In this document: positions 1-64,000 of the stretch, piece by piece
How positions within the stretch are numbered: position 1 is the stretch's first letter
Layout: the number at the start of each line of letters is the position of its first letter
Source: Sandaracinaceae bacterium
GTDB lineage: Bacteria; Myxococcota_A; Polyangia; Polyangiales; JAFGIB01
Direction: 5' to 3'
Length of the DNA: 64,000 bases
NCBI GenBank assembly: GCA_017881055.1
Contig: JADGRF010000225.1
Coordinates: forward strand, 9,486-73,485
Notes under the pieces: model-generated
What the model was told of the DNA's origin: nothing
What the model saw: the letters and a program-made list of their open reading frames with translations, nothing else
The model's database searches: none
Position numbers and translations under genes: made by a program

Positions 1-618
1 GCGGATCAAGGCCGCCAGGTGAGCCTGTCGTCGCTGCGACCCGATCGCCTGAACGACGCCTTCATCGGTGCGCTGAAGAAGGCCGGTGCACGGGCGATCA
101 CCACGGCGCTCGATGCTTCGAGCCAGCGTCTGCGCGATCGCATCGATCGCAAGGCCAAAGAAAAGCACTTCTTGAAGATCGCGGAGCTCGTGAAGGCGCA
201 CAGCCTGCACCATCTCAAGGTGTACATGATGGTCGGCTTGCCTGACGAAACCGACGCCGACATCGACGAGCTGATCCGCTTCGCCACCGAGCTGTCGCGG
301 ATCCATCCGCTGGCGATCGGCGTGAGCCCCTTCGTGGCCAAGCGCAACACGCCGCTCGATGGCTCACCCTTCGCAGGCATCGACGTGGTCGACGACCGGC
401 TCGATCGCTTGCGCCGTGGCCTCGCCGGTCGCGTCGATCTGCGCGCCACGAGCGCGCGCTGGGCCTTCATTGAATACGTGCTGGCGCAGGGCTCGCTCGC
501 CGAAGGCCGGGCGGTGCTCGACGCCGTGCACGCGGGCGGCAACTTCTCCGCGTACAAGAAAGCGTTCGCGGCGCTGCCCGCGGCGCGCTCACGGCGTGCC
601 CTGCGCATCGTCGCGTAA
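1..618 (+). CDS. radical SAM family protein, C-terminal part (5' end outside window)
   Basis: Frame is open from the window edge. The translation (LKVYMMVGLPDETDADIDELI, SPFVAKRNTPL) resembles the C-terminal half of B12-binding-type radical SAM enzymes. Convergent with the CHAD gene. Confidence 0.55.
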   Translation, partial: ADQGRQVSLSSLRPDRLNDAFIGALKKAGARAITTALDASSQRLRDRIDRKAKEKHFLKIAELVKAHSLHHLKVYMMVGLPDETDADIDELIRFATELSRIHPLAIGVSPFVAKRNTPLDGSPFAGIDVVDDRLDRLRRGLAGRVDLRATSARWAFIEYVLAQGSLAEGRAVLDAVHAGGNFSAYKKAFAALPAARSRRALRIVA

Positions 619-657
619 GCTGGAAACAGGTTCGGCGGGGCCCGAAGGCCGCATGAA

Positions 658-1452
658 CTAGACGACCGGTGTGCCGGCCAAGCGCTTTCGCGCCTTCTTC
701 GCCGCACGCAGCGCCTGCCCACGGCGCTCCGCAAGCGCGACTTCGAGCGCGCCTCGCTGGGCCTTGGGGATCGTCTGGAGGCTGCCGACGGCGGCGCGGG
801 TCAAATCGACGTCACGCAGGTCGCCGAGCGTCCGCTGCAGGCGATCGATGTTACGCGCGAAGCGACGCTCGGACTTGGTCAGGTACGGCGCGAGCAGCTC
901 GATCGTATAGCGCAGCCTGCGCAAGCTCACACGATACTCGTGCCGGAGCTCCGGCTCGGCCTCGAGGCCAACGGCATGATCGCGCGCTCGCAGCGTGGCC
1001 GCTCGCACGGCGCGAGCCACGAAGCGCTTCCTCGCCTCGCTGCGGCGGGGCTCTGCGTCGAGCACGCGCGTCATGCGCGCATCGATCTTCGCGATCACCG
1101 CGCTTCGGTCGTGCGCGCGCGGGCGCACGGTATCCCGCGTGCGCGCCTGCCATGCGGCGAGAACCCGCCTCGGTGCCTCGATGGCAAGCAGCCCGTTCAC
1201 GACGACGTCGCGGTCGCGATGACGCCCAGTCGTGCGGTACTCGCGCTTGACCAGGTCCTGGACCGGCACGAGCGCGGCCTTCCCCCACGCGCGTCGGCTC
1301 AGGCGCAGCGCCACGCGTAGCTTGCGCAGCACGACCCGATAGTCGTGCAGCGCCTCGGCGTCGCCATCGTGATCTACACGGCCGGCAACGTGGCCGAGCT
1401 GCGTGAGCAGGCCGTGCACGAGCGTTCGGATGAGGGTTTCGCTTCGAGTCAC
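658..1452 (-). CDS. CHAD domain-containing protein
   Basis: 264 aa, Arg-rich helical protein with two repeated CHAD-type motifs (LHDYRVVLRKLRVALRL and RHEYRVSLRRLRYTIELL). Lies 25 nt downstream of ppx on the same strand. Confidence 0.75.
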   Translation of the reverse strand: MTRSETLIRTLVHGLLTQLGHVAGRVDHDGDAEALHDYRVVLRKLRVALRLSRRAWGKAALVPVQDLVKREYRTTGRHRDRDVVVNGLLAIEAPRRVLAAWQARTRDTVRPRAHDRSAVIAKIDARMTRVLDAEPRRSEARKRFVARAVRAATLRARDHAVGLEAEPELRHEYRVSLRRLRYTIELLAPYLTKSERRFARNIDRLQRTLGDLRDVDLTRAAVGSLQTIPKAQRGALEVALAERRGQALRAAKKARKRLAGTPVV

Positions 1453-1477
1453 GGCTTTGCTCCGATCGCGATACGCC

Positions 1478-2992
1478 TCAGCCGGCCATCGCCGGGACCC
1501 TGAGCTCGAAGCTTCCGGCAGCCAGGAACGCGGCCTCTTCCTGCAAGTCGGCCTGGGTGAGCGGATGCGCCTCGAGCCAGCCCGCTGGGAAGCGTACTTC
1601 GAGGCAGCGACGAGTGCCCGCCACGGTCACATCGGCCACGTCGGTCCGGCTGCGATGCAAGAGCACCGCGAGCCGCAGCAGCACCGCCAGGTGCTCGACG
1701 CGACGTGCACTGGCGGGCAGGCTCTTCCACAGACTGCCCAGAAACTTTCGGCGATGCGCACGCACCAGCACCGAGAGCACACGCTGCTCCTGCTTCGAGA
1801 AGCCCGGCATGTCGGAGTTCTCGAGCACGTACGCGCCGTGCTTGTGATAGTGGCTGTGCGCGATGTCGAGACCGATCTCGTGCAAGCGCGCAGCCCACGA
1901 TCCGAGCTCGAGCAAGCGCTGTAGCGGCAAGCGCCAGCTCTCGACCACCTGCGGGATGAGCCGCAGCAGCGTGGCCTCGACGCGCTGGGCTTGCTCTTTG
2001 TCCACGTGGTAGCGCTCCATCAGCGCGTTCACGGTCTCGCTGCGCACGTCGCGATGCAGCACGCGGCCGAGCAAGTCGTTCAGCACGCCTTCGCGCAGCG
2101 CGCTGTCGCTGACATCCATCTCGTCGATCTCGAGGCTCTCGAAGATCGCCGACAGCACCGCCACGCCGCCGGGGAACACCGGCGCCCGCACGCGAGCCAG
2201 GCCAGGCAGCTCCAGGCGCTCGATGCTGCCGGCGTCCACGATCGCGGTGCGCAGCTTCTTGAGCGACGCCCGCGTGATGCCGCGCTGACTGAAGCCCGCT
2301 TCCCGGACGACACGCGCCACCGCGCGGATCGTGCCCGAGGCGCCGATCGCAATCTGCCAGCCCAAGCGCCGGAAGCGCTTCTCGATGCGCTCCAGCTCCT
2401 GCAGCGCCGTGACTTCCGCGCGCCGGAAGCGCTTCGCGGTCAGCTTCCCGTCGTCGAAGTGGCGCCGCATCATCGTGACGCAGCCCATGTACAAGCTCTC
2501 GAGATCGAGCGGCGAGAAGTGCTGGCCGATTACCAGCTCGGTGCTGCCGCCGCCGATGTCCACCACCAGGCGCCGCTCGTCCTTCGGACCGAGACCGTGC
2601 GCGACTCCGGAGTAGATCAGGCGCGCCTCTTCGATGCCGCTGATGATCTCGATCGGCTGACCGAGCGCTTGCTCTGCGCGCTCCAGGAATTCTTCGCTGT
2701 TCTTGGCCACGCGCAGCGTGTTGGTCCCGACGACGCGCACGCTCGCCTGCGGCAGCTGACGTATGCGCTGACCCATGCGCTCGAGGCACGCGAGCGCGCG
2801 AAGCTGCGCCTCGGCGCTGAGCCTACGGGCGTCGTTGAGGCCGGCGCCGAGCTGAACCATTTCCTTCATGCGATCGACGATCACCAGCTCGCCGTCGACC
2901 ACCCGCGCCACCACCATGTGGAAGCTGTTGGAGCCGAGGTCGATGGCCGCGAGGGTCTGCGCAGCGGGCCGACTTGAGGTTGCGGTTGTCAT
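1478..2992 (-). CDS. ppx: exopolyphosphatase, Ppx/GppA family
   Basis: N-terminal ASKHA motif AAIDLGSNSFHMVVARV and C-terminal HD-like region (HSHYHKHGAYVLEN). Start chosen at the ATG at 2992, which forms an ATGA overlap with the sixA stop. The ORF itself is open to 3028. Confidence 0.85.
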   Translation of the reverse strand: MTTATSSRPAAQTLAAIDLGSNSFHMVVARVVDGELVIVDRMKEMVQLGAGLNDARRLSAEAQLRALACLERMGQRIRQLPQASVRVVGTNTLRVAKNSEEFLERAEQALGQPIEIISGIEEARLIYSGVAHGLGPKDERRLVVDIGGGSTELVIGQHFSPLDLESLYMGCVTMMRRHFDDGKLTAKRFRRAEVTALQELERIEKRFRRLGWQIAIGASGTIRAVARVVREAGFSQRGITRASLKKLRTAIVDAGSIERLELPGLARVRAPVFPGGVAVLSAIFESLEIDEMDVSDSALREGVLNDLLGRVLHRDVRSETVNALMERYHVDKEQAQRVEATLLRLIPQVVESWRLPLQRLLELGSWAARLHEIGLDIAHSHYHKHGAYVLENSDMPGFSKQEQRVLSVLVRAHRRKFLGSLWKSLPASARRVEHLAVLLRLAVLLHRSRTDVADVTVAGTRRCLEVRFPAGWLEAHPLTQADLQEEAAFLAAGSFELRVPAMAG

Positions 2993-3504
2993 CCGAGACT
3001 TCGCAATACAGCAGGAGGAAGCAGCCAAATCAAACGGCCCGCGCTCGGTCCGGGAACACGATCGAAGTGCAACAGCGCGACGCCGCCCTTTTGCAGCTCG
3101 ACGAAGCTGCGCGCCACGCCGGTCAGCCAGAACGCCAAGAGGCAGCCTAGCTGGGGCTCGTGCCCGACCACAGCCACCGTGGATCCGGCGTCGCGACGCG
3201 CGAGCAGCGCCGTGAGCTCGGTGGGATCGGCGTCGGGCAAGAGCGCGGCGGTCTGCACGCGCTCGAGCTCGGCGTAGCCTTCCTCGTAGACCTTGCTCAG
3301 GATCTCGGCGGTCTCGACGGCGCGCCGCAACGGGCTGGTGAACAGCTCGCTCAGCTCCGGCGCACGTTCACACAGGCCACGCGCCGCCTGCTTCATGCGC
3401 GAGCGGCCCTTGTCGGTCAGCGGTCGGTCGCCGTCCGCCAGACCGCGAGTCTTGGCCTTGTCCCGGTCCATCGCGATGGCGTGACGCACGACCAGGACTT
3501 CCAT
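2989..3504 (-). CDS. sixA: SixA-like phosphohistidine phosphatase (histidine phosphatase superfamily)
   Basis: 171 aa. Has the N-terminal catalytic motif VVRHAIA, LTDKGRSRMKQAARGL and the later VVGHEPQL motif typical of SixA. Lies 3 nt downstream of ppk1. Confidence 0.7.
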   Translation of the reverse strand: MEVLVVRHAIAMDRDKAKTRGLADGDRPLTDKGRSRMKQAARGLCERAPELSELFTSPLRRAVETAEILSKVYEEGYAELERVQTAALLPDADPTELTALLARRDAGSTVAVVGHEPQLGCLLAFWLTGVARSFVELQKGGVALLHFDRVPGPSAGRLIWLLPPAVLRSLG

Positions 3505-3507
3505 CGC

Positions 3508-5682
3508 TCACTCCTCGCGCCAACCACCGCCCGCCGTCATCAAGTATTCCTGCGAATCGAACGGGGCTTCGCCAGCGGCCGGAACCCGTCGCCGATACGA
3601 CCCGTCGGGAAGCAACTCCCAACACTTCATCGTATCACGCAGCGACACGTCCAGGATGCTGTCACGCATCTTGGCGCGCAGCTTCGGGTCCTTCACGGGC
3701 ACCAGCACCTCCACGCGTCGGTCGAGGTTGCGCAGCATCATGTCGGCGCTGCCGATGAACAACTCTTCGTTGCCCCCGTTGCCGAAGTAGAACACGCGCG
3801 CGTGCTCCAGGAAACGACCCACGACCGAGGTCACCACGATGTTCTCGCTCAAGCCTGGAACGCCGGGGCGCAGACAACAGGTGCCGCGAACCTGCAGACG
3901 CACGTTCACACCCGCGGCCGACGCGCGGTACAGCGCGTCGATGATCTGATCATCCGAGAGCGAGTTGATCTTCCAGGCGATGTAGCCACCGGCGCCGGTC
4001 TTCTGCTGCTTGATCTCGCGCTCGATCAGCTCCAACACGCGCCCGCGCATCGACGCCGGTGCCACGACCAGCTCGTTGTAGTCCGTCTTGCCCGAGTACC
4101 CGGTCAGGCCGTTGAACAGATCGAGCACGTCGCGCGCGATGTCGAGGTTGCAGGTCAGAAGCCCGATGTCCGTGTACACGCGGCTGGTCACCGGATTGTA
4201 GTTGCCGGTGGACAGGTGCACGTACATGCGAATGTCGGCGCCTTCGCGGCGCACGACCAGCGTCATCTTCGCGTGCGTCTTCAGGCCCACGATGCCGTAG
4301 ACCACGTGCACGCCCGCTTGCTCCAGCTCCTGCGCCCAGACGATGTTGTGCTCTTCGTCGAAGCGCGCCTTGAGCTCGATCAGCGCAGCCACCTGCTTTT
4401 CGTTCTCGCGCGCTTCTTTCAAGAAGCGCACGACCGGCGAGGCGGGCCCGACGCGATACAGCGTCTGCTTGATCGCGATCACGTCGGGATCGCGCGCCGC
4501 CGTCGCCAGGAAATCGAGCACCGTGTCGAACGAGTCGTACGGGTGGTACAGGACGATGTCCTTGCGCGCGATCTGCTGAAAGATGTCTTCTTTCTGCGCC
4601 GGCTTGTGCCGAACCACCGGCGAGAACACCGGATACTTCAGGTGCGGAAGCTCCAGCGTCGTCAGCTGCGCTAGGTCGGCCAACCCGAGAGGACCCGAGG
4701 TCGTGTACACCTGATAGGGCGCAAGCTCTAGATTGACGGTGAGAATGTCGCGAATGCGGTCGGGCATCTGCCCGCCGATCTCGAGGCGCACCACGCGCCC
4801 GAAGTGGCGCCGCCCGACTTGATCCGAAACTGCCGTCAGCAGGTCGCTCGCTTCGTCTTCGCCAATCTCGGCGTCGGCATCGCGCGTCACGCGGAACGGA
4901 TACGACGCCACGATCTCCATCTTTGGAAACAGCAAGTCGAGATTCGCCGCGATCACCTCCTCGAGCCACACGAAGTTCGGCTCAGTGATGTTCTGCAGAC
5001 CAAGCGCTTCGTAGCTGTCGGCTTTTTCTTCGTCCGGAATGCGCACCAGGCGCGGCAAGCTCACCGGCGCTCTGAGCCTCGCGAAGCGTTCGGTTTGAGT
5101 CGCGCCACCGCGCACGACCACGGCCAGGTTGATCGACAGGTTCGAGATGTGCGGAAACGGATGGCCGGGATCGAACGCCAACGGCGTGAGCGCAGGGAAG
5201 ATGAACTCCTTGAAGTGGCGACGCAGCAGGTTGCGCTGCTTCTTCTTCAGCTCGGCGTATTGAAGGATGCAGATGCCGGCCGCGCGCAGCTTCGCGCAGA
5301 GGCCCTCGGTCCAGAACGTGGTGCAGTGCTCGAGCGTCGGCAAGAGATCGCGCCGAATCGCCGCCAGCTGCTCACCCGGCGTGTGACCGTCCGACGAGCG
5401 CTCGGCCGCAGCCGCGGCCATCTGTGTGCGCAGCCCGGACACGCGAATCATGAAGAACTCGTCGAGGTTGCTGCCGAAGATCGACAGGAATCGCACGCGC
5501 TCCAGAAGTGGCAGGCTCTCGTCGAACGCTTCAGCCAACACGCGCCGATTGAAGCGCAACCAACTCAGCTCGCGGTTGATGAACCGCGACGCCGGATCGT
5601 GCGTGTCTTTTTCCTCGCCCTTCGACGCCGGGATCACCGAAGCTTGCGGAGTCACGGTTTGTTCCGGCGCGCCGTCGTCCAT
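3508..5682 (-). CDS. ppk: polyphosphate kinase 1
   Basis: 724 aa, colinear with PPK1 (FINRELSWLRFNRRVLAEA, LDEFFMIRV, KTHAKMTLVVRRE, two PLD-like C-terminal domains). Confidence 0.95.
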   Translation of the reverse strand: MDDGAPEQTVTPQASVIPASKGEEKDTHDPASRFINRELSWLRFNRRVLAEAFDESLPLLERVRFLSIFGSNLDEFFMIRVSGLRTQMAAAAAERSSDGHTPGEQLAAIRRDLLPTLEHCTTFWTEGLCAKLRAAGICILQYAELKKKQRNLLRRHFKEFIFPALTPLAFDPGHPFPHISNLSINLAVVVRGGATQTERFARLRAPVSLPRLVRIPDEEKADSYEALGLQNITEPNFVWLEEVIAANLDLLFPKMEIVASYPFRVTRDADAEIGEDEASDLLTAVSDQVGRRHFGRVVRLEIGGQMPDRIRDILTVNLELAPYQVYTTSGPLGLADLAQLTTLELPHLKYPVFSPVVRHKPAQKEDIFQQIARKDIVLYHPYDSFDTVLDFLATAARDPDVIAIKQTLYRVGPASPVVRFLKEARENEKQVAALIELKARFDEEHNIVWAQELEQAGVHVVYGIVGLKTHAKMTLVVRREGADIRMYVHLSTGNYNPVTSRVYTDIGLLTCNLDIARDVLDLFNGLTGYSGKTDYNELVVAPASMRGRVLELIEREIKQQKTGAGGYIAWKINSLSDDQIIDALYRASAAGVNVRLQVRGTCCLRPGVPGLSENIVVTSVVGRFLEHARVFYFGNGGNEELFIGSADMMLRNLDRRVEVLVPVKDPKLRAKMRDSILDVSLRDTMKCWELLPDGSYRRRVPAAGEAPFDSQEYLMTAGGGWREE

Positions 5683-5795
5683 TGGGGGGAACGATTAGAC
5701 GTCACCTGGGCGGCTAAAGAATGGCGGTTACGTGACAATTTGAACCACGGACGACGATTTATCAATACCACGAAGCGCGCGGGCAGGAGCCAGAC

Positions 5796-7274
5796 ATGTT
5801 CGAAGCAGCCGAGCTTGGACACAAGATCGACAAAGCCACGTACCGACGACGGCTACCGAAGCTGCGCGAGGCGCTGCTGAGCGCGCAGTCCGAGCTACGC
5901 GAGCTCGGCACGTTCCCGGTCGTGATTCTGGTTTCCGGTGTCGACGGCGCGGGCAAGGGCGAAACCGTGAACCTGCTCAACGAATGGATGGATCCGCGCG
6001 CCATCCACACCCACGCCTTCAACCAGCGCACGAACGACGAGCTGCAGCGGCCCCCGATGTACCGGTTCTGGCGCAAGCTCCCGCCCAAGGGCAGCATCGG
6101 GATCCTGTTCGGCTCCTGGTACACCGACCCGATCGTGGACCGCGTGATGCGGCGCAGCACCACCGAAATGCTCGATCAGTCGATCGGCGAGATCAACCGC
6201 TTCGAGAAGATGCTGATCGACGAGGGTGCGCTGCTGATCAAGCTGTGGTTCCACCTGTCGAAGCAGAAGCAGGAAAAGCGCCTGCGCGAGCTGGAAGAGG
6301 ATCCCGGCACGCGCTGGCGCGTCACCAAGCACGACTGGAAGGCGTTCGCCAAGTACGATCGCTTCCGTCGCTGGTCCGAGCGTACGCTGCGCCAAACCAG
6401 CACGGGCGAAGCGCCGTGGGTGATCATCGAAGGCGCGGATCCCGAGTACCGCAGCATCACCGCAGGCGAGACGCTGCTCCACGCGCTCCGCAAGCGACTC
6501 GGTCAACGAAAGCCAAAGACATCGCTGCCCCGCGCGACACCACTGGCGCCGCCGATCGACGGAATACGCGTGCTCGATCGACTCGATCTCACGCTGCAGG
6601 TCTCGAAGACCACGTATGCCAAGCGCCTCGAGCACCTGCAGGGCAAGCTCGCCACGCTCTTCCGAGCCAAGGCGCTCCGCGATCGCACCATTCTCGTGGT
6701 GTTCGAAGGCAACGACGCCGCGGGCAAAGGTGGCAGCATACGGCGCGTCACGCAGGCGCTCGATGCGCGCTGGTACCACGTCGTACCGATCGCCGCGCCG
6801 ACCGAAGAGGAGCGCGCGCAACCGTACCTGTGGCGGTTCTACCGTCAGCTGCCTCATCGCGGGCGCATGACCCTGTTCGACCGCTCCTGGTACGGCCGGG
6901 TGCTGGTCGAGCGCGTCGAAGGCTTGTGCTCCGAAGCGGACTGGATGCGCGCCTACGGCGAGATCAACGACTTCGAAGACCAGCTCGTGCGCAGCGGTGC
7001 AATCATCACCAAGCTCTGGCTCGCGATCTCGAAAGAGGAGCAGGAGAAGCGCTTCGAGCAACGCCAGAAGATCGCGTACAAGCGCTTCAAGATCACGGCC
7101 GAAGATTGGCGCAATCGCAAGAAATGGAATGCCTACGCCGCCGCCGTGGACGACATGGTCGAGCGCACCAGCACCGATTTGGCCCCGTGGACGCTGATCG
7201 AAGCGAACGACAAGTACCACGCACGACTCAAGGTGCTAGAGACCCTGATCGCGGCGATCGAGCGGCGCAGCTGA
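5796..7274 (+). CDS. ppk2: two-domain PPK2 family polyphosphate:nucleotide phosphotransferase (PAP-like)
   Basis: 492 aa with two tandem PPK2 domains, each with a Walker A loop (SGVDGAGKGET and EGNDAAGKGGSI). Divergent from ppk1 across a 113-nt spacer. Confidence 0.9.
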   Translation: MFEAAELGHKIDKATYRRRLPKLREALLSAQSELRELGTFPVVILVSGVDGAGKGETVNLLNEWMDPRAIHTHAFNQRTNDELQRPPMYRFWRKLPPKGSIGILFGSWYTDPIVDRVMRRSTTEMLDQSIGEINRFEKMLIDEGALLIKLWFHLSKQKQEKRLRELEEDPGTRWRVTKHDWKAFAKYDRFRRWSERTLRQTSTGEAPWVIIEGADPEYRSITAGETLLHALRKRLGQRKPKTSLPRATPLAPPIDGIRVLDRLDLTLQVSKTTYAKRLEHLQGKLATLFRAKALRDRTILVVFEGNDAAGKGGSIRRVTQALDARWYHVVPIAAPTEEERAQPYLWRFYRQLPHRGRMTLFDRSWYGRVLVERVEGLCSEADWMRAYGEINDFEDQLVRSGAIITKLWLAISKEEQEKRFEQRQKIAYKRFKITAEDWRNRKKWNAYAAAVDDMVERTSTDLAPWTLIEANDKYHARLKVLETLIAAIERRS

Positions 7275-7281
7275 CACGGCG

Positions 7282-8184
7282 CTACTTGGCCGGGGCTGGC
7301 GTCGTGGCCGGGGTCGGGGTCGTGGCGGTCGGCGTCACGGGCCCGTTCGCCGTGCCCTGCGCTGCGGGTGCGCCCGCGAGCGGCCCGATCACGAAGTCGA
7401 GCGTCTTCTGCTCGCCGCTCTCCACGCGCACGCTCTGCTCTTGCGCGTCGAACAGCGGGTGCCACGCGTTCACGTGTACCGTTTCGTCCGCGGGGAAGCC
7501 CTCGATCTTGAAATTCCCCTGCTCGTCGGTCACGGCGTACAGCGGATGCAACATGACCACGACGTCGGTACGACCACACGGCGCGGTGAAGCCGCACAGG
7601 AGCGCGCTCACGCCCTGCTTGTCGAGCGGGATGTCGTCGGTCTGCGTGGGCATCAGCGTCTCGATGAGCGAGGTGGCGCCGAGCGCAGGCATGAAGGGGA
7701 AGTTCACCTCGTTGCGCACGCGCAGGGTGTCGCCCTTCATGCCGACCACGAACCGCGGCGTCAGCCGGCAGTCTTTGATCGTGACCTCGTGAACCTCCGG
7801 GGCGCGCTCCGGGTTCTTCGAGAAGTCGCTGGCGGTCACCATCACGCCGATCAGCTTGCCATCCGGCGTCATGCGCACCGGTACGCGATCGGTCTGCTTG
7901 GGCGGCGAGCACACGGTCGGGAACGTGCCGCGTTCGATGTGCGTGAGCACCTTGCGTTCCATTGCCTCGGGCGGATACGCCGGCAGCGACTGGCCGGGAG
8001 CAAGCCGCACACTGCCGATCAGCACGCCAAGCTTCTTTGCGGCCGAAGCGGCTGCAGCTGGCGGCGGCAGCGATGTGCTCTTGTCTCCGCCCGAAGCTGC
8101 GGGCGCGGGCTCGCAACCACGACAGCCTGCAAACGAAAGGCCAACCAACAGACACACGAACACGGCGTTGCGCATGGTCTTCAC
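7282..8184 (-). CDS. lipoprotein with carboxypeptidase-regulatory-like beta-sandwich, last gene of the nuo transcription unit
   Basis: Signal peptide plus lipobox (LLVGLSFAGC). C-terminal GNFKIEGFPADETVHVNAW-type motif. A GTG at 8184 overlaps the nuoN stop (GTGA); an alternative ATG lies at 8175. Confidence 0.6.
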   Translation of the reverse strand: MKTMRNAVFVCLLVGLSFAGCRGCEPAPAASGGDKSTSLPPPAAAASAAKKLGVLIGSVRLAPGQSLPAYPPEAMERKVLTHIERGTFPTVCSPPKQTDRVPVRMTPDGKLIGVMVTASDFSKNPERAPEVHEVTIKDCRLTPRFVVGMKGDTLRVRNEVNFPFMPALGATSLIETLMPTQTDDIPLDKQGVSALLCGFTAPCGRTDVVVMLHPLYAVTDEQGNFKIEGFPADETVHVNAWHPLFDAQEQSVRVESGEQKTLDFVIGPLAGAPAAQGTANGPVTPTATTPTPATTPAPAK

Positions 8185-9674
8185 CCGAGCTTCGTGGCGG
8201 CGGCGAGCGCGATGTCGATGTAGTGCGCGGGCGTGATGCCCATCTTCAGCACGAAGTAGCCGGAGAGCACGAGCGCCAGCACCACGTAACCGGAGCGCAG
8301 CGGCACCGCGATCGGCGCGCCGGGCTCGGGCGCCTTCATGAACAGGTAGACCACCACGCGCAGGTAGTAGTACGCGCCGATCACGCTGCTGAGCACGCCG
8401 AGAATCACGAGCCAGAGCAGCGAGTCGTCAGCTGCCAAGGCCGCGCTGAACACGTACCACTTGCCGAGAAAGCCCGCGGTAGGCGGAAAACCCATCAACG
8501 AGAGCACGCCGATGACGAACGGCAGCGCGATCAGCGGGTGGCGACGGCCGGCGCCGGCGAGATCCTCGTAGCTGACCGCTTCCTTGGCGTACGTGCCGAG
8601 CGCGATCAACGAGCCGAACGTGAGCACGTTCGAGACGGTGTACGCGGCGAGGTAGAACATCACGGCGCTTACTGCCGTGGCGCGCACCTCGGGGTCTTGT
8701 GAAGCGAGCGTCGCGAGGCCGACCATGATGTAGCCCGCGTGCGCGATCGACGAGTACGCCAGCATGCGCTTGACGTTCGCTTGCGTGGCGGCTGCGAGGT
8801 TTCCGATCACCATCGTGGCTGCGGCGAGCGCCGAGATGATGGCAGGCCAACCCGTCACGAGATTCGAGAGCGCTTCGCCGCCGAAGCAGGCGATCAGCAT
8901 GCGGATCAGCACCGCGAACGCGGCCGCCTTCACCACCACCGACATGAACGTGGTCGCGGGCGTGACCGCGCCTTCGTAGGCATCGGGCGTCCACATGTGG
9001 AACGGCACCGCGCTCACCTTGAACGCCAAGCCGATCAGCACGAGCACCATCCCGAGCAGCACGAAGCGCGCGCTGCTCGTGCCTTCGGCAATCGCTTTGC
9101 CGATGCCGTCGAAGTCGGTGTGACCGGTCGCTCCGTACAGCAGCGCCGCGCCGAACAGGAAAATCGCGGCGGCGAACGAGCCGAGCAGGAAGTACTTCAT
9201 GCCGCCCTCAGCGGCACGCGGGCTGCTACGACGGAAGGCCACCATGCAGTACACACCGAGCGACATGGTCTCCAAACCGATGAAGAGCGAGAGCAGGTCG
9301 GTCGAGGCCGACAGCACCATCGCGCCAAAAGCCGACAGCACCAGCAGCACGTAGAACTCACCCCGCTCGAGCGCATGCTCGCGCAAGTAGCCGCCCGCGA
9401 GCAGCGCAGACATACCTGCGCCAGTGCAGATGGTCGCGTTCATGAACTGGGCCATGGCCGAGGTCGCCAAGAACGGCGCAACGCCAGGAGGCGGCGCCGC
9501 GATACCCGTCTTGCTCGCGGCCAACACGCCGGAGATCGCCGCAGCGGCGAACAGGATCGTCGAGCTCAGCGTCGCGAGCTCCGCCTTCTCGTCCGAGAAC
9601 GCGTCGACCAACATCAGGATGAAGCCACCAATGCCCACGACGAGCAGCGGCATGAGCGGAACCAACGAGCTCAT
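8181..9674 (-). CDS. nuoN: NADH-quinone oxidoreductase subunit N
   Basis: 497 aa polytopic ND2/NuoN-like protein (KRMLAYSSIAHAGYIMVGL). 4-nt overlap with nuoM. Confidence 0.9.
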   Translation of the reverse strand: MSSLVPLMPLLVVGIGGFILMLVDAFSDEKAELATLSSTILFAAAAISGVLAASKTGIAAPPPGVAPFLATSAMAQFMNATICTGAGMSALLAGGYLREHALERGEFYVLLVLSAFGAMVLSASTDLLSLFIGLETMSLGVYCMVAFRRSSPRAAEGGMKYFLLGSFAAAIFLFGAALLYGATGHTDFDGIGKAIAEGTSSARFVLLGMVLVLIGLAFKVSAVPFHMWTPDAYEGAVTPATTFMSVVVKAAAFAVLIRMLIACFGGEALSNLVTGWPAIISALAAATMVIGNLAAATQANVKRMLAYSSIAHAGYIMVGLATLASQDPEVRATAVSAVMFYLAAYTVSNVLTFGSLIALGTYAKEAVSYEDLAGAGRRHPLIALPFVIGVLSLMGFPPTAGFLGKWYVFSAALAADDSLLWLVILGVLSSVIGAYYYLRVVVYLFMKAPEPGAPIAVPLRSGYVVLALVLSGYFVLKMGITPAHYIDIALAAATKLG

Positions 9675-11335
9675 GGCGTACCTCCTTCCAGCGTGCGGGC
9701 CACGACACCCGCGCGTGCCAGCTGCACCTCACGCGCCGGCTGCTCGAGCTGAGCACCGCCTGCGCCGAGACCATCCGACGGGACCCAGGCCTTCTCCAAC
9801 ATGTCGCGGCGATCGGGGTTCCTGTCGCCCGCGATCAGCTTCGCGGTGTACTCGCGGCTGAACGCTTCGACCGACGCATTCATGTCGCGCAACAGGCCGT
9901 TCGGGTAGAGGCCGATGTAGAAGATCAGGAGCACCAGCGGCGCGAGCACCAGGCCCTCGCGACGCGTGAGATCGGAAAGGCCTTCGTTCTCGGGGTTCGT
10001 GAGCGGACCCCAGAACATGCGCAGCACGGCGTGCAGCATGTAGACCGCGGCGAGAATCACGCCGGTCGCCGCGAAGAAGGCGAAGATGGGGCCGTTCTTG
10101 CCCAGGTGCTCGGACATGAACGCGCCCGCAAGGATCATGAACTCACCGACGAAGCCGTTGGTCGCGGGCAAGCCGACCGAGCTCATGGTGACGATCACGA
10201 AGATCGTGGCATACGCCGGCATGACCTTGGCTAGGCCGCCAAACTCACCGAGCTCGCGTGTGTGGCGGCGCTCGTAGATCACGCCGACCAGCAAGAACAG
10301 CGCGCCGGTGGAGATGCCGTGGTTCACCATCTGCAGGATCGCGCCCGAGATGCCGTGCTGGCTGACGCTGTAGATGCCGAGCATCACGAAGCCGAGATGG
10401 CTCACCGAGGAGTAGGCGACCAGCTTCTTCACGTCCTCTTGGCGCCACGCGCAGTACGCACCGTAGATGATGCCGATCACAGCAAGCAGCGCGATGGACG
10501 AGCCCAGGCGATGACTGCCCGAGGGGAACAGCGGCATCGCGAAGCGCAGAAAGCCGTACGTGCCGAGCTTGAGCAGCACGGCCGCGAGGATCACCGAGCC
10601 ACCCGTGGGCGCCTGCACGTGCGCGTCAGGCAACCAGGTGTGCAGCGGGAACATCGGCACCTTGATCGCAAACGCGAGAGCGAAGGCCGCGAACAGCCAG
10701 ACCTGCACGTGCACGGGCAAGAGCAACAGCTTCAGCTCGGCCAGCTCGAAGCTGTAGTGCCCCGTCTGCGCCTTGTACTGCGCGACCAAGTACAGGATCG
10801 CGACCAGCATCAGCACGCTGCCCACCATCGTGAACAGGAAGAACTTCACCGCTGCGTAGATGCGCTGCACGCCGCCCCAGATGCCGATGATCAGCACCAT
10901 CGGTACGAGCATCAGCTCCCAGAACACGTAAAACAGGAACAAGTCGAGCGCGACGAACGCACCGAGCATCGCGCTCTCGAGCAGCAGGAACGAGATCGCG
11001 TACTCCTTCACCTTCGTGCTGACGTTCGTCCACGACGCGTACGTCGCGAGCGGCGTCATGAACGTGGTCAGGAGCACGAGCCAGAGCGAGATGCCGTCGA
11101 CACCGACCGAGTACGTGATGCCGTACGTGGGCACCAACACGTGGCGCTCCGGGAACTGGAACGCCGCTGTCGCGTAGTGGCCGTCGAGCAGCCCGAGCGA
11201 CAGAAAGAACGTACCGAGCATCGAGAGCACGGTGAAGCCGCGGATGAAGCCGACCATCTGGCGCGGTGCAAACAACACGACGAATGCCGAGAGCAGGGGC
11301 AAGCCGCAGAGCAGCGACAAAAGATGCTGACTCAT
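9671..11335 (-). CDS. nuoM: NADH-quinone oxidoreductase subunit M
   Basis: 554 aa ND4/NuoM-like protein (HTWLPDAHVQAPTGGSVILAAVLLKLGTYG, VAYSSVSHLGFVMLG). 4-nt overlap with nuoL. Confidence 0.92.
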   Translation of the reverse strand: MSQHLLSLLCGLPLLSAFVVLFAPRQMVGFIRGFTVLSMLGTFFLSLGLLDGHYATAAFQFPERHVLVPTYGITYSVGVDGISLWLVLLTTFMTPLATYASWTNVSTKVKEYAISFLLLESAMLGAFVALDLFLFYVFWELMLVPMVLIIGIWGGVQRIYAAVKFFLFTMVGSVLMLVAILYLVAQYKAQTGHYSFELAELKLLLLPVHVQVWLFAAFALAFAIKVPMFPLHTWLPDAHVQAPTGGSVILAAVLLKLGTYGFLRFAMPLFPSGSHRLGSSIALLAVIGIIYGAYCAWRQEDVKKLVAYSSVSHLGFVMLGIYSVSQHGISGAILQMVNHGISTGALFLLVGVIYERRHTRELGEFGGLAKVMPAYATIFVIVTMSSVGLPATNGFVGEFMILAGAFMSEHLGKNGPIFAFFAATGVILAAVYMLHAVLRMFWGPLTNPENEGLSDLTRREGLVLAPLVLLIFYIGLYPNGLLRDMNASVEAFSREYTAKLIAGDRNPDRRDMLEKAWVPSDGLGAGGAQLEQPAREVQLARAGVVARTLEGGTP

Positions 11336-13992
11336 GGCGCAACTCCCGGAACACCGGCGACGGCGGCGACAATGCGTGACTCCACCTTGGGCAACACCAG
11401 GTCGAACGACCGTGCACCCTCCTGACCGAACGCATTCCGCACCGACAAACGTGGATGCACGACGCCCGTGACCGACAAGCGTGCGTCGCCGATCGTCGCG
11501 TGCTCACCGAGCGCGAGGTGCATCTTGACGTTGCCCGGCTGCAGCGTGGTGCCGAGCATCACGCGCGCACCGTTCGGTTGGATCAGCACACCGGTCGCGT
11601 CCGCCACGATGCTCGGCAGCGAGTCGTCCTTGGCATCGACCTGCCAGGCGGGGCCGAGGTCGCGCTTGCTCACGTGCAGCCTCTCGCCGGGCTTGAGCTC
11701 CGAGAGCTCGGCGCTCCGGCCGTAGGCCGCGCCCTCGAACACGGCGACCACGCCGCGCTTGAGCTCCGCGTCCGCGTACTGGTGCTGCGCGGCGGCGTCC
11801 TCGCTCCACTCGGTGTCGAACTTGCCGTCGCCGTCGAAGTCCCAGCGGTACGTGTACGCAAGGCCGTGCTCGGCATCGAACTTCACTTTCAAACCCTCTG
11901 GGTCAGCCATGGAAGGCCGCGGATGCGGCGCAACCACGTAGAACGTGAGAGCGAGCGTTCCAGCTGCCATGATCGCGCCGTAGCTGTGAATCAGGCCGTT
12001 CTGAAAGCGGGTCGTGATGAAGCTGCACACCATCACGAGCTGCGACGTGACCTCGGTGATCAGGCCGTCGACCACGTACTTGTCGAAGCCCGCTGCGAAC
12101 CACGCGAGGAAGCGCGAGAAGCCGAGGATCGTCACCTCGTACAGCTCGTCGACGCGCCACTTGTCCATGAGCAGCGAGTGCAGACGCGGGAACGCGGCCT
12201 GCAGCTTCGCGGGGGTCTCGCTGCCTTTGAAGTAGAAGGCGTAGGCGGTGAAGATGCCGACGAAGCACGCGGTGAGACCGAAGCCCATCGCGATGAACGG
12301 CGCCGTGGCACCGTGCTCTTCCTTCAGCTCTGCGAGCGCGGGCGCGAGCCACTTCACCCAGGGCTCGAAGTGCGCGATGCCGACCCAAACGTAGCCCGCC
12401 GCGATTGCGCCGAAGCCGAGGATCGCGAGCGGCACGGTCATCTGCGCGGGCGACTCGTGAGGGTCGTGATGCGCGTGCTCGTCGCCGTGACCATGATCAT
12501 CATGATCGTCGTGATGGGGCCCGCCACGGTACTCGCCGCAGAACGTCAAGAAGTACAAACGGAACATGTAGAACGCCGTCATCGTGGCGCCGAGGAACAG
12601 CATCCCGAAGATCGTGGGACCGAGCCACGGCGCGAACGAGAACAGCTGACCGGTGGAGAGCGCGCCGAGCAGGATCTCGTCCTTCGAGAAGAAGCCCGAG
12701 AAGCCCGGGAAGCCCGCGATCGCGAGGCAGCTGACGAGGAACGTCCAATGCGTCGTCGGCATGTACTTCCGCAGCCCACCCAGCGTCCGAATGTCCGCGT
12801 CGCCGTGCGCACCGACCGCGTGCATCACCGAGCCGGCGCCCAGGAACAAGCAAGCTTTGAAGAACGCGTGCGTGTAGACGTGCATGAAGCCCGCGGCGAA
12901 CGCGCCGCAGCCAACAGCTGCAAACATGAAGCCGAGCTGACTCACCGTGGAGTACGCCAGGATCTTCTTGATGTCGTTTTGCACCAGGCCCACGGTCGCG
13001 CCGAGCAGCGCCGTGACGGCGCCGGTCAGCGCGATCACCGCCATCGTGTGCGGCGCGAGCGCGAACACGGGCGAGAGCCGACAGATCAAGTAGATGCCGG
13101 AGGTGACCATGGTCGCCGCGTGGATCAGCGCGGACACGGGCGTGGGGCCCGCCATCGCGTCGGGCAGCCACACGTACAGCGGCAGCTGCGCGCTCTTGCC
13201 GGTGCAGCCGAGGAACAAGAACAACGTCGCCGCCGTCGCGAACGTGATGCCTGGGAACACCAAGAATGGCGTACCCTTCGGGCCGAGCGCCACCGCCGAG
13301 GTGAGCGCGGGCGCGTGCTCCATCGCGAAGCGATTGATGTCGGCGAACTCGAACGAGCCGCAGACCACCGCGAGCAGGAACATGCCGAGGATCACGCCGA
13401 AGTCACCAATGCGGTTGGCGACGAACGCCTTGCGGCCGGCCTTGGCGTACGCCTCGTTCTCGAACCAAAAGCCAATCAGCAGGTACGAGCAGAGGCCCAC
13501 GCCCTCCCAGCCCACGAACATGAGCGGCAGGCTGGAGCCGAGCACCAGGATCAGCATCGAAGCCGTGAAAAGGTTCAGGTACGCGAAGAAGCGCGCGTAC
13601 GACGGCTCCTCGCTCATGTAGCCGGTGCTGTAGATGTGGATGAGCAGGCCGATGCCCGTGATCACCAGCGTCATCACGCCGCTCAGCTCATCCATCACGA
13701 ACTTCACGGGGATGCTCAGCGTCTGTCCGCCGTTCGACAGCGAGAACCACTCGTACGCGTTGAACGAGAGCACCGCGTGCTCTTCACTGTTCCCGAGAGA
13801 GTGTGCGTGCAGACCGATCAGCTTCTTGAACATCACGAGCGCGATCACGAACGCCATCGCCACCGACGCGACCGCGACGAAGTGCACCGCGCCCCTGCCG
13901 GCCTTTCGGCCGAAGAGGCCGTTGACGAGCGCTCCGACTAGCGGAAAGAGCACGATGGCGAAGAGCCATTTGGAATCGAGGTCGCCGTTCAT
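11332..13992 (-). CDS. nuoL: NADH-quinone oxidoreductase subunit L with His/Asp-rich insert and 197-aa C-terminal extension
   Basis: 886 aa. Has a canonical ND5/NuoL core (WEGVGLCSYLLIGFW, LPDAMAGPTPVSALIHAATMV). An AGGAG Shine-Dalgarno precedes the ATG at 13992. Extra segments are described in the findings. Confidence 0.9.
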   Translation of the reverse strand: MNGDLDSKWLFAIVLFPLVGALVNGLFGRKAGRGAVHFVAVASVAMAFVIALVMFKKLIGLHAHSLGNSEEHAVLSFNAYEWFSLSNGGQTLSIPVKFVMDELSGVMTLVITGIGLLIHIYSTGYMSEEPSYARFFAYLNLFTASMLILVLGSSLPLMFVGWEGVGLCSYLLIGFWFENEAYAKAGRKAFVANRIGDFGVILGMFLLAVVCGSFEFADINRFAMEHAPALTSAVALGPKGTPFLVFPGITFATAATLFLFLGCTGKSAQLPLYVWLPDAMAGPTPVSALIHAATMVTSGIYLICRLSPVFALAPHTMAVIALTGAVTALLGATVGLVQNDIKKILAYSTVSQLGFMFAAVGCGAFAAGFMHVYTHAFFKACLFLGAGSVMHAVGAHGDADIRTLGGLRKYMPTTHWTFLVSCLAIAGFPGFSGFFSKDEILLGALSTGQLFSFAPWLGPTIFGMLFLGATMTAFYMFRLYFLTFCGEYRGGPHHDDHDDHGHGDEHAHHDPHESPAQMTVPLAILGFGAIAAGYVWVGIAHFEPWVKWLAPALAELKEEHGATAPFIAMGFGLTACFVGIFTAYAFYFKGSETPAKLQAAFPRLHSLLMDKWRVDELYEVTILGFSRFLAWFAAGFDKYVVDGLITEVTSQLVMVCSFITTRFQNGLIHSYGAIMAAGTLALTFYVVAPHPRPSMADPEGLKVKFDAEHGLAYTYRWDFDGDGKFDTEWSEDAAAQHQYADAELKRGVVAVFEGAAYGRSAELSELKPGERLHVSKRDLGPAWQVDAKDDSLPSIVADATGVLIQPNGARVMLGTTLQPGNVKMHLALGEHATIGDARLSVTGVVHPRLSVRNAFGQEGARSFDLVLPKVESRIVAAVAGVPGVAP

Positions 13993-14017
13993 GGGACTCC
14001 TACGCGAAACACCGCAG

Positions 14018-14036
14018 GCCGTTTCGCGGGCATGTC
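14018..14036 (-). repeat. diverged copy of the nuo intercistronic motif (GACATGCCCGCGAAACGGC on the mRNA strand) with an 8-bp hairpin at 14003-14028
   Basis: Matches the 19-nt repeat of the nuoJ-nuoK spacer at 16 of 19 positions. Starts directly after the nuoK stop codon. Confidence 0.7.
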
Positions 14037-14038
14037 AT

Positions 14039-14347
14039 TCAGTTCTTCAGGGTATCGGCGCGATCCGAGTGCACCGTTTTGCGCAAGCGGAAGAAGCTCA
14101 GCACGATCGCGAGACCGACTGCAGCTTCGGCGGCCGCCACCGCGATCACGAAGAACGCGAACAGCTGGCCGAGGTGGTTTTGCGGCGCGTAACGGTTGAA
14201 CGCGACGAACGTGAGGTTCACCGAGTTCAGCATCAACTCGATCGACATCAGCTGCACCAGCACGTTGCGGCGCACCAAAAAGCCAATCGCGCCGATTCCG
14301 AAGATCGTCGCGGAGAGCGCCAAGAAATGACCGAGCTCAATCTGCAT
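14039..14347 (-). CDS. nuoK: NADH-quinone oxidoreductase subunit K
   Basis: 102 aa, three TM helices, ND4L/NuoK-like ([29 protein letters not shown]). Confidence 0.9.
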
Positions 14348-14380
14348 GGCTTATCTACCGTCTACACAAGAAAGCTGAAC

Positions 14381-14435
14381 GCTGTTTTGCGGGTATGTCT
14401 CCGCAAAAAGCCGAAGGCTGTTTTGCGGGTATGTC
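14381..14435 (-). repeat. two perfect 19-nt direct repeats (plus strand gctgttttgcgggtatgtc at 14381-14399 and 14417-14435) forming alternative hairpins in the nuoJ-nuoK spacer
   Basis: Direct reading. The central ccgcaaaa (14401-14408) can pair with ttttgcgg either upstream (14385-14392) or downstream (14421-14428). On the mRNA the hairpin is capped by a C(UUCG)G tetraloop. Confidence 0.85.
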
Positions 14436-14437
14436 AT

Positions 14438-15082
14438 CTAATGCCCACCGTGCGCCGAGACCTCGGCTGCCAGCGCCTTCTCGCGCGCAGTCGTAGCCGC
14501 AAGCGTGTCCGCTTCTGCCGTGCGCTTACGCCGAATGCTTTCCGTCTCCTCGACGGTGCGGCCTCGTGCCACGGCCATCGCACCCACTACCGCTACGGTG
14601 AGCAGCACCGAGATCAGCTCGAACGGGACGAGGTCGTCCATGAACAAGCTCTGCGCGAACGCGCTCACGCCACCGAACTGCTGACACTCGGCGCCTTCGG
14701 TGGCCGTACAGGGAATCAGCTCGGGCGCGTCGCGATGCGCGGGCATCAGCGAGAACGCCAGCATCGCCGTGAACAGCAGCATGATCGCAGCCGACCCCGT
14801 CTTCACCACCATGCCGCGCAGCACGGGCGGCTCGGCCGCTTGCGGACCTATCAGCATGATCACGAAGATGAACAAAACGACGACCGCGCCGGCATACACG
14901 AGCACCTGCAACATCGCGAGCAGATGCGCGTGTAGCAGCAGGAACAAACCCGATAGCGCAACGATGTGCGCGAGCAGGCACATCGCAGCACGGATCGGGC
15001 TGTGCACGAGCACGGTGCCGAGCGCGGCGAGCAGCGCGAACGCAGCGCAGATCAAGAAGAGAACGGAGCCGGCCGTAGTCAT
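14438..15082 (-). CDS. nuoJ: NADH-quinone oxidoreductase subunit J
   Basis: 214 aa ND6/NuoJ-like membrane protein (LQVLVYAGAVVVLFIFVIML). Its ATG overlaps the nuoF stop (ATGA). Confidence 0.85.
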   Translation of the reverse strand: MTTAGSVLFLICAAFALLAALGTVLVHSPIRAAMCLLAHIVALSGLFLLLHAHLLAMLQVLVYAGAVVVLFIFVIMLIGPQAAEPPVLRGMVVKTGSAAIMLLFTAMLAFSLMPAHRDAPELIPCTATEGAECQQFGGVSAFAQSLFMDDLVPFELISVLLTVAVVGAMAVARGRTVEETESIRRKRTAEADTLAATTAREKALAAEVSAHGGH

Positions 15083-16464
15083 GCCGCGCCTCCCGTGAAA
15101 CCAATGCCGCGCACGGTGGCGCCGAGCGTGTGCTTGGGCGCACCGCGCTTGCCAGCCTCGATGAACTCCTCGCGGAACTTCTGCAGCAAGCCCAGCATCG
15201 GCATGGCCGTGCCGTCGGCGAACGCGCAGATCGTGTTGCCCATCATGTTGTTCGCGATCTCGACGAGCATGGCTGCGTCGTTCTCGCTACCCCGCCCCTC
15301 GCACAGGTTGCGCAGCACGTCGTGGAGCCAGCCGGTGCCTTCGCGGCACGGCGTGCACTGGCCGCACGACTCGTGCGAGTAGAAGTGCATCAGGTTACGC
15401 GCGACATCGACCATGTTGACCGAGTCGTCCATGACGATCGCGCAGCACGTGCCCAGCATCGTGCCGAGCGCGCGAAACGTATCGACGCCCATCGGCACGT
15501 CGATGTGACTCTTGCCGTGCCATGGGTGAAGCGGATGCTTCTCGTCCGGCGCGTGCACGAGATCGCCCGGCCGCAGCACGGGCGTCGACGAGCCACCGGG
15601 GATCACCGCCTTCAGCGGTCGAGCCGCGTACAGCATGCCGCCGCCGAGATCGTAGATCAGCTCGCGCAGCGTGAGCCCGACCGGCGCTTCGTACACGCCG
15701 GGCGTCTTCACGTGACCACTCACGCCGTACAGGCGCGTGCCGCCATCGCGAGGCAAGCGGCTCTGATCCGACCAGGCCTTGCCGCCCATGCGAATGATGT
15801 CGGGCACCGACGCGATCGTCTCGACGTTGTTGACGATCGTGGGCGCGCCGAATGCACCCTTCACGGCCGGGAACGGCGGCTTGAGCCGCGGCTCGCCGCG
15901 CATGCCCTCGAGCGAGTTCAGCAGCGACGTCTCTTCGCCGCAGATGTACGCGCCGGCGCCCATGTGCACGTAGATCTTCAGCTCGTGGTTCACGCCGAAC
16001 GGCTGCTTGCCGATGTAGCCCCGGCTGCGCGCCTCTTCGATCGCCGCTTCGAGCCGCTTGATCGACGTGACCAGCTCGCCGCGCACGTAGATGTAACAAA
16101 CGTTCGCGCCAATCGCGCGCATCGCGATCAAGCAGCCTTCGATCAGCCGGTGCGGATCGAGCTCCATGATCGTGCGATCTTTGAACGTACCCGGCTCGCC
16201 CTCGTCGGCGTTGATCACGAGGTACGGCGCGACCTTGCTGTCTTTGGGCAGGAAGCTCCACTTCACGCCCGCGGGAAAGCCTGCGCCGCCACGACCGCGA
16301 ATGTTCGCGTCTTTGACCTCGGCCGCGATCTGCTCGGGCTTCATGGTCGTGAACGCCTGACGCGCCGCGGAGTACGCACCGTGGGCCTCGACGGTCTTCA
16401 GCGTCCAGCTCTGCGGCAACGCGTAACGGTTCGAGAGCACTTTCGGAAAGTCCGCCATCCTCAA
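15079..16464 (-). CDS. nuoF: NADH-quinone oxidoreductase subunit F
   Basis: 461 aa. Has the NADH/FMN motif GRGGAGFPAGVKW and the 4Fe-4S motif ESCGQCTPCREG. Confidence 0.95.
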   Translation of the reverse strand: MRMADFPKVLSNRYALPQSWTLKTVEAHGAYSAARQAFTTMKPEQIAAEVKDANIRGRGGAGFPAGVKWSFLPKDSKVAPYLVINADEGEPGTFKDRTIMELDPHRLIEGCLIAMRAIGANVCYIYVRGELVTSIKRLEAAIEEARSRGYIGKQPFGVNHELKIYVHMGAGAYICGEETSLLNSLEGMRGEPRLKPPFPAVKGAFGAPTIVNNVETIASVPDIIRMGGKAWSDQSRLPRDGGTRLYGVSGHVKTPGVYEAPVGLTLRELIYDLGGGMLYAARPLKAVIPGGSSTPVLRPGDLVHAPDEKHPLHPWHGKSHIDVPMGVDTFRALGTMLGTCCAIVMDDSVNMVDVARNLMHFYSHESCGQCTPCREGTGWLHDVLRNLCEGRGSENDAAMLVEIANNMMGNTICAFADGTAMPMLGLLQKFREEFIEAGKRGAPKHTLGATVRGIGFTGGAA

Positions 16465-17039
16465 CCCTCTCCGAGGCCCATCAAGGTCTTCGCGCGAACG
16501 CGCGCTTCAGGCGTACCGGGCTGCGGTGTGCCACTCGGGCTCTTGACGCCGGTCTTCGCCGCAAGCTCATCGATGACGCGATCGAGCGAAGCCAGCGTGA
16601 GGTTCTCGTAGAACTCGTCATTCACTTGGATCATCGGGGCCTGACCGCAGGCCGCCAGACACTCCGCGGTCTTCAGCGTGAACTTGCCATCCTTGCTCGT
16701 GCCGCCGACGTGGCAACCGAAGCGCTCTTCGAGATGCTTCTGCACCTCACGCCCACCGCGCAGATCGCAGGACAGCGTGCGGCACACCCAAACCACGTTC
16801 GGGGCGACCGGCTCTTGGTGGTACATCGTATAGAAGGTGACGATGCCCTGGACTTCGCTCGTCGGTAGATCGAGTCGCTTGGCGACGTAGTCGATCACCT
16901 CCGGGCTGATCCAGCCTTGCTCGCGCTGGCACAAATGCAGAACGGGCAAGCAAGACGCGCGCTTCGTGGGATAGCGCGTGAGAAGCTCGTCGACGATTTT
17001 TTCGGATTCGGCGGACAGCGTGAACGTCATGAAGGACAT
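16461..17039 (-). CDS. nuoE: NADH-quinone oxidoreductase subunit E
   Basis: 192 aa thioredoxin-like 2Fe-2S subunit (VCRTLSCDLRGG, CLAACGQAPMIQVND) with a short Pro/Gly-rich tail. Overlaps the nuoF start. Confidence 0.9.
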   Translation of the reverse strand: MSFMTFTLSAESEKIVDELLTRYPTKRASCLPVLHLCQREQGWISPEVIDYVAKRLDLPTSEVQGIVTFYTMYHQEPVAPNVVWVCRTLSCDLRGGREVQKHLEERFGCHVGGTSKDGKFTLKTAECLAACGQAPMIQVNDEFYENLTLASLDRVIDELAAKTGVKSPSGTPQPGTPEARVRAKTLMGLGEG

Positions 17040-17053
17040 ACCCGCAAAAAGCC
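17035..17053 (+). repeat. inverted copy of the nuo intercistronic motif, overlapping the nuoE start codon; adjacent hairpin at 17043-17068
   Basis: Plus strand gacatacccgcaaaaagcc. The first 15 nt are identical to the mRNA-strand motif of the nuoJ-nuoK spacer. The CAT at 17037-17039 is the complement of the nuoE ATG. Confidence 0.8.
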
Positions 17054-17334
17054 CTTCGGCTTTTCGCGTAGGGGCCGGCGTGCGGCGGGAACGCTAGGCG
17101 TGGCCAACGTCCATGTCAAGAACGACCGGTCACTCGAAAGCGCTTGAAACGATCCGGCTTTTTCGGCGCTCGTGGGCCACGAAGCGCTGCACGCTGCACA
17201 CGTGCGGAGGTCGCTCACGGACTCCCCCGCGGGGCCACTCCCCCCTTCCCTCCGTGATCGGGACACGCTACGATTTTTGTAGAAATTCTTGGCGCGTCAG
17301 CGCTGGTCTCGAGTCCGCGGAACAAGCTCTGCCT

Positions 17335-17988
17335 ATGGCCTTTTGTCCGGAATGTGGGAAGCCAGCGACCGCGGGCGCCAGCAAGTGTGTGCACTGCGGC
17401 ACCGAGCTGACCGCTCCCAAAGAGAAGGTCGCCGGTGGCGGTCGCTTCAAGGGCACGATGATGATGCAGAGCGCGCCCGGGGTCGCGACGCCAGCAGCGG
17501 CTGCGGCGCCCGCCGCGCCAGCGGTTGCAGCTCCCGCGGTCAGCGTCACACCCGTGCCGGCCGCACCCGCCGCGAGCACCGTGCCGAAACCGAGTTTGAA
17601 GGGCACCATGGTCGCCGGCATCGCGCCACCCGTGGCTCCCTCGGTGGCCGCAGTGCCGCCGTCAGCTGCAGCGCCCGCGCCCGCGCCGGAAGCAACGCGC
17701 CAGAAGCTGGCGTTCGCCGCAACGCAGCCCCAACAAGCTGCGTACCAGCTGCCGCAGACGCCGGCGCATGCCGAGCCCGAAGCCAAGAAGTTCCTGCCGG
17801 GCGATCCGATGGCTCAGGGCCAGTCCGCCCCACGCGCCTCGATGACCCATCGCGGGAGCGACCCGAACACGGCCGAAGGCAACAAGACCTGGCTCTACGT
17901 GGGCCTCGGTTGCCTCGGCATGGTCGTGATCGGCGGCATCGGCGTGCTGATCGCCCTGCGCCTGGGCCTCGCGCACTTCGGCAAGTGA
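17335..17988 (+). CDS. zinc-ribbon protein with Ala/Pro-rich linker and C-terminal TM anchor
   Basis: Start taken at MAFCPECGKPATAGASKCVHCG (CxxC...CxxC). Low-complexity AP-rich middle. Terminal TM helix WLYVGLGCLGMVVIGGIGVLIAL. Confidence 0.6.
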   Translation: MAFCPECGKPATAGASKCVHCGTELTAPKEKVAGGGRFKGTMMMQSAPGVATPAAAAAPAAPAVAAPAVSVTPVPAAPAASTVPKPSLKGTMVAGIAPPVAPSVAAVPPSAAAPAPAPEATRQKLAFAATQPQQAAYQLPQTPAHAEPEAKKFLPGDPMAQGQSAPRASMTHRGSDPNTAEGNKTWLYVGLGCLGMVVIGGIGVLIALRLGLAHFGK

Positions 17989-17995
17989 AGCGCGG

Positions 17996-19411
17996 TTAGT
18001 GGGCAACGCCGCTGTCAGGCTCACGCGCAATCAACGCGCGCAAGATCTGGTGCGCCATCGCAGCTTGGTAGTCGTCCGAGAAGGTCGAGCCGCCGCCATC
18101 CGCAGCAACGGGAGCGCCATGGGGCGCATCACGCGCAGTGGACTTCCGGGTCGCATCCAGCGAGCGATCCCCGTCAGCTGCAACGAACAGATGGTTCGAC
18201 AGGCTGGCTTCCGTCATTTGCCCCGCGCCGAGCTGGGCCTCGTGCAACAGCTTCGAGTCGAGCTGCGCAATCAGCACGTCCGGCTCGATGCCGCGCGCTT
18301 GAATGGAGGTGCCGTTCGGTGTGAAGTACAGAGCCGTCGTGAGCTTGAGCGCGCTGCCGTCGGGCAGATCGATCACGTTCTGCACGCTGCCTTTGCCAAA
18401 CGTGCGAGTTCCAACCAGCACCGCGCGATGCTGATCGTGCAGCGCGCCGGCGAGGATCTCGGCTGCGCTGGCCGAGTAGCCGTTCACGAGCACGACCATC
18501 GGCCAGTTGGGCCGCGTACCGGCCTTGCTCGCACGGCTCTCGCGCAGCAGCTTGCCGCCGCGACCGCGCGTGGAGACGATCACGCCGTCGCTCAAGAACT
18601 CGTCGGCGACCAGCACCGCGGACGACAACAGGCCGCCGGGGTTATCTCGCAGATCGAGCAGCACACCGCGCACGCCGCCCTTGCCGGCCGTGTGCTCCAC
18701 GGCTTGATCCAGCACCTGCCGCAGCTCATCCGCGGTGTTCTCCTGAAACGCACGCAGCGTGACGTACACGATGCGATCGTCGAGCACGCGACCATCGACT
18801 GCGGGCACATCGATGATTTGCCGCGTCAACACGGCCTCGATCGCTTGCTCTGCCCCGCGCCTGCGCAGCGTGACACGCACCTGCGTGCCCGGCTCGCCAC
18901 GCATGCGCGTGATCGCTTCATCGATCGAGAGATCGCGCGCCGGCACTCCGTCGATCGCGAGGAAGCGATCGCCCGGTTGAATGCCCGCACGCAGGGCGGA
19001 GCCCGAAGGCATGACGCGCACCACCTCGAGCCAGCCATCGTGCACGTCGATCTCGATGCCCACGCCGCCGAACCGACCTTCCGTGTCATCGGTCAGCACG
19101 CGCAGCTCGTTCGAATCGAGGTACGCGGAATGTGGGTCTAACACCTTCAACATCCCACGGATCGCGCCCTGCATCAGCGCGTCTTCGCTGGGCTGATCGA
19201 CGTAGCTGTTCTCGATGTGAGCGAGCGCGCGCGCAAAAACCTCGAGCCTCGAGTACGGGCTCTGGGACGCGGCATCCGCGCGCGCACCGGTCGGAGCCGC
19301 ACCGAATGCGATCGCGAAACATAGGAGCCCGCGCCATGGCGACCTACGGTGGACGCGTGGAAGCGCGGTACGTGTTCGCGATGCATTATGTTTCGTTGAC
19401 ACGGCACCCAC
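17996..19411 (-). CDS. ctpA: S41 family C-terminal processing peptidase with PDZ domain
   Basis: PDZ region (GIEIDVHDGWLEVVRVMPSGSALRAGIQPGDRFLAIDG) and S41 catalytic region (NGYSASAAEILAGAL, TFGKGSVQ). The true start may be the internal GTG near 19354, just before the signal peptide. Confidence 0.88.
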   Translation of the reverse strand: MGAVSTKHNASRTRTALPRVHRRSPWRGLLCFAIAFGAAPTGARADAASQSPYSRLEVFARALAHIENSYVDQPSEDALMQGAIRGMLKVLDPHSAYLDSNELRVLTDDTEGRFGGVGIEIDVHDGWLEVVRVMPSGSALRAGIQPGDRFLAIDGVPARDLSIDEAITRMRGEPGTQVRVTLRRRGAEQAIEAVLTRQIIDVPAVDGRVLDDRIVYVTLRAFQENTADELRQVLDQAVEHTAGKGGVRGVLLDLRDNPGGLLSSAVLVADEFLSDGVIVSTRGRGGKLLRESRASKAGTRPNWPMVVLVNGYSASAAEILAGALHDQHRAVLVGTRTFGKGSVQNVIDLPDGSALKLTTALYFTPNGTSIQARGIEPDVLIAQLDSKLLHEAQLGAGQMTEASLSNHLFVAADGDRSLDATRKSTARDAPHGAPVAADGGGSTFSDDYQAAMAHQILRALIAREPDSGVAH

Positions 19412-19425
19412 TGTCGTACTCTAAT
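19396..19425 (+). promoter_or_regulatory. candidate sigma70-type promoter for the RHH gene
   Basis: TTGACA at 19396-19401 and TCTAAT at 19420-19425, with an 18-nt spacer, in a locally AT-rich stretch about 100 nt upstream of the ATG at 19528. Confidence 0.4.
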
Positions 19426-19432
19426 GTATCTG

Positions 19433-19465
19433 TAACGATCGCTAACGATAAGCAGCACATCGTAA
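19433..19465 (+). promoter_or_regulatory. candidate operator repeats
   Basis: TAACGAT occurs at 19433-19439 and 19443-19449 (10-nt phasing). A related inverted half-site ATCGTAA lies at 19459-19465. All sit between the putative -10 and the RHH gene. Confidence 0.3.
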
Positions 19466-19527
19466 GAGATCAGATTTGACGGCGTGAAATCAGCCATACG
19501 CGCACGAATATAAGGAGAGAGGGGAGC

Positions 19528-19731
19528 ATGTCAGCGACAGATAAACGGAAACAGAGCCTCTATTTTCCGGAGACTATGCTGCAGGAAATTCAGAAGGAAG
19601 CTGCCCGTTTGGATCGTTCCCTGTCCTGGATTGTGCAGCGCTGCGTCAAGATCGGTCTGCCCGACATCCGGCGCCTGCCGTCGGTGAACGACGTCGCCGA
19701 TGGCGCGGACGACGACAACCCGGACGAGTGA
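19528..19731 (+). CDS. small ribbon-helix-helix (CopG/Arc/MetJ-like) protein with acidic tail
   Basis: 67 aa. Has a KQSLYFPETMLQEIQKEAARLDRSLSWIVQRCV beta-strand plus two-helix pattern. Strong Shine-Dalgarno (AAGGAGAG). Codon third positions are less GC-biased than in neighbouring genes. Confidence 0.75.
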   Translation: MSATDKRKQSLYFPETMLQEIQKEAARLDRSLSWIVQRCVKIGLPDIRRLPSVNDVADGADDDNPDE

Positions 19732-19733
19732 TT

Positions 19734-19793
19734 GCGTCAGAGCAGAAGTAACCTGTGCGTGTAGAAGTGCACGCATAGGTTTCCTGCTGACGC
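19734..19793 (+). other. long bipartite hairpin between the RHH gene and the hydrolase gene
   Basis: Outer stem gcgtcag/ctgacgc plus 3 bp. Inner 12-bp stem 19750-19761/19770-19781 with one G-U pair and an 8-nt loop. No U-tract follows. Confidence 0.4.
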
Positions 19794-19807
19794 ATGGGTG
19801 AGTACCC

Positions 19808-20671
19808 ATGGAGTACGACGAGCGAGGCTTTGCCTCCGCCGCGGACGGCACCAAGCTGTTCTACGGCATCAAGGGTCAAGGCCCTGGACTCGTCCTACTC
19901 GATGGCATCGGCTGCGACGGCTGGGCCTGGACGCACATCCAACCGCACCTCGCGCTGCATCACCGCGTCGTGCACACGCATTACCGTGGCCACGGTCGGA
20001 GCGGATCAGGCGTAGATCGCACGGCCACCGACATCCTCACCCTGCGCGACGACGTGTTGCGCGTGATGGATGCCACGGGCCTCTCACAGGCCACGCTGCT
20101 TGCCCACTCGATGGGCACGCAGGTCGCGCTCGAAATCTATAGGGCGCAGCCCGAGCGCGTGCGCGCGCTGATCTTGGTCTGCGGCTCCCACGGCCGCATC
20201 ACGCATACGTTCCACGGCAACAACATGCTGCATCGCGTGTTGCCCACGCTGATCACCAACGTTCGCAAGTACGAGCCGATCGCGCGCGCGCTCTGGGGCC
20301 GCTTGCCGCCCGCGCTCAGCTACCGCGTGGCGCGCTGGCTGCGCGAGATCGACGGCACCACGCTGCGTCCCGACGACTTCCGTCAGTACGTCGAGCACCT
20401 CTCCGACATCGAACTCGATCTGTACCTGACGATGCTGCAAGCCGCGGGCGAGCACAGCGCCGAAGACATGCTCGGCACGATTCGCGTTCCCACGCTGGTG
20501 ATCGCCGCCGAACGCGACACGTTCACGCCGTCCGACGTCGTGAGAGACATGGCCGATCGCATCCCAGGCGCCAGCTACCTCTTGCTGAACGGCGCCAGCC
20601 ACGCCGCCCCCAGCGAACAACCCGAAGCCATCAACACCGCCATCGACAACCTTCTCGCTAAGCTGACCTGA
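19808..20671 (+). CDS. alpha/beta hydrolase fold protein
   Basis: 287 aa. Has an HGRSG segment and the nucleophile elbow AHSMGT, and is colinear with alpha/beta hydrolases. Confidence 0.85.
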   Translation: MEYDERGFASAADGTKLFYGIKGQGPGLVLLDGIGCDGWAWTHIQPHLALHHRVVHTHYRGHGRSGSGVDRTATDILTLRDDVLRVMDATGLSQATLLAHSMGTQVALEIYRAQPERVRALILVCGSHGRITHTFHGNNMLHRVLPTLITNVRKYEPIARALWGRLPPALSYRVARWLREIDGTTLRPDDFRQYVEHLSDIELDLYLTMLQAAGEHSAEDMLGTIRVPTLVIAAERDTFTPSDVVRDMADRIPGASYLLLNGASHAAPSEQPEAINTAIDNLLAKLT

Positions 20672-20677
20672 ACGCGC

Positions 20678-20820
20678 CGCGAGTTGGGGTCCATGCGCGG
20701 CTTACGTCGGGTTGCGGGTTCGCGTTCGCGAACCCGAAGACAGGCGCGGGTCGGTCACGTACAGGAAGTACGCTCCCTCGCCGCGCTGCGGGCGCGCTCG
20801 CGCCTGAACCCCAACTCGCG
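20678..20820. repeat. palindrome-flanked intergenic repeat, copy 1 of core Y
   Basis: 13-bp perfect inverted repeat cgcgagttggggt / accccaactcgcg (20678-20690 / 20808-20820) encloses a core (20698-20801). The core shares identical blocks of 11, 11 and 30 nt with the inverted copy at 27982-28053. Confidence 0.7.
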
Positions 20821-20872
20821 ACGCTCACCTTTCAGTGAGATCTTGACGCCTGCAACCGGACGGGCGACGCGA

Positions 20873-22021
20873 TCAGAATTGCACGCGGAAGAGTTGCTGT
20901 CCCATCAGCAATAGGTCACCGCTCACAACCGCACGCGACCCGCGAAGCCGCAAGAAGGTCCCGTTGCTGCTGCCGACGTCGGTCAAGACGCAGCTGGAAC
21001 CGTCGTTGTGCACGCGGCAATGAAGACCGGAGACGTAGCCGTCTTCGGGGAAGATCACGTCGCCGCGCTCGCGACCGAGGTGCATGCCGTCGAGCGGAAT
21101 CGGATAGCAGTTGGCAACCGACTCACGACCAATCACCAGCGACAGCTTGCCGATGAAGCCCGGATTCGGGCTGCCCATCTGCTCGACCCCATGCACGAGC
21201 GCGGGCGCCGGAATGGCCTCGAAGCGCATGATCTCTTGGCCGACGCGGAAGATGTCGCCGTCTTGCAGCTTGGTCGGTACGTCGCGCTTGAGCTTGACGT
21301 ACACGCCGTTCAGGCTGCCTTCGTCCTTCACGGTGCAACCGGCGCCGGCGAACGCGAAGGTCGCATGCACGGGTGACAGGTACGCATCCGCTGCGAACGT
21401 CGAGCCCGCATCGCGGCCGATCGTGGTGGTCCCATCCGAGAGCGGGAAGGTCTCGCCTTCAGTCCCGTCGGGGTTGATCACCACGAGCGCACCGCGGCTG
21501 GGACGCACCGCCGGTGCGGCAACGGTCGCTGCTGCGGCAACGGAGGCCACGGGCGCCGCTGCGACCTGCATGCGATGTCCGCACGTGCCGCAGAACTTGA
21601 AGTCGTGTGGCACGGGGTTGCCGCAGCTCGGGCAGTTGTTCACCGAGGCGGAGCTCGCCGCTACCGGCGGCGCCGCGATCGGTGCAGGTGCTGCGGCTGC
21701 GGGTGCACGCGACACGGGTGCTGCCTGTGGCGGAGGCGCCTGCAACGCAGGACCCGCGCCGACAGCCGAACCGCGCGGCGGATACGAGATGCTGCCCTGC
21801 TGCGTGGCGGCGAACTGCAAGTTCTTCTCGGGCGGACGCAGCGCCGGAGCCGCGGCCGGCGCGGGGTTCACGGCGGGCATCGCGGACGGAGGCGTGCGTG
21901 CGGAAAAATTCTTCGGCGCCGCCGCTTCACGCGGCAGCTCGGAACCGCAGCCAAGGCAGAACTTGTAGTGGTCCTGGTTTTCCTTGCTGCACCGTGGGCA
22001 GACGATCACAGGAGCCTCCAA
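20873..22021 (-). CDS. double zinc-ribbon, double FHA domain protein
   Basis: 382 aa. Two Zn ribbons (CPRCSKEN...CLGCG and CPSCGNPV...CGTCG), a Pro/Ala-rich linker, then two FHA domains (TTIGRD...SPVHATF and LGRERGDVIFPEDGYVSGLHCRV). Confidence 0.85.
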   Translation of the reverse strand: MEAPVIVCPRCSKENQDHYKFCLGCGSELPREAAAPKNFSARTPPSAMPAVNPAPAAAPALRPPEKNLQFAATQQGSISYPPRGSAVGAGPALQAPPPQAAPVSRAPAAAAPAPIAAPPVAASSASVNNCPSCGNPVPHDFKFCGTCGHRMQVAAAPVASVAAAATVAAPAVRPSRGALVVINPDGTEGETFPLSDGTTTIGRDAGSTFAADAYLSPVHATFAFAGAGCTVKDEGSLNGVYVKLKRDVPTKLQDGDIFRVGQEIMRFEAIPAPALVHGVEQMGSPNPGFIGKLSLVIGRESVANCYPIPLDGMHLGRERGDVIFPEDGYVSGLHCRVHNDGSSCVLTDVGSSNGTFLRLRGSRAVVSGDLLLMGQQLFRVQF

Positions 22022-22076
22022 TCCGTTGCGCGCGTGCCGACGATCGAGCTGCGTTCACTGCCGAGTCTTTGCGTGC

Positions 22077-23090
22077 TCATGCCGTCATCTCCACGCGCAG
22101 AAGCTCGCGACCCAAGAACAGGTAGTCGCCGTGCTGCAGCCGTTGCGGACCCTTGATGCGCACGTACGTGCCGTTCTTGGAATCGGTGTCGATCAAGTTG
22201 AACACGCCGTCGCCGACCATCTCGACGCGCGCGTGCGTGCCGGACATGTACACGTCGACGGGATAGTTGAGGTCGCACTCTTCGCGGCCGATCACGACCG
22301 ACGGCCCCGTCGCGCAGAACGACAGTCCCGTGCCGCCGCCCGTGAGCAGCTGCGTCACGCGATAGGTGTGGCGCTTGCGCGGCGACGAGTAGAAGTACGT
22401 CTGATCGGGCGAAGGACCCGAGGTATCGCGCGGTGCGGGCTCGATCTTGAAGAGCTGCTCGCCGCACAGGAACGTGTCACCGTAGGCGAGCGCGACGGAA
22501 GCACGAACGCGCACGTACACGCCGTTCAAGCTGTCTTCGTCGCGCACCACCAGCTGGCCGTTTTCGTAGACGAAGTTGGCGTGGCGTGGCGACAGCCAGG
22601 AGTCTTCGGGGAACAGGATCTGTCCGTCTTCGCGACCGGCGAGGTGCTCGGTGCCCTGCAGCATGTAGCTGAGGCCGTCGACGCCGCCTTCGCCGCGGAT
22701 CAGGATCAACCGCGCTTTGCCCGGTGTCTGCATCGTGCCGAAGTACTTCGTGCGGAGCTCGACGACCTCGGGCGGAACCGCCGCGCCGCAGGTGCCGCAG
22801 AACTTGTGTCCCGACGGAACCGACGTCGAACACTCCTTACAAACGTAGTTGCGTGCTTGCTCCATCAGATGTTCCAGTTCTTCGGGGGACGGTTTTCTCG
22901 GGAGCGATTGCGCAGGCGTAGTGGGGGGATCTGATACCACGCTTCGCCGCGGCTTCGCAGCGGTTGCGGTTGCAGGTGCAGGCGCATCTCCCAAGAACGA
23001 GAGATCGTGCCCGCAGGCCGAGCAACTCGCTTGGCGGAGCGGGCTCCAAGTTTCACAAGCGCCACACGCGATACCGACATCGGTTGCCAT
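22077..23090 (-). CDS. double zinc-ribbon, double FHA domain protein (paralog of the neighbour)
   Basis: Start taken at MATDVGIACGACE (ATG at 23090). Has CGAC...CSAC and CKEC...CGTC ribbons and two FHA domains (HLAGREDGQILFPEDSWLSPRHANF and VVIGREECDLNYPVDVYMSGTHARV). Confidence 0.8.
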   Translation of the reverse strand: MATDVGIACGACETWSPLRQASCSACGHDLSFLGDAPAPATATAAKPRRSVVSDPPTTPAQSLPRKPSPEELEHLMEQARNYVCKECSTSVPSGHKFCGTCGAAVPPEVVELRTKYFGTMQTPGKARLILIRGEGGVDGLSYMLQGTEHLAGREDGQILFPEDSWLSPRHANFVYENGQLVVRDEDSLNGVYVRVRASVALAYGDTFLCGEQLFKIEPAPRDTSGPSPDQTYFYSSPRKRHTYRVTQLLTGGGTGLSFCATGPSVVIGREECDLNYPVDVYMSGTHARVEMVGDGVFNLIDTDSKNGTYVRIKGPQRLQHGDYLFLGRELLRVEMTA

Positions 23091-23178
23091 GTGAAGCTTG
23101 CTCCATCGAAGCGGACCCCCGCGGGTTCGACCACCACCGCCATCTACGCGCATTTGTAGAGGATCTGGGACGGATCCG

Positions 23179-25561
23179 TCAATTCGCAGACAGAATCCGG
23201 CGCAGGCTGGGTGCAAGCGCGGGCGTGGCGCGAGCCTCTATGAGCGCTTGGCCGCCAAGCCGGACCAGGGCGCGAGCAGCGGCTTCGCGGACGATCGGTT
23301 CGTCGTCGCCGCGCAGGGCCGCCTGCAGGGAAGTGGCCGAGCAAGGCGCCGCACGATCCGCGAGCGCGACGGCAGCGGCCTCGCGAACCAGGGCAAAAGC
23401 GTCGCGGGCCAGCACACGCGCAAGCGAACGCGTCGTCGTCTCGTCCGGCGCGTGGCGGAGCAACTGGACCGCCTGCAGGCGAACCGCAAACGCCGGATCC
23501 GCGAGGGCGAGCTGCGCCAAGGGGACCGCCAAGATGCTGGCGTCGAACGCCCGGCTCCTAGCGCTTTGCGTGGTCAGGGCTGCGAGCGCGGCCGCGCGAA
23601 CGGCCGGGTCCGCGTCGACCAGCAGCTGGCCCACCACGCGTCGGGCGGAATCGTCCGGAATGCGGCCAAGCACCCGCGCGACCAGACCGTGTAGCTCACG
23701 ATCCGGCACGGCTGCAAGCGCCGCGAGATCGGGCGCCAGCTGCATGAGCAGCTGCGAGCAAACCGGAGCGAGCGGCGGCGGGCTGGTATCGTTTCCGGCT
23801 TCGTTTCCGGCTTCGTGGAGCGCACGCAGCACCGCGGCGCGCGCTGTTGCGTCCCCATGCAGCCCTGCCCGCGCAGCGCCGAGCAGCTCTGGAAGAAAGC
23901 GTTCCATGGAAGCGTGCCCTGCAGCCCGCAGTGCCGTGAGGGCGGCACGTACGACTTGATCGACGGTAGTCGGCTCGAGCGGCGTCGGAATCGTGACGGT
24001 GAGCCGCGCGCCACGGCCAAGCCCGAGCAGCGCAGCTGCTCCGATCTCGCGGCGCAGCCTGTCCGACGAAAACGAGAGGCTCGCGAGCTCGGGCGCGAGC
24101 GTCGCGTCATCGAGCGCGGCAAGCCCAAGCCAGGAAAGCCGCGCGAGGCCCGCGTCGGCCGAGTGCGCCGCTTCGAGCAGCGCGGGCGTGGCCTCGCGCG
24201 CGCCGACCAGACCGAGCGCGAGGGCGGCGGCGGCGCGCACAGTCGGGTTGCGGTCGGCGACCAGCGCATTTCGCAGCAACGTGCCGTCGTCAGGGTTGCC
24301 GACTCGCCCGAGCCCAAGCAGCGCCTGCATGCGCACGTTCGGGGAATCCGAAGCCGAGAGGTCTCGCAGCATGGCGTGGGCGGCGACTCCTTCTTGACGC
24401 GCGATCGCAAACGTTGCCAGCTCTCGCACGCGAGCTTCAGGCCCGTGGGCAAGACTGGCAAAGCGCGGCAAAAGGCTTGGGCCGGCAAGCTCCGCGGCCG
24501 CCGCCAAGGCGCGCAGCCGTAGACCCGCGTCGTGCCCTGCGGGATCGGTGCTGGCGAACGACACGAGCGGTAGCACGGCCGCCGGATTCCGCACGCACGC
24601 GAGAATCTCGACGGCAGCCCGCGCCTCAGCCTCGTCGTGAGCGTTCAGCGCCGCGAGCAACGGCTTCGCGCCGCGCAGGCCGATTGCGCGCAGCTCACTC
24701 ACGTCTGAGCTCGACGCATCCGAGCCAGCTGACGCGCCGCAGTCCGGCGCGAGCTTCCGCACCAGCACGCCGTAAAGCTCGAGCAGGGCATGCCCAGCGG
24801 CCATGCGCTCGGGGTGGGCCTGTGAGACCGCCAGCAGCTCCTGCTCGAGCGCACCGAGACGGCCTGCGGGCGCGCGCAGCTCGAGCAAGGCATGGAACGC
24901 GCGCGACAAAAGCTCGTCGTCGGCGCTGCCGCGCAGGACTGCGCTGAACAGGCCGTCGGCACGCGCCGTGTCCGCAGATGCCAGCGCGAGCTCGGCCACC
25001 CGCACCATCAAGGCAAAGCGATCCGGATCGAGCGCAAGCGCCTTCTCGTAGCTCGCGAGCGCGCGCGCAGGCTCGTTCTGCGACCGGTAGAGGTCCCCGA
25101 GTCGCTCCTGCACGCCGGCATCGCGTGGCGCGAGCTCGGCTGCGCGCCTCGACGCGCGCCGCATCGAGATCGCCTCCGGCACGCAGAATCTGAGCGAGCA
25201 GGAGGTGCACGTTCGCGTCCTGCGGCGCCGCGCTGGCGCGCGCGTTCAACGCCACGATCAGTGCCGGCACGCCCTGCTCGCTGGCGCCATACAGCGCGAG
25301 CAAGCGCTCCAACACCAGCTCCTGCGTCGGGTCGGCCAGCGCGACCCGTAAGTAACGCTCCGCGAGCGGCGGCTGTGCGCCTGGCGCCCGCGCGTCCCGA
25401 GGCCGGGTCGAACGACTGCGGTTCGGCTTGGGCGTGGCCACGCGTCGGCTCAAGGACCAGTCATCACCCGACTGGGCGCGCACCGACAGGGTGGCGAGCG
25501 CGCAGGCGGCGCCCACGCACGAGACCAGGCCGACCGCTACCCGTTGCCATACACGCCGCAT
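23179..25561 (-). pseudogene. secreted TPR plus HEAT-repeat protein, reading frame broken near 25140-25170
   Basis: The signal peptide and TPR-like N-terminus (MRRVWQRVAVGLVSCVGAACALA) read in the frame of ORF 24695..25666. The HEAT-like remainder reads in the frame of ORF 23179..25182. The sense switches inside a gcggcgcgcg run. Confidence 0.6.
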
Positions 25562-25712
25562 CGACTGAAAGCTCTGCTCCTCGCTCGCAGAGTAGCAAAG
25601 TGATGCCGAGTGGACGCCGCGCCTCGAAGCTGCCAACCTCGTCGCCCCTCGACCTCCGCCGTCCAACCCGCGATCCCCGCACCGGACACCCGCTCACCCG
25701 CTCACCAAAATC

Positions 25713-26525
25713 ATGCTGCTTTCAGGCTCCATTCTAGATCGTGCGCCGGGCCGCACCTATACGACCACGCTTGGCTTTGCGGAGCTTTCGCTGCGCGCGC
25801 CGCTGCCCCGCGCAGCCACACTCACCGCGTGGCGCAGTGCGCTGCCCAAAGACTTCGCGCTCGCATTGCGCGCACCCAAGAACGCCGTTGTTTCGGCGAA
25901 AGGCCCGCTGCGCGTCGATGCGGCCGTCGAAGCGTCGTTAGCCTGGGTTCTCGAAGCTGCACAGGCCCTCGAAGTACGCGCGGTCGTGTTCGCGACTCCG
26001 GCCGACCTCACCCCCGGCGGTCGGTCGCAAGACTTGCTCGCGAGCTACGTCGAGCGTCTGCCGAAGGTGCCGAACCGCCACTACGTCTGGGCACCACGCG
26101 GCGTCTGGGAGCCCGAAGACACCGAACCGCTGTGCGCGAAGCTCGGCCTTTCGCGCGCGTTCGATCCGCTCGAGACACCGCGCCCTGCCGGGCCATTCGT
26201 CTACGCGGAGCTGCGCGCGCTCGGACATCGCAAGAGCTTCTCGCAATCTGCGCTGCAGGACGCGCTCGAAGTCATTGCCAGCGAAGAGTACGACGAAGCG
26301 TTCATCAGCGTAGATGCCGAGCGCGGCTTCGACGTCGCCAAGCGCATCATGAAGATCGCCGCCGAGCTGGGTCTGGCCGATGGCTCCGCCATCCCCTCAC
26401 GCGAGCGCTCGCCCGACGGTGAAGGCGGAGACGACGACGAACACGAGCGCGAAGACGACGAAGACAGCGACGAAGACGACGAAGACGACGAAGACAGCGA
26501 AGACGAGGACGACGACGAAACATGA
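25713..26525 (+). CDS. DUF72-like protein with strongly acidic C-terminal tail
   Basis: 270 aa with loose DUF72-like colinearity (WRSALPKDFALALRAPK, VVFATPADLTP). The last roughly 40 aa are almost all Asp/Glu. The stop overlaps the next ATG (ATGA). Confidence 0.5.
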   Translation: MLLSGSILDRAPGRTYTTTLGFAELSLRAPLPRAATLTAWRSALPKDFALALRAPKNAVVSAKGPLRVDAAVEASLAWVLEAAQALEVRAVVFATPADLTPGGRSQDLLASYVERLPKVPNRHYVWAPRGVWEPEDTEPLCAKLGLSRAFDPLETPRPAGPFVYAELRALGHRKSFSQSALQDALEVIASEEYDEAFISVDAERGFDVAKRIMKIAAELGLADGSAIPSRERSPDGEGGDDDEHEREDDEDSDEDDEDDEDSEDEDDDET

Positions 26526-27892
26526 CGCCGATCGCGCGGCTCCACGGAGCGCGCATTCGACGCATCGACGCGCCGAGCGACGAGCTCCTCACCCTGACCC
26601 TCGCCACGCCCACCTACAAAGGCGTGCTGGTCATTTCGCTCGCTCCAAAGACACCCGGCGTGGGGCTCGTTGCCAAAAGGCCGCACGGCCAAAGCGCCAG
26701 CGCGTTCGTGTTGAAGCTGCGCAAAGAGCTCGCCGGCGCGCGCATCGAAGCCTTCAGTGAGTCCGCCGACGCGCGCCTCGAGCTGCACGCGCTGCGCGGT
26801 GACGGAACCAAACGCCTGGTCGTCGATTTCGCGGCACGACCGTCGCCGAACATCGCGCTGCTCGATGCCGAAGCGCACGTGCTCATCGCGCTGCGCCCCG
26901 CGTCGAGCAGCTCGGCAGGACGGCTGTCCACGTCTCTGCCGTGGCCTGCGACGATCGAAGCCCTCGAAGCAGCCGGCGCCGCGCTACTCGTCGACAGCGA
27001 AAGCTCGGCGCTCGAGGCACGCCGCGTGGCGCTGCTGCGCGGTGTCACCGCGGTCGACAAGCGCATCGCGCGTAAGCTGGAAAGCATGGCAGCTGACGCC
27101 GCACGCGCAGATCAAGCTCCCGAGCTGCGCTCCCGCGCCACCCTCTTGCTCTCCCACCTCGGACAAATCCCGCGCGGGGCGCGCAGCGTGAGCCTCGTCG
27201 ATTACACGCTCGATCCCCCGGGAATCGTCGAGATCACGCTCGATCCCGCACAAGACGCGCGCAGCCAAGCCGAGGCGCTGTTTCACCGCGCCAAGCGCTT
27301 CGAGCGCGGCGCAAAGATCGCGATGGAACGCGCAATCGCCGTGCGCGCCGAACGCAACGAGCTCGCGCTGCTACGCGACGCGCTCTTATCCGCCACCGAC
27401 ACCGAAGCGCTCGACGCCCTCGCCACGACCGCGAAGAAGCTGGGCGTCACCCCACGCGAAGCCCCTTCGGAGGCGAAAACCAAGCACGCGCCCAAGACCC
27501 GCCAGCCCTACCGCGAGTTCCACGGCGCCGAAGACCGCACGATCCTGGTCGGCCGCGGCGCCGCCGACAACGACGAGCTCACCCTGCGCCACGCCCGCCC
27601 GCACGACCTATGGCTGCACGCCCGCGACACCTCCGGCGCCCACGTCATAGTCCCCCTCGATCGAGGCGAAGCCTGCCTGCCCGATCTCCTACGCGACGCC
27701 GCCCTCTTGGCTGCCCACTTCAGCTCCACCCGAGCCGAAGCCGTGGTCGACATCGTCTACACCCCCCGCCGCTACATCACCAAACCCAGGGCGTCGGCCC
27801 CCGGCTCCGTCCGAGTAGAACGCGAAAAAGTCTTCCGCCTCCACCAAGACCCCCCACGCCTCCAGCACCTACTAACAACCGAACCCAAATAG
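26522..27892 (+). CDS. NFACT-family protein with DUF814/NFACT-R domain
   Basis: 456 aa. The C-terminal region ILVGRGAADNDELTLRHARPHDLWLHARDTSGAHVIV is the typical DUF814 core. Confidence 0.75.
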   Translation: MTPIARLHGARIRRIDAPSDELLTLTLATPTYKGVLVISLAPKTPGVGLVAKRPHGQSASAFVLKLRKELAGARIEAFSESADARLELHALRGDGTKRLVVDFAARPSPNIALLDAEAHVLIALRPASSSSAGRLSTSLPWPATIEALEAAGAALLVDSESSALEARRVALLRGVTAVDKRIARKLESMAADAARADQAPELRSRATLLLSHLGQIPRGARSVSLVDYTLDPPGIVEITLDPAQDARSQAEALFHRAKRFERGAKIAMERAIAVRAERNELALLRDALLSATDTEALDALATTAKKLGVTPREAPSEAKTKHAPKTRQPYREFHGAEDRTILVGRGAADNDELTLRHARPHDLWLHARDTSGAHVIVPLDRGEACLPDLLRDAALLAAHFSSTRAEAVVDIVYTPRRYITKPRASAPGSVRVEREKVFRLHQDPPRLQHLLTTEPK

Positions 27893-27964
27893 CAGCCCCA
27901 CGCCAAGCGCGCCCGAAGGGCCGCGCGCCCCCCGGACGCACTCTCCCCACCGGTCAAGCGCGAG

Positions 27965-28071
27965 CCGATTTGCCTCGCAGAGCGAGCGCGCCCGCAGCGC
28001 GGCGAGGGAGCCGTACTCCCGTACGTGACCGAGCCAAGCGAGGACGTAAGCCGCTCTGCGAGGCAAAGCGG
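27965..28071. repeat. palindrome-flanked intergenic repeat, copy 2 of core Y (inverted)
   Basis: 16-bp perfect inverted repeat tttgcctcgcagagcg / cgctctgcgaggcaaa (27969-27984 / 28052-28067, extendable by 3 bp after one mismatch) encloses a 67-nt loop homologous to 20698-20801 in reverse orientation. Confidence 0.7.
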
Positions 28072-28091
28072 CCGCGCGTATCAGGTCGCTT

Positions 28092-28143
28092 AAAAAGCGC
28101 ATCGCCGCTGGCTTGGGGTTAACCAAGCCAGCGGCGCATGCGC
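28092..28143 (-). terminator. intrinsic terminator of the Lys/Ala-rich gene
   Basis: On the minus strand: GCGCAT-G-CGCCGCTGGCTTGG, loop TTAACC, CCAAGCCAGCGGCG-ATGCGC, followed by TTTTT (28096-28092). It begins about 30 nt after the stop at 28172. Confidence 0.7.
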
Positions 28144-28171
28144 GGCCGCTCAAGTTTCGAGAGCAAGGCTC

Positions 28172-28452
28172 TCAATTTGCGGAGGGGTTGGTTGCGGCTG
28201 ACGCGAAGCTCGTCGTTTCTGACGATGCCTCCGCCCCAATCGGCTCAGGTTGACTCACCGCTTCAACCTTCGCGGCCTTCTTCCTCTTCGCAGGGCTAGC
28301 CTTTTTTGCGGCCTTCTTGGCTTTGCCCTTAGTAACCGGCTTCTTAGCCTTGGCTACTTTTTTTTTGCGGCCTTACGCTTGCCGCCCTTACGCTTCTTCG
28401 CGGCCTTTTTAGTGGCCTTCTTCGCTGCCTTCTTACGCTTTTTCGCTGCCAT
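28172..28452 (-). CDS. Lys/Ala-rich histone H1-like basic protein, continuous only with a -1 shift (or one extra A) at an A9 run
   Basis: AGGAGG lies 8 nt upstream of the ATG at 28452. Frame 0 gives 32 aa (MAAKKRKKAAKKATKKAAKKRKGGKRKAAKKK) and then TAG at 28356-28354. The -1 frame continues VAKAKKPVTKGKAKKAAKKASPAKRKKAAKVEAV... to the TGA at 28174-28172. Confidence 0.6.
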
Positions 28453-28783
28453 GTGATGACCCTCCTATGGTCGTAGGATGAATGCAACGTATTGTAGGGT
28501 GATGCCACGTGTCAAGCATGCAAACACATAAATTATACATAACTTATGGGTCTTTGTGCGATCAGTGGTGCGTATCATTTTCAAGCCACTGATTTTATTG
28601 GAGAATTTACGTTGCAGTGGAAGGGCCAAATTCAGCTGTGACCGCGTCGATTCACGCTTGATCACTGATCCAAGCGCCCTCTCGCACCCCAATCGTTGAC
28701 AGCGCGAAGCCCCCAGACCTAACGTCGGCCCCTCATTCACGGGTCGCGGTTCGGGCCCGTGCTTAACGAAGCGAGAAGATGCG

Positions 28784-29587
28784 ATGAACCGTTCGAAGGC
28801 AATTGCGTGCGGCCTCTTGTTGACCGTGCTGAGCGGCGTTTTCGTGGGCTGCGGCTACTCCGAGGAGGAGATGCAGGCTCAGCGCGACCGCGTGGATCAG
28901 CTGACCAAGGCGCTCGATGCGCTCGAGGGTAAGCACAAAGAGCTGCAGGACCGCTTCAAGGTGCTCAGCTCCGAAAACGCTCAGATGACGGAGCAGCTCC
29001 GCCAGATGGGCATGAACGTCGAGGATCAGAAGCGCAGCAACGACGAGATGACCAGGCTCGTCGCGGACCTGAAGGCGAAGCAGCAGCAAGCTGACGCGCG
29101 CCTGCAGACGTTCCGCAGCATGCTGGAGCGCTTCAACAAGATGATCGCGTCCGGTCAGCTGCGCGTGCGCATCGTGCGCGGCCGCATGGTCGTAGAGCTC
29201 TCGGAGAACATCCTGTTCGATTCGGGCAAAGCGGATCTCAAGCCCGAAGGTCAGGCTGCGCTCAAGGAAGTTGCGAGCGTGCTCGCGTCGATCACCGACC
29301 GCGATTTCCAGATCGCCGGTCACACCGACAACATCCCGATCAAGAGCGCGAAGTTCCCGTCGAACTGGCACCTGTCCACCGCGCGCTCGGTGACCGTGGC
29401 CGCGTTCCTCGCAGCCAACGGCGTCACGGAGACGCGCTTGTCTGCGGCTGGCTACGCCGACACGCAGCCGGCGGCTCCGAACGACACGCCGGAAGGTCGT
29501 CAGCAGAACCGCCGCATCGAGATCGTGCTCATGCCGAATCTCGACGAGCTGCCGGATCTGTCGAAGCTGAAGGACCTCACGAACTGA
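28784..29587 (+). CDS. OmpA/MotB-domain lipoprotein with coiled-coil N-terminal region
   Basis: Lipobox VFVGC, heptad-like Q/E/K-rich segment, and an OmpA-like C-terminus (FDSGKADLKPEG, GHTDNIPI, NWHLSTARS, NRRIEIVL). Confidence 0.85.
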   Translation: MNRSKAIACGLLLTVLSGVFVGCGYSEEEMQAQRDRVDQLTKALDALEGKHKELQDRFKVLSSENAQMTEQLRQMGMNVEDQKRSNDEMTRLVADLKAKQQQADARLQTFRSMLERFNKMIASGQLRVRIVRGRMVVELSENILFDSGKADLKPEGQAALKEVASVLASITDRDFQIAGHTDNIPIKSAKFPSNWHLSTARSVTVAAFLAANGVTETRLSAAGYADTQPAAPNDTPEGRQQNRRIEIVLMPNLDELPDLSKLKDLTN

Positions 29588-29595
29588 GCGAAGGC

Positions 29596-30573
29596 TTGTC
29601 CGAAGCACCTGCGCGGCTCGCGACGATCGATGTCGGCACAAACTCGGTGCTGATTCAGATCGCGCGGGCCGCAGCAGTTTCTGGGACCGGTCGGCGTGAC
29701 GAGCACGCTGAGATGGAAGTTCTCGAAGACCGCGCCACGATCACGCGCCTGGGCAAGGGCGTCGATCGGAGTCGACGACTGGACGATGCAGCTGTCGAGC
29801 GCACGCTGGCGGTGCTGACCGAGTACGCGGCGCTCGCGCGTAGCCACCGGGCGCGTATCCAAGCAGTCGGCACGAGCGCGCTGCGCGATGCCGTGAACGG
29901 CGCGGACTTCCTGGCGCGAGCGCAGGCGATTCTCGGCGTGCCGCTCGAGGTGATCAGCGGCGGCGACGAGGCCGAGCTGACGTTCCTCGGCGCGACGCAC
30001 GGCCTCGGGCTCGGCGCCGCGGCACTGTGCGTGGTCGACGTCGGCGGTGGCAGCACTGAGATTGTCCGCGCGCAGGGACAATGCGTCCTGCAGGCGACGA
30101 GCCTCGACGTCGGCGCGGTGCGCTTGCACGAGCGCCACGGCCTGACCGCGCCGGCCACGGCCGCACAGCTCGAGGCCCTCGACGCCGACGTGACACGCGC
30201 GCTCGCCGGATCGCAGGTGACACCGTGCGCGCCGCTGATCGCCATCGCCGGCACGGCCACCACGCTCGCCGCGATTGCATTCGCAGTACAACCGTATGAT
30301 CCGAAGCGCATCCACGGCGCACGTCTTGCCACCGAGCAGCTGGAAGCTCTGGCCAGCCGGCTCGCCGCGATGACGCTGGCCGAGCGCTGTGCGCTGCCGG
30401 GCCTCGCTGCGGGCCGCGCGGACGTGATCGTGGCCGGTGCGCGCGTGTTGCTCGGCGTGGTCCACGCGGCGCAAGCTCGCGAAATCATTGTGTCGAACGG
30501 CGGTGTACGGATGGGACTCGCCGTTCGTGGGCTCAGGTCGAATCCGATTGACCCGCGGCGTAGTTCTGAGTAG
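29596..30573 (+). CDS. Ppx/GppA family phosphatase, ASKHA domains only (no HD domain)
   Basis: 325 aa with TIDVGTNSVLIQI and VVDVGGGSTE motifs. TTG start lies 8 nt after the OmpA-like stop. This is the second Ppx/GppA paralog in the window. Confidence 0.8.
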   Translation: MSEAPARLATIDVGTNSVLIQIARAAAVSGTGRRDEHAEMEVLEDRATITRLGKGVDRSRRLDDAAVERTLAVLTEYAALARSHRARIQAVGTSALRDAVNGADFLARAQAILGVPLEVISGGDEAELTFLGATHGLGLGAAALCVVDVGGGSTEIVRAQGQCVLQATSLDVGAVRLHERHGLTAPATAAQLEALDADVTRALAGSQVTPCAPLIAIAGTATTLAAIAFAVQPYDPKRIHGARLATEQLEALASRLAAMTLAERCALPGLAAGRADVIVAGARVLLGVVHAAQAREIIVSNGGVRMGLAVRGLRSNPIDPRRSSE

Positions 30574-30801
30574 GATTTCCTGCGACCCGTGCTCCACCCG
30601 CAAACCGGTGAAAGCACGCTGTAGTGCTCTGGCGGTCTCGCTGGAGCGCACGCGCTCAACGAACACGGTCGACGTAAGACCGCGCGTGCACCCTCGACTC
30701 GCGTTTACACATACCCGCGGTGCAACCCGCGGTTCTCTGCGTAGTGCGAATCGGGATCTCAGAATTTTCGATTCGGTTCTTCAAACCAAAGGGAGTGCGA
30801 A

Positions 30802-31311
30802 ATGCAGGCCCGTACTGACAAGCAGACGTTCAAAGTAGGCGACAAAGCCGTTTATCCGGCTCAGGGCGTCGCCGAAGTCATCTCCATCGAGGAAAAGGAC
30901 ATCGCAGGCAACCGCCTGAAGTTCTATGTTCTCAGGATTCTCGACACCAATCGCAAGATCATGGTGCCTGTCGCGAACGCCAAGAGCGTGGGGCTGCGCC
31001 CGCCGATTTGCGAAAACGAGATCGAAGAGATCTTCGCGATTCTGCGTGAGCGCACGATTGCCTTCGACAACCAAACGTGGAACCGCCGTTACCGCGGGTT
31101 CATGGACAAGATCAAGACGGGTTCCGTCTTCGATGTCGCCGAAGTGATGCGCGACCTCTATCGCCTCAAGGCGGAGAAGTCGCTGTCGTTCGGCGAACGA
31201 CGCATGCTCGAGACTGCGCGCGCGCTGATCGTCAAAGAGATCGCCGTGACGCGTGACAAGAGCGAAGAGAATATCCAGGCGGAGATCGAAGAGATCTTCG
31301 GCACGAACTGA
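30802..31311 (+). CDS. cdnL: CarD/CdnL family RNA polymerase-binding regulator
   Basis: 169 aa. FKVGDKAVYPAQGVAEVISIEEKDIAGNRLKFYVL (TRCF-RID-like N-terminus) and WNRRYRGFMDKIKTGS with a helical C-terminus. Confidence 0.9.
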   Translation: MQARTDKQTFKVGDKAVYPAQGVAEVISIEEKDIAGNRLKFYVLRILDTNRKIMVPVANAKSVGLRPPICENEIEEIFAILRERTIAFDNQTWNRRYRGFMDKIKTGSVFDVAEVMRDLYRLKAEKSLSFGERRMLETARALIVKEIAVTRDKSEENIQAEIEEIFGTN

Positions 31312-31340
31312 GCGTCGGGCAGCGACTGACGACGTGACTC

Positions 31341-31982
31341 GTGCTCACGGGCCATTGCCCAGCATGCCACGTCGCAGGAGCTGCACCGATCGACTCGGAC
31401 TCGCAGAGCGGCCTACGGCTCTCTGCGAAGGAGCTCTCCTTGCTCGCTTCGCTCACCTGGAAGCTGATCGTCATCCCCGAGCTCGCATGGCCGCGCCTCA
31501 CGGCGGCTTGCGACCGTGGTGAAGCTTTGCCCGAGCCCGTGTTGCACGCTGCCGCTGTCGGCGGCGTGTCCGTGCTGTCGAGCATGGTTGGCGCGCTGCT
31601 CGTTCCACGTACCACGGTCAGTGGTGTGATCATCGCTACGTTGATTGCGATCGCAGGCTACGTCGGCTCGGCGGGACTCGCCGTGTACCTCGTGCCGAGG
31701 ATCGTTGATGCCCCCGAACAATTCTCGTCTCTGCTACCTCGTTTCGCATCGGCCGCTTCGCTGCCGATCGTCGCGAGCGGAATCATCAATTTCATTCCGC
31801 TCTCGATCATTTCCGTGATGGCCGCCCTCGCAGGCTCCGCCCTCACGTTTCGCTCCGGGTCGCTCGGTGCTCGTGACTTCCTCGGTATGGAGGGAGCCCG
31901 CAGGAAGCGCGCTGCAACCTTGACCACGATGGTCTCGACCCTTCCCACGCTCTGCGCCGCGCTCTTGCGCGCGGTTAAGTGA
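31341..31982 (+). CDS. polytopic membrane protein (Yip1-like topology), start uncertain
   Basis: 213-aa ORF with 4-5 hydrophobic helices. A hairpin accgcggcagcc-ttcg-gctccgcggt follows at about 31988-32014. Confidence 0.45.
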   Translation: MLTGHCPACHVAGAAPIDSDSQSGLRLSAKELSLLASLTWKLIVIPELAWPRLTAACDRGEALPEPVLHAAAVGGVSVLSSMVGALLVPRTTVSGVIIATLIAIAGYVGSAGLAVYLVPRIVDAPEQFSSLLPRFASAASLPIVASGIINFIPLSIISVMAALAGSALTFRSGSLGARDFLGMEGARRKRAATLTTMVSTLPTLCAALLRAVK

Positions 31983-32080
31983 CATACCACCGCGGCAGCC
32001 TTCGGCTCCGCGGTGAATGAAACACGAGAGCTTGGGACAACTCTCATGAACCTTTTTTCCCCCAGATTTTCTCCGGACCC

Positions 32081-33649
32081 ATGGCTGGTAACTCACTCGT
32101 CATCAACATCGACATCTCGGAAACTCGCGTCGCGCTGATCGAAGGCGGAAGCATCACCGAGCTGTTCGTCGAGCGCGAACAGGACAAGAGCCCCGTCGGC
32201 AACGTGTACCTCGGCAAGGTCACGCGCGTTTTGCCCGGCATGCAGGCTGCGTTCATCGACATCTCGCTCGATCGCGCCGCGTTCTTGCACGTGGAAGACG
32301 TCGTTCCGCAGGAGGACATGGACAACCTCCTCAACAACGACGAGGAAGACACGTCGTCCGACGATCCGACTACGGCCGAGCAGGGCGAAGGCGAGGAGAT
32401 CGAACCGAAAGCCAAAGCCGTGGCTCGCAAAGTCACCCGCGCCACGCCGATCCGCGACGTTCTCAAGGAGGGCCAATCGCTGATGGTGCAGGTCAGCAAA
32501 GGCCCGATCGGCACCAAGGGCGCGCGCGTCACCAGCCACATCGCGCTGCCGGGTCGCTACGTCGTGTACCTGCCAACGGTCGAGCACATCGGCATTTCCA
32601 AGCGCATCGGCAATGATGTTGAACGGAAGCGCCTGCGCGAGGCGATCGAGCAAGTGAAGCCGCCGCAGGGTGGCTTCATCGTGCGCACGGTCGCGACCGG
32701 TCTCACCAAGAAGCAGCTCAAAGCCGACGTCGGCTACCTGATCACGCAGTGGGACGGCGTGAGCAAGCGGCGCGCGACGGTGAAGACCGCACCCGCCCTG
32801 CTCTACGAAGATCTCGACATCACGTTGCGCGTCGCGCGCGACTACTTCACCGAGAACGTCGAGAAGATCATCATCGACTCGCCCTCGGAGTACGAGCGGC
32901 TGCGTGCGTTCATCGGCACGTTCTTGCCCGAGCGCATCAACGACATCGAGCTGTACCAGGGTCGCGATCCGATCTTCGACGAGTACGGCATCGAGGACGA
33001 GATTTCGCGCGCGCTCTCACGCAAGGTGCCGCTCGCGTCGGGCGGGTACTTGATCATCGACCAGGCCGAAGCACTGACCGCGATCGACGTGAACACCGGT
33101 CGCTTCACGGGCAAGGGCAAAGACGTCGAAGAGACGATCTATCAGACCAACCTGGAAGCGGTGCAGGAGATCACCTACCAGCTGCGCTTCCGCAACATCG
33201 GCGGCTTGATCGTGCTCGACTTCATCGACATGGAGCGCGCCAAGAACCGCGACCGCGTCTACAAGATGCTGGCGGAGGCGCTCAAGAAGGACCGCGCCAC
33301 GACCACTATCACCCGCATCAGCGAGCTGGGCCTGGTGGAAATGACGCGCAAGCGCACCCGCGAGTCGCTGGGGCGCACGCTGTTCGAGCCGTGCTTCTAC
33401 TGCGACGGCACCGGCCAGCTGCAGTCCAAGGCCACGATCTGCCACGAGATCGTGCGCCAGATCCGCCGCGAGAAGGACTCCTTGCCCGGCTACAAGGTGA
33501 TCGTGAACGCGCACCCTGCGATCTGCGACATGCTCAAGCGCGAGCACAAGGGCGCGCTTGACGAGGCGCAGAACCGCTTCACGCGCCAGATCGTCGTACG
33601 CCCGCACAAGGAGTACCATCTGGAGCAGTTCGACCTCAAAGGTGCGTGA
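32081..33649 (+). CDS. rng: ribonuclease G/E family endoribonuclease
   Basis: 522 aa. S1 domain (GNVYLGKVTRVLPGMQAAFIDI) with an acidic insert, the catalytic region (IIDQAEALTAIDVNTG) and a Zn-link CFYCDGTG. Confidence 0.9.
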   Translation: MAGNSLVINIDISETRVALIEGGSITELFVEREQDKSPVGNVYLGKVTRVLPGMQAAFIDISLDRAAFLHVEDVVPQEDMDNLLNNDEEDTSSDDPTTAEQGEGEEIEPKAKAVARKVTRATPIRDVLKEGQSLMVQVSKGPIGTKGARVTSHIALPGRYVVYLPTVEHIGISKRIGNDVERKRLREAIEQVKPPQGGFIVRTVATGLTKKQLKADVGYLITQWDGVSKRRATVKTAPALLYEDLDITLRVARDYFTENVEKIIIDSPSEYERLRAFIGTFLPERINDIELYQGRDPIFDEYGIEDEISRALSRKVPLASGGYLIIDQAEALTAIDVNTGRFTGKGKDVEETIYQTNLEAVQEITYQLRFRNIGGLIVLDFIDMERAKNRDRVYKMLAEALKKDRATTTITRISELGLVEMTRKRTRESLGRTLFEPCFYCDGTGQLQSKATICHEIVRQIRREKDSLPGYKVIVNAHPAICDMLKREHKGALDEAQNRFTRQIVVRPHKEYHLEQFDLKGA

Positions 33650-33672
33650 GCACCACGCGATACAGGTGCGTG

Positions 33673-34041
33673 ATGAGCGACCACGACGAACGACATGACG
33701 ACGCGCGTGATGACGCGCGTGATGACGCGCGTGATGACAAACGACAAGGCTCGCGCGTCACCATCAACAAGGACTTCGAGTCGTTCGACGAGTTCATCCG
33801 CGAGTACGTCACGAACATCTCGAAGACCGGGGCGTTCGTGAAGCGCGGGGATCCGCTGCCGATCGGGACCGAAGTGAACCTGAAGTTCACGGTCATCATG
33901 GATGACATCGAGACGATCGAAGGCGTCGGCAAGGTCGTGCGCGTGCAACAGGACCCGCCCGGGATGGGCGTCGTGTTCACGAAGGTCAGTCAGTACTCGC
34001 AGCATCTGCTGGAACGCCTGTTGACGAAGAACAACGAGTAA
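33673..34041 (+). CDS. PilZ-type domain protein with acidic repeat N-terminus
   Basis: The RVTINKDFESFDEFIREYVTNISKTGAFV...GTEVNLKF...GVGKVVRV pattern resembles the Myxococcus-type PilZ paralogous domain (family recalled from memory). An ATG at 33673 is preferred over the GTG at 33646. Confidence 0.7.
   Translation: MSDHDERHDDARDDARDDARDDKRQGSRVTINKDFESFDEFIREYVTNISKTGAFVKRGDPLPIGTEVNLKFTVIMDDIETIEGVGKVVRVQQDPPGMGVVFTKVSQYSQHLLERLLTKNNE
33697..33738 (+). repeat. 12-nt tandem repeat (ga[ct]gacgcgcgt, about 3.5 copies) encoding DDAR repeats
   Basis: Direct reading: gacgacgcgcgt, gatgacgcgcgt, gatgacgcgcgt, gatgac, inside the PilZ gene. Confidence 0.85.
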
Positions 34042-34058
34042 TCCCGACTCGAGTGCTC

Positions 34059-34536
34059 GACTGAACGGCGCCGGGGAGGGGCTCTTCACCGCTGCGCTGA
34101 ACGGCGTCGGGGAGGGGCTCCGAACGCGCGCAGGTACACCCACGCCGCCCCGCGGCCCTCCGCAGCGCAAACCGCTGGCAACTTGCAACGGGGGGCGGCT
34201 TGCCTCCGCGCGTTCGGAGCCCCTCCCCGACGCCTGCGCCCCAACGAGCTGTCAGCCCGCGCCATTGCGGCGTTTGCGTGAAGCCCCAGTCGGCCTTGTC
34301 AGCTGCACACGCGGTCTCGAATCGCCACTACGGCGGTCACTGCCCACCACTGCCCTACCGCACCGCGCTAACGCAGGTCAGCGGGTGGGTGCGCAATCGC
34401 GCGGACGCAAGCCGCCCCCCTGCTGCAACCTGCAAGCGGCTCGGACCGCGGAGAGCCGCGGGGCGGCGTGGGTGTACCTGCGCGCGATTGCGCACCCACC
34501 CGCTGACCGTTCAGCTCACCGCTGACCGTTCAGTCA
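34059..34536. repeat. 478-bp composite palindromic element filling a convergent intergenic region
   Basis: Terminal inverted repeat gactgaacgg / ccgttcagtc. Two modules each have a perfect 28-bp stem (34103-34130/34207-34234 and 34376-34403/34481-34508). Their 76- and 77-nt loops are reverse complements of each other. Confidence 0.85.
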
Positions 34537-34540
34537 ACGC

Positions 34541-35467
34541 TCACGTCTCTGGAGTCGGCGGCGTGACCTTCAAGTAGCCGTCGTTGATCAGCGTGGCTAG
34601 CGCGTTGGCGATCGCGATGTCGTCCAGTGGGCAGTTGTTGAAGACTGCTTCGAGCTGGGTTTGATGCAGCGCGACTTGCAGCACGTCGAGCTGCTCGGGC
34701 GAGAGATCGCGCAGCTTCGCGAGCAACGGTCGCGTCAGCGAGATGCGCGAGAGCATGGTCGGCAGCTCGACGCGATTGACCTCGTCGAAGATGCGCAGGC
34801 CTTCCATCAGCGCGCCTTCAGCCGACATCTGGATGCGGTTTGGCAGCTGACCTTCTTCGGCGGGCTCCATGTAGAACGTGCCGTGGCGCCACGTGATGAT
34901 GCGGTACGCGCTCTTCTCGGGCGCCAGCACCTCGGAGTCGTTGATCGTCGCGAGGATGATCATGCCGCGCTCGAGGTAGATCTTGCCGATGTCGGTCTCG
35001 GTCTTGACCACGAGCACGCCGGTCTTGCGCGACGAGCCGAACAGCTGGAGTAGATCGGGCAGCGGCACTTCGTCGATCGCGCCCGACATGCTGCGCACTT
35101 GATTGGTGCGCCTACCCGCGGCGACTTCTTGCAGCTGCTTTCTTCCGACGGGCGGTGAAACCGTCGCGGCGTCGCTCGTGACGAGCTTGATGATGCTCGT
35201 GCCGATCAACACGCGGTCACCGTCGTTCAGCGTGGCGCGCTTGATGCGCTCACCGTTCACGAACGTGCCGTTCGTCGAACCGAGATCTTGAATCGTGACC
35301 TGATCCGCGCTCACGACGATCTTCGCGTGCCGACGCGACACCATGTCTTCGACGAGCACCATGTCGAGCTCGCTGGCGCGACCGACGATGACCTCGGAGT
35401 TCGGCGGCAAAGCGAACTCGCCCCCTTGGTACTTCCCCGAGATGAAACGCATGGCGTAATGCTTCAT
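34541..35467 (-). CDS. FHA domain plus DUF4388 (PatA-N-like) protein
   Basis: 308 aa. N-terminal FHA (VIVGRASELDMVLVEDMVSRRHAKI, GSTNGTFVNG). Central PLPDLLQLFGSSRKTGVLVV motif typical of DUF4388. Confidence 0.8.
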   Translation of the reverse strand: MKHYAMRFISGKYQGGEFALPPNSEVIVGRASELDMVLVEDMVSRRHAKIVVSADQVTIQDLGSTNGTFVNGERIKRATLNDGDRVLIGTSIIKLVTSDAATVSPPVGRKQLQEVAAGRRTNQVRSMSGAIDEVPLPDLLQLFGSSRKTGVLVVKTETDIGKIYLERGMIILATINDSEVLAPEKSAYRIITWRHGTFYMEPAEEGQLPNRIQMSAEGALMEGLRIFDEVNRVELPTMLSRISLTRPLLAKLRDLSPEQLDVLQVALHQTQLEAVFNNCPLDDIAIANALATLINDGYLKVTPPTPET

Positions 35468-35640
35468 GGGCGACGGATGCGTGGCATGACCCCGAAATAC
35501 GGTCGGGACCGGACCGAGCGGGTTCCGGCTAGTCGAATTAAGTTAAGAGTTCCGAGGGGTCTAGGTCAAGGCTTGCGCCTCTGTGTAGCTCGTCGAACTG
35601 ACGACGGTCGGCTGTAGTAGGGTCTCGCCCGAGGGTTGCT

Positions 35641-38562
35641 TTGAGCTTGGGGTCGCCTTGGTCCATGCATCTGGGGTCACGGTTTTGGGCGATCGTCGCT
35701 CTTTCGTGGGGGCTTTCGGCTACGCACGCGTGTCACGTCGCAGGTCAAGCGCCGGATCCGCGCTTGGTCTGGCACACGCTCTACACCGAACACTTCAGCA
35801 TCACGTACCACGACCCGCTCGCGCCGATCGCACAACATCTCGCCGTTTCTGCTGAACGCGCGAACACCCGAGTCTCACGAGCACTCGGCTATCGCGCCTC
35901 GGAGCGCACGCTGCTGCTGCTCACCGACGACACGGACGACGCCAACGGCGTCGCGAACGTGCTGCCGCGCAACGAGATCCATCTCTACGCCACCGCGCCG
36001 GACGACCTTTCCGAGATCGGCGACTACGACGACTGGATCGCCACACTTGTCACACACGAGCACACACACATTCTGCATCTCGATCAGATCGGCGGGGTCG
36101 CTGCGATCCTGAATGTGCTCTTGGGCAAGAGCGTGGCGCCGAACACCGTCCAACCGCGCTGGTTCATCGAGGGCATCGCGACGTACGAAGAGTCGGCGCA
36201 GACGTCCGGCGGCCGCGGACGCTCGTCGCTGTTCGACATGATGCTGCGCATGGACGTGCTGGAGGATCGCTGGCTGTCGATCGACGACATCAGCAACGAT
36301 CCGGTGCGCTGGCCGCATGGCGACATTCGCTACCTGTACGGCTCGCGGTTTCTCACGTTCATCGCCGAGCGCTACGGACCGCAGGCCCTCGCGCGCATCG
36401 GTCACGACTACGGGCGTCAAACCTTTCCGTACGGCCTCAATCGCGTGGCGAAGCACGCGACGGGCTTCACCTTCATCGAGCTGTACGAGCAGTTCCACGA
36501 GGCGATGCGCGAGCGCTACGGCGCGCTGCGTGATGCCGTAGTGCAACAAGGCCGCATCGAGGGGCGCGCGCTGACTGCGCACTCGGACATCGCACGGACG
36601 CCGCGCTACGCGAGCGACGGCAAGCTCGTCTTCTACCGCGATGACGGCCACACGTTCGGAGGCCTGTACACGCTGGACGGCACGCTGGTCACGCGCAGCT
36701 CGGGCCAAGCCGTGGCCGCGCCGCATCCTGATGGGCGCAGCGTGATCTACAGCCAGGTCGCGCCCTACCGTGACATCTACGGCTTTCACGACCTGTTTCG
36801 CTTCGACCAAGCGACGGGCGAGAGCGAGCGGCTCACGACCGGCATGCGCGCCAGTCAGCCGGATGTGTCGCCCGATGGTCGTTCCGTCGTGTTCGTCACA
36901 CAGAAGAACGGCAGCTCGCAGCTGGAGCTTGCCGAGCTTGCCAACATCGCCGGCACACGTCACGCGCTGCTCGGCGCAGCGCCGTACCAGCAAGCGTTCA
37001 CGCCGCGCTTTTCGCCGGACGGCGCGACGCTCGTGGCGAGTGTCTGGCGTACGGGCGGCTACCGCGACATCGTGCTCGTCGATCGGACGACCGGGGCGGT
37101 GCGCGAGCTGACGCACGATCGTGCGCAGGACACGGGGCCGACGTTCTCGCCCGACGGCTCCCGCGTGTACTTCAGCTCGGATCGCAGCGGCGTCTCGAAC
37201 ATCTACGCATTCGAGCTCGCGACCGGCAGCACGTCGCAGATCACGAACGTGATCGCCGGCGCGTACCAGCCCGTGATCTCGCCCGATGGCAAGACGCTCG
37301 TGTACGTCGGCTACGAGAGTCACGGCTACGGGTTGCACGAGCTGCCGCTCGGCGGCCTCACGCCGCGCGTTGCCGAGCCGTACCACGATACGCGACCGAG
37401 CGCGGACGCGGCGCCCGAGCCCGCAGCGCTGCCCGTGCACGACTACGAGCCACTGCAGACGATCCTGCCGCGCAACTATCAGCTGGAGCTGCGCAACGGG
37501 GCGCTCGGCTACGACCTCGGTATCCACATCGCCGGCAACGACATCGCGGGTTTCCACCACTACAAGCTGTTCGTCTCAGCGAACCTGGAGCGCGGCGATC
37601 CCAGCGTGTCGCTCAGCTACAGCTACGGGCGCTCGCTGCTCTATCCCTCGATCCGCGTGTTTCACGAGATCGCGGCGCGCTCCGATCTCGTGGTCGGAGG
37701 TAAGCCGCGTCGCTGGTTCGCGGAGAACGTGGGGGTGAGCGCAGGCGTGACCTATCGCTTCGCGTCGATCCTGCGTTCGCAGAGTATCGACTTCGACTAC
37801 TCGTTCGTGGATGTGCGGCGCGCGCGTCCGTTCGGCGGTGTGCTCGATCCGAACGATCCGCCGCCGCGCTTGCCGCGGCTCGGCTACTTGCCGAGCGCAG
37901 GTGTGGGCTACCGTTACTCGGATGTCGCAGGCGACGAGTACGGGATCAGTCCGTCGTCGGGACGCAACCTTGGTATGCGCGTGGACGCGAGCGATCCGAT
38001 CATGGGCCGCAGCATTCACAGCGCCACGCTGCGCTTGTCGGCAAAACAGTTTCTGCGCATGCCGTGGGGAAGCCAGCACGTGCTCGCGGCCAGCTATGGA
38101 GGCGGCTTCGCCGGCGGCGATCCGGGACGTATCGGCGTGTTCTCGATCGGCGGTTTCGCGCGGGGCACCGGGCTGCCATCGATCTACGACCTCGCGGTGT
38201 TCGGGTCGCTGCCGAGCCTGGGCGGCGAAGCGCTGCGCGGCTATCCCGAAGGGCACCGCAGCGGCACGCAGTACCACCTGCTGCAGGTCGAGTACCGCTT
38301 CCCCTTGTTCGATCCCGAGTGGGGCCCCTACACGCTGCCGTTCTACCTGCGGCGTGTGTTTGCCGATGTGTTCGCCGACGCAGGCGACGCCTTCTCCGAG
38401 CCGATCAAGCCCAAGGACGTTCTCGTGGGTGTCGGCGGCGAGCTCTTCACGAACTTCGAGATCAGCTACCGGATCACGTTCGATGTTCGCATCGGAGTCG
38501 CACGCGGTCTCGGCGAAGGCGGCCAGACGCAGTTCTACGCGCACTTGGGCTCGCCGTTCTGA
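35641..38562 (+). CDS. outer-membrane protein: HExxH peptidase-like region, TolB-like beta-propeller and C-terminal beta-barrel
   Basis: Signal peptide; THEHTHILH motif; five or more PD40-like repeats (SPDGRSVVFV, FSPDGATLV, FSPDGSRVYFSSDRSG, ISPDGKTLVYV); the barrel-like C-terminus ends in the OMP beta-signal ...YAHLGSPF. The start may be the ATG at 35665. Confidence 0.75.
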   Translation: MSLGSPWSMHLGSRFWAIVALSWGLSATHACHVAGQAPDPRLVWHTLYTEHFSITYHDPLAPIAQHLAVSAERANTRVSRALGYRASERTLLLLTDDTDDANGVANVLPRNEIHLYATAPDDLSEIGDYDDWIATLVTHEHTHILHLDQIGGVAAILNVLLGKSVAPNTVQPRWFIEGIATYEESAQTSGGRGRSSLFDMMLRMDVLEDRWLSIDDISNDPVRWPHGDIRYLYGSRFLTFIAERYGPQALARIGHDYGRQTFPYGLNRVAKHATGFTFIELYEQFHEAMRERYGALRDAVVQQGRIEGRALTAHSDIARTPRYASDGKLVFYRDDGHTFGGLYTLDGTLVTRSSGQAVAAPHPDGRSVIYSQVAPYRDIYGFHDLFRFDQATGESERLTTGMRASQPDVSPDGRSVVFVTQKNGSSQLELAELANIAGTRHALLGAAPYQQAFTPRFSPDGATLVASVWRTGGYRDIVLVDRTTGAVRELTHDRAQDTGPTFSPDGSRVYFSSDRSGVSNIYAFELATGSTSQITNVIAGAYQPVISPDGKTLVYVGYESHGYGLHELPLGGLTPRVAEPYHDTRPSADAAPEPAALPVHDYEPLQTILPRNYQLELRNGALGYDLGIHIAGNDIAGFHHYKLFVSANLERGDPSVSLSYSYGRSLLYPSIRVFHEIAARSDLVVGGKPRRWFAENVGVSAGVTYRFASILRSQSIDFDYSFVDVRRARPFGGVLDPNDPPPRLPRLGYLPSAGVGYRYSDVAGDEYGISPSSGRNLGMRVDASDPIMGRSIHSATLRLSAKQFLRMPWGSQHVLAASYGGGFAGGDPGRIGVFSIGGFARGTGLPSIYDLAVFGSLPSLGGEALRGYPEGHRSGTQYHLLQVEYRFPLFDPEWGPYTLPFYLRRVFADVFADAGDAFSEPIKPKDVLVGVGGELFTNFEISYRITFDVRIGVARGLGEGGQTQFYAHLGSPF

Positions 38563-38617
38563 CGGTGAGCGCAGCTGCACGCGGGCGAGCCCCGAGGAGC
38601 CATGATAGGAAGGACCC

Positions 38618-39697
38618 ATGTCAGCGCACGACAAGCACGACGGACCCGCGATCTTGTTTGGTGGGATTGGCTCGGAGCGTTTGGTGTCGACGGCGTCGAC
38701 CCAGCTCGTCGCGACGGTGCTACCGGAAGCCGAGCTGCTGTTCTGGGCAAAAACGGGCAGCATCCATCGCGTGTCGGCCGACGAGCTACGTGCGCACGCA
38801 CGTCCGTTCACGGACGAGCTCGTGACGGCGCAGCCAGCGCAAGCCGCCAGCATCGATGAGCTGCTGCAAACCTGGGACGTGCGGCGCGCGATCGTGCTCG
38901 GTTTGCACGGCGTCGACGGTGAGTCTGGCGAGCTGCAGCGAAAGCTCGAGGCGCGACGCATTCCGTACACGGGCTCGGGCGCGGATGCATCGCGCACGGC
39001 ATACGACAAAGCCGCGGCCAAGCAGGCCGTCGCCGCGCGAGGCGGCGCGGTGGCCGAAGCGCGCATGAGCACGGCGGGCGAGCTCGGCGAGCATCGTGAT
39101 TGGGTGCAGGGCACGCTGGCCTCGGGCCGCGATGTGTTCGCGAAGCCGCGCGCGGATGGCTCGAGCGTGGGCCTGTACCGTTTGCGTAGCACGCAGGACT
39201 TCGAGCGCATGCTGGAGCTGCTGCGCGGCGAACCGGAGCGCGGCTATCTGCTCGAAGCAGCTGTGCTCGGGCGCGAGCTGACCACCGGCGTCGTCGAGTG
39301 GAGCGACGGCGAACGCGCGCTGCCCAGCTCGGAAGTGCTGCTGTCAGGTGCAAGCACGTTCGGCTACGACGAAAAGTACGTGACCGCAGGCGCGACCGAG
39401 ATCACGCCGGCCGAGCTACCGCACGACGTGGCCGAGGCCGCGAAGACGCTCGCGCTCGACGCCCATCGCGCCGTCGGCTGTCGCGGCTACTCGCGCACCG
39501 ACTGCATCTGGGACGGGACGCGCATGGTCTTCCTCGAGATCAACACCCTACCCGGCCTCACGCCACGCTCGTTCATTACCCAGCAACTTCAAGTTGCGGG
39601 TTTCACGATGCGCGAGTTCTTGGAGCGTCAGCTGGCTATCGCGCACGCGCGACTAACAAACCGCGTGGGCCCAGCGCCGCGTCAGGGAATTCGTTAG
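38618..39697 (+). CDS. ddl: D-alanine--D-alanine ligase family ATP-grasp enzyme
   Basis: 359 aa. ILFGGIGSERLVSTAS N-terminus, IPYTGSG, and C-terminal GYSRTDCIW...FLEINTLPGLTPRS. Confidence 0.75.
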   Translation: MSAHDKHDGPAILFGGIGSERLVSTASTQLVATVLPEAELLFWAKTGSIHRVSADELRAHARPFTDELVTAQPAQAASIDELLQTWDVRRAIVLGLHGVDGESGELQRKLEARRIPYTGSGADASRTAYDKAAAKQAVAARGGAVAEARMSTAGELGEHRDWVQGTLASGRDVFAKPRADGSSVGLYRLRSTQDFERMLELLRGEPERGYLLEAAVLGRELTTGVVEWSDGERALPSSEVLLSGASTFGYDEKYVTAGATEITPAELPHDVAEAAKTLALDAHRAVGCRGYSRTDCIWDGTRMVFLEINTLPGLTPRSFITQQLQVAGFTMREFLERQLAIAHARLTNRVGPAPRQGIR

Positions 39698-39807
39698 GTG
39701 AGCCGGCGACCTGCCCACAGGGGAGAGCTTTGCACTCAAACATGTGTACCATGGGGGCCGAATAGGTACCCGCGGGCAAGCCACGGGCGTCCTTGGGGGG
39801 ACCATCA

Positions 39808-40561
39808 ATGCGAGACAGAATGCTCGACTCGCGGCATCGCCAGACTGACGAGAGGCATGTCGCCCGCGTGAGCGCGCTACTTCGATGGCCCGTATTTCGC
39901 AATCAATTTTGCGAGCGCAGGAAAGAACCCGCTCGCAGGACTGTTCCGCCGACAGTCATCGACGATTGGCGAACGGTGTCGTGACCTGCTCCTGAGTCAC
40001 CACGTTCAATCGGTGCTCGATCTCGGGTGCGGCACGGGCGACCTGCTCGTCGCGTTGGCTGAGCGCGGCGTCGTTCGTGGCACGGGTGTCGACGTCTCGG
40101 CTGCTGCGCTGACACGAGCTCGATCACGCCTGGCTTCATATCCGGCGTTCGATCTCGAGCAGGCACCTCTGCAAGCGTGCCGCGCGCTCGAGACACAGTA
40201 CGACGCGGTCGTCGTGCTAGGCGTGTTTGACTACTACCGTTTGGACGGCGCCACGTTCAATCGTTTGCTGGGCGCGGCCGGCCGTGTCCTGGTGTTGACC
40301 GTGCCCAGCGTTCGGGGCAGCGCGCGGCGCCGGCTGCGCCAGGTTTGGCTCGCCTTCAATGGCCTGCGCTTGCACGTCCTACGCGCGAACGAGCCCGCGC
40401 AGCTGGTGGCGGCTGCTGGGCCGGAATGGACGGTCTCAATTCGCCGAGTCGGGGCACCAGTTCGTGCAGCAAGGATTGACCGGAGGCTATGCGCTTTGGT
40501 CCGGCCCCGGCGATCCGGCAGCGGTGGCCGAGCAGATCACGTGGTCCGTCGCGCACCCTGA
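39808..40561 (+). pseudogene. class I SAM-dependent methyltransferase, frame broken near 39868-39876 and 3' end fused to foreign sequence
   Basis: MRDRMLDSRHRQTDERHVARVSA reads in one frame. The sensible continuation RYFDGPYFAINFA...VLDLGCGTGDLLVAL reads in the +1 frame after an in-frame TGA at 39869. There is no start codon in that frame before the GTG at 40013. Confidence 0.5.
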
Positions 40562-40688
40562 TGCACTGGCCGATATGGGACGCGCGGCGCGCGCCGCCGC
40601 CGAGGCGGAGCACGACGTTGCGAGCTCTCACGCCCAGTGGCACATCCTCGTGCGGTCCGTGCTGTGCGAAGAACCTCGATCCGACTGA
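40440..40688 (+). pseudogene. C-terminal remnant of a GT4-type glycosyltransferase
   Basis: Only the last roughly 75 aa of the fold are present (ESGHQFVQQGLTGGYALWSGPGDPAAVAEQI...DPDALADMGRAARAAAE). They are out of frame with, and overlapping, the methyltransferase ORF. Confidence 0.45.
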
Positions 40689-40700
40689 CTGGCGCTGCGC

Positions 40701-41264
40701 TCAGACCTCCAGCAAGTCTTTCTCCTTGCGCGCGATGATCGCGTCGACGTCGGCGTTCGCTTTCTGGATGACTTCTTCCAGCTTCTTCACCGCACGGTCG
40801 AGCTCGTCTTCGCTGATCTCGCCGTCGGTTTTCAGGCTGGTCAGCATGTCTTTCGCGTCGTGACGGGCTTTGCGAACGGCGACCTTGGTCTCCTCGCCGT
40901 GCTTCTTCACGAGCTTGGTGAGATCCTTGCGGCGCTCTTCGGTGAGCGGCGGCATCGGGATGCGCAGCAGCTCGCCATCGCTCTGCGGGTTGAGCCCGAG
41001 CGGCGACGTCACGATGGCGCGCTCGATGGCTTTGACCTGGGACTTGTCCCACGCCTTGACCGTGAGCATGCGCGCTTCCGGCACGCTGACCGTCGCGATC
41101 TGCGAGATCGGCATCATCGAGCCGTAGACATCGACACGGATCGAATCGAGCAGCGACGGATGCGCGCGGCCGGTACGAATCTTCCCGAGCTCGCGCTTGA
41201 GCGCCTCGTGGGCCTTCGCGATGTCTTTGTCCAGCTCCGCGATCGTGTCGGCGATCATGGTCAT
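40701..41264 (-). CDS. frr: ribosome recycling factor
   Basis: 187 aa, colinear with Frr (KIRTGRAHPSLLDSIRVDVYG, LRIPMPPLTEERRKDL). Confidence 0.95.
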   Translation of the reverse strand: MTMIADTIAELDKDIAKAHEALKRELGKIRTGRAHPSLLDSIRVDVYGSMMPISQIATVSVPEARMLTVKAWDKSQVKAIERAIVTSPLGLNPQSDGELLRIPMPPLTEERRKDLTKLVKKHGEETKVAVRKARHDAKDMLTSLKTDGEISEDELDRAVKKLEEVIQKANADVDAIIARKEKDLLEV

Positions 41265-41293
41265 GGGTTCCTCCGTGTCTGAAAATCGAATCT

Positions 41294-42043
41294 CTACTCG
41301 GCGTCGTTTACGAACACGTCGCCGACCGCGCCGCTGACGAGCGTGCCGATCGGCTCACCCATCACCACGCGCTTGATGTTGCCGCGCGTGCCGAGCGCGA
41401 ACACGCGGATCGGCAAGTTGTTGTCGCGGCAGAGCGTGACCGCCGTCTGATCCATGACGCCCATGCGCGCCTGGATGAAGTGGTCGTACGACAAGCGACG
41501 AAACATGTTCGCGTCTGGGAACTTCGCCGGGTCTTTGTCGAACACGCCCTCGACCTTGGTGGCCTTGCACAGCATGTCGGCGCCGATCTCCATCGCGCGC
41601 AGCGCGGCGGCGGTATCGGTGGAGAAGTACGGATTGCCGATGCCGGCGACGAAGATCGCCATGCGGCCCTTCTCCATGTGCCGCAGCGCGCGGCGACGGA
41701 TGTACGGCTCCGCGACGCTGCGCACCTCGAGCGCGGTCATGAGCCGCGTGGGGACGCCGTGCTTTTCCATGGCATCCTGCAATGCGATGCCGTTGATCAC
41801 GGTCGCGAGCATGCCCATGTAGTCGGCGCTCGCGCGGTCCATGCCGGCCGCGCTGCCCTTGAGGCCACGAAAGATGTTCCCGCCGCCGATCACGATGCCG
41901 ATCTGACAACCGCTGGCTTGGACTTCCGCGAGCTCGGCGCTGATGGTGTCTAGCGTCTTCGGCTCGATGCCATAGCCACCCGGCACGCCGCACAGCGCCT
42001 CACCCGATAGTTTCAGCAAGATTCGCTTGTGCTTAGCGCCCAT
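41294..42043 (-). CDS. pyrH: UMP kinase
   Basis: 249 aa ([38 protein letters not shown]). Confidence 0.95.
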
Positions 42044-42123
42044 GGCCCACCTACCTCGGTCCGCAGCATAACCTCAAACCAACACCACTTGGGGCGCGAT
42101 CTGCGCCCCAGGTGACGCGGTTT

Positions 42124-42798
42124 TCAGGTGCCCGAGATGGCGGCAGCGACGTCGGCAGCGAGATCGGTGGCCTTCTTCTCGATGCCTTCACCGAGCTCGA
42201 AGCGTACGAAGCGACGCACGGCAACCTTTTCGCCGAGCTTCGCAGTCAGCTCATCGGCCATGGCCTGGATGGTCTTCTCGGTGTCGACGACCGAGATCTG
42301 CTCCACCAAGCAGACTTCCTGGAGCCACTTGTCAATCTTGCCCGCGAGGATCTTCTCGACCACTTCGGCCGGCTTCTTCTTGCCGGACTGCGCGGCCTCT
42401 TCGTCCATCTGCGCTTTGAAGATCTCGCGCTGCTTGTCGACCTGCGCCGCGGGAACTTCTTCGCGACGCACGAAGAGCGGACCCATCGACGCAATCTGCA
42501 GACCGACCGCTTCGAGGTACCCTTTGAAGTCATCGCTGCGCGCGACGAAGTCCGTCTGGCAGTTCACCTCGACGAGCACGCCGAGCCGCGAACCCGCGTG
42601 GATGTACGCGTGGATGGCGCCTTCCGCCGCAATCGCTCCAGCTTTCTTGGCCGCCTTCGCGAGCCCTTTCTTCTGGATGTATTCGATCGCCTTGTCCATG
42701 TCGGCGCTCGACTCTTGCAGCGCGACTTTGCAATCCATGATGCCCGCGCCGGTACGCTGACGCAGCTCTTTGACCAGTTCCATCGAGATGTCTGCCAT
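42124..42798 (-). CDS. tsf: translation elongation factor Ts (short form)
   Basis: 224 aa (VKELRQRTGAGIMDCKVAL, AAEGAIHAYIHAGSRLGVLVEVNCQTDFVAR). Confidence 0.92.
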   Translation of the reverse strand: MADISMELVKELRQRTGAGIMDCKVALQESSADMDKAIEYIQKKGLAKAAKKAGAIAAEGAIHAYIHAGSRLGVLVEVNCQTDFVARSDDFKGYLEAVGLQIASMGPLFVRREEVPAAQVDKQREIFKAQMDEEAAQSGKKKPAEVVEKILAGKIDKWLQEVCLVEQISVVDTEKTIQAMADELTAKLGEKVAVRRFVRFELGEGIEKKATDLAADVAAAISGT

Positions 42799-42847
42799 GA
42801 CTCAACCTCTTTCGAAGAAAAACTTTGGGGGCTCAGCTAGCGACTGA

Positions 42848-43744
42848 TCACTCAGTCGCTTCGCCGGCTTCGCGCGCGGGCGCGGCATCCGAGCGCTGCT
42901 GACGACCGCGAGCGAACTCGACGGCGGGACCGCCGCCCTGCTCGCCCCCACCGTGCGAACCCCGCGAGCCCGGCTGCGAGTAATCGCGACGACGGGTCTG
43001 ACCGGCGGCGCACGCGTTGGCGATCGCTGCGGTGACGAGCTTGATCGAACGGATCGCGTCGTCGTTGCCCGGGATGATGTACTGGATCAGATCCGGGTTG
43101 CAGTTGGTGTCGGTCAGCGCAACGACCGGGATCTTGAGCTTGTTGGCTTCGTCCACGGCGATGTGCTCGTGCTGCGGATCGATCACGAACATCGCGGCGG
43201 GAACGCCGTTCATGTCGCGGATGCCGCCGACGAACTTCTCGAGGCGCTCGCGCTCACGATGCAGGCCGAGTGCTTCCTTCTTGGAGAGCGCCGCCATGCT
43301 GCCGTCGTCTTCCATCTGCGTGAGCAGACGCAGACGCTCGATGCCGACCTTCATGGTGCGGAAGTTGGTGAGCGTGCCGCCCAGCCAACGACCCGTCACG
43401 TGGAACTGACCAGCGCGCACGGCTTCTTCGACGATCACGTCCTGCGCCTGACGCTTCGTACCGACGAACAGAACCTGGCCACCCTTGCTGACTGCCTGCG
43501 TCAGGAAGTTCAGCGCGCGCTTCAAGTAACGCGCGGTCTGGTCGAGGTCGACGATGTGGATGCCGTTGCGGGCGCCGTAGATGTACGGAGCCATGCGCGG
43601 GTTCCAGCGATTGGTCTGATGACCAAAGTGGACGCCGGCATCGATCAACTGGCGGATGGAGACATTGGCGCCATCCGTGGCTGCGAAGGCCTCAGCGGCG
43701 GCGGTTGCGGGAGCGGACTCTTGGTTTTCGACGGATTCGGTCAT
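42848..43744 (-). CDS. rpsB: 30S ribosomal protein S2 with Gly/Arg-rich C-terminal extension
   Basis: Start taken at MTESVENQ (ATG at 43744, GGAG upstream). Has GVHFGHQTNRWNPRM and the S2 core. The 488-aa ORF is an upstream open-frame artefact. Confidence 0.92.
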   Translation of the reverse strand: MTESVENQESAPATAAAEAFAATDGANVSIRQLIDAGVHFGHQTNRWNPRMAPYIYGARNGIHIVDLDQTARYLKRALNFLTQAVSKGGQVLFVGTKRQAQDVIVEEAVRAGQFHVTGRWLGGTLTNFRTMKVGIERLRLLTQMEDDGSMAALSKKEALGLHRERERLEKFVGGIRDMNGVPAAMFVIDPQHEHIAVDEANKLKIPVVALTDTNCNPDLIQYIIPGNDDAIRSIKLVTAAIANACAAGQTRRRDYSQPGSRGSHGGGEQGGGPAVEFARGRQQRSDAAPAREAGEATE

Positions 43745-44031
43745 GGGCTCAATTTTCTCCGGTTGTTCCTCCGTATCTCGCGGGTGGCAACCTGCAGGTT
43801 TGAAACCATCAGGCACCGGCCATCCGTTCGAGCCGAGATACGTGTGTAATTTCGGAGCTTGCACCCCGGCCCCTCGATCGAGAGGCGGCGGCTGTATATC
43901 ACGCGTCCGGCGGAGCTGCCACATGCTCGGTGGCTCGGGCATTTGCCTGTGAAATGATTGCGGTTTATGCACGGTGCGGGCAGAACTTTGGCCACGGCCG
44001 AGGCCCGTTCCCTGTGCTACGTTGCGCCGCG

Positions 44032-44271
44032 ATGAGTACGGCCCGCTGCCCCACCTGCAAAGCCACGCTGCTCCCTCTGGCGCTCGCAACCACCGCTCCT
44101 TTTTGTAGCCAACGTTGCAAGCTGGCCGACCTCGGCAGCTGGCTCGATGGACGCTACGCGATTGCCGACACGACCACCGGCCCCGAAGAGCTGGAGGCGC
44201 TGCTCGAGGCATCGCTGACCGAGCGCGCCGGACAACACGCGGGCAAGACCCGCGGGAGGTCTCGTTCATGA
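44032..44271 (+). CDS. yacG: DNA gyrase inhibitor YacG-like zinc finger protein
   Basis: 79 aa with the CPTCKA...PFCSQRCKLADLGSWL signature. The stop overlaps the hemE ATG (ATGA). Confidence 0.75.
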   Translation: MSTARCPTCKATLLPLALATTAPFCSQRCKLADLGSWLDGRYAIADTTTGPEELEALLEASLTERAGQHAGKTRGRSRS

Positions 44272-45290
44272 CCACGTTGATCCGTGCCTGCCGGCGCGAG
44301 CCCACGCCGTTCACGCCGATTTGGCTGATGCGCCAGGCGGGCCGCTACCAGCCCGAGTATCGCAAGTTGCGCGAGCGCTATGGCTTCGTCGAGATGTGCA
44401 AGAACTCGGACGTGGCCACCGAGGTCACGCTGCTCCCGGTCACGCAGCTCGGCGTGGACGCGGCGATTTTGTTCGCCGACATCTTGTTGATCTTGGAGCC
44501 GCTCGGCATCGGCTTTCATTTCAGCAAAGACGACGGTCCGCGCATCGATCATCCGTTGCGCACCACGGCCGACGTCAATGCGGTCGCGAGCACGATCGAT
44601 GCGGAAGAGTCGCTCGGCTACGTGCTCGAGACGATCAAGAAGACGCGCTCGGGGTTGCCCAAGAACGTGCCGCTGATCGGCTTTTCGGGCGCGCCGTACA
44701 CGCTCGCGTCGTACGTGATCGAAGGCGGCGGCTCGCGCGACTACATGCACACCAAGGCCATGATGTTCGGCGATCCCGGCGCCTGGAACGCGCTGATGGA
44801 GAAGCTGACGGGCGCAGTGGCCGCATACTTGAACGCGCAGATCAAGGCCGGTGCTCAGGCGGTGCAAGTGTTCGACTCGTGGATCGGCAGCGTTGGACCC
44901 AGCGACTACGCGCGCTTCGTGCAGCCGCACATGACTCGCCTGTTCCAGCTGCTCGATCGCAGCGTGCCGGTGATCCACTTCGGCACCGGCAACCCGGCGC
45001 TGTATCCGCTGATGCGGGCCGCTGGCGGAGATGTCATCGGCCTGGACTTCCGGTGTGACCTCGCGAGCACGTGGGACGCTCTCGGCGAGGTGGCGATCAT
45101 GGGCAACCTCGATCCGTATTCGCTGCTGGCGCCGCGCGCCGAGCTGCAGGCGCGCGCCAAGCGTGTGCTCGATGCCGCAGGCGGTCGACCCGGTCACATC
45201 TTCAACCTCGGGCACGGGTTATTCCCCGATGCCAGTGTCGATCAAGTTCGTGCGCTCGTGGACTACGTCCATGAAGCCAGCGCTCGCTGA
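44268..45290 (+). CDS. hemE: uroporphyrinogen decarboxylase
   Basis: 340 aa from [32 protein letters not shown], a canonical HemE N-terminus. Confidence 0.93.
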   Translation: [340 protein letters not shown]

Positions 45291-46242
45291 GCGTGCCGGG
45301 AAAACAGGAGCTCGCGCAGTGAACACAGGCAACTACGACGCGGTGCTGATGATCGCGTTCGGTGGGCCGCAGAAGCCCGAGGAGATTCGGCCATTCCTGC
45401 AGCACGTGCTGCGCGGCCGAAACGTGTCCCCGGGCCGACTCGAGGAAGTGGCTCATCACTACGAGGTGATCGGCGGGCGCTCACCGCTGAACGAGCTGAC
45501 AGAGAAACAGCGCGTCGCGCTGGAGAAGCAGCTGGTTGGGCGCGGCTGCATGCTGCCGGTCGTGGTCGGCATGCGGCACGCGCAGCCGTTCGTCGCCGAT
45601 GTGCTGACGCAGCTGTCAGCGACGCGGGCTCGGCGCGTGCTGGGTGTGATCATGGCGGCCTTCCACGATCACGACACGGTCAAGCGCTACGCCAGCGCAG
45701 CCGACGACGCGCTGCGCGAGCGCTCGCTGCCGATCGCCATCGACTACTGCGACGGCGCCGAGCTGCATCCGGGTTTCGTCGCCGCACATGTCGAGCACAT
45801 CCGCAGCGCATTCTCGCGGCTGCCGCGCGAGCTGCGGCCGAACGCAGAGCTCGTGTTCACGGCGCACAGCGTGCCGACCTCGGTGGGTGAGAGCAGTGGC
45901 TACGTCGGGTTGTTCGAGCTCAGCGCGGAACGGATCGCCGCCGAACTGCGCATTCCGAGCTATCGCCTGGCGTATCAGAGCCGTAGCGGGTCGCCGCGCG
46001 ATCCCTGGCTCGAGCCCGACATCGGCGACGAGCTGCGCGACGCCAAACAACGCGGCGCGCGCGCGGTCGTGATCGCACCGATCGGCTTCGTGTGCGACCA
46101 CGTCGAGGTGCTCTATGACCTCGACATCGAGGCCGCGCGCATCGCGCAGGAGCTTGGTCTTTCGCTGGCGCGCTCAAGTACGGTAAACGACCACCCGGCC
46201 TACATCGAGGCCCTGGCCGAGCGGGTTCTGGCGCGAGCCTGA
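45271..46242 (+). CDS. hemH: ferrochelatase
   Basis: AVLMIAFGGPQKPEEIRPFLQHVL and VIAPIGFVCDHVEVLYDLD motifs. The ATG at 45271 overlaps hemE by 20 nt; an alternative GTG lies at 45319. Confidence 0.88.
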   Translation: MKPALAERAGKTGARAVNTGNYDAVLMIAFGGPQKPEEIRPFLQHVLRGRNVSPGRLEEVAHHYEVIGGRSPLNELTEKQRVALEKQLVGRGCMLPVVVGMRHAQPFVADVLTQLSATRARRVLGVIMAAFHDHDTVKRYASAADDALRERSLPIAIDYCDGAELHPGFVAAHVEHIRSAFSRLPRELRPNAELVFTAHSVPTSVGESSGYVGLFELSAERIAAELRIPSYRLAYQSRSGSPRDPWLEPDIGDELRDAKQRGARAVVIAPIGFVCDHVEVLYDLDIEAARIAQELGLSLARSSTVNDHPAYIEALAERVLARA

Positions 46243-46293
46243 CGGGAAAGCACACCCCGTGCTAAAACTCGTGTTCTAGGAGCCGCGGATTTC

Positions 46294-47946
46294 GTGACCA
46301 TCAGCGCCAACACCGAGCCCGCGTTCGACCCAAAGCTCGGTCAACTCTTGCTCGGGCGCTACCGCATCGTGCGTAAGCTCGGCGAAGGCGGCATGGGCGC
46401 GGTCTACGAAGGCAAGCACGAGCTGATCGGCAAGCGCCTGGCGATCAAGTGCCTGCACCCGCAGTACATGTCGAACAAGGAAGTGGTCGAGCGCTTCCAT
46501 CGCGAGGCGCACGCCGCGACCGCGGTCGGCAACGAGCACATCATCGAGGTCAGCGACGTCGGCGCCTTCGACGACGGCTCGCCCTTCATCGTGATGGAGT
46601 TCCTGGACGGCGTCGAATTCGGGCGGCTGATCGAGCAGGAAGGCAGCCTGCCTGTCGCGCGCCTCGTTCACATCGTGACCCAGCTGTGCGGCGCCCTGTC
46701 AGCTGCACACGCACGCGGCATCGTGCATCGCGACATGAAGCCCGAGAACGTGTACCTGATCCGGCGCGGCAACGATCCCGACTTCGTGAAGGTGCTCGAC
46801 TTCGGCATCTCGAAGATGAAGGAACACAGCGAAGCCATCGGCGGCAGTCTGACCAAGACCGGCATGGCGCTCGGCACGCCGTATTACATGCCGCCCGAGC
46901 AAGCTCAGGGCGTGCGTGATCTCGACCATCGCGCAGACGTCTATGCCGTCGGGGTGATCCTGTATCAGGGCCTGACGGGCCGCTTGCCGTTCGACGCGGA
47001 CAGCTATCCCGCGCTGATGGTCAAGATCCTCACCGAGCAAGCGGCGCCGCCCACGGTGTTCCGTGGCGACGTGCCGTCCGAGCTCGAGCAGATCGTGATG
47101 ATGGCGATGGCGAAAGATCGAGCCAAGCGCTTTCAGACGATGGACGAGCTGGCCGCAGCGCTCGCACCGTTCGCAAACCTGAACGGCAAGCCGGAGATGC
47201 TGGCGAGCATTCGACCTTCCGGGGCCGTCGAGACCACCCCGTTCAACTGGACGCAGAAGAACGCAGAGCCTTCGACCGAAGCGCGTACGCCGACGGAGAT
47301 TCTACCGAAGCGGCCGCTCGCGTTGATCGCAAGTGGTGCGGCCGTGGGCCTCGTGTTGATGGTCGGTGTGATCGTGGCCTTGCGTGGTGGCGCTCCCCCG
47401 AACGTGCCGACGCCAGCGCGGGCGCAGACACCGGCCCAGCGGATCGCCGCGCTGCCGCCGGCTGCAGTGCCGGCCGCCACAGCGCAACCGACCGCGCCGG
47501 TGATGCCGCCGGCGGTCCAAGCGCCAAAGCCGACCGAAGTGCAGGTGAAGATCAGCGCGCTGCCGAAAGAAGCCCGCATCTACATCGCCGACGTCGAGTT
47601 CCCGAACCCGATGGATGCGTGGCGACCGCGCTCGCTCGATCCCGTGCGCCTGCGCGTCGAGCTGCCGGGCTATCGCACGGTCGAGCAACTCGCGATCTTC
47701 GATCAGGATCGCGCGATCCGCTTCGAGCTCGAGAAGGGCCACGGTGTGAAGCGCCTCGAGACGCTTGGCGGCGCGACGCCGGAGAGCGCGGGTGCGACCA
47801 CCGCAAAGCCAGAAGCGCCGGCACAACCCGCGGCAACACTCGTCATCAAGCCGGCAGTCCCTGCGAAAGCGGCCGAGGTCCCGTCGGAAAAGCCGAAGGA
47901 CGACCTCTATCACGGACCGAGCGGCGCGATTCGCGACAATTTTTGA
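46294..47946 (+). CDS. Hanks-type Ser/Thr protein kinase with TM segment and C-terminal PEGA-like domain
   Basis: GEGGMGAVYEG, LAIKCL, HRDMKPENV, DFGISK and GTPYYMPPE motifs. TM helix LALIASGAAVGLVLMVGVIVAL. Extracytoplasmic PKEARIYIADVEF...VELPGYRTVE segment. Confidence 0.9.
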   Translation: MTISANTEPAFDPKLGQLLLGRYRIVRKLGEGGMGAVYEGKHELIGKRLAIKCLHPQYMSNKEVVERFHREAHAATAVGNEHIIEVSDVGAFDDGSPFIVMEFLDGVEFGRLIEQEGSLPVARLVHIVTQLCGALSAAHARGIVHRDMKPENVYLIRRGNDPDFVKVLDFGISKMKEHSEAIGGSLTKTGMALGTPYYMPPEQAQGVRDLDHRADVYAVGVILYQGLTGRLPFDADSYPALMVKILTEQAAPPTVFRGDVPSELEQIVMMAMAKDRAKRFQTMDELAAALAPFANLNGKPEMLASIRPSGAVETTPFNWTQKNAEPSTEARTPTEILPKRPLALIASGAAVGLVLMVGVIVALRGGAPPNVPTPARAQTPAQRIAALPPAAVPAATAQPTAPVMPPAVQAPKPTEVQVKISALPKEARIYIADVEFPNPMDAWRPRSLDPVRLRVELPGYRTVEQLAIFDQDRAIRFELEKGHGVKRLETLGGATPESAGATTAKPEAPAQPAATLVIKPAVPAKAAEVPSEKPKDDLYHGPSGAIRDNF

Positions 47947-48030
47947 GACGGCGTCGCATGACGCGCGATCTGCTTCGTCTCGCGCGCCAGGCGACGCCGT
48001 TTCCTCGCGTGGGGGAATAGCGGTATCCTC

Positions 48031-49143
48031 GTGGCCACTTTCGCGAGGTCTGCTTTGAAACACGGTCGGTCGACGCAGGGTCTAGTTGTCGTGTTCTTGG
48101 GGATGCTGGGGTCGAGCGTCGCGCTGGCGCAGAGTGCTCCGACAGCTGCAACGCCGCCCGCTGCGTCGGCGGTCACTGCGACGCCTGACGGCAACGGCGC
48201 AGCACCCGCAGCCCCCAGCGGCAGCGATCAACCGGCGGCGACCGCACCGGCCAGCAAAGAAGAAATCCTCGCGAGCCCGGATGTGCTCGAGACTGCCAAG
48301 CGTCACTTCAAGCAGGGCGTCGCGTTCGCGGACGCGGGCAACTGCGGCGGCGCCGTGGTCGAGTTCGAAGCGGCCTACAACATCATCCCGAGGCCCAACG
48401 CGCTGTACAACATCGCGCAGTGCCAAGAACGCCTGTTCCGCTACGACTTGGCCATCTCGTACTACGAGCGCTACTTGAAAGAAGCGCCGCCCGATGCGGC
48501 GGATCGACCGGCCGTGGCAGCCGCACTCCAGACACTCGGCAACTTGCTCGGCGTCCTGCACGTGAAGAGCAACCAGAAGGCGGAGGTCTGGATCGACGAT
48601 CACTTGGGCGGCCAAGCGCCCGGCGATGTGTACGTGCCCGCGGGTGGACACACCGTCGAGCTGCGCGCCGACGGCTTCATTCCGAAGCGCTCCGAAGTGC
48701 GCCTGGTCGGTCGCGAGGAAGTCACGATCGGCTTCGAGCTGGAGAAAGCCCAGACGACCGTGAACGTGACGGAGACCACCGGCATCTCGCCCACGCTGTT
48801 CTGGGTGGGCGCGAGCGCAACGTTGGTGTCTGCTAGCGTGGGTGGCTTCTTCGCGCTGCAGGTGAAGTCGCAGTACGACGATGCCAAGAGCACGCCGGCC
48901 GTTTCACCGAAGCGCATGCAGCAGAAGAGAGACATTCAGAGCGCCGAGCTCACGGCCGACGTGTTCTTCCTGAGCGCGGGCGTGCTGGCGATCGGCACCA
49001 CGATCATCGCGTTCATCACGGAGTGGCACGACCCCGACGCGCCCAAAGACGGCGCTCCAAAGCCGAATGCCGCGGCCAGCGTGAAGCTGTCGCCGCAGGT
49101 CGCGCCTGGCTACGCCGGCCTTTCGCTGCACGGAGGTCTGTGA
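48031..49143 (+). CDS. secreted TPR plus PEGA domain protein with C-terminal TM anchor
   Basis: Signal peptide, TPR-like region (AKRHFKQGVAFADAGNCGGAVVEFEAAY), PEGA-like region (AEVWIDDHLGGQAPGDVYVPAGGHTVELRADGF) and two C-terminal hydrophobic helices. Confidence 0.7.
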   Translation: MATFARSALKHGRSTQGLVVVFLGMLGSSVALAQSAPTAATPPAASAVTATPDGNGAAPAAPSGSDQPAATAPASKEEILASPDVLETAKRHFKQGVAFADAGNCGGAVVEFEAAYNIIPRPNALYNIAQCQERLFRYDLAISYYERYLKEAPPDAADRPAVAAALQTLGNLLGVLHVKSNQKAEVWIDDHLGGQAPGDVYVPAGGHTVELRADGFIPKRSEVRLVGREEVTIGFELEKAQTTVNVTETTGISPTLFWVGASATLVSASVGGFFALQVKSQYDDAKSTPAVSPKRMQQKRDIQSAELTADVFFLSAGVLAIGTTIIAFITEWHDPDAPKDGAPKPNAAASVKLSPQVAPGYAGLSLHGGL

Positions 49144-50834
49144 TGACGACCTCACGCGCGTGGCTTTTCTTGCTGCTGACGTGCTCGCTGCACACTTCGG
49201 CGTGCAGCCTGGTCAAGCTGTCGGACGACATCTCGCAGGCGCACTGCAAGAAGGACACGGACTGCGAGCTGCTGAACGACCGCACCGCAAAGGACTTCGA
49301 TCCGTGCGAGCTGTGGCAGTGCTCGGACAGCAGCAAGTACTGCGAGTTCAGCGCGCTCGATCAAGATCACGACGGCTTCACGCCGCACACGGTGACCGTG
49401 AAGGGTGAAGAGCTGGTCTGTCAGGCTGCGACCGCCAAGCAGGATTGCGACGACGCGAACGCGGCGCGTACGCCCGGTGGCAAAGAGCGCTGCGACAACA
49501 TCGACAACGACTGCGATCAAAACGTGGATGAAGGCGTGCTGGAGCCGCACGTGGCGAGCTCGCTCACGTTCACGGGAGCAACGGCGGCCGGCATCGGCAA
49601 CGTGTCCTCTGCCGTGGATGCCGCGAGCGGCAAGATCGGGCTCGCTTACAGCGTGAACAACGACTCACCCGCAGTCGGCTTCAGCGTGCTCGACAACGAC
49701 CTGCCATCGGGCGTGAACGCCGCGATCGTGAAGCTGCCGCGGAAGACCAACGGCCTGCCGGCGGAAGACCTGTTCGCGGACGGAGTGGGCGTGGCGGCGC
49801 TCGGCCAAGGCAAGTTCGCAATCGCGTTCTACGACATCAACGGTGGTAAGCGCATGGTGGCGGGGCGCGTCGATACGAGCAGCGGCACGATCTTGGCTGT
49901 GACCCCCGCGATACTGGGCAAAGGCCTGCACTGCGCAGCTGGCGAGCCGTGCGGCACGGGCACACTCGCGACGCGACCGCCCGCGCTGGCAGCGCTGGGC
50001 GACGCGGTGCTGGTGAGCTACGTGCGCGCAGCGGCCGATCCGGGCCTGACGTGCGCGCTGAAGGCGGACACCGTTCCAGCTGCGCCGTTGCTGGCAAACT
50101 TGCTCACGCAAACCCCCGACGGTCTCGCTGAGCTCACCAGCAGAGCCGTCGTGCTGGGCAAGACCAGCTCGCTAGCGCCGCCTGCCTTGGTCGCGATTCC
50201 TGATCCCGCGACGGGCAGCGGCTTCGGCTTTCTGGAAGGTTTCGTGGACGACGCAGGCGCCATTCAGCTCGTGCAGGTGCAAGCGCAGGGCAGCAGTCTC
50301 GTGGTGAGCGCACCGCTCGCCACGCTGGCAGACGACAAAGCGCGCTACTCCGGTGTGCGCATGGTGCTCGGCCCAAAGACGGACGCGGGTCAGCTGATCG
50401 GCGTGAGCTTCCAGCGCGACTGCAAGCTGACGGCGCGGGTTGGCGTAGCGCTGTTGCGCGCGAGCGTGAAGGCGAGCGGCGCGCCGCTGCTCGAGGTGGT
50501 CACGCCAGCAACGCTCGTCGGCGGCGCGCCCAACGAGAAGGACGCCATGCTCGCCTACTCGAAGGACCGCGACAGCTGGGCCGCCGTGTACCGGGATTCC
50601 ATGGGCCTGCGGGCTCGTGTGCTCGACGCGAAAGGCACGGCGCTGGGCGATGCGCCCTACACGCTGATCGATGGCAGCGCGAGCGCGATGACGCAGGTCT
50701 ATCAGACGGCAGGTGTCGTGCCGACGCTCGCGACCGGCGGCTGGTTCGGCGCGCTGGCCTACACCGAGCACACCGGGGGCAATCCGCTCGCGCTGTCGGC
50801 AGCCACGCTTGCGGGCTGTGCCGCCGCAAACTGA
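49143..50834 (+). CDS. lipoprotein with MopE-type Cys-rich putative metal-binding motif
   Basis: Start MTTSRAWLFLLLTCSLHTSAC (lipobox) overlaps the upstream stop (TGATG). Has DCDDANAARTPGGKERCDNIDNDCDQNVDEG. Confidence 0.7.
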   Translation: MTTSRAWLFLLLTCSLHTSACSLVKLSDDISQAHCKKDTDCELLNDRTAKDFDPCELWQCSDSSKYCEFSALDQDHDGFTPHTVTVKGEELVCQAATAKQDCDDANAARTPGGKERCDNIDNDCDQNVDEGVLEPHVASSLTFTGATAAGIGNVSSAVDAASGKIGLAYSVNNDSPAVGFSVLDNDLPSGVNAAIVKLPRKTNGLPAEDLFADGVGVAALGQGKFAIAFYDINGGKRMVAGRVDTSSGTILAVTPAILGKGLHCAAGEPCGTGTLATRPPALAALGDAVLVSYVRAAADPGLTCALKADTVPAAPLLANLLTQTPDGLAELTSRAVVLGKTSSLAPPALVAIPDPATGSGFGFLEGFVDDAGAIQLVQVQAQGSSLVVSAPLATLADDKARYSGVRMVLGPKTDAGQLIGVSFQRDCKLTARVGVALLRASVKASGAPLLEVVTPATLVGGAPNEKDAMLAYSKDRDSWAAVYRDSMGLRARVLDAKGTALGDAPYTLIDGSASAMTQVYQTAGVVPTLATGGWFGALAYTEHTGGNPLALSAATLAGCAAAN

Positions 50835-50860
50835 TTGCGGGCTGCGCCGCCGCCGACTGA

Positions 50861-52153
50861 TCACGAACGGATCAACGGATCCGTGGCCACGTGCAGCAGC
50901 TGCGCACGCGCTTCGGCTACGAGAAAGATCGAGCCGGCCACGACGACTTGGCCGCCCGGCCCGGCGAGACGCTTGGCCTTTTGCAGCGCAGCGCTGACGC
51001 TGCGTGCGCAGAGGCCTGGCTGCGCACGTGCGAGCTCGGCTGGTGTGGCGGCACGCGCCAGGCGTGGCGTGGCGTACACGATGCGCTGAACATGCGGCGC
51101 GAGCACGGCCAGCATCTCCGTGTACTGCTTGTCACGCATCGCCCCGAATACGAGCACGCGTCGCGTCGGCGTGCTCGCGCCGAGGTGCTTCGCCAGGGCC
51201 TGCGCGCCATCCACGTTGTGCGCGGCGTCGAGCAAGTGACTTGGCCGACCCGCGATGCGCTCGAGGCGCGCCGGCCAGCGTACGCGCGCGAGACCCTTCT
51301 CGATTGCAGCATTCGGCACGCGTAGCCCGCGCGCGCGCAGACGCACGAGCGCCGCCACCGCGCACGCGGCGTTTTCGATCTGGTGCTCGCCCGCGAGCGA
51401 GAGCCGAAATGGGCCGAGCTTCTGCACACCGACCCGCACCGTGATGCGCCGCGTGCCGCTGACGGCGGCAGCGAAGTCCCGTTCGCAACGTGTCACTGGC
51501 GCGTGTAGTTTGCGGGCCCGCGCTTCGATCACCGCTAGCGCCGCGCCTTCGCGCACACCGGTCACGAGCGGAACCTCGCGCTTCAAGATGCCGGCCTTCT
51601 CCGCGGCGATCTGCTCGATCGTGTCGCCTAGGTAGTCCATGTGATCGAAGGCGACGCGTGTGATCACGGTGAGCTGCGCGGGAAACGCGTTCGTGGCGTC
51701 GAGCCGACCCCCGAGCCCGACCTCGAGCACGGCCACGTCACAACCGTGATCGCGGAACGCTTCCGCCGCGAGCAGCGTCGATAGCTCGAAGAACGTCACC
51801 TCGGGTGCGCCCGCTTGCGCGAATGCCGCCAGCAGCTCCTCGATGCGACGCGCCGTCTCGGTCGTGCCGAGCGCTCGACCGTCGATGCGCGTGCGCTCGG
51901 TGAAGCGATGCAGGTGCGGCGACGTGAATAGGCCCGTGCGATGGCCCGCAGCCGTGAGCGACGCTGCGATCATCGCAGACACCGAGCCCTTGCCGTTGGT
52001 TCCGGCAACGATCACGTACGGCATGGCCTGCGCGTCGAAGCGCCGGAAGCGCAGCGCGGCGCGCATGCGATCGACGCCCATGCGCACACCGCGTGTCTGC
52101 AATGCAAACAGGGTTTCGATCGCAGCTCGGTAGCGTAGGTCGGACGCGCTCAC
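50861..52153 (-). CDS. folC: folylpolyglutamate synthase / dihydrofolate synthase
   Basis: The GTG at 52153 overlaps the pgeF stop (GTGA). Has the P-loop VAGTNGKGS and is colinear with the Mur ligase family. The 576-aa ORF is an upstream artefact. Confidence 0.88.
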   Translation of the reverse strand: MSASDLRYRAAIETLFALQTRGVRMGVDRMRAALRFRRFDAQAMPYVIVAGTNGKGSVSAMIAASLTAAGHRTGLFTSPHLHRFTERTRIDGRALGTTETARRIEELLAAFAQAGAPEVTFFELSTLLAAEAFRDHGCDVAVLEVGLGGRLDATNAFPAQLTVITRVAFDHMDYLGDTIEQIAAEKAGILKREVPLVTGVREGAALAVIEARARKLHAPVTRCERDFAAAVSGTRRITVRVGVQKLGPFRLSLAGEHQIENAACAVAALVRLRARGLRVPNAAIEKGLARVRWPARLERIAGRPSHLLDAAHNVDGAQALAKHLGASTPTRRVLVFGAMRDKQYTEMLAVLAPHVQRIVYATPRLARAATPAELARAQPGLCARSVSAALQKAKRLAGPGGQVVVAGSIFLVAEARAQLLHVATDPLIRS

Positions 52154-52974
52154 GGACTCTCGCCCGCAACCACGGCGAGCAGATGCCGTCCGGAGCGCGT
52201 GCCGTCGCGGCGAAACGAAAAGAACCGCTCTGGCTCGCAGCGCGTGCACCCCGCAACATCGTCGACCTTGTCGGGCGAGAGGCCCGCAGCGGCCAGCTGC
52301 GCGCGGATCACGGCCGCGAGCACGGCGTGCGGACGCGCGTGCGTCGTGTCGATCACGTGCTTGTCGGGCGACGCTGCCGTGATTTGCTCGGCGACATCGC
52401 CACCAACCTCGAAGCAGCACGCGCGAATGTGCGGGAACACGGCGGCGTGCAGGCGCTCGGCCGGCGCACCCGTGCGGTCGCGCAGCGCGCGCACGGCCAA
52501 CGGTGCAACGCCCGCCACCGTGCCGCGCCAACCTGCGTGCACGGCCGTAACGGCACGCGACTTGGGATCGACCACGAGCAGCGGCAAGCAATCGGCGGCA
52601 CGCACGCCGATCGCAACGCCCGCGGACACCGCGAGCAGCGCGTCTGCCTCTTCCTCGCGCACCGCCGCGGGCGCCTCGCCGACCATCACCTCGCGCACGC
52701 GCACACCGTGCACCTGGCTGGTCTCGAACAGCGTCCCGTCGGGATAGCCAACGGCTTCCGCCATCCGCCGATGATTCTCGGCGACGGCAGCCGGGTCGTC
52801 GCCAACCACACGCCCGAGGTTCAGCGAGTCGTACGGCGCGTGGCTCACGCCGCCGGTTCGCAGCGAAAAGCCGTGCGCGAAGCCGAGGCGGGTGAGCGAC
52901 TCGGACTGCAAAATCTTCGGCAAAATCACAGCGAGACCCGCCCCGAAGCCTGCTCCATGGCCTCTGTGTAGCAC
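52150..52974 (-). CDS. pgeF: PgeF/YfiH (DUF152) family purine nucleoside phosphorylase / peptidoglycan editing factor
   Basis: 274 aa (FSLRTGGVS, ADCLPLLV, AVHAGWRGT). Confidence 0.85.
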   Translation of the reverse strand: MLHRGHGAGFGAGLAVILPKILQSESLTRLGFAHGFSLRTGGVSHAPYDSLNLGRVVGDDPAAVAENHRRMAEAVGYPDGTLFETSQVHGVRVREVMVGEAPAAVREEEADALLAVSAGVAIGVRAADCLPLLVVDPKSRAVTAVHAGWRGTVAGVAPLAVRALRDRTGAPAERLHAAVFPHIRACCFEVGGDVAEQITAASPDKHVIDTTHARPHAVLAAVIRAQLAAAGLSPDKVDDVAGCTRCEPERFFSFRRDGTRSGRHLLAVVAGESP

Positions 52975-53016
52975 GACCGTTGCGAGCCTACCCGTAAGCT
53001 TCTATGGTCGCGCGCC

Positions 53017-53442
53017 ATGGCGTACTCGTTTCCTTCCGATCCCTGGGCAGCCGCGTACAAGGTTGCCATCAACGGCAACCCCAAGTACGCGACCGCCGGC
53101 AAAGACTGGACGCACGGCGCGGTCGCGCTGCTCGTGAAGTCCGACGAAACGATCGGCATCGGCGCCGACATGGCCGTGCTGCTCGACGTGCACGCTGGCG
53201 TGTGCAACGCCGCGACCTACATGACCGGCGAGCAAGCGCGCGAGAAGGCGCCGTTCGTGGTCGAAGGTCCGTACGACAACTGGAAGAAGTTGATCGTCGA
53301 GAACCAGGATCCGATCAAAGCACTGATGCAGGGCAAGCTGAAGCTCACCAAGGGCCACCTGCCCACGATCATTCGCTACGTGGAGTCGTCGAAGCAGCTG
53401 CTCGCGAGCGCGCAGACCGTCGACACGGCATTCCTGAGATAG
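53017..53442 (+). CDS. SCP2 sterol-binding domain protein
   Basis: 141 aa. The C-terminal DPIKALMQGKLKLTKGHL is the characteristic SCP2 signature. Confidence 0.8.
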   Translation: MAYSFPSDPWAAAYKVAINGNPKYATAGKDWTHGAVALLVKSDETIGIGADMAVLLDVHAGVCNAATYMTGEQAREKAPFVVEGPYDNWKKLIVENQDPIKALMQGKLKLTKGHLPTIIRYVESSKQLLASAQTVDTAFLR

Positions 53443-53447
53443 AGCGC

Positions 53448-53891
53448 ATGGGAGCGTTGAACTACGCAGCGCGGATCGAGCTGAGCAAAGGCGCAGAGGA
53501 CAACGGCCTGGCCGGCATGGTCGCGTCGCTTATTCTGCAGAACCTGCAGGACAAGCCGCAGAAGCGTGTGGACTTCGCGAAGATGCGCGGCCGCGTGGCG
53601 ATCGTCGCGGAAGACGCGCGCGTCGCGATGACGCTCGAGTTTCAAGGCAACATGCTGACCGTGCACGACGGCATCGTCGGCGTGCCGGACGTGACCGTGC
53701 GCGCACAGAGCGAGGACATCATCCAGATGTCGCTGGTCGAGCTCACGCCGCGCTTGGCTCTGCCCGATTTCCGGGGCCCCGCGCTGAAAGAGATCATGGC
53801 GAAGAGTCGGAGCGGAGCCATCCACGTGTTCGGCGCGCTGACCAACTTCCCGCTGGTCTTTCGGCTGACGCGCCTCTTGTCCGTGAACTGA
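53448..53891 (+). CDS. SCP2-like domain protein
   Basis: 147 aa from MGALNYAARIE. Has an SCP2-like pattern (VAIVAEDARVAMTLEFQGNMLTVHDG, ...GAIHVFGAL). Lies 5 nt after the preceding SCP2 gene. Confidence 0.65.
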   Translation: MGALNYAARIELSKGAEDNGLAGMVASLILQNLQDKPQKRVDFAKMRGRVAIVAEDARVAMTLEFQGNMLTVHDGIVGVPDVTVRAQSEDIIQMSLVELTPRLALPDFRGPALKEIMAKSRSGAIHVFGALTNFPLVFRLTRLLSVN

Positions 53892-53967
53892 ACGCCGACC
53901 GTTCCACCCCCGCTTTTCGTTCGTTCTTGACAACAGGGGCCCTCACGGTACATCACGCGCCTTCGCT

Positions 53968-54050
53968 GCGGACGTGGCGGAATGGCATACGCGCTAGCTT
54001 GAGGTGCTAGTGGGGGTAACCCCGTGGAGGTTCGAGTCCTCTCGTCCGCA
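53968..54050 (+). tRNA. tRNA-Leu (anticodon GAG), no encoded CCA
   Basis: Acceptor stem GCGGACG/CGTCCGC, anticodon loop CTTGAGG, long variable arm TGGGGGTAACCCCGT, T-arm GGAGG-TTCGAGT-CCTCT, discriminator A. Confidence 0.93.
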
Positions 54051-54059
54051 CTGGTTTTC

Positions 54060-54087
54060 GCACTTCGCAAGCGAAGTGCTGGGTTTC
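54060..54087 (+). terminator. hairpin downstream of tRNA-Leu
   Basis: Perfect 9-bp stem gcacttcgc/gcgaagtgc (54060-54079) followed by tgggtttc. Confidence 0.4.
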
Positions 54088-54189
54088 GCAACTTCGGAAC
54101 TTGAGACTGCCGGGTTTTTGCCAGGTAGTAGGGTGTTCGTAGTAGGCTTTCGTCTAGCGCGGGTGTGCCAACCCCCCGGCGGAGGTTTC

Positions 54190-54549
54190 ATGTTCAAGAA
54201 CATCCTGCGTGAGGTCGTCGAGAACACCGACGGGGCCGTTGCCGGCATCCTGATGGGCTTCGACGGCATCACTGTCGATAGCTACGTGGACGAAGCCAGC
54301 GGCATCGACATGGAGACCGTGGGCAGCGAGTACAGCCAGGTCCTCACGCAGATCAAGCAGGCCGCCGAGCTGCTCGAGATGGGCAGGGCCCGCGAGGTCG
54401 CGGTGCAGGCCGAAAAGATGACGACCGTCATGCGCCTGATCAACGACGAGTACTTCGTCGCGCTGGCCATGCAGCCGACGGGAAATTTCGGCAAAGCACG
54501 CTTTCTTCTGCGTATGCAGGCGCCGAAGCTGCTCGAAAACCTGACCTGA
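54190..54549 (+). CDS. Roadblock/LC7 domain protein (MglB/MglC-like)
   Basis: 119 aa from [29 protein letters not shown], with GGAGG 5 nt upstream. Has the typical Roadblock fold pattern. Confidence 0.8.
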
Positions 54550-54575
54550 GCCAAGAGAACAGCAGGAATCAGCAC

Positions 54576-55073
54576 GTGGCGCGCGCTCGCAAGAACCCCC
54601 GTGTCTTGGTCTTGCACGGACCGAACCTGAACATGCTCGGCCTGCGCGAGCCCGAGGTGTACGGCAAGGATACGCTGCACGACGTGGACGCGATGCTGCT
54701 CGCGCTCGCGCCTGAGCTCGGCCTCGAGGTGGTGTGCCGGCAGAGCAACCACGAAGGCACGCTGATCGACTGGCTGCACGAAGCGCGCAGCGACTTCGCT
54801 GGCGTGCTCATGAACCCCGGCGGGCTCACCCATACCTCGGTCGCGCTACGCGATGCGATCGCGGCGATGGAGCGGCCGTGCGTCGAGGTCCATCTCTCGA
54901 ACATCCATCGCCGGGAAGAGTTTCGTCACAAGTCGCTGACCGCGGCGGTCTGCGTCGGCTCGGTGCTCGGCTTCGGCGCAGACAGCTACCGCCTCGGCCT
55001 GACGGCGCTCGCCGGACACTTGAGGAAACACTCTGCAACGGCCAAGCCTGCGCGCGCCCACAAGCGCGCATAG
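54576..55073 (+). CDS. aroQ: type II 3-dehydroquinate dehydratase
   Basis: [63 protein letters not shown]. Confidence 0.93.
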
Positions 55074-55253
55074 TCCCCCACCTGGCTTGTGCGTACGTGA
55101 TGACTCTGCGACCTTGACCGTCGGGCGAGCGGACACCTAAACTTTGGATGTTATTAGGGCTTTCTGGTCGACGAGACGCGCGCGGCGTTCGCTGGTCGCA
55201 AGGCTTCTGCCAACGTTTTTCGCAAGCGGGTCACAGCCCCCGGAACCAGGTTC

Positions 55254-57749
55254 GTGAGCATCGATCGAGCCAAAGCCATGCAGGCGGCCCAGAAGTTTCT
55301 GGCCAGGGGTCAGCTCGACAAGGCCATTGTCGAATATGAGCGCATCGTGCAGTCCGATCCCAAGGACGCACGCGCGCTGCTCAAGCTCGGCGATCTCTAC
55401 ACGAAGAACGGCGCGAACAAGCAGGCGAGCGCGACGTACCGCAAGGTCGCCGAGCAATACGCCGAGCAAGGCTTCTTCTTGAAGGCCGTAGCGGTCTGCA
55501 AACAGATCCTGAAGCTCGACGCCGGTCAGCTGGATGTCTGGGAGAAGCTAGCGGAGATGTACGAGCTTTTGTCGCTGGTCAGCGACGCGCTCGCTACCTA
55601 CGAGCAGATCTACGAAGCGCACACGCGAGCTGGCAACAACCGGAAGGCGCAACGCGCGCTCGAAAAGCTCGCGGAGCTCGATCCCGAGAACGTGGCGGCG
55701 CGCATTCGCTACGCCGAGGCGCTGGCGAAGGGCAACCGCGTGCAGGACGCGGCGCTCGCGTTCGCGCAGGGCGCCGAGCTGCTGAAGAAGCAGGGACGCG
55801 TCGATGATTTTTTGAAGGTCGGCGAGCGCTTGCTGTTCCATCAGCCGGACAACCATGCGTTTGCGCGGGATCTCGCTGCGATCTACTTGGATCGCAACGA
55901 CACGAAGCTCGCGCTGGCCAAGCTGCAACCGTGCTTCAGCGCGGATCCACGGGATCTTTCCACGCTGCGCCTCCTGGCGCGCGCGTTCGAACAGCTCGGT
56001 CAGATCCAGAAGACCGTGTCGGTGCTGAAGGAAGTCGCGCGCATCTGCGCGGAGGAGAATCGCGACGCCGAGCAGGCCAGCGTGCTGCGTAAGATCGTGA
56101 CGCTCGCTCCGGGCGACGCCGAAGCGCGCCGCGATCTGTCGCAGCTGACGAACCTGTCGGCCGACGACGTGATCGAGATGGAGGAGGATGACTACGACTC
56201 GATCGAGGTCGAAGACGACGACGAAGCGCCCACGCGCAAGCGCAGCGGCTTGGGCGTGAGCAACCTGGCCGGAGCAGCGGCCAGCAGCGCGAGTCGCATG
56301 CCGAGCGAGCCGCAGCGTCCAGCCGGCGAGCAGAAGCGCGCGCAGGTCTCGCGCATGCTCGGCGAGTGCGACGTGTTCATGCGCTACGGGCTGTACGACA
56401 AGATGATCACGCAGCTGCACCAGGTGCTGGACCTGGACCCGACGAGCATCGAGGCGCGCGCCAAGCTCAAAGACGTGTACCTCAAGACCAACCGCACGAA
56501 CGAGGCTGTGATGCAGCTGATCATGCTCGCCGAGGCAGTCGGCGAGACCGACGCCGCGCGCGCTCGGGACCACCTGCGTGAGGCGCTGAAGCTCGATCCG
56601 ACCAACGGCGCGGTCGCCCAGCGCCTGGCCGCCCTCGACACGCTGGTCGGCCGCGCCACGATCCCCAGCGACGACGACGAAGACGAAGTGATCATCCTCG
56701 ACGACGAGGAAGTACCTGCGGCCGACGGCCTCCCGCACGATTTCTCGGACGTCACGCTGACCGATGCGCGGCAGAACCGGGAAGAATCGTTCGCCTCGCT
56801 GAACGCCGTCTCCGAGCTGCCGGCGGCGGCGCCGGAAGAGGACGACGACGAGCCCGAGATGGTGCTCGAAGACGCTGGCGAAGAGATCGACGAGATCGTG
56901 ATCGAGGCCGAGGACGATGAAGAGATCGTCATGGCGCGGCAGCCGGCGCCGCACGCCGCAGGCAAGGCCACGAGCGAGGCACCGCCGGCCACCGAGGAGC
57001 CCCACGGCGAGATCCCCGATGAGCTCGCCGAGGCACTGGAGGAGGTCGACTTCTATCTCAAGCAGGGCATGAGCGACGAAGCGCGCGACACCCTGAACGA
57101 CGCGCTCGAATCGTTCCCGGATCATCCGGCGGCGCTCGCGAAGCTGGCGCTGCTGGGCGGCGATGCAGCTGACACCGACGACGCGTTCGCGCTCGCGCAA
57201 AAGCTCGCCGATCAGGTCGTGCCGGGACCGAGCCCCGCGTCATCGTCGGGCGCGGGCCCGATCGAGATGGCGGACGTGCTCGCGCAGTTCAAGCGGGGCG
57301 TTGCCAAGCAGGTCGACAAGAACGACTCCGCCACGCACTACGATCTCGGCATCGCGTACATGGAGATGGGCTTGCACGCCGAAGGCATCGACGAGTTCAA
57401 GCTGTGCTTGAGCGATCCGACACGCCAGTGCACGGCCAACACGATGATCGGCCTGTCGTACGTCCAGAAGGGCGAGATGGAGCCGAGCATCGATCACTTC
57501 AAGCGTGCGCTCGCGGCCAAGCCCAGCGACGACGAAGAGATCGGCCTGTGGTTCGAGATCGGCAACGCGCACGAGCTCTTGGGCAAGAACATGGAGGCAC
57601 TCGTCTGGTACGAGAAGGTGGAAGAGCGCAACCCGGAGTTCCGCGACGTCGCACAGCGCATCGAGCGCTTGGGCGTGTCCCGTACGGCCGAACAGGAAGC
57701 CGACGCGTTCGACGAGATGTTCGACAACATGATCTTGAAGGACGACTGA
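55254..57749 (+). CDS. large TPR repeat protein with central acidic linkers
   Basis: 831 aa. N-terminal and C-terminal TPR arrays (AQKFLARGQLDKAIVEYERIVQSDP, HYDLGIAYMEMGLHAEGIDEF) are separated by D/E-rich segments. GTG start. Confidence 0.8.
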   Translation: MSIDRAKAMQAAQKFLARGQLDKAIVEYERIVQSDPKDARALLKLGDLYTKNGANKQASATYRKVAEQYAEQGFFLKAVAVCKQILKLDAGQLDVWEKLAEMYELLSLVSDALATYEQIYEAHTRAGNNRKAQRALEKLAELDPENVAARIRYAEALAKGNRVQDAALAFAQGAELLKKQGRVDDFLKVGERLLFHQPDNHAFARDLAAIYLDRNDTKLALAKLQPCFSADPRDLSTLRLLARAFEQLGQIQKTVSVLKEVARICAEENRDAEQASVLRKIVTLAPGDAEARRDLSQLTNLSADDVIEMEEDDYDSIEVEDDDEAPTRKRSGLGVSNLAGAAASSASRMPSEPQRPAGEQKRAQVSRMLGECDVFMRYGLYDKMITQLHQVLDLDPTSIEARAKLKDVYLKTNRTNEAVMQLIMLAEAVGETDAARARDHLREALKLDPTNGAVAQRLAALDTLVGRATIPSDDDEDEVIILDDEEVPAADGLPHDFSDVTLTDARQNREESFASLNAVSELPAAAPEEDDDEPEMVLEDAGEEIDEIVIEAEDDEEIVMARQPAPHAAGKATSEAPPATEEPHGEIPDELAEALEEVDFYLKQGMSDEARDTLNDALESFPDHPAALAKLALLGGDAADTDDAFALAQKLADQVVPGPSPASSSGAGPIEMADVLAQFKRGVAKQVDKNDSATHYDLGIAYMEMGLHAEGIDEFKLCLSDPTRQCTANTMIGLSYVQKGEMEPSIDHFKRALAAKPSDDEEIGLWFEIGNAHELLGKNMEALVWYEKVEERNPEFRDVAQRIERLGVSRTAEQEADAFDEMFDNMILKDD

Positions 57750-58039
57750 AGGCGCTACCGCTGGCAGCGGCGTACGACTCGAACGCTCTCGAATCGATTT
57801 GACGCCGTGCCCGACCCGCGCTACGCCACCTGCACATGCTTCAGAGCTGGCACGAGAACTTCTTGGTTCTCAGCGCAACGAACGTTGCGCTGGTGGTCAA
57901 CATTCGCGCAAAGCATATTGCGGCGGATGCGGGTCGGCTCGTTCTCTGATCAGAGCCAACACCCCGCCCGCCGATTCGGTGGGTGGCAGCGTGGCTCGCT
58001 TCCAATCATCGACCCGGCCCGGGGCTCCTAGGAGTCCAC

Positions 58040-59266
58040 GTGGATAGCACCGTCGATCGACAGCCCAAGCCCTCTCTACTCACGCCCGCCTTCGTGACGA
58101 TCGTGCTCGCGCAGATGGCGTTCAGCTACGCCGTCTCCAGCTTCATGCTGCTGCCGAAGTACTTGGCGACGGCGCTGCATGCCAGCGCCAGCCAGATCGG
58201 TCGAACCAGCGCCCTGCCCGGCTTTGCCGCCGTCGTGCTCACGCCGTTCGTGGGTGGCTGGCTGGATCGCGTCGGTAGAAAGCCGCTGATCAGCGCGGGC
58301 GCAGTGCTGTGCGCGATCTACGCGTGCGCGTGGATCGCCGTCGATCATGTGGGCCCACTCTCGTACGCGCTGCAGATCCTGAGCGGCTGCGCGTTCGTGC
58401 TGACGTTCAACGCGGCGAGCACGCTCGTAACCGAAGACGCACCGCCGGAGCGGCTCGGCCAAGCGATCGGCCTCTTTGGCGCCGCCAACATCTCGATGAA
58501 CGCGATCGCGCCGAGCATCGCTGAGCCGCTCGCGGCGCGCTTTGGCTGGCACGTGGCGTTCGCGCTGGCTGCGGCGGCTGCCGTGCTCGCGTTCCTGCTC
58601 GCGCAGCGCGTCGTCGAGCGCGCGCGCCCTGCAGCTGACGGCGGCGCCCGCAACAGCTTGCATCCGAGGCACTTGCGCCACGACCTCGCGGACACGCTAA
58701 GGGTCGGCCGGCGCATCGGCCTGCACGTCGGCGCGATGATCAGCTGCGGCGCGGCGTACGGCGCCATCTGCACGTTCTATCAGCCGTTCGTGCTCGCGCA
58801 GGGCGCAAAGCAGGTCTCGGGCTTCTTCGTGGGCTTCACGGTCGCGACCGTGAGCATGCGCCTGCTCTTGGGCGGCGTGGCCGATCGCTTCGGGCGGCGG
58901 CGGATTGCGCTCGGCACGCTCACAGCGTACGCGTTCATGGTGCTCGGCATGACCCAGCTCACGCCCGGCAGCTTGGTTGCGTTCGGCATGCTGTTCGGCT
59001 CGTGCCACGGACTGTTCTTCCCCGCGCTCAACGCGCTCTCGATCGAGCACACCCAGCCGGACGAGCGCAGCCGCGTGATGACGCTGATCAACGGCGCGTT
59101 CCACTTTGGCTTCATGACCGCGGTCCTGTGCTTCGGCTGGATCGCCGAGCACCAGGGCTACCGCGCGGTGTTCGTGCTGGCCTCGCTGGTGACGGGGCTC
59201 GGCGTCGCGCTTCTCTACACTGACGGAGTGCGCACGCGAGCCGAACCCGGGGCGACTCGAGTCTGA
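58040..59266 (+). CDS. MFS transporter
   Basis: 12-TM pattern with GGWLDRVGRKP (MFS motif A). The GTG at 58040 is preceded by AGGAG. The ORF is open from 57983. Confidence 0.85.
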   Translation: MDSTVDRQPKPSLLTPAFVTIVLAQMAFSYAVSSFMLLPKYLATALHASASQIGRTSALPGFAAVVLTPFVGGWLDRVGRKPLISAGAVLCAIYACAWIAVDHVGPLSYALQILSGCAFVLTFNAASTLVTEDAPPERLGQAIGLFGAANISMNAIAPSIAEPLAARFGWHVAFALAAAAAVLAFLLAQRVVERARPAADGGARNSLHPRHLRHDLADTLRVGRRIGLHVGAMISCGAAYGAICTFYQPFVLAQGAKQVSGFFVGFTVATVSMRLLLGGVADRFGRRRIALGTLTAYAFMVLGMTQLTPGSLVAFGMLFGSCHGLFFPALNALSIEHTQPDERSRVMTLINGAFHFGFMTAVLCFGWIAEHQGYRAVFVLASLVTGLGVALLYTDGVRTRAEPGATRV

Positions 59267-59389
59267 CGGCCACGCCTTGGCTCGGAAAGCGCTTGGCCGG
59301 GGGCGGATACCCCTGTGAAAGCGGCCGACTACTTGCCCATCGATCCGAGGTGTGGTGGTGTCTGCGCGGACGCTCCCTGGAGAACGAAC

Positions 59390-60586
59390 ATGTCCGCACG
59401 TTGGCTGATCGCCCTTTTGCTCTTGGCGGCGCTCTTCGGTTTTGGTTTCGCGTCGGCCTCGACCTACGACTTCGCCGCGCATCTCGACCGCCAGGTGCAC
59501 AGCCTGCACTGCTCGTTCATCCCGGGTCTGTCCGGCACCGATGCCAGCGCACACGGCTGTCAGGTCACGCTGATGAGCCCGTACTCGTCGATCCTGCGCA
59601 AGAGCGTGTGGGGCGGCGTGCCGATCTCGTTGCCCGGCATGGCGACGTTCGCGGCCATCGCGGCGTTCGCCGTGATCGTGCTGGTGACACGCGCGGAGCA
59701 AAATCGTGCCGCGCTGCTGACATTGCTTGGCCTGGCAGCGCTGCCCGTAGCCGCATCGCTGGTGATGGGCTCAATCGCGGCGTTCGAGCTGCATGCGGCG
59801 TGCAAGCAGTGCATCGGCATCTACACCTCCAGCCTGATGACCGGCGTGTTCGCGGCGCTGGCGCTGCGTGGCCGCGTGCGCGTGGCCGGTGACGCGGAGC
59901 AGCCCGGTACCGGGCGGCGCTTCCTGCTCGCGTTCCCACTGGCAGGCGTGCTCGTGCTCGGTGCAATGACCAGCTACGTACTTGCCATGCCGAGCTACGC
60001 CCCGTACGAGAAGGGCTGCGGCAGGCTGCCTTCACCCGACGACAAGCACGGCGTGCTCGTGCACGTGAAGGCCGAGGCGCCCGATGCGAAACTAGCCGTC
60101 GAGGTGTTCGACCCGCTCTGCCCTGCCTGCAAAGCCTTCGAAGATCGCCTGCACGGCTCGGGTCTCGACAAGCGCCTCGATCGCCAGCTGCTGCTATTCC
60201 CACTCGACAACACCTGCAACTGGATGGTCGACAGCGCGATGCATCCGGGCAGCTGCGCAGTCAGCGCCGCCGTGCTGTGCGCGGGCGATCGCGCAAAAGA
60301 CGTGATCGACTGGGCGTTCGCGCAGCAGACGCAGATTCACGACGCGACGGTAGCCGATGCCGGGGCCGCAGCGCGCATGGTGCAAGCGCAGTTCCCCGAA
60401 GTTAAGGGCTGCATGGATTCCGCCGTGACCAAGGCTCGGCTCGCGCAGAGCCTGCGCTGGGCCGTGAAGAACCAGCTGCCGGTGCTCACGCCGCAGCTGT
60501 ACGTGAGCGGTAAGCGCTTGTGCGACGAGGACACGGACCTCGGCCTCGAATACACGCTGACCCGCATGCTGAAGGGGGAGACATGA
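59390..60586 (+). CDS. VKOR domain fused to thioredoxin/DsbA-like domain
   Basis: Membrane domain has loop cysteines (HCSFIPG...HGCQV) and a CKQC motif in a TM helix. The C-terminal soluble domain has a CPAC active site (FDPLCPACKAF). Confidence 0.8.
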   Translation: MSARWLIALLLLAALFGFGFASASTYDFAAHLDRQVHSLHCSFIPGLSGTDASAHGCQVTLMSPYSSILRKSVWGGVPISLPGMATFAAIAAFAVIVLVTRAEQNRAALLTLLGLAALPVAASLVMGSIAAFELHAACKQCIGIYTSSLMTGVFAALALRGRVRVAGDAEQPGTGRRFLLAFPLAGVLVLGAMTSYVLAMPSYAPYEKGCGRLPSPDDKHGVLVHVKAEAPDAKLAVEVFDPLCPACKAFEDRLHGSGLDKRLDRQLLLFPLDNTCNWMVDSAMHPGSCAVSAAVLCAGDRAKDVIDWAFAQQTQIHDATVADAGAAARMVQAQFPEVKGCMDSAVTKARLAQSLRWAVKNQLPVLTPQLYVSGKRLCDEDTDLGLEYTLTRMLKGET

Positions 60587-61278
60587 GTAAGGCGCTCGTT
60601 TGGGTGATCGCAGCGATCGCGTTTCTGATCCCCACGATCATGGTCACGACCTGGGTGCACTCGGCGGGCACGCGCTTGGCCGAGAGCCAGACCCAGGCCA
60701 AGACCGCGCCGCAGGTGGCCGTGGCCTCGGCCGCCGACGAGTCGTACTGCACGCCGCAGCTCAAGAGCATCCTGCGGCGCGTGCTGAAGAGCTGCGGCTT
60801 GCTCGAGTCGGGCGAAGTGCGCGGCTGTCAGCCGACCGACGCGAAGCAGGTGGCCACGCTCGCCGGTGGTGACTTCAACGCGCTGTTCCTGCCGATGGCG
60901 AAGCGAGCCGGCGTGGTCGAGTACGACATGGACAGCGCAGCGCTCGATCCGCAGGACACGGCGTTGATCGACAAGGTGTTCGCCGACCAGCAAGGCGCGA
61001 GCTACTTCTTCGTCGTGGCGCGTGCCTCGCCGGAAGGCTCGGTCGAGCACAACCGCGAGCTCAGCAAGCAGCGCGCCGAGGCGCTGATGAACTACTTGCG
61101 CCAGAAGTACAAGGACCCGGACCTCGACCACGAAGTCGGTCTGCTCTGGCTGGGCGAGGAGTTCGCGCAGCTCGACCAGCGCTTCTGTGAGTGGCAGCGC
61201 AGCGGAATACCCGGCGCATGTTCGACCGAGAACCTGAACCGCAGCGCGTTCATTTCATGGATCGACTGTCAGCTATGA
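60583..61278 (+). CDS. membrane-anchored protein with OmpA-like C-terminal region
   Basis: 231 aa from MSKALVWVIAAIAFLIPTIMV (ATGA overlap with the upstream gene). Has VVARASPEGSVEHNRELSKQRAEAL, resembling the OmpA-family core. Confidence 0.55.
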   Translation: MSKALVWVIAAIAFLIPTIMVTTWVHSAGTRLAESQTQAKTAPQVAVASAADESYCTPQLKSILRRVLKSCGLLESGEVRGCQPTDAKQVATLAGGDFNALFLPMAKRAGVVEYDMDSAALDPQDTALIDKVFADQQGASYFFVVARASPEGSVEHNRELSKQRAEALMNYLRQKYKDPDLDHEVGLLWLGEEFAQLDQRFCEWQRSGIPGACSTENLNRSAFISWIDCQL

Positions 61279-61898
61279 AAAGTGTGCAGCTGACAAATGC
61301 GAAGCGGTTGGCGCCTCGGTTTGCGCTCGTCGCGCTGCTCAGCGCGAGCGCGTGCAACGACAGCGCGTCGTCCGCGGCCGCCGCACCCGAGGTCGCGGCC
61401 CGCGCCGACGTCGTGATGCAGACCAAGAAGGCGCAGACCTTCGCGGACTTGTGCGACGTCGCACCCGAGAAGACCGCGCCGAAGGCCTTCACCTGGCCGC
61501 AGCTCACGGCGCCCGCCGCTGCGGGCGGCAGTGGCTACCGGTGGGTCAACGTCTGGGCGACCTGGTGCAAGCCGTGCATCGAAGAGCTGCCCATGCTCAC
61601 GCGCGTCTTCGGCGACTGGAAAAAGCAAGGACAGTCGGTGCAGCTGACGCTGCTGTCGGTCGACGCCGACGCGGCCGCAGCGCAGAAGTTCATCGCAGAC
61701 CACGCCGGCACGCCCGCCACACTGCAGGTCGGCGACCCCTCGCAGGTGTCCACCTGGCTGACCAGCCTCGGCCTGGCCAGCGGCTCGTCCATTCCGGTAC
61801 ACATGCTAGTCGACGCGCAGAACAACCTGGTCTGCGCGCGCGCGGGCGGAATCAGCGAGCAAGATCTCGAGCGCTTCCGACGCGCGATGTTCCCCTGA
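61275..61898 (+). CDS. TlpA/redoxin-like thioredoxin-fold lipoprotein
   Basis: Lipobox LLSASAC and active site WATWCKPC. ATGA overlap with the upstream gene. Confidence 0.8.
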   Translation: MKSVQLTNAKRLAPRFALVALLSASACNDSASSAAAAPEVAARADVVMQTKKAQTFADLCDVAPEKTAPKAFTWPQLTAPAAAGGSGYRWVNVWATWCKPCIEELPMLTRVFGDWKKQGQSVQLTLLSVDADAAAAQKFIADHAGTPATLQVGDPSQVSTWLTSLGLASGSSIPVHMLVDAQNNLVCARAGGISEQDLERFRRAMFP

Positions 61899-61933
61899 CA
61901 CCGCGCTTGGCGAGCCGTAGCACCGGTCGAACC

Positions 61934-62791
61934 ATGACGACAGAGATCACGACACGCGACGTGGTGGTGAGCGGTGTGAGGTCGCTGGTGCGCATGAGCG
62001 CTTCCAAGGCCAATGAACACGCGCAGACCGCGGTCGTGTTCGTGCATGGCAATCCCGGCTCCAGCGAAGACTGGACGGATCTGCTCGCACGCGCAGGCGA
62101 GCTCGGCCGCGCGATCGCGCCGGACATGCCCGGCTATGGCAAAGCGGATCGACCCGAGACGTTCGACTACACCGTGACCGGCTACGCGCGGCATCTCGCA
62201 GGAATCCTTTCGCAGCTCGGGATCGAGCGCGTGCACTTGGTCTTGCACGACTTTGGCGGCCTGTGGGGCCTGGCCTGGGCGGCCGAACATCCCCAGGCCG
62301 TTGCCAGCGTGACGCTCGTGAACCTCGGCGTTCTGCCTGGCTACCGCTGGCACAAGTACGCCCGCATCTGGCGCACGCCCGTGATCGGCGAGTTGTTCCA
62401 GCTGCTCTCCGGCCGCAGCGCGTTTCGGATGATGCTGAACTCCGAGAACCCCAAGCCCTTCCCGCTCGCGTTCGTGGACCGCATGTTCGACGACGTGAAC
62501 GCGGGCACCAAGCGCGCGATCTTGAAGCTTTATCGCGCGACGGATGATCCCGGCGGCATGAGCGTCGAGCTGGCGGGGCGCTTGCAGTCGTTGCAGCTGC
62601 CCGTGCTCGTCCTCTGGGGAAAAGGCGACAAGTTCTTGCCGTACCGTTACGCCGAAGAGCAGCGCAAGTACTTCCCCGACGTCGAGGTGCACCTGCTCGA
62701 GGGCTGCGGTCACTGGCCGTTCATCGACGAGCCCGAGCGCTGCGCACAGCTGATCGTGCCCTTCCTCGCGAAGCAGCTCGGCGCGCCGTGA
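61934..62791 (+). CDS. alpha/beta hydrolase (haloalkane dehalogenase / epoxide hydrolase-like)
   Basis: VFVHGNPGSSEDW, the nucleophile motif HDFGG, and C-terminal GCGHWPFIDEP. Confidence 0.85.
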   Translation: MTTEITTRDVVVSGVRSLVRMSASKANEHAQTAVVFVHGNPGSSEDWTDLLARAGELGRAIAPDMPGYGKADRPETFDYTVTGYARHLAGILSQLGIERVHLVLHDFGGLWGLAWAAEHPQAVASVTLVNLGVLPGYRWHKYARIWRTPVIGELFQLLSGRSAFRMMLNSENPKPFPLAFVDRMFDDVNAGTKRAILKLYRATDDPGGMSVELAGRLQSLQLPVLVLWGKGDKFLPYRYAEEQRKYFPDVEVHLLEGCGHWPFIDEPERCAQLIVPFLAKQLGAP

Positions 62792-64000
62792 CCCACGAGC
62801 CGACTGCGGTTGCCGACGCGCAACGCGAGCGCGTGCCTTTTGCCGAGGCACTCGTGGTGTGGGCGCAGATCGGCCTGCTCGGCTTCGGCGGACCGGCCGG
62901 CCAGGTCGCGCTCATGCACAAGGAGCTAGTCGAGCAGCGGCATTGGATCGACGAAGCGCGCTTTCTGCATGCGCTCAACTACTGCATGCTCTTGCCTGGG
63001 CCCGAAGCGACTCAGCTGGCCACGTACATTGGCTGGCTGATGCACCGCACACGCGGAGGCATCGCAGCCGGCACGCTGTTCGTGTTGCCGGGCTTTCTCT
63101 CGATCCTCGGGCTCAGCGTGCTTTACGCGAGCTATCAGCAGGTGCCAGCTGTCGCAGCCGTCTTCTTCGGGCTGAAGGCCGCCGTGCTCGCGGTGGTGCT
63201 GGAAGCCGTCGTGCGGATCGGCAAGCGCGCTCTGCAGAGCCGCTTCATGATCGGCCTCGCGGTGGGCGCGTTCCTGGCCATCTTCGTCCTGCAGGCGCCC
63301 TTCCCGCAGATCGTGCTCGGTGCGGGGCTCGTCGGTGTGATCGTGAATCGTTTCTTCCCGCAACTGCTCGCGCTGCCCACGCCGACCGCGAACGAGGCTC
63401 GCGACGGCCGCAGCGTGATCGATGGCATGGCCGCCCGCGGCGAGCTCGCGCACACGCGTCCGTCCACGTCTAGAGCGCTGCTGGTGATCGTCGTATGCGC
63501 GGGGCTGTGGTCGCTGCCGTTCCTGCTCGCTGCCGCCATCAGCGGCACGCCTGCCGTGCTCGTGGACGAGAGCGCGTTCTTCTCCAAGGCCGCCGTCGTC
63601 ACGTTCGGCGGCGCCTACGCCGTGCTCGCGTACATCGCGCAACAGGCCGTGCAGACGTTCCATTGGCTGCGCCCGGGCGAGATGCTCGACGGCCTCGGCC
63701 TCGCCGAGACCACGCCGGGCCCGCTGATCATGGTCGTGCAGTTCGTCGGCTTTCTGGGCGCCTACCGCAACCCCGGAACGCTCTCTCCACTCACAGCAGG
63801 TGTGCTCGGCTCGATCGTCACGGTCTGGGTCACCTTCGTGCCGTGCTTTCTGTGGATCTTCCTCGGTGCGCCGTACATCGAAGCACTGCGCGGCAGCCGT
63901 CCGTTGCGAGCGGCGCTGTCGGCGATCACGGCGTCGGTGGTGGGCGTGATCATGAACCTGTCCGTCTGGTTCTCCCTGCACGTCGTGTTCCGGCGCGTCG
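62788..64000 (+). CDS. chrA: chromate transporter ChrA (3' end outside window)
   Basis: The GTG at 62788 overlaps the upstream stop (GTGA). I translated the frame by hand for about 900 nt from the start with no stop, and it resumes in frame at the window edge. Has GLLGFGGPAGQVALMHKELVEQRHWI and, in the second CHR domain, TFGGAYAVLAYI. Confidence 0.85.
   Translation, partial: MTHEPTAVADAQRERVPFAEALVVWAQIGLLGFGGPAGQVALMHKELVEQRHWIDEARFLHALNYCMLLPGPEATQLATYIGWLMHRTRGGIAAGTLFVLPGFLSILGLSVLYASYQQVPAVAAVFFGLKAAVLAVVLEAVVRIGKRALQSRFMIGLAVGAFLAIFVLQAPFPQIVLGAGLVGVIVNRFFPQLLALPTPTANEARDGRSVIDGMAARGELAHTRPSTSRALLVIVVCAGLWSLPFLLAAAISGTPAVLVDESAFFSKAAVVTFGGAYAVLAYIAQQAVQTFHWLRPGEMLDGLGLAETTPGPLIMVVQFVGFLGAYRNPGTLSPLTAGVLGSIVTVWVTFVPCFLWIFLGAPYIEALRGSRPLRAALSAITASVVGVIMNLSVWFSLHVVFRRV

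What the first reader, a model, noticed from the sequence alone, without database searches (positions are those of the whole stretch)
28172..28452. Lys/Ala-rich histone-like gene interrupted at an A9 run that forms a dnaX-type A AAA AAG slippery heptamer directly before a 0-frame stop
A strong Shine-Dalgarno (AGGAGG, 8-nt spacing) and the ATG at 28452 open a K/A-rich ORF. It stops after 32 codons: ...GCC GCA AAA AAA AAG TAG, with the A-run at 28366-28358. The K/A-rich sense continues only in the -1 frame for 61 more codons, to the TGA at 28174-28172. That stop lies about 30 nt before a strong intrinsic terminator. The -1 frame is closed by TAA just upstream (28375-28373), so any shift must occur within the A-run. 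In frame 0 the run reads A AAA AAG, the heptamer used for programmed -1 frameshifting in E. coli dnaX. Runs of nine A are also known sites of transcriptional slippage, and one added A gives the same fusion. Three readings remain open: a two-product gene (a 32-aa basic peptide and a roughly 93-aa protein), a phase-variable homopolymer, or a homopolymer length error in the assembly. I saw only a weak upstream AAGG and no convincing downstream stimulatory hairpin.
Basis: partly seen in the sequence, partly recalled or inferred. Interest (0 to 1): 0.65.

Follow-up and report, generated by a model that had tools for sequence, protein, structure and literature searches.

The report
Conserved poly-A frameshift in basic-protein gene
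A small, very lysine-rich protein gene of uncultured myxobacteria is kept one base out of frame at a run of 8-11 A's in all 20 distinct relatives examined, while both halves still evolve as coding sequence, so it very probably makes a short and a long protein by slippage at the run and is not a sequencing error or a dead gene.

Summary
On the minus strand, AGGAGG-N8-ATG (28452) opens a 32-codon K/A-rich ORF. It ends ...GCA AAA AAA AAG TAG at an A9 run (28366-28358), the only homopolymer of 7 or more bases in the 64-kb, 66% GC window. The -1 frame continues for 61 codons to TGA 28174-28172, followed by a strong terminator.

Synteny and a leader-motif scan gave 20 distinct sequences with the run at the same position. 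All 20 are out of frame: 6 are one A short (A8/A9, like the window) and 14 have one A extra (A10/A11). The in-frame reading would always be KKK-V. Stops lie in both alternative frames just after the run in most sequences.

Median dN/dS is 0.10 upstream of the run in frame 0 and 0.40-0.43 downstream in the shifted frame. Control frames give about 1 downstream and 1.6-3 upstream. ORF2 has no usable start codon. Distant orthologues (Sorangium, Sandaracinaceae) have one uninterrupted ORF without a run, and others keep only the short peptide.

Assembly error, pseudogene and simple phase variation are therefore unlikely. The best reading is programmed recoding at the A-run, giving a 3.5-kDa basic peptide plus a minor 9.6-kDa extended form. 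RNA-polymerase slippage fits both polarities best, but ribosomal slippage is not excluded. I found no prior description.

The parts
28453..28567 (-). Highly conserved upstream region (promoter and leader). It has invariant blocks CAgTGATC, ATAAGTTATGTATAATTTATGTGTT, TTGACACGTGgCA, CTACAATA and TTCAT..CCTACGACCATAGGAGGGT. TATAAT is at 28537-28532, TTGACA at 28515-28510 and TACAAT at 28496-28491.
   Evidence: Alignment of 31 distinct leaders. The consensus RNA fold is weak (alifold -9.9). The sigma-70 consensus scan found nothing, and TTGACA and TACAAT are only 13 nt apart. The promoter assignment is therefore unresolved.
28461..28466 (-). Shine-Dalgarno sequence AGGAGG, 8 nt before the ATG
   Evidence: It is invariant in all 31 leaders.
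28354..28452 (-). ORF1 (frame 0): a 32-aa, pI 12 basic peptide MAAKKRKKAAKKATKKAAKKRKGGKRKAAKKK plus the TAG stop. This is the product of standard decoding.
   Evidence: The N-terminal frame-0 median dN/dS is 0.10, with 119/119 pairs below 1, whereas the alternative +1 frame gives about 3. Relatives that encode only such a short peptide exist.
28358..28366 (-). A9 run, the slippage site. It reads gc-A AAA AAA AAG in frame 0, and A10 would be in frame.
   Evidence: The run is conserved at the same alignment column as A8-A11 in 20 distinct sequences, none of them in frame.
28172..28357 (-). ORF2 segment (-1 frame): GTA...TGA, 61 codons. It comprises a K/A-rich stretch followed by an acidic Ser/Thr-rich tail (QPEP...TSFAS...N). 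It can only be reached through a frame change within the run.
   Evidence: Median dN/dS in the shifted frame is 0.40 overall, 0.43 for the K-rich part directly after the run and 0.40 for the tail. Control frames give 0.9-1.4. The first possible start codon in the window is at codon 33, L066 has none, and L087 and L010 have one only at codons 54-56.
28092..28143 (-). Intrinsic terminator: a 20-bp stem at 28143-28097 plus U5 at 28096-28092. It lies after ORF2, not after ORF1.
   Evidence: dG -53.2 kcal/mol, z -7.46. A hairpin is present at the same place in relatives, with different stem sequences.

Best explanation
The gene is expressed by programmed recoding at the A-run, and I commit to that model as follows.
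- Standard decoding gives a 32-aa, extremely basic peptide that ends right after KKK.
- In a minority of expression events the frame changes within the run.
- The most likely cause is RNA polymerase slipping on the A/T run, which is about as long as the 9-10 bp RNA:DNA hybrid. This would make mRNAs with one more A (or, in relatives with one A too many, one fewer or two more).
- Ribosomes sliding on AAA codons may also contribute.
- Translation then continues into ORF2 and gives a 93-aa isoform. This isoform adds a second K/A-rich stretch and a short acidic Ser/Thr-rich C-terminal tail.
- The fused protein corresponds to the uninterrupted protein of distant relatives.

Shown: the frame break at the run is conserved in either polarity. 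The in-frame state is absent. Both parts are under purifying selection in their respective frames. ORF2 has no start codon of its own. One terminator lies after ORF2.

Inferred: the level at which slippage occurs (transcription or translation), the ratio of the two isoforms, and the function. The function is presumably binding of a polyanion (DNA, RNA or polyphosphate) by the basic part, with the tail as a modulating or partner-binding module.
For: (1) Twenty distinct sequences carry the run at the homologous position and all are out of frame: the window, 8 MAG loci and 11 metagenome contigs. Six are one A short (A8/A9) and 14 have one A extra (A10/A11).
(2) The in-frame reading is always AAA AAA AAA GTA. 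Elsewhere in these genes AAA makes up only 9% of Lys codons, and GTA is the rarest Val codon in the window (26 of 890). The nucleotide run itself is therefore under selection.
(3) In most sequences the GTAGCTAAG or GTAAGTAAG that follows the run carries stops in both alternative frames, so ORF1 ends 0-2 codons after the run in every sequence.
(4) Median dN/dS is 0.10 upstream in frame 0. Downstream in the shifted frame it is 0.40-0.43, with dS about 1 and the ORF open for 55-69 codons in all 16 sequences analysed. Control frames give about 1.
(5) ORF2 has no usable start codon.
(6) The terminator lies only after ORF2.
(7) With one A added, L074 and L076 align end to end with the uninterrupted Sorangium orthologues.
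(8) The tree shows at least 3 switches between the 'short' and 'extra' states without a sampled in-frame state. Identical sequences from different datasets have identical run lengths.
(9) The flanking NFACT proteins are only 41-57% identical across these loci, so the arrangement is old.
(10) Precedent exists. Bacterial RNA polymerase slips efficiently on runs of 9 A/T (PMC5009743; PMC1088944). The A11 run of C. rodentium tssM1 yields transcripts with 10-15 As, and both length variants are needed (PMC4256274).
Against: - There are no reads, RNA or protein data, so slippage itself has not been observed.
- 14 of 20 sequences need -1 or +2 nucleotides. Genome-wide data show that +1 insertions dominate in homopolymer runs and deletions are rarer (PMC5574713). 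In those lineages the long form would be rarer, or another mechanism such as a ribosomal +1 slip at AAA-AGU may operate.
- All data are consensus assemblies of uncultured populations, so minority in-frame DNA alleles cannot be excluded.
- One of the 20 sequences (L066) comes from an assembly that has other frame disruptions in ORF1.
- The pairwise dN/dS values are not phylogenetically independent, and the alignments are of low-complexity sequence.
Confidence: 0.75

Rival explanations
1. Ribosomal frameshifting only. In the window this would be a dnaX-type -1 shift on A AAA AAG before the TAG stop. In the A10/A11 relatives it would be a +1 slip of tRNA-Lys on AAA-A before the rare AGU codon. 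RNA polymerase would make no significant contribution.
For: The window and 5 relatives have A_AAA_AAG in frame 0, directly followed by a stop. In the 'extra' group the codon after the run is the rare AGT. Ribosomes are known to slide on consecutive AAA codons (PMC4363877, listed).
Against: - No upstream SD-like element or downstream hairpin is conserved.
- Runs of 8-11 A are longer than any ribosomal shift site needs, and they match the RNA:DNA hybrid length.
- Two different ribosomal mechanisms would be needed for the two polarities.
- AAG is 91% of Lys codons. By inference the organism has a tRNA-Lys(CUU), which is known to weaken shifting on A AAA AAG.
- The codon in the new frame, GUA, is the rarest Val codon.
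Confidence: 0.15
2. Heritable phase variation. Slipped-strand mispairing during replication switches the gene between OFF (short product) and ON (long product) alleles, and the assemblies simply report the majority OFF allele.
For: Run length differs between lineages (A8, A9, A10, A11) and the polarity has switched at least 3 times. Runs of this length are mutable in DNA (PMC3711429).
Against: 0 of 20 distinct sequences are in frame, whereas neutral switching would give about one third in frame. Identical or near-identical sequences from different datasets have the same length. The gene is not a surface or restriction-modification type of gene. ORF2 is kept under purifying selection although it is 'OFF' everywhere.
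Confidence: 0.07
3. Homopolymer length error in the assembly, or an inactivated pseudogene.
For: Homopolymers are error-prone, and one relative (L066, a long-read-style assembly) has extra frame breaks in ORF1. The window's state cannot be checked against reads.
Against: The same break occurs in 20 distinct sequences from many projects and assemblers. The direction of the supposed error would have to be clade-specific, and opposite for the same true length and left context (A9 versus A11 around an in-frame A10). A pseudogene is excluded by dN/dS of 0.4 with dS about 1 and by an ORF2 that stays open in all sequences.
Confidence: 0.03

Closest known systems
Citrobacter rodentium tssM1 / Yersinia pseudotuberculosis tssM (transcriptional frameshifting at a poly-A tract; PMC4256274)
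   Same: The gene is interrupted by a stop just after a long A run (A11). Standard decoding gives a truncated protein. Polymerase slippage gives transcripts with 10-15 As, which yields the full-length form. Both length variants and their ratio matter. No ribosomal stimulators lie nearby.
   Different: The protein is unrelated (a large membrane protein of a secretion system). The case is known from a few enterobacterial strains. Here the break is conserved across a deep clade, with flanking proteins only 41-57% identical, and occurs in both polarities. Slippage has not been shown experimentally here.
Shigella flexneri spa13 / mxiE (transcriptional slippage needed for the longer product; PMC5009743, PMC1088944)
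   Same: There are two overlapping ORFs. A non-templated nucleotide added in an A/T run fuses them, and a minority of product carries the C-terminal extension.
   Different: Those are plasmid-borne virulence genes in which a single polarity (+1 nt) suffices. In this family most members need -1 or +2.
Thermus thermophilus dnaX (A9 run; PMC1088944, PMC5009743)
   Same: It has an A9 run in a GC-rich genome, stops close by in both alternative frames, and two products from one gene.
   Different: The logic is reversed. In dnaX the DNA is in frame, so the long product comes from standard decoding and slippage gives the short one. Here the DNA is always out of frame.
E. coli dnaX -1 programmed ribosomal frameshift (A AAA AAG)
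   Same: The window's frame-0 reading of the run contains the same heptamer.
   Different: Neither the upstream SD-like element nor the downstream stem-loop is conserved. 14 of 20 orthologues need the opposite direction of shift. In dnaX the shift shortens the product, whereas here it lengthens it.
Bacterial histone H1-like / K-A-P-rich proteins (NCBIfam NF038053 hist_H1_lk_Burk; Pseudomonas AlgP, PMC9239181)
   Same: They share the Lys/Ala-rich low-complexity composition and a presumed affinity for polyanions.
   Different: The model scores are 17.7-22 bits against a cutoff of 80, and only for the long intact relatives. The window's products give no hit at all. No shared domain is present, so the similarity is compositional.

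Membership tests
Programmed transcriptional realignment (polymerase slippage) genes | A/T homopolymer of about 8-9 or more bases exactly at the junction of two ORFs | tested here: met
   The window has A9. The 19 other distinct sequences have A8-A11 at the same position.
Programmed transcriptional realignment (polymerase slippage) genes | The run is conserved at nucleotide level beyond what the protein requires | tested here: met
   AAA is 9% of Lys codons elsewhere in these genes, yet the run is all A in 20/20 sequences. The rare GTA codon follows in 20/20.
Programmed transcriptional realignment (polymerase slippage) genes | Both ORFs are under purifying selection in their own frames, and the downstream ORF lacks its own initiation site | tested here: met
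   Median dN/dS is 0.10 upstream and 0.40-0.43 downstream, against about 1 or more in control frames.
Programmed transcriptional realignment (polymerase slippage) genes | A heterogeneous mRNA population with added or missing bases in the run | not testable with these tools
   No transcript or read data are available.
dnaX-type -1 programmed ribosomal frameshift | X XXY YYZ heptamer in the zero frame at the shift site | tested here: inconclusive
   A AAA AAG is present in the window and 5 relatives. It is absent as a -1 site in the 14 of 20 orthologues that need a +1 shift.
dnaX-type -1 programmed ribosomal frameshift | Conserved stimulators: an SD-like element about 10 nt upstream and a stem-loop 5-9 nt downstream | tested here: not met
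   Only a compositional AAGG lies upstream. The predicted downstream folds differ between sequences, with z-scores mostly between -1.5 and +0.6.
dnaX-type -1 programmed ribosomal frameshift | AAG decoded only by tRNA-Lys(UUU), with no tRNA-Lys(CUU) | not testable with these tools
   The only tRNA in the window is tRNA-Leu.
Phase-variable contingency locus (slipped-strand mispairing) | Both ON (in-frame) and OFF alleles found among strains or populations | tested here: not met
   0 of 20 distinct sequences are in frame. Minority alleles within populations could not be examined.
Histone H1-like DNA-binding proteins (NF038053; Pfam Hc1/Hc2 families) | Score above the curated cutoff of the family model | tested here: not met
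   There is no Pfam hit. NF038053 scores 17.7-22 bits against a cutoff of 80 for distant intact relatives, and nothing for the window's products.

The most novel reading that the evidence does not exclude
Selection actively keeps this gene one nucleotide out of frame, in either direction, and never in frame. Run length and polarity would then act as an evolvable dial for the ratio of two isoforms of a highly expressed polyanion-binding protein. A9 needs the common +1 event, whereas A10/A11 needs the rarer -1 or +2 event. The two isoforms are a 3.5-kDa bare basic peptide and a 9.6-kDa form with an acidic, partner-binding or self-masking tail. This would be the first recoded nucleoid-associated-type gene, and a deeply conserved chromosomal case of programmed polymerase slippage outside dnaX, secretion systems and mobile elements.
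Probability: 0.35. Interest if true: 0.7.

Novelty: new member of a known kind. Interest (0 to 1): 0.6.

Why it matters
Conserved programmed slippage in ordinary chromosomal bacterial genes is known from only a handful of cases: dnaX, a few type III and type VI secretion genes, and endosymbiont rescue. This would add a deeply conserved example in free-living, GC-rich myxobacteria, where a long A run is strongly disfavoured. It has an unusual evolutionary signature: lineages switch between one A too few and one A too many without ever settling in frame.

There are practical consequences too. Gene callers will annotate this locus wrongly. They will report either a 32-49-aa ORF alone or, in the A10 lineages, a spurious long ORF that starts in the promoter and reads the N-terminal part in a non-coding frame. 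The case also provides a clean natural system for separating transcriptional from translational slippage.

Tried and rejected
- HMMER search with the 93-aa fusion protein found no hit, because of the low-complexity bias correction.
- Exact-sequence look-ups of the flanking genes and of eight ORF1 or intact products found nothing on record. The one exception is a 937-bp JGI contig (sample 3300075153) that encodes exactly the window's 32-aa ORF1, but its DNA could not be retrieved. I cannot tell whether it is independent of the window.
- Pfam and NCBIfam give no family membership.
- Rfam on 27900-28900 gives only sub-threshold chance hits.
- The consensus promoter/terminator scan found nothing, although a strong terminator is present. 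It was probably missed because of its length and a bulge.
- A separate ORF2 gene with its own start is rejected, because no start codon is available.
- A single long ORF starting in the promoter region, possible in the A10/A11 lineages, is rejected because the dN/dS of that frame over the N-terminal region is about 3.
- A conserved stimulatory hairpin was not found.
- RNA structure in the conserved leader is not supported: the consensus fold is weak and the conservation is at DNA level.
- The tRNA-Lys repertoire could not be assessed, because the window has only tRNA-Leu.

Full report
**Observation.** The minus strand of 28050-28600 shows AGGAGG (28466-28461), an 8-nt spacer and ATG at 28452. 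A 32-codon ORF follows, MAAKKRKKAAKKATKKAAKKRKGGKRKAAKKK, ending GCC GCA AAA AAA AAG TAG. The A9 run occupies 28366-28358. The -1 frame is closed by TAA at 28375-28373. It then runs open from the run through 61 codons (VAKAKKPVTKGKAKKAAKKASPAKRKKAAKVEAVSQPEPIGAEASSETTSFASAATNPSAN) to TGA at 28174-28172. One extra A gives a 93-aa fusion. Twenty-eight nt after the TGA lies a 20-bp stem (28143-28097) followed by U5, with dG -53 kcal/mol and z = -7.5. The run is the only homopolymer of 7 or more bases in the 64-kb, 65.8% GC window.

**Context and organism.** The gene is transcribed divergently from an OmpA-family gene (28784-29587), which is followed by a Ppx/GppA phosphatase gene (29596-30573). 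It converges on an NFACT-family gene (26522-27892). Using the OmpA-like protein as a handle, a scan of one genome per species returned 80 syntenic loci. Nearly all are Polyangiales, Sandaracinaceae or other Myxococcota MAGs, and the closest are 83-84% identical in that protein. Most carry a K/A-rich ORF in the same divergent position.

**The frame break is conserved, in both polarities.** Nucleotide-level inspection showed an A-run at the homologous column in L001, L002, L008, L010, L018 and L066, and in the more distant L074 and L076. In every one of them the gene is out of frame there. The 18 bases around the Shine-Dalgarno sequence are conserved, so I used them for the single metagenome scan. 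Of the 42 contigs returned, 23 carry a K/A-rich gene and 13 of these carry the run, and again all 13 are out of frame.

After removal of duplicates (L010 = L088, L087 = L115) there are 20 distinct sequences:
- Six are one A short. The window, L001, L066 and L086 have A9 preceded by GC, where A10 would be in frame. L074 and L076 have A8, where A9 would be in frame.
- Fourteen have one A extra. Twelve have A10 preceded by C, where A9 would be in frame. L087 and L089 have A11 preceded by GC, where A10 would be in frame.
- None is in frame.

The corrected reading is always ...AAA AAA AAA GTA... (KKKV). In most sequences the following bases are GTAGCTAAG or GTAAGTAAG, which contain TAG/TAA in both alternative frames. 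ORF1 therefore ends 0-2 codons after the run in every sequence.

**The break is not an error, not decay and not a separate gene.**

(i) Selection. In a codon alignment of 16 sequences, the region upstream of the run has median dN/dS 0.10 in the MAAKK frame (119/119 pairs below 1). The other two frames give about 3 and 1.6. Downstream of the run, the shifted frame has median dN/dS 0.40 (118/120 pairs below 1) at dS about 1, and the control frames give 0.95 and 1.15. The K-rich part directly after the run (0.43) and the acidic tail (0.40) behave alike. ORF2 is open for 55-69 codons in these 16 sequences, while the other frames carry 1-10 stops.

(ii) Initiation. ORF2 has no start codon before codon 33 in the window. 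L066 has none at all, and L087 and L010 have one only at codons 54-56. In the A10/A11 lineages the ORF2 frame happens to stay open back into the promoter region, so a gene caller could report a 128-135-aa ORF. The dN/dS of about 3 for that frame over the N-terminal region shows that it is not coding there.

(iii) The run is selected as nucleotides. Outside the run, Lys is AAG in 540 of 594 codons, and GTA is the rarest Val codon in the window (26 of 890). Even so, AAA AAA AA(A) GTA is present in 20/20 sequences. In 596 kb of related DNA there are 25 A/T runs of 8 or more bases, against a random-composition expectation of 1.8, and 9 of them are this junction.

(iv) Reproducibility. Identical sequences from different datasets have the same run length (L010/L088 at A10, L087/L115 at A11). 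Sequences 4-10% apart also share it. A systematic sequencing bias cannot explain why the same left context (GC) and the same in-frame length (A10) appear as A9 in some clades and A11 in others.

(v) Age. The flanking NFACT proteins of these loci are only 41-57% identical to the window's.

**Evolutionary frame.** A neighbour-joining tree of leader plus gene, with the run masked, shows the 'extra' state in one large clade. The 'short' state appears in the window, in L066+L086 and in L001. L001's closest relatives, L018 and L002, are 'extra'. L074 and L076, which were not included in the tree, are also 'short'. That makes at least three polarity switches without a sampled in-frame intermediate.

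Relatives fall into three types:
- Short-only genes of 18-65 aa with the same leader, no run and no ORF2. Examples are L004, L006, L007, L009, L012, L046, L082, L098, L099, L106 and L117.
- Run-plus-frameshift genes.
- Uninterrupted long genes without a run: Sorangium L077-L080 and Sandaracinaceae L016, L020, L021, L025, L026 and L028.

With one A added, L074 and L076 align end to end with the Sorangium proteins, from MAAKKTAKKPA to GP.DESE. L076 then has 126 aa, against 125-126 aa in Sorangium. The Sandaracinaceae tails (PEPGSTSLLS, PEPGSTSFLT) resemble the window's QPEP...TSF. The fusion product is thus the ancestral full-length protein. The short peptide is evidently functional on its own, and the frameshift lineages encode both.

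**Mechanism.** The shift must occur within the run. Three points favour RNA-polymerase slippage:
- Runs of 8-11 A are longer than any ribosomal site requires, and they match the 9-10-bp RNA:DNA hybrid. Bacterial polymerases slip efficiently on runs of 9 A/T (PMC5009743; PMC1088944).
- A single mechanism can serve both polarities. The A11 run of tssM1 gives transcripts with 10-15 As (PMC4256274).
- No SD-like or hairpin stimulator is conserved.

One point counts against a purely transcriptional model. Insertions of one base dominate in homopolymers and deletions are rarer (PMC5574713). Yet 14 of 20 sequences need -1 or +2. In those lineages either the long isoform is deliberately rare, or ribosomal slippage on AAA codons contributes (for example a +1 slip at AAA-AGU, a rare codon, or sliding as in PMC4363877). 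I therefore assign about 0.75 to programmed recoding at the run, with transcription the more likely level. I give about 0.15 to a ribosome-only mechanism, 0.07 to heritable phase variation as the main mode, and 0.03 to error or pseudogene.

**Products and function (inferred).** The short form has 32 aa, 3.5 kDa, pI 12.0, 19 K+R and no acidic residue. The long form has 93 aa, 9.6 kDa and pI 11.2, and its last 31 residues are acidic (pI 4.05). In relatives the tail is strongly acidic (EEPDFSSDDDLLSSPN and similar). There is no Pfam or NCBIfam membership. Only sub-threshold, compositional similarity to a Burkholderia 'histone H1-like' model is seen, and only for the long intact relatives. Binding of a polyanion (DNA, RNA or polyphosphate) by the basic part is the obvious guess, with the tail as a modulating or partner-binding module. 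It is untested.

**Comparison with what is known.** In logic this is closest to C. rodentium and Y. pseudotuberculosis tssM and to Shigella spa13 and mxiE, where the DNA is out of frame and slippage makes the longer form. It is the mirror image of Thermus dnaX, where the DNA is in frame and slippage makes the shorter form, also with stops in both alternative frames. It is not a dnaX-type -1 PRF cassette, because the stimulators are absent and most orthologues need the opposite polarity. Full-text searches found no description of such a case in myxobacteria or in histone-like or lysine-rich genes, and the GeneTack survey text does not mention one. Those searches cover open-access papers only. 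I rate it a new member of a known kind. It has one unusual feature: both out-of-frame polarities occur among orthologues and the in-frame state is avoided.

**Limits.** All sequences are consensus assemblies of uncultured organisms. No reads, transcripts or peptides were available. The pairwise dN/dS values are not phylogenetically independent and come from low-complexity alignments. One of the 20 sequences (L066) has additional frame problems. The promoter was not located with confidence.

Noticed in passing
window 28453-28567 (minus strand); same region in 30 other loci: The ~115 nt upstream of the start codon are more conserved than the coding sequence across 31 distinct loci. Invariant blocks include ATAAGTTATGTATAATTTATGTGTT, TTGACACGTGgCA (a near-palindrome around CACGTG), CTACAATA and CCTACGACCATAGGAGGGT. 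The short-only genes and the frameshifted genes share this region. Perfect TATAAT and TTGACA hexamers are present but in the 'wrong' order, and TTGACA and TACAAT are only 13 nt apart. No consensus RNA fold is present. This suggests a tightly regulated promoter or operator, possibly shared with the divergent OmpA-like gene.
   Followed up: partly
window 26522-27892 (+), 28784-29587 (+), 29596-30573 (+): The synteny NFACT (RqcH-like ribosome-rescue family) / K-A-rich gene / OmpA-family gene / Ppx-GppA phosphatase is conserved in many of the loci. NFACT was found in 39 loci and Ppx in 22. A Lys/Ala-rich protein lying near a polyphosphatase recalls AlgP, the H1-like protein that organises polyphosphate granules in Pseudomonas (PMC9239181). 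A poly-A/poly-Lys gene lying next to a ribosome-rescue factor may be coincidence.
   Followed up: partly
L002 2481-2885, L010 2494-2877, L018 3361-3744 (minus strand of each locus): In the A10/A11 lineages the ORF2 frame stays open back through the N-terminal region into the promoter. This gives a 128-135-aa ORF that gene callers are likely to annotate. Its N-terminal two thirds are read in a frame with dN/dS of about 3, so it would be a systematic mis-annotation.
   Followed up: yes
L017 3244-3721 (minus strand): This groundwater MAG has three K/A-rich ORFs of 24, about 23 and about 75 aa in the same position, each with its own ATG, instead of one gene.
   Followed up: no
L005 1-200: Downstream of a short-only version of the gene (40 aa, ending KKKYIKNK) the contig end carries further long A runs (A11, A10 and two A6) in an A-rich stretch. 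This could be another slippage-prone continuation or a degenerate tail. The contig ends there.
   Followed up: no
L040 ~5795 and L041 ~8552: Two related MAGs share the sequence CGCTTCAACAGT-A(n)-CCTCAGTCCTGC, with A9 in one and A8 in the other. This is another variable homopolymer in these GC-rich genomes, unrelated to the finding.
   Followed up: no
L066 3347-3652: This MAG (an MFD long-read-style assembly labelled 'Alphaproteobacteria') has the same A9 junction, but also a 2-nt gap near the start of ORF1 relative to all the others. That is probably an assembly indel, and the taxonomic label is at odds with the myxobacterial synteny.
   Followed up: partly
JGI sample 3300075153, 937-bp contig (no DNA retrievable): A metagenome contig encodes exactly the window's 32-aa ORF1 product, including its stop position. 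This may be an independent sighting of the A9 state or the window's own source.
   Followed up: partly

Follow-up and report, generated by a model that had tools for sequence, protein, structure and literature searches.

REP, REPIN, MITE and ERIC repeats are all defined by their conserved ends, and in REPs a GTAG motif stands 5' of the hairpin. Several processes that shape such repeats have been described. Compensatory changes are frequent in REPINs (PMC3116915), and template switching perfects the arms of inverted repeats and creates whole perfect hairpins in one event (PMC5941160, PMC10710096). The targets of IS801/IS91 include GAAC (PMC3189936). The elements described here follow the inverse design: a fixed centre and a few fixed stem positions are combined with a stem that is otherwise free in sequence and perfectly complementary. 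Stems that are copy-specific and yet perfect are unusual for bacterial repeats, and they cannot be explained from the window (the whole 64-kb stretch of DNA that we analysed) alone. Our preferred reading, to which we give a probability of roughly 45%, is that these elements belong to a lineage-restricted, non-autonomous hairpin repeat resembling REPINs or MITEs, that their arms have been perfected by templating at the DNA level, and that they probably also act as hairpins at mRNA 3' ends.

Two inverted hairpin modules between the PilZ and FHA-DUF4388 genes

In this uncultured myxobacterium of the Polyangiales, the convergent spacer between the PilZ and FHA-DUF4388 genes contains an insertion of about 480 bases, the A block, which consists of two inverted copies (A1 and A2) of a noncoding hairpin element (Table 1). 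One member of this A family is about 130-140 nt long. Each copy has a perfect 28-bp stem, with loops of 76 and 77 nt, respectively, and these pairings and their coordinates reproduce what the sequence-only reading had reported. In their common orientation, A1 and A2 both carry CTGAAC directly 5' and TGCG directly 3' of the stem, and a self-complementary CGCGCG hexamer, read from the sequence, borders the core on both sides. The two cores are mutually reverse-complementary with one 1-nt indel, as described earlier, although our recount gives 65 rather than 64 identical positions out of 76.

The block ends in a perfect 10-bp inverted repeat and carries, on the A1 side, a 24-nt direct repeat (34061-34084 and 34097-34120; 23/24 positions or 96% identical); both had been noted before and were found again. 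The outer copy of the direct repeat is a partial unit with complementarity to the outer 18 nt of the 3' arm of A1. On the A2 side there is a 15-nt direct repeat (34500-34514 and 34519-34533). The central segment, which includes the 14-mer TGTCAGCTGCACAC at 34297-34310, showed no symmetry and no counterpart in relatives. The element had been thought to fill the whole spacer, but the outer inverted repeat leaves 17 nt (34042-34058) on one side and 5 nt (34536-34540) on the other uncovered. The symmetry of the block ends at the outer CTGAAC. Inverted symmetry reaching into the 3' end of the FHA gene, which a local duplication including the gene would predict, was not significant (p = 0.15), nor was symmetry of the inner flanks (p = 0.53).

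Table 1. Features of the A block and of the two B elements in the window
Feature	Position	Strand	Basis
Left outer end of A block, GACTGAACGG	34059..34068	+	Perfect inverted repeat of 34526-34535; relatives without 34059-34535
Extra 5' partial unit of A1: CTGAAC and first 18 nt of stem	34061..34084	+	Direct and inverted repeat listing
CTGAAC junction motif of A1, adjoining the stem on its 5' side	34097..34102	+	
A1 5' arm, 28 nt: GG, 5 variable, GGG-N-GGG, 8 mostly variable, CGCGCG	34103..34130	+	
A1 core X, 76 nt; inner helix GCCGCCCC/GGGGCGGC and variable apex	34131..34206	+	
A1 3' arm, exact complement of 34103-34130; then conserved TGCG (34235-34238)	34207..34234	+	
Central segment between A1 and A2, 141 nt	34235..34375	.	
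Module A2: 5' arm 34508-34481, core 34480-34404 (77 nt), 3' arm 34403-34376	34376..34508	-	
CTGAAC junction motif of A2 (plus strand GTTCAG)	34509..34514	-	
A2 extra 5' partial unit (CTGAAC and first 9 nt of stem) and right outer end CCGTTCAGTC	34519..34535	-	
B1: CTGAAC, 26-bp stem with 3 mismatches, 99-nt core	20668..20824	+	
B2: CTGATAC, ~28-bp stem with 1 mismatch and 1 bulge, 67-nt core	27958..28084	-	

The sequence-only reading had found that the two stems share a GG start, a CGCGCG end and scattered positions, which they do, and had called them unrelated in sequence, which they are not. Sixteen of the 28 stem positions are constant between A1 and A2 (GG, GGG-N-GGG, CGCGCG and two more), in addition to the CTGAAC and TGCG flanks. 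The remaining 12 pairs differ, and all 12 have changed on both sides, with none half-changed and none broken. Full compensation of these pairs was reached in 0 of 500 shuffles, and slid-partner controls collapse. The 56 base pairs of the two stems include no G-U pair and no mismatch, and the number of perfect 28-bp inverted repeats (loop at most 150 nt) expected by chance in 64 kb of such composition is about 2e-9.

Conservation is far higher in the core than at the free stem positions, with differences at 15% of core positions and at 12/12 free arm positions. Because the free positions look saturated, the divergence of A1 and A2 appears to be older than the insertion, which implies that further copies exist somewhere. 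Nine of the 12 arm changes are transversions, compared to 7 transitions and 4 transversions in the core by our own count, a weak contrast (p ~0.07). Pair flips account for 8/12 changes, and we dropped them as a mechanistic signal because we estimate this to be near the chance expectation at such GC content. A sigma-54-like TGGCA..TTGC motif in core X was rejected on inspection, since its spacing is wrong.

Folding z-scores for the two A modules are -10.3 and -8.6 as RNA and -11.8 and -9.5 as DNA, and their predicted RNA stability is -100 to -105 kcal/mol. As an alternative, the 499-nt spacer that holds A1 and A2 is predicted to fold into one long hairpin of -297 kcal/mol. The inner helix keeps one U-G pair in both A1 and A2, on the CTGAAC strand.

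Empty sites in relatives and a second element family

The block at 34059-34535 is absent from four relatives, in which the PilZ/FHA spacer is 15-25 nt long and without a hairpin, both genes are intact, and the FHA protein is 85-90% identical to that of the window. Likewise, the spacer at the B1 site measures 34 nt in one relative, compared to 201 nt in the window. These empty sites (15-34 nt) contain no hairpin and no recognisable arm sequence. Neither the A core nor the B core occurs in 66 kb of the relatives' DNA, compared to four copies in the 64 kb studied here.

B1 and B2 were the next-best matches to a covariance model built from A1 and A2 only. They lie 13 and 6 kb from the A block, respectively, and both match in the CTGAAC-first orientation. 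Their cores are 94% identical over 52 nt (E 6e-13), and their arms are essentially unrelated in sequence. The B core is unrelated to the A core, but the plan is common to both: a CTGA(A)C motif, a copy-specific arm of about 26-28 bp, a conserved core, and the complementary arm. CTGA(T)AC stands directly 5' of all four stems and of both A partial units. Nested within the B1 core, but not in B2, is a further perfect hairpin, and the mismatches of the B1 stem, read on the sense strand, include C-A and U-C. The 5' flanks of B1 and B2 have 12/13 nt in common (TAAGC(T)GACCTGA), which is suggestive only (unanchored p = 0.07) and would fit a target preference as well as a copied flank. This recurrence of one plan suggests a family rather than a single accident, and we count it for the preferred reading.

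The origin of the junction motif differs between sites. At the A block it came in with the insertion, whereas at B1 the CTGA is native: the TGA within the B1 motif is the stop codon of a hydrolase gene (19808..20671), and orthologues of this gene likewise end in ..AKLT plus stop, which identifies the CTGA as gene sequence. The motif could belong to the element or to its target, an ambiguity that weighs against the preferred reading.

All three element loci (the A block, B1 and B2) are in spacers between convergent genes, near stop codons. Elements occupy 3 of approximately 7 convergent spacers and 0 of approximately 38 other spacers (hand-calculated p ~0.003), counts that rest on our own rough gene calls in the window.

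Wider searches were consistent in returning no further copy. Exact 19-20-mers of core X identified none in the GTDB representative genomes, JGI metagenomes or IMG/VR. Matches to the core X word GGTACACCCACGCCGCCCC in genome contigs (12), to the core X word AGGTACACCCACGCCGCCC in metagenome contigs (4) and to a 17-mer of core X in viral contigs (8) were all at chance level, and a 20-mer of core X and a 22-mer of core B had zero matches in viral contigs. There was no blastn match for the A block in plasmids or phages or for B1 in plasmids. Six-frame translations of the four cores, compared with 5.8 billion proteins in search of spurious open reading frames over other copies, returned nothing at E <=10. 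Transposase, RAYT, integrase, reverse transcriptase and HUH nuclease domains were absent from the 46 genes called in the window, and we found no relevant literature on a myxobacterial repeat of this kind. The sequence-only reading had named uniqueness of the core, together with a lack of transcription of the region, as a sign against its view, and copies without flanking inverted repeats as the mark of a local duplication-inversion accident. Core X did prove to be confined to this locus in the collections searched, but the B elements carry flanking inverted repeats, and such an accident is therefore not the best reading.

Proposed templating of the arms and competing explanations

We propose that the A block is a lineage-specific insertion of two inverted, already diverged members of a Polyangiales hairpin family. 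Members of this family would spread as DNA, in the fashion of REPINs or MITEs, with the enzyme encoded elsewhere in the genome. They would land beside CTGA(A)C-like sequence, or recombine at it, and would persist in convergent spacers, where an insertion does little harm. The perfection of the arms would come from copying one arm from the other at the DNA level, either by replication template switching across the inverted repeat or by fold-back synthesis, for which the self-complementary CGCGCG on either side of the core would serve as primer. With four copies known in total, all within one 64-kb window, the mechanism is one that we infer; this applies to mobility, to the templating step and to any effect on RNA. 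Mobility is not supported by a target-site duplication, by filled/empty polymorphism within the species or by a mobility domain among the called genes, and this, like the small number of copies, counts against our reading.

The idea of a hairpin family with maintained pairing, put forward in the sequence-only reading, holds in outline, given the 12/12 compensated pairs and the second family. As to what maintains the pairing, the stem pattern points to DNA-level templating more than to RNA selection, because G-U pairs are absent, 9/12 changes are transversions and the B copies contain real mismatches. Plain mismatches in the B copies are what ageing DNA repeats would show. The copies lie 0-19 nt past stop codons and are therefore probably part of the transcripts, where they would give mRNA 3' ends a very stable hairpin; we regard this as a side effect.

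We consider it unlikely that the elements are instead structured RNA modules at mRNA 3' ends, which would stabilise the upstream message, insulate convergent transcription or undergo double-stranded RNA processing, with the pairing under RNA selection and the core as a protein-binding or otherwise functional part. Such modules would suit the location of the copies directly downstream of genes (B2 just beyond a terminator), the shared direction of A1, A2 and B1 with their upstream genes, the extreme predicted stability, and the perfect covariation of the stems. They would also suit the conservation of the core far above that of the free stem positions, and the U-G pair kept in both A copies. 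However, most stem changes are transversions without a possible wobble intermediate, none of the 56 pairs is G-U, and the mismatches of B1 fall on the sense strand. Sense transcription of B2 may be slight, because a canonical terminator on the same strand (28097-28140, then TTTTT) precedes it. The stems are not followed by a U-tract, and the organism uses canonical terminators elsewhere in the window. In addition, Rfam 15 contains no family that fits: there was no gathering-score match in the window and, in 33950-34650, there were only two chance-level matches at E <=10. In close relatives the same genes stand without the element, which is therefore dispensable there.

It is more doubtful still that only the core with its CGCGCG borders is mobile and that the outer arms are local, derived either from a pre-existing hairpin or from an inverted copy of the flank made by template switching at or after insertion. 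The conserved cores between free arm positions that are unrelated from copy to copy would agree with this explanation, as would the nested perfect hairpin that is present in the B1 core but not in B2. The self-complementary border hexamer could prime fold-back copying, and perfect hairpins that arise by template switching in a single event are documented (PMC10710096). The sequence-only reading had similarly suggested a pre-existing hairpin that received the core at its apex, but the relatives' empty sites argue against it: their short PilZ/FHA spacers contain no hairpin, and stems and cores therefore arrived together. Purely local sequence would not account for the 16 positions that are constant between the arms or for the common CTGAAC and TGCG flanks, and the variable arm segments have no match in the rest of the window with up to 5 mismatches. 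The A block also carried in 141 nt of foreign central sequence. We looked for the B1 arm as native spacer sequence as well, and its best alignment to the relative's spacer had p = 0.24.

At long odds, the elements could belong to a kind of bacterial hairpin element not yet described, in which every round of copying rebuilds the stem. In this 'rolling-hairpin' style, an enzyme would nick the DNA 3' of CTGAAC, and fold-back at CGCGCG and copying of the 5' arm up to the nick would follow, leaving about 20 bp of perfectly paired free sequence in a constant scaffold. Specificity might instead reside in the free 20-bp duplex, which could for instance give rise to double-stranded RNA or guides. A one-off local accident, in which a single hairpin insertion was duplicated in inverted orientation inside the spacer with neither family nor function, would account for the two adjacent, inverted occurrences of core X and for the perfect outer ends of the block, but it is improbable because arms that differ at every free position are impossible for a recent duplication of cores that differ at 15%, similarity of the flanks past the outer CTGAAC is not significant, and two elements of the same plan with another core lie nearby.

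These elements would be a natural case for how perfect inverted repeats arise and persist, with template switching and fold-back synthesis as the candidate routes. Should the family prove abundant in Polyangiales, it would bear on the assembly of metagenome-assembled genomes, on gene calling in long 'empty' spacers, and on the 3' ends of convergent mRNAs. If only these four copies exist, they are a curiosity.

Comparison with described repeats and mobile elements

Several described structures resemble these hairpins in some respects. Intrinsic terminators combine a short GC-rich stem and a small loop with an adjoining U-tract, whereas here the loops measure 67-99 nt and none of the four stems is followed by a T-run. 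Retron noncoding RNAs have outer a1/a2 inverted repeats around msr-msd and lie next to a reverse transcriptase gene. The element here also has an outer perfect repeat, but in our judgement the 76-nt core is too short for both msr and msd, and there is no reverse transcriptase nearby. Integron attC sites are likewise imperfect palindromes of variable sequence and conserved fold that stand at gene 3' ends in fixed orientation, and by our own reading their RYYYAAC box matches GCTGAAC here at 6/7 positions. However, attC sites have conserved ends with mutually pairing boxes and a variable centre. Here, CTGAAC stands on one side and TGCG on the other, without a partner box, the neighbouring genes are housekeeping genes, and the window contains no integrase.

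Quasipalindrome mutation makes or restores perfect arms of any sequence in one step, which fits 12 double and 0 single changes. It is a process rather than an element, and alone it leaves the cores, the junction motif and the insertions unexplained.

Elements of the IS200/IS605 and IS91 types may offer a lead. Like those described here, they lack conserved terminal inverted repeats and target duplication and have hairpins as recognised structures, and the two may be alike in having a short fixed sequence at one end only. CTGAAC ends in GAAC, a weak likeness of 4 nt that becomes GATAC in B2. These types carry separate subterminal hairpins at each end, compared to one hairpin for the whole element here, and no HUH gene is among those called in the window. 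At one and the same locus, A1 is on one strand and A2 on the other, which does not agree with two independent insertions by a strictly strand-specific single-stranded DNA mechanism and weighs against the preferred reading.

MITEs, ERIC/IRU and Correia/NEMIS repeats are noncoding, 100-170 nt long, and form long hairpins. Like the elements here, they lie near gene ends, are co-transcribed, and vary in presence and absence among related genomes. Copies of a MITE have the same terminal inverted repeats, whereas the A arms differ at 12/28 positions and the B arms are essentially unrelated. MITEs also make target-site duplications, but we found no direct repeat spanning the outer junctions of either the A block or B1.

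REPINs and BIMEs are noncoding and extragenic, are often located in convergent spacers, and are lineage-restricted by vertical descent, as are the elements here. Like the A block, they consist of two inverted palindromic units and a spacer that can form one long or two local hairpins, and A1 and A2 form such an inverted doublet. REPs have a short conserved motif 5' of the hairpin, as is the case here, with CTGAAC in the place of GTAG. The conserved palindrome of 20-40 nt with a GTAG-type motif that characterises REPs and REPINs is replaced here by a copy-specific palindrome without GTAG, and the unit measures about 130-140 nt, compared to about 25 nt for a REP. REPINs and BIMEs are mobilised by RAYT transposases, and no RAYT is among the genes called in the window. 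The conserved centre inverts the arrangement of both MITEs and REPINs, whose ends are conserved, and it too weighs against the preferred reading. The conserved part of a REPIN is its terminal REPs (about 20-25 nt), around a free middle; in the elements here it is the middle, and most of the stem varies freely.

Structure of the paired modules

The spacer between the convergent PilZ and FHA-DUF4388 genes is almost completely taken up by two modules in opposite orientations, A1 and A2, and the sequence joining and bounding them (together the A block). The sequence-only reading described two perfect 28-bp stems enclosing 76- and 77-nt cores that are mutually reverse-complementary, an outer perfect inverted repeat (GACTGAACGG / CCGTTCAGTC), and duplication of units containing CTGAACGG at both ends of the block. 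This description is accurate and the feature is real; allowing for one indel, 65 of 76 core positions agree. By chance, the whole window should contain about 2e-9 perfect 28-bp inverted repeats whose loop is no longer than 150 nt, and the folding z-scores of A1 and A2 are -8.6 to -11.8 as RNA or DNA, so the inverted repeats are far beyond chance. Read in the same orientation, both modules have CTGAAC immediately 5' of the stem and TGCG immediately 3'. No promoter-like site was found in the spacer.

Palindromic elements in the window
Feature	Coordinates	Strand	Description
A1 stem	34103-34130 with 34207-34234	+	28 bp, perfect; 76-nt core (core X)
A2 stem	34376-34403 with 34481-34508	-	28 bp, perfect, differs from A1 stem; 77-nt core
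B1	20668-20824	+	~26-28 bp arms, three mismatches; preceded by CTGAAC
B2	27958-28084	-	~26-28 bp arms, one mismatch and a bulge; preceded by CTGATAC

The stems had been considered unrelated in sequence, but they are a mosaic. When A1 is aligned to the reverse-complemented A2, 16 of 28 outer stem pairs are invariant (GG, GGG-N-GGG, two single positions and CGCGCG) and the remaining 12 have changed on both sides, with no one-sided changes and no broken pairs. This covariation was matched by none of 500 column shuffles, and pairing fell to 36-52% in a control in which the 3' partners were slid by 1-3 columns. G-U pairs are absent from the 56 base pairs of the two stems. Nine of the 12 stem changes are transversions, compared to four transversions and seven transitions among the core differences counted from the alignment (one-sided p ~0.07). 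The 12 free stem positions thus have the appearance of being saturated or replaced, whereas drift in the core has been slight. This pattern suggests that A1 and A2 are relatives that diverged long ago, not a recent local duplicate, and that stem complementarity was templated at the DNA level, since a gradual route under RNA selection would go through wobble pairs.

A 141-nt segment separates A1 from A2. At its centre (34297-34310) lies one of three exact occurrences of the 14-mer TGTCAGCTGCACAC in the window, a number far above chance expectation. The other two are at 46697-46710 (+), within a Ser/Thr kinase gene where the 14-mer codes for ..ALSAAHA.., and at 61282-61295 (-), the first codons of an ORF (61191..61898). 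The segment may hold a tiny kinase-gene-like filler fragment.

Insertion sites and a second family

The window derives from an uncultured member of the Polyangiales (Myxococcota). The named relatives of the FHA-DUF4388 protein are Polyangiales MAGs, and four orthologous PilZ/FHA loci were compared (FHA proteins 85-90% identical, genes 80-87% identical in nucleotide sequence). The two genes are convergent in all four, as in the window, with a spacer of only 15-25 nt (gcgaagcgcggtcgc in the two closest) that contains no hairpin. These short, hairpin-free spacers, together with the intact PilZ and FHA genes in the window, indicate that ~480 nt (34059-34535) were gained in the window lineage as a lineage-specific insertion, stems included.

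The window PilZ ORF shares 4 nt with the end of RNase G, its stop codon included, and opens with a repeated acidic/basic stretch (within 33646-33760), HDDARDDARDDARDDKR, which the shorter PilZ proteins of the relatives (105-119 aa) appear to lack. A Tricorn/PD40-like protease gene adjoins the FHA gene in the window (35641-39697) and in one retrieved relative locus (L029); in two others (L027 and L028), the ribosome recycling factor gene directly adjoins FHA, and other genes lie between FHA and RNase G. Synteny differs among the relatives, and the surroundings of FHA are a hotspot of rearrangement.

Scanning the window for long inverted repeats detected two further elements, B1 and B2, with homologous cores (52 nt at 94%, E 6e-13) that are unrelated to core X, and with arms that differ from each other. 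A covariance model built from A1 and A2 alone ranked B1 next after the A copies (25 bits, E 0.005), followed by B2 (17.7 bits), both in the CTGAAC-first orientation. In DNA from relatives, the model gave no comparable hit (60 kb) and blastn with the A and B cores no match (66 kb). The spacer at B1 is 201 nt, compared to 34 nt in a relative with an 86% identical hydrolase, so B1 is an insertion too. The TGA within the B1 CTGAAC also serves as stop codon of the hydrolase gene, whose orthologues likewise end in ..AKLT, so the motif is partly native there, unlike at the A block, where it came with the insertion. CTGA(A)C could be a target, the end of an element, or a short recombination core that is shared. 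The B1 core also contains a nested perfect hairpin (20715-20736; GGGTTCGCG TT CGCGAACCC) within a 43-nt stretch standing in place of 11 nt of B2, so the cores themselves alter by hairpin gain or loss.

The sequence-only reading had asked whether further copies of core X carry flanking inverted repeats. When GTDB representative genomes, JGI metagenomes and IMG/VR were scanned with exact 19-22-mers, a search that diverged copies could have escaped, there were chance matches only or none; flanking inverted repeats recurred at B1 and B2, around the other core. Plasmid and phage collections gave no match, nor did six-frame translations of the cores against 5.8 billion proteins. Known classes were ruled out: ordinary terminators (67-99 nt loops, no U-tract), classical MITEs (arms not conserved, no target duplication), REPs (no conserved short palindrome), attC sites (no paired end boxes, no integrase in the window), retrons (no reverse transcriptase in the window, core too short) and known RNA families (no Rfam match, permissive thresholds included).

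Genomic context

Each of the three loci falls in the spacer of a convergent gene pair; by rough gene calls, elements occupy 3 of ~7 convergent spacers and 0 of ~38 others. The elements begin 0-19 nt past a stop codon, except B2, which is found immediately past a canonical terminator on the minus strand (28097-28140; 20-bp stem, one bulge, then TTTTT). A1, A2 and B1 share the orientation of the upstream gene, that of B2 is ambiguous, and no U-tract follows any of the four stems. The 46 called genes serve housekeeping functions; they include polyphosphate kinases, NADH dehydrogenase subunits, RNase G, CarD, ribosome recycling factor and EF-Ts. No domain of a transposase, integrase, reverse transcriptase or HUH enzyme occurs among them.

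A second canonical intrinsic terminator (47944-48006) has its hairpin between an A-run and a T-run and could therefore work in both directions; the two terminators show that the organism uses ordinary ones. The terminator hairpin beside B2 is surrounded by a 13-bp inverted repeat with one mismatch (AGCGGCCGCGCGT / ATGCGCGGCCGCT), a nested palindromic arrangement (28067-28150) that directly abuts the 5' end of B2. Upstream of this terminator and B2, the sequence at 28290-28780 is unusually rich in AT; a very small Lys/Ala-rich ORF within it (28354-28453, minus strand; MAAKKRKKAAKKATKKAAKKRKGGKRKAAKKK) may encode a small histone-like or ribosome-associated protein. At the locus of L028 (JGI 3300079105) that corresponds to the B2 site, downstream of an NFACT-like gene, is a tandem array (19801-20198; periods of 73 and 99 nt, 92-95% matches, ~3 copies), so relatives bear other, unrelated intergenic repeats there.

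Origin and affinities of the elements

Of the explanations considered, the likeliest is that the A and B elements are palindromic repeats of a non-autonomous kind, forming one lineage-restricted family or two sister ones; the evidence comes from four copies in one window, with mobility and mechanism inferred. The A block may represent two members inserted back to back, each following one of the genes, or a composite of two members carried in along with 141 nt of foreign filler. DNA-level copying of one arm from its partner would best explain why the arms are perfect. Template switching during replication is documented to perfect quasi-palindromes in bacteria, and it can generate whole perfect hairpins in one event (PMC5941160, PMC10710096). 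The self-complementary CGCGCG hexamer borders the A core on both sides, and the A stem ends exactly at CTGAAC|GG. We speculate that a strand beginning at a nick 3' of CTGAAC might double back at CGCGCG and be extended along its own 5' arm as far as the end. Outside both modules, partial units of CTGAACGG plus arm sequence resemble copying that was aborted and restarted. The copies ought to be transcribed together with the genes upstream, so a stabilising or insulating hairpin at mRNA 3' ends would be a plausible result.

Alternatively, the elements could be structured RNAs under selection, in accord with their positions and with the stem covariation. We consider this unlikely, given the absence of wobble pairs, the B1 mismatches, the lack of a family match and the close relatives without the element. 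The sequence-only reading had offered two possibilities: maintained pairing, which stands, and insertion into pre-existing hairpins, which is not supported. Insertion of the core alone, into local hairpins or with local hairpin creation, would account for the free arm positions, but the empty sites have no hairpin and some arm positions are constant, making it somewhat less probable still. A one-off duplication-inversion, though core X is known from the A block only, is the least credible, as it cannot yield arms differing at every free position and leaves B1 and B2 out of account.

As palindromic repeats, the elements are nearest in kind to REPINs/BIMEs and MITEs. They appear to be a new variation on bacterial palindromic repeats, with unusual and possibly informative stem behaviour: compared to REPINs/BIMEs and MITEs, conservation is opposite, with the centre constant and the stem largely free.
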